Positions 1 through 64,000 of a stretch of 64,000 bases of DNA are shown one piece after another; position 1 is the first letter of the stretch; every line of letters starts with the position of its first letter. A model generated the notes under the pieces. That model was not told where the DNA came from. It made no database searches and worked only from the letters and a program-made list of their open reading frames with translations. Source of the stretch: Erysipelotrichales bacterium (GTDB lineage: Bacteria; Bacillota_I; Bacilli_A; RF39; UBA660); the NCBI GenBank assembly GCA_022508565.1, contig JAFLUY010000004.1, positions 47,454 through 111,453 on the forward strand, in the 5' to 3' direction. The position numbers were made by a program, and so were the translations under genes.

Positions 1-404
1 TCAGTTGGTTTTTTCTTATTGTTTTTAACCGAACTTAACATCGAATCTTGTTTAGGATCTGACATGAAAACATTTTCTTGACATGGCTCGGCCATCATAT
101 TTTCCATGTCATTTTCTTCTGGACAAACTAAAATTTGACCTTCTCCTAATTCAAATGGATTTGATATGCCATTTACTTTACAAATGATATCAGCATATTC
201 ATCAGACCCATATATAGCTAATGATATAAGATCTGGTCGAGCAACATATTCTTTAGGTACTTGTACAATTTCTGCTCCAGTCATCGGAATCCATTTAATG
301 GACCTAGAAAGTAAATCAAGGCATTCTACTGTATTAGTACCATCAAAATTTGATCTTTTCTTTACGATGCGTTTTTTATTTAATGTTGTATATGATAGAC
401 TCAT
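1..404 (-). CDS. partial CDS (3' end beyond window) with a LysM-like segment; candidate baseplate/tail protein
   Basis: Minus-strand ATG at 402-404 opens a frame running off the left edge. Translation: MSLSYTTLNKKRIVKK...VQVPKEYVARPDLISLAIYGSDEYADIICKVNGISNPFELGEGQILVCP. The segment resembles LysM (helix, N-G-[IL]-S-N-P, then G-Q-x-L-x-[IV]-P). It is absent from the ORF track because no stop lies in the window. Confidence 0.45.
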   Translation of the reverse strand, partial: MSLSYTTLNKKRIVKKRSNFDGTNTVECLDLLSRSIKWIPMTGAEIVQVPKEYVARPDLISLAIYGSDEYADIICKVNGISNPFELGEGQILVCPEENDMENMMAEPCQENVFMSDPKQDSMLSSVKNNKKKPT

Positions 405-417
405 ATTATTATATTGT

Positions 418-885
418 TTATATTATAATCAAAAATAAATTTAAAATTGAAAATATTTCTACCCAAAAGACCCATGATTTTTTATAGATTAAAATGCAAC
501 AAAGCATAAGAATTATTGAAATTATGAAATTTACATAATAATGATTCAATATTATCCATAAATTAGAGCATAACGCCGATATCACACCGCCAATATAATG
601 AAGTTTTCTTTGAAATGATTCATCTTTAAATAGCGGAGTAGACCCAGCGGCGAATAGTCCAGCAATACTTAAGAATCCAAGAAATTCAAATTTCCCAAAT
701 GATAACCAAGGATAGAAAAGAAGTAGTCCGGTAATGAAGCAAAAACATGTAAATGGATTTATTTTATAATTCCAATAATATGATGTTTCTGATAGAGAAC
801 CAGGGATTCTCTTCTTATAGCTTATTGCAAATGTACAATAAGAAATCATCAAGATTATTAAGATTATTATTAAAGCTGTTGTCAT
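418..885 (-). CDS. predicted integral membrane protein (about 4 TM helices)
   Basis: 155 aa with four long hydrophobic stretches (IIILIILMISYCTFAI, FCFITGLLLFYPWL, LGFLSIAGLFAAG, IISIILMLCCILIY). Its ATG start is 2 nt from the upstream gene's stop. Confidence 0.5.
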   Translation of the reverse strand: MTTALIIILIILMISYCTFAISYKKRIPGSLSETSYYWNYKINPFTCFCFITGLLLFYPWLSFGKFEFLGFLSIAGLFAAGSTPLFKDESFQRKLHYIGGVISALCSNLWIILNHYYVNFIISIILMLCCILIYKKSWVFWVEIFSILNLFLIII

Positions 886-887
886 AA

Positions 888-1868
888 TTATTTTATGCGA
901 ATGAAAGCTCTGACAGAAACCGATTTTGATTTTATTTGATAAAAAGCATCATCTCGGTTAATTGAAAACCGAATTACTCTTGCATAAGTTGAACTTTCTT
1001 CAGTAGAAGAAAGTAAATTTTCATTTGTTTCTGCTAAAAGTTTAATAATAATATTTTCTTGATCAAGATCTTTTAAATATAATAAAGAACTATTAATTAT
1101 TTTTCTCCTCGGTACAACATATCCTAATTCACCACATCCTGGAAGATACCATTCTCCTTGTTTTGATCCTTCTGGACAAAATCTCCAACAACAACATGCA
1201 GCTGGAGTATATCCGGTTTGATAATTATTTAATATATTGTCATCTATTTTCCAGGTTGTTTGCTGTTTAAATAAATTTATTAAAATATTTGTATTATTTA
1301 TTCCATCAAAATCTGATAATGCATTTAATGAATAACTAGTAGGTTGATAATATTCTTTTGATCTTGATATTCCATCGGCGTCATAAGGAGAATATCCAAA
1401 TTTAGTAACTGATATAGAATTATGAAACCAAGATAAAGGGTCGTTAGATGCGAAATATTCATTATTTAAAATTAAATCATCAGTAGGTAAATAAACCAAA
1501 CGGTCTTCGGTTCTTGGTCCTTTTGTTCGTTCATGATTTGCTAATATAGTATCTACATTATACATACCATAACAAATATTATTATTTTCTATTCCTCCAT
1601 CATTTGGTGTATCGCAACTCATGTTTACTAAACTCATTGCTCCGGCTTCCCCAGTTCCATAAACGTCATGTGAACTCGGTATGACTATAACAGCTAATGG
1701 ATTATATCGAGATATTGGGAATTTTTCAGCTGGATTATTTATATCAATAACTATTTTCTTATCCTCTTCCCTATCATAAAGAACTATATTTCCAACGTCA
1801 TAATTGCTCGTTTTAATAGTTCCTGTCAAACAAGGCCCATTTTCAACCATTAAAGATCTGCGTCTCAT
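888..1868 (-). CDS. hypothetical virion-associated protein with a Cys-cluster motif
   Basis: 326 aa. Contains TPAACCCWRFCPEGSKQGEWYLPGCGEL, loosely reminiscent of the W-R/H-x-P core seen in the FISUMP-like domains elsewhere in this window. The start overlaps the upstream stop by 4 nt (ATGA-type coupling). Confidence 0.55.
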   Translation of the reverse strand: MRRRSLMVENGPCLTGTIKTSNYDVGNIVLYDREEDKKIVIDINNPAEKFPISRYNPLAVIVIPSSHDVYGTGEAGAMSLVNMSCDTPNDGGIENNNICYGMYNVDTILANHERTKGPRTEDRLVYLPTDDLILNNEYFASNDPLSWFHNSISVTKFGYSPYDADGISRSKEYYQPTSYSLNALSDFDGINNTNILINLFKQQTTWKIDDNILNNYQTGYTPAACCCWRFCPEGSKQGEWYLPGCGELGYVVPRRKIINSSLLYLKDLDQENIIIKLLAETNENLLSSTEESSTYARVIRFSINRDDAFYQIKSKSVSVRAFIRIK

Positions 1869-2863
1869 ATTAAATCAAAATTCAATTTTTCTGGGTAGCC
1901 AGTTTTATAATCATAATTATCAACTTCTTCAATCGTTTCTAAAGATTCCACATTTAGCTTATGTTGTTTAGTTATGATAAAGCATTGATCAGCATATAAT
2001 TGAAGAGCAGCTAACATCATTTCGCCTTTTTCTGGTTCAATATTAAGCATGTTGTCACCGACGTAGAAAGATAGCTCTTTGACGCCAAATATCTTTGCAG
2101 ATTCAATAGATTGCTTATAATTCAAACGTTCTTGAACACTAAACCAAGCAGATAACATATTGTTTATCGTAAATGAGTTTACATTCTCACTAACATCATA
2201 TTCATCAATCTTCCAAATCATTTCTCTCTTAGCATCTTCAAGAGTTCTTTCTGGGGCAGTAGGTTCAGGAGTAATTTCCATATTCCAGACTTCAGATAGT
2301 GAAGCATTTGGATTTTTCTTCTTAAACGCCAACTGTTTTTTAGAAAGCTTTACCCATTTATTATCTAAATAATCTTCCCAAGTCGTTCCTAAATTATCAA
2401 ATAAAGATTCATCTAAATCGAAATCAAATTCAATATAATGTATAGGGATACCCCTTTTTATATATGTTGAATATGTTTTCAATTTCATTACCAAAACTTC
2501 TTCTACATCTGCTTTCGGCTTATCTTCATGGAATTTTGCTTGATCTTCAGAAAGAAGTACATATTTTCCATCTAAATAATCATTCCATGTGTCTCCGATT
2601 AAATATTCAGATGGATCTAAAGGAAATTCAGTACTCATATAAATTTCTTCTAAATCTTTCTGAATATAAGTCAGATTTGATCTAAGAGTCATTCTCCAGA
2701 TTTCTTCAATATCAGCTTCTGGATTATCTTCATGGAATTTAATCTGATCTTCAGAAAGCTCTACATATTTTCCATCCAAATAATCATTCCATGTTTCGCC
2801 GACATTTTCTGTCAAGTTTTCATCGAATGATAATATTTCATTATTATATATGTAAGTTATCAT
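1865..2863 (-). CDS. hypothetical protein with three tandem ~60-aa internal repeats
   Basis: Repeats: ETWNDYLDGKYVELSEDQIKFHEDNPEADIEEIWRM, DTWNDYLDGKYVLLSEDQAKFHEDKPKADVEEVLVM and TTWEDYLDNKWVKLSKKQLAFKKKNPNASLSEVWNM. The DNA is also visibly repeated (2300-2840). Confidence 0.6.
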   Translation of the reverse strand: MITYIYNNEILSFDENLTENVGETWNDYLDGKYVELSEDQIKFHEDNPEADIEEIWRMTLRSNLTYIQKDLEEIYMSTEFPLDPSEYLIGDTWNDYLDGKYVLLSEDQAKFHEDKPKADVEEVLVMKLKTYSTYIKRGIPIHYIEFDFDLDESLFDNLGTTWEDYLDNKWVKLSKKQLAFKKKNPNASLSEVWNMEITPEPTAPERTLEDAKREMIWKIDEYDVSENVNSFTINNMLSAWFSVQERLNYKQSIESAKIFGVKELSFYVGDNMLNIEPEKGEMMLAALQLYADQCFIITKQHKLNVESLETIEEVDNYDYKTGYPEKLNFDLI

Positions 2864-2885
2864 AGTTGTTGTTTAAAAGGTATTT

Positions 2886-5800
2886 TTAAGAAGTTTTGAC
2901 AAAATAAATTTTTGCGTCGTTCGAATATAAATCTTTATTTTGGAATGCGAGTATATTCAATTCAGCATATCCAGTTGCCGGAACTGTAAGAGAAGTATTT
3001 CCATCAGTTGCTATAACTTGGTAACGCGCATTAGTGATATATGTAGGAATTGTTATCACTTTATCAGCAGAAGTTGAATTATAAAATATTATATGTAATT
3101 CTTCTCCGGCCGGAAGAGATCTTATACTTAATGTCCAGTTTACTGAAATAACTGCATATACAAGTTGTTTATTTGAGGGCACTACAGCTGTTGACGAAGA
3201 TATAGTAAAAGCGCTATCTGCTATTCCTTTTCTAGCTCCTGGGTCTATAAATTGAGAGAGATTTCCAGATTCATCATTGGCGAAATTAGTTGTATATTCT
3301 TGTGCCGTTATACTAGGATTTAATCGCAAAACCGGATATGTTGACGATACAGTACCGGTACGATTTTGATAAGTAGATGGTTTTGAACCTCCATGAACTC
3401 CTGAATGAATATGTATATTTGCGACATAATAACTTGGCGTAGTTGATTGGGTACTACTATTAAATAATGCAATATTAGATACTCCAGGATCTATTATTAC
3501 ATTTGTTACATAATTTTCAGGCGTTACGGTAACTGCATCATTAGTGTATTCATAATTATATGAAGATTGCTTACCGAATAATATGTTTGATGAATCATTA
3601 ATTATATTGTGTGAACAATAATCTCCACATTTAAAGTTTTCGCTATTGATTATTCGATTGCTTACGCAACTATTTCCTAAATCAATATTTATTACACTAT
3701 CAAAAATATTTCCTGAACAAGTTGAACCAGTAGTCAATCTTCTAATGTTTTTTACAAAATGATTATTCTGATTTACTGATCCTAATGTCAAATTAGTAAT
3801 AAATTGACCAAAAATATTATACATACAATTATTACTGATAACATTGTTTGACATATATATTCCTATGGTATTATATGAAAATCCATTACCAAGAGTATTA
3901 TTCCCGAATGCTTTTCCTATTGCATTACGGGTACAAGTATAGCCAAATGTATTTTGAATGCAATAATTTTCTAAAGAATTATATTTAAATCCATATCCAA
4001 ATATATTATTGTAACAATTAATACCAAATAAATTTCCTTCAGCTCCGTATTCAAACGTAAAATTATAGCAATTGTAATCAAATGTATTTTCGAGATATGA
4101 ACTATTTGTATTACCGCCAATAAAGCAAATATTATTTAAGTAATATTTACCATCTATCATACAAGGTTTTATTATATTATTAAAAGCTCCCGAATTTTTA
4201 TTAGTATAATAACTTACTGTAATATCTCCGTATGATGTTGATGTAATTGTATAGTTGTCAAATGTATAGCAAACACGTGTATATGTATTATCTGTACCAG
4301 TAAAATCCATATATTTATTTACTGTTGAATTTCTCCAACGCCTAAATGTGATATTTTTAAAATCATAAGGAACATCATTTCCAAATTCATCAATCATTCT
4401 ATAAATTATACCTCTACCAACTTGAGTATTCGCCCATGTATATGTTTCGGTATCATTATCTAATTTATACCATATTTTCCATGCTCCTAAGTTACAATTT
4501 TTAAAATAAGTATCTCCTTCATGATGCATTGCACGAGCTTCTTCACTAAGAGTATTTTCATTAAGCGCTTGAACAACTATATCAAATCTATTTTTGAGAG
4601 TTTGTGCTCCAGTATATGATACACCATTAATTGTCCAAGAAATATTATATACTGATGTTCCATAATCCGTTATTCTATATAACATACCTCCGACAAGTTT
4701 TCCTTCGTCGCGTAAGTTCTTGAGTTCTTCCCAAGTTACACTAATCATCTTCGGAAGATTCTTCTGGAGATTTATCATCGGTTTTTCATAGAATTCTCCG
4801 GAAGCTGATGTATCCGATACATAGATATCACCACCTCTTCTTACTTCGAAAGCGTTATGTCTTCCGGCTTCTTCTGGAATACTTGAAATAGTCAAAGTAA
4901 TATATTCTGCAGAATTTCCGAATTCGTCATTGTCTGATATGCAATATAGTGTAACTTTTGCAGAATTGGTACTATTATTTACATTGATTTTAGCAATAAA
5001 TCCCATTCTTGTATCTTCGGAAACTCTTTCTAATTCTGGGAAGTCGTGTTCTAAATCACTTCCATAAGTATATAAGCAATAAATATTAGTATCTTCTAAA
5101 AGTTTAGTCTTAACTTTAGTTATTGCATTGTCTCCAATTGTGATATTATAACCAATGATATTTTCAAAATTAATTGGATTTTCTAAAGTTACTGATGTGA
5201 TATATGCTCTAACATATAAATTCTTACCAGAAACTGGATCATGAAGATAACTACCGGTCGTTGTTAAAGTACAATTTCCGTCGATCAATATTTCAGTATC
5301 TGGAACATCTACATCAGGTAAACCATTACCAATAGTGAATATTGTTGATTCTGGATCAAATTTGTTTTCAATATCTGAATCATATCCATTATCATCGTCA
5401 TATCCATCATCACTGGCTTTCGGGGTTCCGTCTGAATTAAGCGCTTGACGGCTTAAGTTATATATTCCAGAAGCATGTTCAGCTTCATTATAAGTCTTAT
5501 TATATAACCCTTCAGCATGTGATGAATGACCTAAAGCAATATTTTCTGTTCCTTCGGCATGTGAAGATATTCCTTCGGCCTCAGTATTTGTTCCTTCAGC
5601 ATGCGATGCATATCCTCTGGCGGTTGTTGATTCTCCTTCGGCATGTGAAGCATAATCTAAAGCGATAGTTGAAAAACCTTCAGCATGTGAATAATTTGCT
5701 TGAGTATTAGTATATCCACCTTCAGTATGTGAGCCGCGTCCTGAAGCAATTGTGTATTCACCTTCAGCATGACTTGAATTTGGGGTACCTATATGTTCAG

Positions 5801-8800
5801 GATTTTGATTACTTGATTCTAATCCAGATATATTATTCAAACCTTCAACAAATGAATAATTTGAAAGAGCTTTATTATTTGAACCCGTAGCAAATGAATA
5901 TTCTCCATAAGCTTCGACGTTTTCACCAATAGCAATAGATCCTGTTCTTGTTGCCGTTGAAGATTTTCCGTGAGCAAATGAAAAATCTCCAGTAGCTGAG
6001 CTTGTACCACTAGCTATAGAATTGCTTCCGCTTGCTGTTGCTTCTTCTGTATGAATTCCGCCATCTTCTTCGTTTATCCACCCACAATCAAGTCCAGGGA
6101 TAGTCAAATCTAAAGCGTAAGTATTAGTTGTTGCATTTGTTTGTCTTATGTTAGCACTAGCAGGAGTTCCGCTAGATACTGTTCCAATTTCCATTTTTGG
6201 TGAAATTCCAGGATCTCCTTTTGCTCCAGGTTCACCTTTAAGTTTACTAAAATTAAACGTTAAGTTTTTTGCTTGATTTGTTCCGCTTGGAGTTACGGTA
6301 ACTGATGGGGTACCGACTAATGCATCGATATTTGCAGTTATTGTACCGAATCCAGCATCTTTACCATCATTACCATTAGTACCATTTGTTCCATCTTTAC
6401 CAGGTGTTCCGGGATCTCCCTTAGGACCTTTTATGTTTTTAGTGACAGGCGCTGTCGAGGAATTCTTAGTCCAAGTCAATTCTCCCGCATCGGATACCGA
6501 AGGAACCCAAGTATCACCAACTTCACCTTTATCGCCAGTTTCTCCCTTAAGATAATCAAATGTAATAGTTGTCTTATTTCCGGAAGTTTGCGGAGTTACT
6601 GTTACGGTACCGGTCTTATTGATATTTGATCCGGATTTTACTTCGACGGTTGGCGTTACGCCGTCATCACCTTTCGCTCCCTGATCACCTTTCTCACCTT
6701 GATCTCCTTTAGGACCTTTTATATTTTTAGCTACCGGAGTTGTTGATGAATTCTTTGCCCAAGACAATTCACCGTCATCTGATACAGAAGGAACCCAAGT
6801 ATCACCATCTTTACCGTTAGTACCGTCTTTACCTGGAGCTCCTTCGTCACCCTTATCTCCTTTGTCGCCTTTAGGAAGAGTCAAATCTAAAGAATAAGTA
6901 TTTGTTGAGACATTAGATAATCTCACATCAGCCAAAGCGGTTGTTCCACTGGAAACTGTACCGATTTGCATCTTAGCAGAATCGCCAGCCGCTCCGGTAT
7001 CACCTTTGGCGCCGGCTTCACCAGTTTCACCCTTATCACCTTTAGCACCTTTGAGATTTGAAAAATTAAAATTCAAAGTTTTTGCAAGATTCGTTCCTCC
7101 TTCGGTAACAGTTACCGAGGGATTTCCTGATTCGTCTCCTGAGTATTCTGCAGTAACTCTAATCAATTCTGCATTTTCTCCATCATCACCTTTGTCGCCT
7201 TTATTTCCTTGATCTCCTTTAGGACCTTTAAGATTATGGAAATCTAATGTGATAGTCTTTCCATCATTAGGACCAGTGACTGTACCTGTAGCAGATGGAA
7301 CTCCTGTATTGTCATCTACATTAATGATAATGTTTGTTATATCAGCGTTTTGTCCGGGGTCTCCTTTAGGACCTTTGACTTCACCGCCATCTGTAAATGT
7401 ACTTCCATTATACACCCAGATGTGTCCTGTGGTTGTATCTATATAAGCATCACCAACATTTGTACATTCGGCTTGTGAAGATTTAACACTTATACCCGTA
7501 CCATCTTCACCTTTATCTCCTTTTTCTCCTTTTATTCCAGAGAAATTGAAAGTGATATTTTTTGCAGTATTTGCTCCATCGGAATTTACCGTGACCGCTG
7601 GTGTGCCTATTGAATTATCTATAGTTGCTTTAATAGTACCGAATCCAGCATCTTTACCATCGTTACCAGCAGGACCTTGTATACCTTGTTCGCCTTTTAG
7701 ATTATGAAAAGCGATATTGAATTCTCTTTGAGTTGATGTACCAGATCTAGTTATTTCTACAGAAGGTTCTCCAACATTTGCATCTATCGTAGCTCTAATT
7801 TCTGCAATATCTGCTGCAGCGCCATCTGCTCCGTCTTTTCCGGGAGCTCCTTCATCACCTTTATCTCCTTTGTCACCTTTGTCACCTTTATCTCCTTTTA
7901 GGTTTGAAAATTTAAATGATATGGTTTTTGAATCGTTAGGACCAGAAATACTCGATTCTACTCTAGGTTCTCCTTCATCTTCAATCAATTCAGTTGAAAT
8001 CGATACGATATTAGCGTTTTGTCCAGGATCTCCCTTAGGGCCTTGTGGTCCAGATTCTCCTTTAAGATAATCAAAAGTAAATACAGTCTTATTATCTACC
8101 TTTTCTGAAGTTACAGTAGGAGTTCCTACTTTATCTATATTAGATCCAGAATTTGCTTCAATGTTTACTGGAATATCTTCTAAAATATTATTGATTTCAG
8201 TTTTATTATATACATCTTCTTTATTAGCATATACATCTTGTTCACCATATATAGGGAAGAAGAAATTAGCTATTTTTGGATTAGCTGTTCTATATTGTTC
8301 AAGAAGGTTTTCTGGAACATAAATTTTTAGATTTGATTTAGGTTTGCCGTCATACAATATTTTTCTTTCTTGTTCGGCTACTGAACCTGGTACAGTATTA
8401 TCTACCTTTAAAATCCAAGTTTGAATCTTATCATAATTAGTTATTAAGGTCTTACTACTAAATATTACCTCCTCTAATCTTGCAGGTAATGGGAATCTCA
8501 CATCATTAAAGAATGTTGACTTACTTTCAATCTTTCTTGGATATAGATAATATACTCCACTATTTATTTGAGTTAAAGTAGATGGGATTGTTATTTTATT
8601 TATCGTTTTATTTACAGAAAGTGGCCAGTTTGTCATCGTGATCATTCCTTCTGGAATATCAAAAACGTCAAAATTACACCTATGAAATATTTCTGACCCT
8701 ATAAATGACTTTACTTTATTTAAATTTATTGTATGTAAATTTGAACAACCATCAAAAGCGGCTCCTTTAATTGTTTGCACACTATCAGGTAATTCAATAG

Positions 8801-9584
8801 TCGTTAAAGATTTACAATTTTCAAAACCGAATTCATTAATGACATTTACTTTGTTCGGTATAGTTATATTCAATAATGAAGTACAAGTACCAAATAAACA
8901 TTCTTCAATAGACGTCAAATTTTCAGGTAATGTACATGTAGTAAGCGAAACACAATCACATAAAGCATAACCGCCAATAGATTTTACAGACTGTGGGAAA
9001 ATTATACTTGTTAATGATGAATCTGCTTGAAAACATCCTCCACCAATTGTTTCAATACCGTCATATAAGATGATGTCTCTGAGATTCTTACATTTAGTTA
9101 CAGCATCATTACCAATTATTTTGAAAGACCCTGAAATTTCTATAGACTTAAGATTGTCTTTGTTTTGTATAAAATTATCAGGAATATTTTCTGAATTAAG
9201 TTGAATTATGCCAAAACCACGTTCAGGATAATAAACATTAGATTCGATAACAGAATTATTCAACTCTAAAACTTCATTATCGAAAGTCACATATTTTATT
9301 TGACCATCTTCGATACCGTTTTTAAAGTTTTTGTAATTATTAAATTCAGTAGCTAATTCTTCTACATTCTTATCGACTTCATCGATTTTACCTGACAACT
9401 CTGTATCATCATAAGCATTATTTTCAATACTTTTCAACTTTTCAGATATTACTTTTTGTGAAATAGTACCTGTAGTTGAATTGCCTAATTCTTGAAAGAC
9501 TTCTGGAGTAGTTACATTAAATACTCCAATATTTTGTTTTTTACCGTCTTTGTCTAGATATTTTAATTGCTTCATTTTAATCAT
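2886..9584 (-). CDS. giant (2232 aa) chimeric tail-fibre/adhesin-like protein: BspA-type leucine-rich repeats + interrupted collagen-like G-X-Y segments + [ST]HAEG 14-mer repeats + Cys-patterned octapeptide repeats
   Basis: Uninterrupted 6.7-kb ORF. Residues ~110-300 carry repeated 'F..C.sLtsI.lP.sv..Ig..aF..C..L' units (LRR_5/BspA-like). From ~520-1135 there are multiple G-X-Y runs (GPKGDPGQ, KGDKGDKGDKGDEGAPGKDGADG, KGPKGDQGEKGDQGAKGDDG), each preceded by an F/N-x-F-x-x-LKG box. From ~1180-1380 come YSHAEG/SSHAEG 14-residue repeats. At ~1560 lies the module AGRHNAFEVRRGGDIYVSDT, which is shared with the 1164-aa paralogue. At ~1650-1720 lies the module GIIYRMIDEFGNDVPYDFKNI, which is shared with the 598-aa protein. 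At ~1790-1960 come the NCYNNIFG / YCIQNTFG / CMYNIFG octapeptide repeats. Confidence 0.85.
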   Translation of the reverse strand: MIKMKQLKYLDKDGKKQNIGVFNVTTPEVFQELGNSTTGTISQKVISEKLKSIENNAYDDTELSGKIDEVDKNVEELATEFNNYKNFKNGIEDGQIKYVTFDNEVLELNNSVIESNVYYPERGFGIIQLNSENIPDNFIQNKDNLKSIEISGSFKIIGNDAVTKCKNLRDIILYDGIETIGGGCFQADSSLTSIIFPQSVKSIGGYALCDCVSLTTCTLPENLTSIEECLFGTCTSLLNITIPNKVNVINEFGFENCKSLTTIELPDSVQTIKGAAFDGCSNLHTINLNKVKSFIGSEIFHRCNFDVFDIPEGMITMTNWPLSVNKTINKITIPSTLTQINSGVYYLYPRKIESKSTFFNDVRFPLPARLEEVIFSSKTLITNYDKIQTWILKVDNTVPGSVAEQERKILYDGKPKSNLKIYVPENLLEQYRTANPKIANFFFPIYGEQDVYANKEDVYNKTEINNILEDIPVNIEANSGSNIDKVGTPTVTSEKVDNKTVFTFDYLKGESGPQGPKGDPGQNANIVSISTELIEDEGEPRVESSISGPNDSKTISFKFSNLKGDKGDKGDKGDKGDEGAPGKDGADGAAADIAEIRATIDANVGEPSVEITRSGTSTQREFNIAFHNLKGEQGIQGPAGNDGKDAGFGTIKATIDNSIGTPAVTVNSDGANTAKNITFNFSGIKGEKGDKGEDGTGISVKSSQAECTNVGDAYIDTTTGHIWVYNGSTFTDGGEVKGPKGDPGQNADITNIIINVDDNTGVPSATGTVTGPNDGKTITLDFHNLKGPKGDQGNKGDKGDDGENAELIRVTAEYSGDESGNPSVTVTEGGTNLAKTLNFNFSNLKGAKGDKGETGEAGAKGDTGAAGDSAKMQIGTVSSGTTALADVRLSNVSTNTYSLDLTLPKGDKGDKGDEGAPGKDGTNGKDGDTWVPSVSDDGELSWAKNSSTTPVAKNIKGPKGDQGEKGDQGAKGDDGVTPTVEVKSGSNINKTGTVTVTPQTSGNKTTITFDYLKGETGDKGEVGDTWVPSVSDAGELTWTKNSSTAPVTKNIKGPKGDPGTPGKDGTNGTNGNDGKDAGFGTITANIDALVGTPSVTVTPSGTNQAKNLTFNFSKLKGEPGAKGDPGISPKMEIGTVSSGTPASANIRQTNATTNTYALDLTIPGLDCGWINEEDGGIHTEEATASGSNSIASGTSSATGDFSFAHGKSSTATRTGSIAIGENVEAYGEYSFATGSNNKALSNYSFVEGLNNISGLESSNQNPEHIGTPNSSHAEGEYTIASGRGSHTEGGYTNTQANYSHAEGFSTIALDYASHAEGESTTARGYASHAEGTNTEAEGISSHAEGTENIALGHSSHAEGLYNKTYNEAEHASGIYNLSRQALNSDGTPKASDDGYDDDNGYDSDIENKFDPESTIFTIGNGLPDVDVPDTEILIDGNCTLTTTGSYLHDPVSGKNLYVRAYITSVTLENPINFENIIGYNITIGDNAITKVKTKLLEDTNIYCLYTYGSDLEHDFPELERVSEDTRMGFIAKINVNNSTNSAKVTLYCISDNDEFGNSAEYITLTISSIPEEAGRHNAFEVRRGGDIYVSDTSASGEFYEKPMINLQKNLPKMISVTWEELKNLRDEGKLVGGMLYRITDYGTSVYNISWTINGVSYTGAQTLKNRFDIVVQALNENTLSEEARAMHHEGDTYFKNCNLGAWKIWYKLDNDTETYTWANTQVGRGIIYRMIDEFGNDVPYDFKNITFRRWRNSTVNKYMDFTGTDNTYTRVCYTFDNYTITSTSYGDITVSYYTNKNSGAFNNIIKPCMIDGKYYLNNICFIGGNTNSSYLENTFDYNCYNFTFEYGAEGNLFGINCYNNIFGYGFKYNSLENYCIQNTFGYTCTRNAIGKAFGNNTLGNGFSYNTIGIYMSNNVISNNCMYNIFGQFITNLTLGSVNQNNHFVKNIRRLTTGSTCSGNIFDSVINIDLGNSCVSNRIINSENFKCGDYCSHNIINDSSNILFGKQSSYNYEYTNDAVTVTPENYVTNVIIDPGVSNIALFNSSTQSTTPSYYVANIHIHSGVHGGSKPSTYQNRTGTVSSTYPVLRLNPSITAQEYTTNFANDESGNLSQFIDPGARKGIADSAFTISSSTAVVPSNKQLVYAVISVNWTLSIRSLPAGEELHIIFYNSTSADKVITIPTYITNARYQVIATDGNTSLTVPATGYAELNILAFQNKDLYSNDAKIYFVKTS
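6180..8060 (-). repeat. coding tandem repeats: interrupted collagen-like (G-X-Y)n modules inside the 2232-aa gene
   Basis: Repeated GGTCC/GGACC-rich and AAAGGTGACAAAGGTGA-type DNA (e.g. 7860-7900 encodes KGDKGDKGDKGD). At least eight G-X-Y blocks of 4-10 triplets are separated by ~60-100-aa non-collagen spacers. Confidence 0.8.

Positions 9585-64000: not shown

Follow-up and report, generated by a model that had tools for sequence, protein, structure and literature searches.

The closest described systems are phage fibres that contain collagen-like segments. [quoted passage not shown] Tal of the Streptococcus thermophilus phages DT1 and TP-778L likewise combines collagen linkers with 3-beta repeats (PMC9692632, PMC9437275). 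Collagen-like side-tail-fibre proteins, EPclA/B, are known from a prophage of E. coli O157:H7 (Ghosh et al., 2012; PMC3368898), and phi24B gp61 has a collagen-like shaft (bioRxiv 10.64898/2026.04.10.717836).

The gene described here lies in a 64-kb stretch of DNA (the window) on a contig of 377,382 bp, from a genome related to the jumbo phages Lak, PAU, pT24 and MA9V. An initial annotation had described a single 6.7-kb ORF in which one polypeptide joins separable fibre modules. The reading frame is intact over its full length and all five modules were found. The product is probably one subunit of a homotrimeric ~130-nm virion fibre, and the huge phage (~377 kb) would most likely carry it as a long tail or side fibre; its trimeric state and dimensions, like its attachment to the virion and its binding to a receptor, are inferred. 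The gene and these parts are, in window coordinates:

2886..9584, minus strand: whole target ORF, 2232 aa plus stop, a single uninterrupted reading frame
9285..9584, minus strand: N-terminal ~100 aa, coiled-coil-like composition at aa ~30–117
8175..9284, minus strand: BspA-type LRR domain (LRR_5), 23-aa period, Pfam LRR_5 E-value 5.4e-44
6090..8174, minus strand: interrupted collagen shaft, aa 471–1165, 12 G-X-Y blocks alternating with 13 beta nodes
5445..6089, minus strand: YadA-head-type array, aa ~1166–1380, 14-residue repeats, Pfam YadA_head
4755..5444, minus strand: hinge module, aa ~1381–1610, collinear with ORF 23227–26721
4320..4754, minus strand: conserved globular domain, aa ~1611–1755, AF2 pLDDT >90
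3240..4319, minus strand: single-chain beta-solenoid, aa ~1756–2115, largely ~20 Cys/Asn nonapeptide repeats
2889..3239, minus strand: distal C-terminal ~117 aa, beta-rich, AF2 pLDDT <50

PHROG tail-fibre families match the target, and its neighbours are Pfam-dark paralogous fibre genes. The gene upstream overlaps it by 8 nt and a 332-aa gene follows 22 nt downstream. Genes of the window that share modules with it include these:

9577..12498, minus strand: upstream gene, 973 aa, C-terminal LRR_5 region 25% identical to the target LRR region
20105..21901, minus strand: paralogous fibre gene, 598 aa, the target's C-terminal module behind a different N-terminus
23227..26721, minus strand: paralogous fibre gene, 1164 aa, 24 SHAEG-type motifs and the same hinge module, different C-terminus

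The SHAEG array with the hinge also occurs in ORFs 26755–29553 and 51122–52723. G-X-Y blocks were found in no other gene of the 64-kb window, and the collagen part is therefore not separately present in a neighbour. Thus, the statement that the modules appear separately in neighbouring genes holds for the LRR, the SHAEG array with hinge and the C-terminal module, but not for the collagen.

For the N-terminal ~100 aa Pfam gives weak coiled-coil matches at most, and the first ~85 aa have no detectable relative within the window. No signal peptide (maximum 15-aa hydropathy of the first 75 aa, 0.61) and no transmembrane segment were found in the target. We regard this region as a putative virion-docking and trimerisation region. 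The BspA-LRR module that follows was recognised correctly from the start: Pfam LRR_5 scores 149.6 bits against a cut-off of 27.7 (aa ~131–261+), and PDB matches include 4fs7 (4e-36) and TpLRR (6mlx, 1.5e-16). Its best matches are giant bacterial LRR proteins; among phage records, BspA-type LRR domains are seen only in uncultured faecal ones.

The collagen shaft differs in its counts and lengths from the first description. Rather than about eight G-X-Y blocks there are 12, of 3–9 triplets each and 216 residues altogether, and the spacers measure 27–41 aa instead of ~60–100 aa, giving a centre-to-centre period of ~48–67 aa. Blocks of at least four triplets number 11, whereas 2000 shuffles gave 0.23 on average and never more than 3, and Pfam Collagen matches eight stretches of the target (73 bits, cut-off 27.2). 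The conserved box said to introduce each block is reduced to K-G, which precedes 12/12 blocks; the fuller form [FL]-x-[FL]-x-x-[LI]-K-G precedes only 8/12. The T-V-T / P-S-V-T spacer motifs are there, as both PSVTVTEGG and PSVTVTPSG. AF2 folds each spacer into either a hairpin or an antiparallel unit of three beta strands (pLDDT 76–96), in keeping with the proposal of a segmented rod and no continuous helix, but the knobs are small beta nodes and not globular domains of 60–100 aa. The 13 nodes comprise three-stranded units of 36–41 aa, two hairpins of 27 aa each and a single 40-aa unit of another type. In these monomer models the collagen blocks have pLDDT <50 and trimeric packing of the nodes is not seen.

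Charged K-G-D and K-G-E triplets are the normal means of stabilisation in Hyp-free prokaryotic and phage collagens. As beaded Tal repeats have moreover been published for BK5-T and streptococcal phages, and the quantised 28/36/40-aa spacer classes recur in at least 1889 metagenomic proteins, the architecture is not unusual, contrary to what had been proposed. Homologs of the collagen array are flanked by tail genes on one side and the lysis cassette on the other; Collar, Peptidase_S74 or BppU_N domains occur in some of them.

The [ST]HAEG array noted earlier is a YadA-head repeat. The motif, as [ST]H[AT]EG, occurs in seven copies between aa 1271 and 1359 with an exact spacing of 14 aa, and Pfam YadA_head matches five stretches (42.5 bits, cut-off 25), while the BpaC head (7o23) gives a weak match. 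Relatives of the array are found in tail spike or fibre genes of Flavobacterium and Verrucomicrobia phages. In the hinge, HASGIYN...TIFTIGNG is followed by an inserted domain of ~130 aa and then by GRHNAFEVRRGGDIYV...YEKPMINLQK. The module is collinear with aa 503–950 of ORF 23227–26721 at 40% identity, the similarity stopping at LQK.

In the C-terminal module AF2 places the globular domain first and the solenoid after it. The globular domain carries the motifs YRITDY, FDIVV.A, WKIWY.LDNDT and IYRMIDEFGND.PYDFKNI, and ~45 of its columns are at least 90% conserved among 117 sequences. The repeats of the solenoid had been taken for Cys octapeptides. Their period is 9, strongest at 18, and the family consensus is a nonapeptide, C-x-x-N-x-F-G-x-x (aa ~1830–2005). 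The distal ~117 aa, a putative tip, are missing from the paralog ORF 20105–21901. Thousands of relatives of the module exist, one of them the tail fibre of Clostridium phage phiCT453A, which is encoded beside baseplate genes.

A shorter natural form was found in P0364, a metagenomic protein of 1224 aa on a 4.9-kb Logan contig (SRR16767939). It matches the target at aa 83–464 (37% identity, the LRR region against P0364 aa 88–500) and at aa 1608–2232 (46%, extending to the last residue, tip included), with nothing between, and the motif LPKMI.VTWEELKNLRDE marks the junction in both proteins. The similarity begins at target aa 83, the N-terminal ~85 aa of P0364 being unlike those of the target. 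A linker of ~110 aa stands in P0364 where the target has a block of ~1140 aa made of collagen, YadA-like and hinge parts. As P0364 matches nothing of the target but its LRR part and C-terminal module, the target looks, from these alignments, like a short fibre of LRR and C-terminal module with a composite shaft of ~1140 aa inserted.

These observations suggest how the fibre may be built. The N-terminal ~100 aa would dock and trimerise it, and three LRR solenoids, exposed laterally, could serve as an accessory adhesin. In the shaft, 12 short collagen triple helices, stabilised by charge, would alternate with 13 small trimeric beta nodes that clamp them and hold them in register; a beta-roll of YadA-head type would come next, and then a neck into which a further domain is inserted. 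Conserved globular domain, Cys/Asn-ladder beta-solenoid and tip would together form the distal host-binding module. Such a long segmented shaft may provide the reach and flexibility with which LRR arms and distal module find surface receptors. In terms of evolution, the protein would be a P0364-like short fibre in which the composite shaft occupies the place of the linker.

The same trimeric modular protein might instead decorate the capsid, neck or whiskers and mediate environmental or mucus adherence or primary reversible adsorption, which we think unlikely, though less so than the other alternatives. Among the genes of the window and of the flanks examined we recognised none for baseplate, sheath, capsid or terminase, so that placement on the tail rather than the head is only a probable assignment. 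The missing tail and baseplate genes, the docking region without known relative, the restriction of phage BspA-type LRRs to uncultured faecal records and the many paralogous fibre genes at the locus, beyond the usual need of one baseplate, would all suit a decoration fibre. However, a tail fibre encoded next to baseplate genes is collinear with the distal module, and the collagen-array homologs are in tail-fibre position. Each module of the target has relatives in proteins that are annotated as phage tail fibre or spike or stand in tail-fibre position.

There is a small chance that the distal module acts enzymatically, for example as a surface-glycan depolymerase or esterase, instead of only binding, which would make the fibre a very long tailspike. 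An enzymatic or an assembly role could be conceived for the globular domain, as its conservation far exceeds what is usual for receptor-binding tips. Against an enzyme, the C-terminal module matches no Pfam family and no PDB sequence, every Foldseek E-value is >0.1, no catalytic site was identified in the distal module, and the period of 18 in the sequence would imply a solenoid thinner than pectate-lyase folds.

It is very improbable that at least two fibre genes were joined during assembly through shared repeats, such as this one, common to the target and ORF 23227–26721:

5624..5658, no strand: exact 35-bp repeat, also in the paralog at window position 24771; the k=31 Logan contig stops here

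Such a join would be in line with this repeat, with the ~78% identical DNA patches common to target and paralogs, with the Logan contig ending exactly at the repeat and with the full gene being found in one sample only. However, the repeat is far below the k of 141 indicated by the name of the ENA contig k141_1147735, where the same gene is called, and its flanks have diverged. The Logan contig, from a second assembler, is 100% identical to window 5629–14689 (target codons 1–1318) and shows N-terminal part, collagen and SHAEG array joined in the same way. LRR and C-terminal module with tip occur together in P0364, so that a chimera needs two in-frame misjoins returning to the same gene family. 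GC3 is evenly low (0.16–0.20) in all four segments compared (N-terminus with LRR, collagen array, SHAEG with hinge, C-terminal module), and amino-acid composition thus accounts for the GC bump in the collagen part. Even after a swap at the repeat, a single ORF would still combine the LRR and the collagen with the SHAEG array and the hinge. The hinge-to-C-module junction (aa ~1610) is known from one assembly of one sample. We conclude that the 2232-residue gene is genuine.

Least probable of all is an Erysipelotrichales cell-surface adhesin combining BspA-like, collagen-like and YadA-like parts, as the NCBI label “MAG: Erysipelotrichales bacterium”, the bacterial top LRR matches and the classical use of YadA heads and BspA in bacterial adhesins might suggest, since neither signal peptide, transmembrane segment, YadA anchor nor cell-wall anchor was found, the adjoining genes are Pfam-dark fibre paralogs, a conserved neighbouring protein has relatives, among phage records, in jumbo phages only, and the target modules recur on phage contigs beside lysis genes.

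The target resembles BK5-T Tal in that short G-X-Y blocks (5–8 triplets in BK5-T, 3–9 here) alternate with a domain of three antiparallel strands, ~10–12 repeats giving a very long segmented fibre with distal binding domains. The nodes differ, being 57 aa and of one sequence type in BK5-T but 27, 36 or 40–41 aa and of at least four types in the target, and the similarity is marginal (E about 1e-6), the collagen blocks driving the score. The target lacks the gp27-like N-terminus and the CBMs of BK5-T Tal and has LRR, YadA-like and solenoid modules in addition. EPclA/B and phi24B gp61 are alike in being trimeric fibres with Hyp-free, charge-rich collagen between trimerisation domains and a C-terminal binding domain; their collagen is one long domain, at most interrupted by coiled coil, as against a dozen short blocks with beta nodes.

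With the YadA family (PF05658; BpaC 7o23) the target shares the 14-residue head repeats, whose fold is an obligately trimeric beta-roll. It lacks the signal peptide and C-terminal anchor barrel of these adhesins, and the consensus of its repeats, [ST]HAEG, is one that phage fibres typically have (phrog_25468 and phage relatives), unlike that of the YadA family. The 721-aa tail fibre gp53 of phiCT453A, whose gene directly follows those for baseplate J and XkdU, is collinear with the whole C-terminal module: a globular domain with TYEELK...LVPG..Y..TDY, then Cys/Asn nonapeptides of period 9/18, at 24% identity overall and 34% in the repeats. In gp53 the module comes straight after an N-terminal anchor (DUF3751 in the record's own annotation), without LRR, collagen, YadA-like part or tip. 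Because every building block has already been seen in other phage fibres, we regard the target as an interesting case and not as a structure of a new kind.

The fibre gene (2886..9584, minus strand) is a single ORF of 2232 codons with no stops, as the initial annotation had it. It lies within a run of same-strand genes that starts at about 36.6 kb and reaches down to 0.4 kb. Its overlap with the 973-aa gene upstream is 8 nt, and the next gene follows 22 nt past its end. The worry that the gene is an assembly chimera had been raised at the outset and was checked in other assemblies. The window is 100% identical to part (positions ~23,402-87,401) of the 377,382-bp ENA contig ERZ27293317 k141_1147735, on which the 2232-aa gene is also called. 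In the Logan assembly of run SRR13619847, a 9061-bp contig is 100% identical to window 5629-14689 and thereby reproduces codons 1-1318, covering the N-terminus, the LRR and the collagen array and running into the SHAEG array; as the ENA and Logan assemblies possibly stem from the same reads, they are independent at the assembler level only. The Logan contig ends in an exact 35-bp repeat that is also present in a paralog at window 24771, which explains the break at k=31. A misjoin at this repeat is implausible at k=141 (read off the contig name), because its flanks are only ~78% identical. The GC content rises to 40% over window 6-8 kb, yet GC3 stays low throughout, at 0.16-0.20 in each of the four segments of the gene compared. 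Thus, the rise reflects Gly-rich composition and not foreign DNA, and a foreign origin of the collagen segment was rejected. Finally, a shorter natural protein (P0364, described below) also combines the outer parts of this one, so that a chimera would need two in-frame misjoins. We regard a chimera as very improbable.

Three of the modules scored above the curated Pfam cut-offs. A coiled-coil-like N-terminus is followed at aa ~100-470 by a BspA-type LRR with a period of 23 aa (LRR_5, PF13306; 149.6 bits, cut-off 27.7), whose closest solved relatives are LRR_5 proteins of gut bacteria (PDB 4fs7, 4e-36) and TpLRR; among the phage records, domains similar to it are confined to contigs of uncultured faecal and yak phages. 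Collagen (PF01391) matched in eight stretches (73 bits, cut-off 27.2), and YadA_head (PF05658) in five stretches when aa 1164-1438 were scanned alone (42.5 bits, cut-off 25). With the hinge and a C-terminal Cys repeat also present, the description of the ORF as a five-module fibre stands, except that the Cys repeat is not an octapeptide: its period is 9 and is strongest at 18. A whole-protein homolog search gave no match covering more than 16% of the query and was dominated by giant bacterial LRR proteins, and so gave no information on full-length relatives. The modules were further said to occur separately in neighbouring genes. This applies to the LRR, the SHAEG array with hinge, and the C-terminal module, but not to the collagen, as no other gene of the window contains G-X-Y blocks. 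The paralogs in the window are as follows.

9577-12498: LRR paralog, by sequence similarity to the LRR of the fibre gene
20105-21901: paralog of the C-terminal module
23227-26721, minus strand: SHAEG array and hinge, 1164 aa; 24 copies of [ST]H[AST]EG
26755-29553, minus strand: SHAEG array and hinge; 7 copies
51122-52723, plus strand: SHAEG array and hinge; 15 copies

In the last three genes the motif recurs every 14 residues, and all three match phrog_25468, a family of unknown function.

A regular-expression parse of the collagen array (aa 471-1165) resolved the "at least eight" G-X-Y blocks noted at first into 12, located at aa 509-1128. These uninterrupted runs of 3-9 triplets comprise 216 residues (72 triplets). 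Eleven of them have at least four triplets, where 2000 shuffles of the protein gave 0.23 such blocks on average and never more than 3. The X positions are mainly D, E, A or P, and the Y positions mainly K, D or P. Charged K-G-D and K-G-E triplets are the usual stabilising motif of collagens that lack Hyp; the charge, which had been taken as unusual, is therefore not so. Of the conserved box proposed ahead of each block, the K-G is found at all 12, but the fuller form [FL]-x-[FL]-x-x-[LI]-K-G at only 8.

The spacers between the blocks measure 27-41 aa and not 60-100 aa as first estimated. The ten longer ones align to a ~38-aa consensus, A-x-I-x-x-I-x-A-x-I-D-x-x-V-G-x-P-S-V-T-V-T-x-x-G-x-N-x-x-K-x-L-x-F-x-F-x-N-L-K-G, which includes the P-S-V-T/T-V-T motif noted earlier. 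In an AF2 model of the array as a monomer, built on a 40-sequence alignment, each of the 36-41-aa spacers forms three consecutive beta strands (pLDDT 76-88; 94-96 for a divergent 40-aa spacer at aa 698-737), and the two 27-aa spacers (WVPSVSD.GEL.W.KNSST.PV.KNIKG) form hairpins. The G-X-Y blocks are unconfident coil (pLDDT <50), as expected in a monomer. The picture of a segmented rod with knobs is thus retained, with predicted beta units, hereafter nodes, smaller than had been supposed. In the PDB, a profile of the ten spacers matched collagen peptides only and revealed no solved node homolog.

A search with aa 470-1170 gave at least 1889 proteins at E<=1e-5. Among the best 120 of these, the median number of G-X-Y blocks was 9 and the maximum 19, and the spacers cluster at ~28, ~36 and ~40 aa. 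The node classes of the fibre are very common. Some of the homologs bear Collar, Peptidase_S74, BppU_N or Mtd_N domains, and the two homologs whose loci we examined, both on phage contigs, have the tail genes on one side and the lysis cassette on the other. A tblastn search of phages with the collagen region gave no match, probably because of low-complexity masking and the shortness of the spacers.

Seven copies of the motif [ST]H[AT]EG recur exactly every 14 residues (aa 1271-1359), and the 14-residue register around them runs from about aa 1187 to 1375. With the Pfam match given above, the array is a YadA-head repeat. The BpaC head was a weak PDB match. Relatives of the array are found in Flavobacterium phages, in genes named "tail spike", in a Verrucomicrobia phage, in a gene named "tail fiber", and in a crAss-like phage. 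Neither the signal peptide of YadA nor its C-terminal YadA_anchor barrel is present in the protein, which ends in a solenoid and tip. Indeed, no signal peptide or hydrophobic segment was found anywhere in the protein, which counts against a bacterial surface adhesin.

From aa ~1166 to 1610 the protein is collinear with the paralog at 23227-26721 (40% identity), and the two hinges share the order HASGIYN, TIFTIGNG, an inserted ~130-aa domain and GRHNAFEVRRGGDIYV...YEKPMI.LQK, past which they diverge completely. After its hinge the paralog carries a different C-terminal domain (...FKLKTNNSKQLFIPFAYSYNNGTIF...FWSSE...; aa ~950-1164, window 23227-23870, minus strand). The distal domains have therefore been swapped exactly at the YEKPMI.LQK boundary.

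The C-terminal module (aa ~1611-2232) has no Pfam match. It gave 1560 relatives at E<=1e-3, and the best 120 are all named only "hypothetical protein". AF2 predicts a globular domain at aa ~1613-1753 (pLDDT >90), a beta-rich region at aa ~1760-2115 (pLDDT ~70-85) and an unconfident stretch over the last ~115 aa. In an alignment of 117 homologs, about 45 columns of the globular domain are at least 90% identical, and the Cys repeat has the consensus C-x-x-N-x-F-G-x-x. Foldseek gave no significant match of the module to the PDB and only two to BFVD at E<=0.001, namely an unnamed viral protein (176 columns) and a nudivirus protein annotated as a DNA repair related ATPase (472 columns, 11% identity), neither of which assigns a fold. 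Along its whole length the module is collinear with the 721-aa tail fibre of Clostridium phage phiCT453A, in which it corresponds to the C-terminal ~560 aa. The phage protein has an annotated DUF3751 N-terminus, and its gene directly follows those for baseplate J and XkdU and precedes the holin. The modules of the fibre are homologous to annotated tail fibres, or to proteins so placed beside baseplate or lysis genes, which makes it a probable member of the tail-fibre/receptor-binding class.

An exhaustive HMMER search with aa 1033-2232 (1200 aa comprising two collagen units, the YadA-like array and the C-terminal module) gave 21,522 representative proteins at E<=1e-3, of which 2876 reached E<=1e-30. 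In 24 of the best 139 new proteins a SHAEG array goes with the C-terminal module, so the C-terminal half of the fibre is a recurrent architecture. Four of the 139 have G-X-Y blocks with a SHAEG array, and a single protein (P0489) has all three together. When each module was taken by itself, its best 120 homologs included no protein with collagen alongside the other modules.

The match that told most was P0364, a 1224-aa metagenomic protein from a Logan contig of SRR16767939 (354-4028; the locus does not translate exactly to the query). It aligns to the fibre over the LRR (aa 83-464, 37% identity) and again from aa 1608 through the last residue, 2232 (46% identity), and the two proteins share the junction motif LPKMI.VTWEELKNLRDE. 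In place of the ~1140 aa that the collagen array, YadA-like array and hinge take up in the fibre, P0364 has only a ~110-aa linker. Its first ~85 aa are unrelated to the N-terminus of the fibre. It begins with the motif KLIHFKTKAAFDKE...SICWIKD...IFTH, which resembles the N-termini of many gut-phage fibre proteins. On these alignments, the 2232-aa protein is best read as a short fibre of LRR and C-terminal module into which a composite shaft cassette has been inserted, and which would be docked by an N-terminal adaptor of another kind. That the change was an insertion and not a deletion is inferred.

The NCBI record labels the contig "MAG: Erysipelotrichales bacterium" (e.g. MCH5166942.1, MCH5166944.1). 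Given what the contig contains and which phages are distantly related to it (Lak, PAU, pT24, MA9V, LR756500), this bin label is probably wrong and the contig that of a huge phage. A conserved neighbour protein of 1136 aa (phrog_29329) has relatives in 30 phage records, namely those of Prevotella Lak phages, Tenacibaculum pT24, Sphingomonas PAU, Chryseobacterium MA9V and uncultured huge phages; the sizes of the 12 records listed among the 30 range from 213 to 636 kb. The window is packed with large Pfam-dark fibre-like genes paralogous to one another, and it encodes a DNA-polymerase exonuclease subunit and a GtrB-like glycosyltransferase. No terminase, capsid, sheath, baseplate or tail hallmark gene was recognised in the window or the fetched flanks with Pfam, PHROGs or the PDB, and megablast of the gene against phage records gave no match. 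We conclude that the phage identity of the contig is well supported, while the tail context of the fibre gene is putative.

Several other features of the window were observed. The fibre-like genes form an unusually big cluster (888-36574, minus strand; 51122-61847, plus strand), with a 3105-aa gene just outside the window. Paralogy is detectable at the DNA level between 16947-17855 and 15510-16427 (70%) and between 23429-23828 and 14340-14775 (71%), and three cluster genes have the N-terminal motif P.D.R..V.T.DDL...YIYEG.QVYV.DE in common. A reading of neighbour N-termini as Mtd_N-like had no Pfam support and was dropped. At ~36.6 kb both strand and GC skew switch, from minus strand with negative skew on the left to plus strand with positive skew on the right, and the exonuclease-subunit homolog begins at 36695; the switch is a divergent transcription boundary or a replication-related one. 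Directly upstream of the SHAEG-array gene at 51122, a 204-aa ORF matching Pfam Peptidase_G2, a phage tail-spike domain that acts as an autoproteolytic intramolecular chaperone, is followed by the GtrB-like family-2 glycosyltransferase (49383-51001, plus strand). Immediately downstream of the fibre gene lies a 332-aa gene (1865-2863, minus strand) with an internal direct repeat (2485-2598 and 2689-2802, 82% identical DNA; protein motif TWNDYLDGKYV.LSEDQ.KFHE.NP) and a weak PHROG tail protein match. By its position it could be a fibre assembly factor. No template/variable repeat pair of a diversity-generating retroelement, sought for the 3′ end of the fibre gene, was found in the window.

Since both the collagen helix and the YadA-head roll are folds that form only as trimers, the fibre would be a homotrimer. 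Taking approximate, textbook rises per residue, the collagen part would span about 62 nm (216 residues × 0.286 nm), and 13 beta nodes of ~2.5 nm about 30-35 nm. The beta-roll of about 14 turns would add about 7 nm and the N-terminal coil about 10 nm, and about 20 nm would come from the neck, the globular domain, a solenoid of ~10-15 turns and the tip, giving a fibre on the order of 130 nm. The nodes may nucleate the short helices and hold their register, leaving joints between rigid segments. Three LRR solenoids would jut out near the virion-proximal end, and the distal solenoid and tip would make the first contact with the host surface. A wider proposal, which we advance tentatively and consider rather unlikely as a whole, is that K-G-D/E collagen blocks and 27/36/40-aa nodes constitute a distinct, very widespread shaft system with no experimental structure, in which phages tune length by inserting or deleting cassettes. 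The present protein would then be the long form of the 1224-aa fibre, ~1140 aa longer so as to cross a thick host envelope, and the three LRR arms near its proximal end would add another, independent binding specificity, e.g., for mucus or a non-host surface.

The gene establishes no new biological principle. It is a clean natural example of how huge phages may build long adhesion fibres, with shaft cassettes inserted whole between a proximal adhesin and a distal module that are both conserved. It also points to two families that have neither a Pfam family of their own nor a solved structure: the 27/36/40-aa nodes of phage collagen (at least 1889 proteins), and the globular domain with its Cys/Asn nonapeptide solenoid (1560 proteins for the module alone). 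Knowledge of these modules would improve the annotation of receptor-binding proteins in gut viromes and the prediction of hosts.

Each module is of a kind known from phage fibres, and there is an explicit published precedent for the beaded collagen shaft, which the initial annotation had considered unusual. The description of streptococcal phage Tal proteins in Goulet et al. (PMC9437275) includes "collagen-like linkers" with a "3-beta domain" of three antiparallel strands, so this layout is already in the literature. We checked the sequence of BK5-T ORF18, in which 11 G-X-Y blocks of 5-8 triplets alternate with 57-aa nodes. The predicted three strands per 36-41-aa spacer (pLDDT 76-96 with the 40-aa spacer included) reproduce the Tal-type layout. 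The nodes of the fibre are shorter (27-41 aa), however, and no homology to the ~57-60-aa 3-beta domain was found; BLASTP between the fibre and BK5-T ORF18 gave an E of about 1e-6 over stretches including collagen, a marginal and collagen-driven match. The gp27-like N-terminal domain of Tal likewise has no Pfam or PHROG match in the fibre. Phage side-tail fibres with charged, Hyp-free collagen have been shown experimentally (PMC3368898), and Stx phage phi24B has a long collagen-like shaft (bioRxiv 10.64898/2026.04.10.717836). What is new relative to these systems is the two very large module families, the relation of long and short forms seen through P0364, the five-module combination, and node classes of 27, 36 and 40 aa as against the ~57-60-aa 3-beta domain.

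Follow-up and report, generated by a model that had tools for sequence, protein, structure and literature searches.

A nonapeptide-repeat module of phage tail-fibre proteins, predicted to form a narrow β-solenoid

Two fibre proteins and the module they share

The window analysed here, a stretch of 64,000 nucleotides, carries two fibre genes of a huge gut phage, both encoded on the minus strand. One specifies a composite protein of 2232 amino acids (aa); the product of the other, 598 aa long, is identical to the NCBI hypothetical protein J1F35_03530, encoded on a contig of 377,382 bp. The features of both genes are given below, each with its basis in brackets.

2886..9584, minus: gene for the 2232-aa composite fibre protein (ORF list and translation)
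4326..4742, minus: head domain, residues ~1615-1753 (head HMM match at 1615-1753; BLASTP to the 598-aa protein)
4098..4325, minus: linker or first irregular coils, residues ~1754-1829 (alignment consensus)
3558..4097, minus: nonapeptide array, residues 1830-2009 (six-frame periodicity scan, register, shuffle test)
3255..3557, minus: C-terminal cap domain, residues ~2010-2110 (BLASTP alignment reaches residue 2110)
2889..3254, minus: extra C-terminal ~120 residues (outside the BLASTP alignment)
20105..21901, minus: gene for the 598-aa fibre protein, in which one module comes after an N-terminal anchor (ORF list and translation)
21563..21901, minus: N-terminal anchor, residues 1-113 (all-against-all BLASTP)
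21158..21547, minus: head domain, residues 119-248 (head HMM; pLDDT 87-98)
20945..21157, minus: linker or first irregular coils, residues 249-319 (alignment consensus, AlphaFold2 model)
20432..20944, minus: nonapeptide array, residues 320-490 (periodicity scan, register, shuffle test)
20108..20431, minus: C-terminal cap domain, residues 491-598 (homologous to residues 2010-2110 of the 2232-aa protein)

A BLASTP alignment of residues 1616-2110 of the large protein with residues 120-594 of the small one (35% identity over 516 columns, E 7e-73) establishes that the two are homologous, and in the heads the DNA itself is 75% identical over 244 nt (4351-4594 versus 21180-21423). The motifs YRIxDY, SEEA..HH.GDTYF, WKIWY.LDNDT and GIIYRMIDEFGND.PYDFKNI, from which a preliminary description of this DNA had recognised the relationship, are present, and its coordinates for the head of the small protein (21185-21570) are right. 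Its outline of a shared 130-residue domain followed by repeats was correct as to homology and too short as to extent, for the common region covers about 500 residues and includes a C-terminal domain. The parts of this region are a head of ~130 aa, a linker of ~75 aa, 15-19 nonapeptides in the two window proteins and a C-terminal domain of ~100 aa, the last marked in both by the motif NI[YH]IH.GVHGG ... YP[IV]L. We favour the reading, as one element of the joint explanation developed below, that each protein holds a single copy of a self-contained phage tail-fibre module of ~430-500 residues.

The surroundings of the module differ between the two proteins. In the 2232-aa protein the order is BspA-type leucine-rich repeats (LRR), collagen-like repeats, YadA-head-like repeats, the module and the extra C-terminal ~120 aa; Pfam recognises LRR_5, Collagen and YadA_head, and PHROG tail-fibre families match residues ~500-1400. 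Its head has an insertion of ~10 aa relative to the family and a pLDDT of 87-98 over most of the domain in the AlphaFold2 model, the linker (conserved CYTF and N-x-IK-P motifs) is modelled with moderate confidence (pLDDT 57-85), and the cap, homologous to the end of the 598-aa protein, consists of β strands at pLDDT 37-84, whereas the extra C-terminal residues have no counterpart in the small protein and stay mostly below pLDDT 55. In the 598-aa protein the cap is again built of β strands (pLDDT 62-90), preceded by a low-confidence loop. The anchor of this protein, of low pLDDT in the monomer model, recurs at the N-termini of a 921-aa (12512..15277) and a 470-aa protein (15510..16922), which carry different distal parts behind it (41% identity, E 2.7e-19, and 37% identity, E 3.9e-17, in an all-against-all BLASTP of the window proteins). 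Downstream of the two window copies no conserved partner or chaperone gene was found, the genes that follow them (19053..19994; 1865..2863 and 888..1868) being mutually unrelated.

The nonapeptide repeat and its predicted fold

The repeat, initially taken for an octapeptide or a unit of 8-10 residues, is a strict nonapeptide with the register C-x-x-N-x-[FLI]-G-x-x. The array of the 598-aa protein consists of 19 units without a break in register, with Cys at position 0 in 12 of them. That of the 2232-aa protein has 15 strict units (residues 1830-1964, DNA 3693-4097), followed by ~4-5 degenerate units with one 1-residue slip; seven of the 15 strict units keep the Cys, the others having F, M, I, A, Y or N. 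Sequence identity peaks at lags of 9, 18 and 27 residues (0.28, 0.30 and 0.31 in the small protein, z 7.7-8.6; 0.17, 0.28 and 0.22 in the large one, z 4.2-8.8), values reached by at most 2 of 5,000 shuffles, while at lag 5 there is no peak (0.08-0.09, background). A six-frame scan of the window revealed no further arrays of this kind. Across the family, 290 unique arrays with 4,419 units yield the consensus C-x-x-N-[TS]-F-G-[ND]-x (C 81%, N 94%, T 46% or S 27%, F 78%, G 78%, N 46%), and the number of units per array ranges from 8 to 47.

The family statistics also contain a second, longer period. Units separated by an even number of steps are more alike than those separated by an odd number (p 2.6e-5, 2.7e-13 and 5e-3), identity being highest at unit lags 2 and 4 and lowest at lag 3 (of lags 1-4), and Asn at position 7 follows a two-unit alternation; together these patterns point to coils of 18 residues, with two nonapeptides per turn. 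Two independent AlphaFold2 monomer models agree in a confident head (pLDDT above 90) followed by a regular, narrow β-solenoid of short strands, in which the repeat regions have a moderate pLDDT of about 60-91. A narrow β-solenoid had been anticipated in the preliminary description, and neither model lacks the regular solenoid whose absence was named there as evidence against it. In the small protein the secondary structure assigned by DSSP is 'E--EE----' per unit (pLDDT 60-91); in the large protein the strands are spaced by 9 and then by 17/18 residues (pLDDT 72-88). Foldseek searches returned weak, generic β-helix resemblances (best PDB match E 0.03, TM 0.1-0.2, rmsd 10-25 Å), mostly to β-helical glycoside hydrolases, lyases and tailspikes.

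The arrangement that monomer models and family statistics make most likely is a narrow parallel β-solenoid, each coil of which would take up two nonapeptides (18 residues). Inside it Cys, Asn and Phe would form stacked ladders, with Gly placed in the turn and positions 1, 2, 7 and 8 exposed to the solvent. The replacements at the Cys position, F, S or Y across the family and F, M, I or A in the 2232-aa protein, are as expected for a buried core position.

A large family in the tail fibres of gut phages

The module belongs to a very large family that is absent from the libraries searched. A phmmer search with the head of the 598-aa protein retrieved 3,614 cluster representatives (at 50% identity) from a set of 1.84 billion proteins; almost all of them stem from gut or rumen metagenomes without annotation. 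In Pfam, PHROGs, NCBIfam and the PDB sequences nothing matches the module save one marginal domain model and one spurious repeat match, in keeping with the earlier remark that no known family was recognised in it. The marginal model, DUF7850 (PF25235), is the only one in the libraries to touch the head: it aligns with residues 549-616 of family member P0020, inside the second head of that protein (28.5 bits, cut-off 27), matches 2 of 21 diverse heads at E ~0.01, spans only about half of head and model alike, and fails to match the window proteins at E up to 1. DUF7850 is itself an uncharacterised family, and no paper mentioning it was found. Across the family, the head residues kept at 90% or more are the D of YRITDY, DND, the D of M.DE, the N of GND and YDF.N. 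Acidic and amide residues (D, E, N) are numerous among the conserved positions of the head, a composition that could also mark an active or metal-binding site.

Two further candidates were rejected. CroV588 (PDB 6nyr, E 7e-12) contains an FNIP leucine-rich repeat, and its match is regarded as an artefact of repeat composition because of high bias, low posterior probabilities and mismatched periods; the FNIP/FGxxFN repeat is 22-23 residues long, LxxLxFGxxFNQxIxENVLPxx (PMC9525666). An 'ADP-ribosyltransferase' of Acinetobacter phage fLi-Aba02, found by tblastn with family member P0098, has an unrelated TGDNSASSA repeat. Neither literature searches on tail fibres with nonapeptide or Cys-rich solenoids nor a search of the RBPseg tail-fibre atlas (PMC12143355) by terms brought up a description of the module family.

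The module is part of phage tail-fibre proteins. Among 50,697 deposited phage genomes it was found only in Clostridium phage phiCT453A, deposited twice (GenBank and RefSeq), where gp53 (AJA42543.1), an annotated tail fibre with a Phage_tail_fib N-terminal domain, is encoded directly after the baseplate J and XkdU genes. In tblastn, gp53 aligns with 64% of the 598-aa query at 28.6% identity (E 4e-19; E 2e-21 with P0098) and has a divergent head followed by ~35 nonapeptides C-x-x-N-x-[FL]-G. It differs from the window proteins in its own N-terminal anchor, its much more divergent head and its Gram-positive clostridial host, and its annotation, 'tail fiber protein' only, says nothing on repeat or function. 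Other homologues begin with Mtd_N or Phage_fiber_rpt, and the 46-kb contig of family member P0104 also encodes terminase, portal and capsid proteins; at least one member, P0098, stands alone in an ordinary bacterial chromosomal neighbourhood. In IMG/VR, 97 viral loci match, on contigs of 5-355 kb, with 79 distinct loci among the matches listed.

Two to five modules follow one another in 150 of the 249 proteins retrieved, and in the 2232-aa protein ~120 further residues lie C-terminal to the module. The idea that the module is the distal tip of the fibre accordingly survives in part: a distal role in specificity agrees with the swapped anchors and with the fast-evolving surface of the repeats, whereas a position that is always terminal is contradicted by the tandem arrangement.

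Probable host adhesion and the alternatives

The explanation that we consider best, and more probable than not taken as a whole, is that the module is a length-tunable host-adhesion rod, a narrow β-solenoid, in a very large uncatalogued phage family. Interchangeable N-terminal anchors and shafts would attach it to the particle, by way of the 113-aa anchor in the 598-aa protein and of an LRR/collagen/YadA-like shaft in the 2232-aa protein, and the rod would show its variable outer face and its cap to the host surface as an element of adhesion and specificity whose length can be tuned. The rod probably targets a polysaccharide on the surface of gut anaerobes. Specificity cannot lie in the head, which is too well conserved between phages that infect different hosts; more likely it nucleates or caps the solenoid, or mediates oligomerisation.

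Variability within the module was compared in 298 module pairs with similar heads, which are not independent of one another and in which faster change at the surface would be expected for any solenoid; mean identity was 0.87 in the head, 0.91 at scaffold and 0.63 at surface positions of the array, and 0.73 in the C-terminal domain. A diversity-generating retroelement target was considered and rejected, as the arrays have no near-identical, template-like DNA repeat and the 64-kb window of this 377-kb genome contains no reverse transcriptase-like ORF. Hints in the direction of such an element had come from one homologue that carries Mtd_N and from the abundance of N, S, Y and D at the variable positions.

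The same data bear on the view that the array acts only as a structural spacer, fixing how long and how stiff the fibre is, with binding left to the C-terminal cap, to inserted domains or to other fibre proteins. The wide range of repeat numbers and the modules strung in tandem like beads would suit such a part, the large domains inserted in some heads could be the real binders, and many other fibre proteins are encoded in the window. What makes this reading unlikely is that the surface positions of the array diverge faster than head, linker and C-terminal domain among close relatives, and that in one close pair (P0002 and P0012) the distal array has been essentially replaced (50% identity) while the flanks were kept, the heads being 91-95% identical.

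An enzymatic role, with the head as the catalytic domain of a polysaccharide depolymerase or esterase and the solenoid as its substrate-binding platform, appears just as unlikely. It would explain why the head is the most conserved part of the module, with several polar residues at 90% or more, and it agrees with the kinds of protein that dominate the weak Foldseek matches, but those matches are generic (E at least 0.03, TM at most 0.2, rmsd 10-25 Å) and no HMM of an enzyme family in Pfam, NCBIfam or PHROGs recognises the module. The HH-x-GDTYF motif, once suggested as a place to look for catalytic residues, does not hold up across the family, in which neither His is conserved at 90% or more, and the head tolerates insertions of 150-300 aa. 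The narrow 18-residue coils offer no loops from which a cleft could be built, their number varies about five-fold, and a depolymerase with more than one module in its chain would be out of the ordinary. Nothing was found in support of enzymatic activity.

The remaining alternatives concern the architecture of the rod. Tail fibres are usually trimers, and the C-terminal spike of T4 gp5 is a triple-stranded β-helix. If three chains were intertwined in the manner of that spike, each would contribute one 9-residue face per layer and the Cys would point towards the three-fold axis, perhaps binding metal. The collagen and YadA-like trimeric elements upstream in the 2232-aa protein fit this picture, at 81-89% the Cys is more conserved than a mere small residue of the core would lead one to expect, and intertwining could not be revealed by AlphaFold2 runs that were monomer-only. 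Such a helix, though, predicts a period of 27 residues, or three units, which is precisely the lag of lowest identity, as against the maxima at lags 2 and 4; bulky F or Y readily takes the place of the Cys, and for two proteins the models show, at fair confidence, a solenoid formed by a single chain. We regard the triple-stranded form as improbable.

Bacteroidales, Clostridia and similar gut and rumen taxa, from whose assemblies nearly all genome matches come, are strict anaerobes of strongly reducing habitats, in which disulfides are not expected to form. Stapling of the solenoid by disulfides, as suggested in the preliminary description and known from Cys-rich insect antifreeze β-helices, would suit an 18-residue coil in that its two Cys, one from each nonapeptide, could face each other across a narrow core, but it is very improbable given that Cys losses are isolated (in adjacent units 187 single versus 15 double losses; odds ratio 1.5, p 0.18, not significant), that Cys counts are odd in 148 of 290 arrays, and that the window proteins keep the Cys in only 7 of 15 and 12 of 19 units, with hydrophobic replacements.

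Returning to the adhesion rod, a more far-reaching version can be offered tentatively. The array might represent an undescribed class of β-solenoid, with 18-residue coils and stacked ladders of free-thiol Cys, Asn and Phe, that serves thousands of gut and rumen phages, huge ones included, as their chief programmable scaffold for receptor binding, and host range might be set by the outward residues and by cassette-like exchange and expansion of repeats. Ladders of free thiols would be affordable because the hosts live without oxygen.

Phages of Bacteroidales and other gut anaerobes have receptor-binding proteins that are, to our knowledge, poorly characterised, and this limits host prediction for the many gut and rumen phages that are uncultured. 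Though very widespread, the module lacks a usable model in Pfam, PHROGs and NCBIfam as well as a solved structure. Once defined, it would give an immediate annotation handle for the tail fibres of metagenomic phages and a candidate host-range locus in the outward repeat positions and the repeat number, and a solenoid so compact and regular could interest structural biologists and protein designers.

Comparison with known solenoids

The tailspike and pectate lyase β-helices (Pfam clan CL0268) resemble the predicted form of the module as parallel β-solenoid rods with an Asn ladder that occur in phage host-recognition proteins, and apart from one weak match to MfpA they are the only kind of structure that Foldseek returns. 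They differ in having coils of ~22 residues or more, as opposed to 18 in the module, which has no T-loops and no cleft; Pfam Beta_helix and Pectate_lyase_3 do not match the window proteins at E up to 1, nor any of 57 family members. An already catalogued β-helix of the pectate-lyase type, the outcome that would have made the module an ordinary one, is hence contradicted by HMM searches, Foldseek scores (E at least 0.03) and coil length alike.

Pentapeptide-repeat proteins (Rfr, e.g. MfpA) share with the predicted form of the module a very regular, narrow solenoid with inward Phe/Leu and a small inward residue per face, and the 9-mer could be read as a 5+4 pair of faces; MfpA is among the weak Foldseek matches (E 0.54, TMt 0.30). 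The module has a period of 9 in place of 5, N-T-F-G in place of A-[DN]-L-x-x, and no match to Pfam Pentapeptide. The antifreeze protein of Tenebrio molitor is, as the module is predicted to be, a narrow β-helix with Cys in every repeat. Its 12-residue TCTxSxxCxxAx coils, unlike the module in period and motif, are each cross-braced by a disulfide, whereas the parity and co-loss of the Cys in the module argue against pairs.

The RTX β-roll (HemolysinCabind, GGxGxDxUx) differs from the module in its GGxGxD motif, which the module lacks along with any Pfam HemolysinCabind match, in its calcium-binding Asp, where the module has Asn as well as a conserved Cys per unit, and in its place in type I secreted proteins, the module being a putative component of phage virions. 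Common to both is a period of nine residues, with two units, or 18 residues, to the turn; for the module this periodicity was measured. In the β-roll, the hydrophobic residue two positions after the Asp points into the core and is followed by a glycine in the turn; N-x-F in the module would correspond to D-x-U, with the hydrophobic residue facing inward and the turn Gly behind it.

A shared distal region built on nonapeptides

Minus-strand genes run through the first 36 kb of the window. Two of them, both within this run, encode proteins with a common distal module that consists of a head, a linker, a repeat array and a C-terminal cap:

2886..9584, minus strand: gene of the large protein, 2232 aa
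3693-4097, minus strand: array of the large protein (residues 1830-1964), 15 strict units, then a few degenerate ones
20105..21901, minus strand: gene of the small protein, 598 aa
20432-20944, minus strand: array of the small protein (residues 320-490), 19 units

In a BLASTP alignment of 516 columns (35% identity, E 7e-73), residues 1616-2110 of the large protein pair with residues 120-594 of the small one, and the region common to both is therefore ~500 aa long and includes the C-terminal domain. The preliminary description had proposed a homologous 130-aa domain followed by repeats; the homology is real, but its extent was underestimated. In the head-coding DNA, 244 nt are 75% identical (4351-4594 versus 21180-21423). 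The repeats are likewise genuine, but they are not octapeptides: both proteins follow a strict nonapeptide register, C-x-x-N-x-[FLI]-G-x-x, with self-identity at lags of 9, 18 and 27 residues lying 4-9 standard deviations over shuffled sequence. A scan of all reading frames found no further such array in the window. Family-wide, 290 unique arrays of 8-43 units (4,419 units) give the consensus C(81%)-x-x-N(94%)-[T46/S27]-F(78%)-G(78%)-N(46%)-x, in which the percentages for N and the hydrophobic columns are inflated because the units were located by means of these same columns.

A large family in a phage setting

The shared region of neither window protein matches Pfam, PHROGs, NCBIfam or PDB sequences. 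The small protein nevertheless has 1,922 scored homologues, nearly all of them unnamed metagenome proteins, and a ~160-aa head query against 1.84 billion 50%-identity clusters retrieved 3,614 representatives with E ≤ 1e-3, of which 3,236 reach E ≤ 1e-10. The head is followed by at least four nonapeptides in 373 of 423 modules, whose median length is ~430 aa; in some homologues a non-canonical repeat region comes after it. Unexpectedly, 150 of 249 retrieved proteins, a sample biased towards high scorers, carry 2-5 complete head-array-cap modules in tandem, and in 61 of the same biased sample an insertion of 150-300 aa interrupts the head, in many homologues between the W-A-x and G-K-G-V-I-Y motifs. 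Homologues noted for tandem modules or split heads are P0121, P0122, P0125, P0126 and locus L071 (7851-9902). Of the library models, only Pfam DUF7850 touches the family: it reaches its threshold over half of a single head (P0020) and gives marginal matches to 2 of 21 others; a literature search found no publication on it.

The parent contig (377,382 bp) was deposited as part of an Erysipelotrichales MAG. It encodes, at 31760..35170 on the minus strand, a 1136-aa protein (phrog_29329) with homologues in Lak megaphages, Sphingomonas phage PAU, Tenacibaculum phage pT24, Chryseobacterium phages and uncultured huge phages, and the neighbouring genes are large, fibre-like and mostly without annotation. 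On these grounds the contig is most likely a huge phage, probably mis-binned. In IMG/VR the module occurs on 97 loci (contigs of 5-355 kb), and it was found on a 46-kb contig that also encodes terminase, portal and capsid proteins. N-terminal domains preceding it elsewhere include Mtd_N, Phage_fiber_rpt and Phage_tail_fib. Clostridium phage phiCT453A, the only deposited phage with the module, has it in a protein annotated as a tail fibre, whose gene immediately follows those of the baseplate.

The window's fibre genes (9577-29553 and 51122-52723) are mosaic. Residues 1-113 of the small protein recur as N-termini of 921-aa and 470-aa proteins with different distal parts. The large protein's BspA-LRR region matches 9577..12498 and its YadA-like region is common to 23227..26721; YadA-head-like repeats (phrog_25468) occur in 23227..26721, 26755..29553, 51122..52723 and the large protein itself. 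A C-terminal stretch of ~335 aa is common to 15510..16922, 16947..18899 and 21921..23174 (45-64% identity), and residues 167-376 of 12512..15277 match the C-terminus of 23227..26721 (51%).

Between the fibre gene blocks lie, on the plus strand, genes for a DUF5672 protein (43107-43961) and a family-2 glycosyltransferase (49994-51001). GC content is 25-37% across the window, with its maximum at 4001-8000, an interval containing most of the large gene's collagen-like region; a search of 1-64000 found neither tRNA nor tmRNA genes. On a related contig of 365 kb (L163, 15228-18404), genes for a TnpB/Cas12f-like protein (OrfB_IS605) and an SmpB homologue lie near that of a family member. The family member P0098 (L164, 10001-11401) is a single, very regular module of 18 Cys units with neither a fibre anchor nor an evident signal peptide; its neighbours are ordinary bacterial genes (TonB receptor, ABC transporter, TatC, AraC), and no phage gene lies within 10 kb. 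The 'putative ADP-ribosyltransferase' of Acinetobacter phage fLi-Aba02 (L162, 3602-4639) contains another nonapeptide (ATGDNSASS), repeated ~17 times in tandem, and is unrelated to the family.

Variability and function

Comparing 298 module pairs with similar heads gives mean identities of 0.91 at scaffold positions, 0.87 in the head, 0.79 in the linker, 0.73 in the C-terminal domain and 0.63 at outward repeat positions. In one close pair (P0002 and P0012) the distal arrays are 50% identical and the heads 91-95%. Taken together, fibre context, anchor mosaicism and this variability pattern support a probable function as a distal, specificity-bearing, length-tunable adhesion rod. The variable repeat number and the tandem arrangement are also compatible with an array that serves purely as a spacer, a reading that fits less well with the variability pattern. 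Phages of different hosts share a conserved head; the head more likely nucleates folding, acts as a cap or mediates oligomerisation than forms the receptor-binding site. Its conserved D, E and N residues may point to an enzymatic role, but HMM and fold searches lend this no support, and the HH of the HH-x-GDTYF motif, initially put forward as possibly catalytic, is not conserved across the family.

Predicted fold and the cysteine column

AlphaFold2 models of the small protein (42-sequence alignment) and of the C-terminal 634 aa of the large protein (57 sequences) agree on the architecture: a compact, mostly β head (pLDDT 87-98), a less certain transition, an array of regular, very short strands ('E--EE----' per nonapeptide, pLDDT 60-90) and a β-rich C-terminal domain, with a 17-18-residue pattern in the degenerate repeats of the large protein. 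Modelling supports the β-solenoid idea. Foldseek hits in the PDB were all weak and fell on generic right-handed β-helix enzymes and tailspikes (E at least 0.03, TM 0.1-0.2, rmsd 10-25 Å); BFVD yielded two unnamed proteins and otherwise noise. The array is a predicted solenoid, but of none of the catalogued types; HMM, period and fold tests rule out an ordinary pectate-lyase β-helix, in keeping with the earlier remark that it was not a recognised family.

Identity between units is higher at lags of two and four units than at one and three (p 2.6e-5, 2.7e-13, 5e-3), and Asn at position 7 (Cys being position 0) recurs every second unit in many members, which points to a coil of two nonapeptides, 18 residues per turn. 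The same statistics argue against a three-faced 27-residue coil and an intertwined three-chain helix, and the lags also disfavour a metal-binding Cys axis. The conservation pattern suggests inward-facing C(0), N(3) and F(5), a turn position for G(6) and solvent exposure of positions 1, 2, 7 and 8.

Typical members have Cys in nearly every unit; the window proteins, with Cys in 12 of the small protein's 19 units and in 7 of the large protein's 15, are Cys-poor outliers. In the large protein F, M, I, A, Y or N stands in its place. The proposal of a disulfide-stapled solenoid is disfavoured: Cys losses are isolated across the family (adjacent co-loss odds ratio 1.5, p 0.18), F, S or Y takes the place of Cys, and 148 of the 290 arrays have an odd Cys count, all of which fits a buried small/hydrophobic ladder position and not obligatory disulfides. 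Genome matches come nearly all from gut and rumen assemblies (Bacteroidales, Clostridia, Treponema and similar taxa). Such habitats are strongly reducing, so that disulfide formation and oxidative damage to the Cys ladder would both be unlikely.

The finding is genuine and more general than first noticed: the module is one of the larger phage tail-fibre module families for which the domain and structure libraries searched offer no usable model. What is new is the nonapeptide repeat with its predicted solenoid; β-solenoid host-recognition modules are known, and the system is not categorically a new one.
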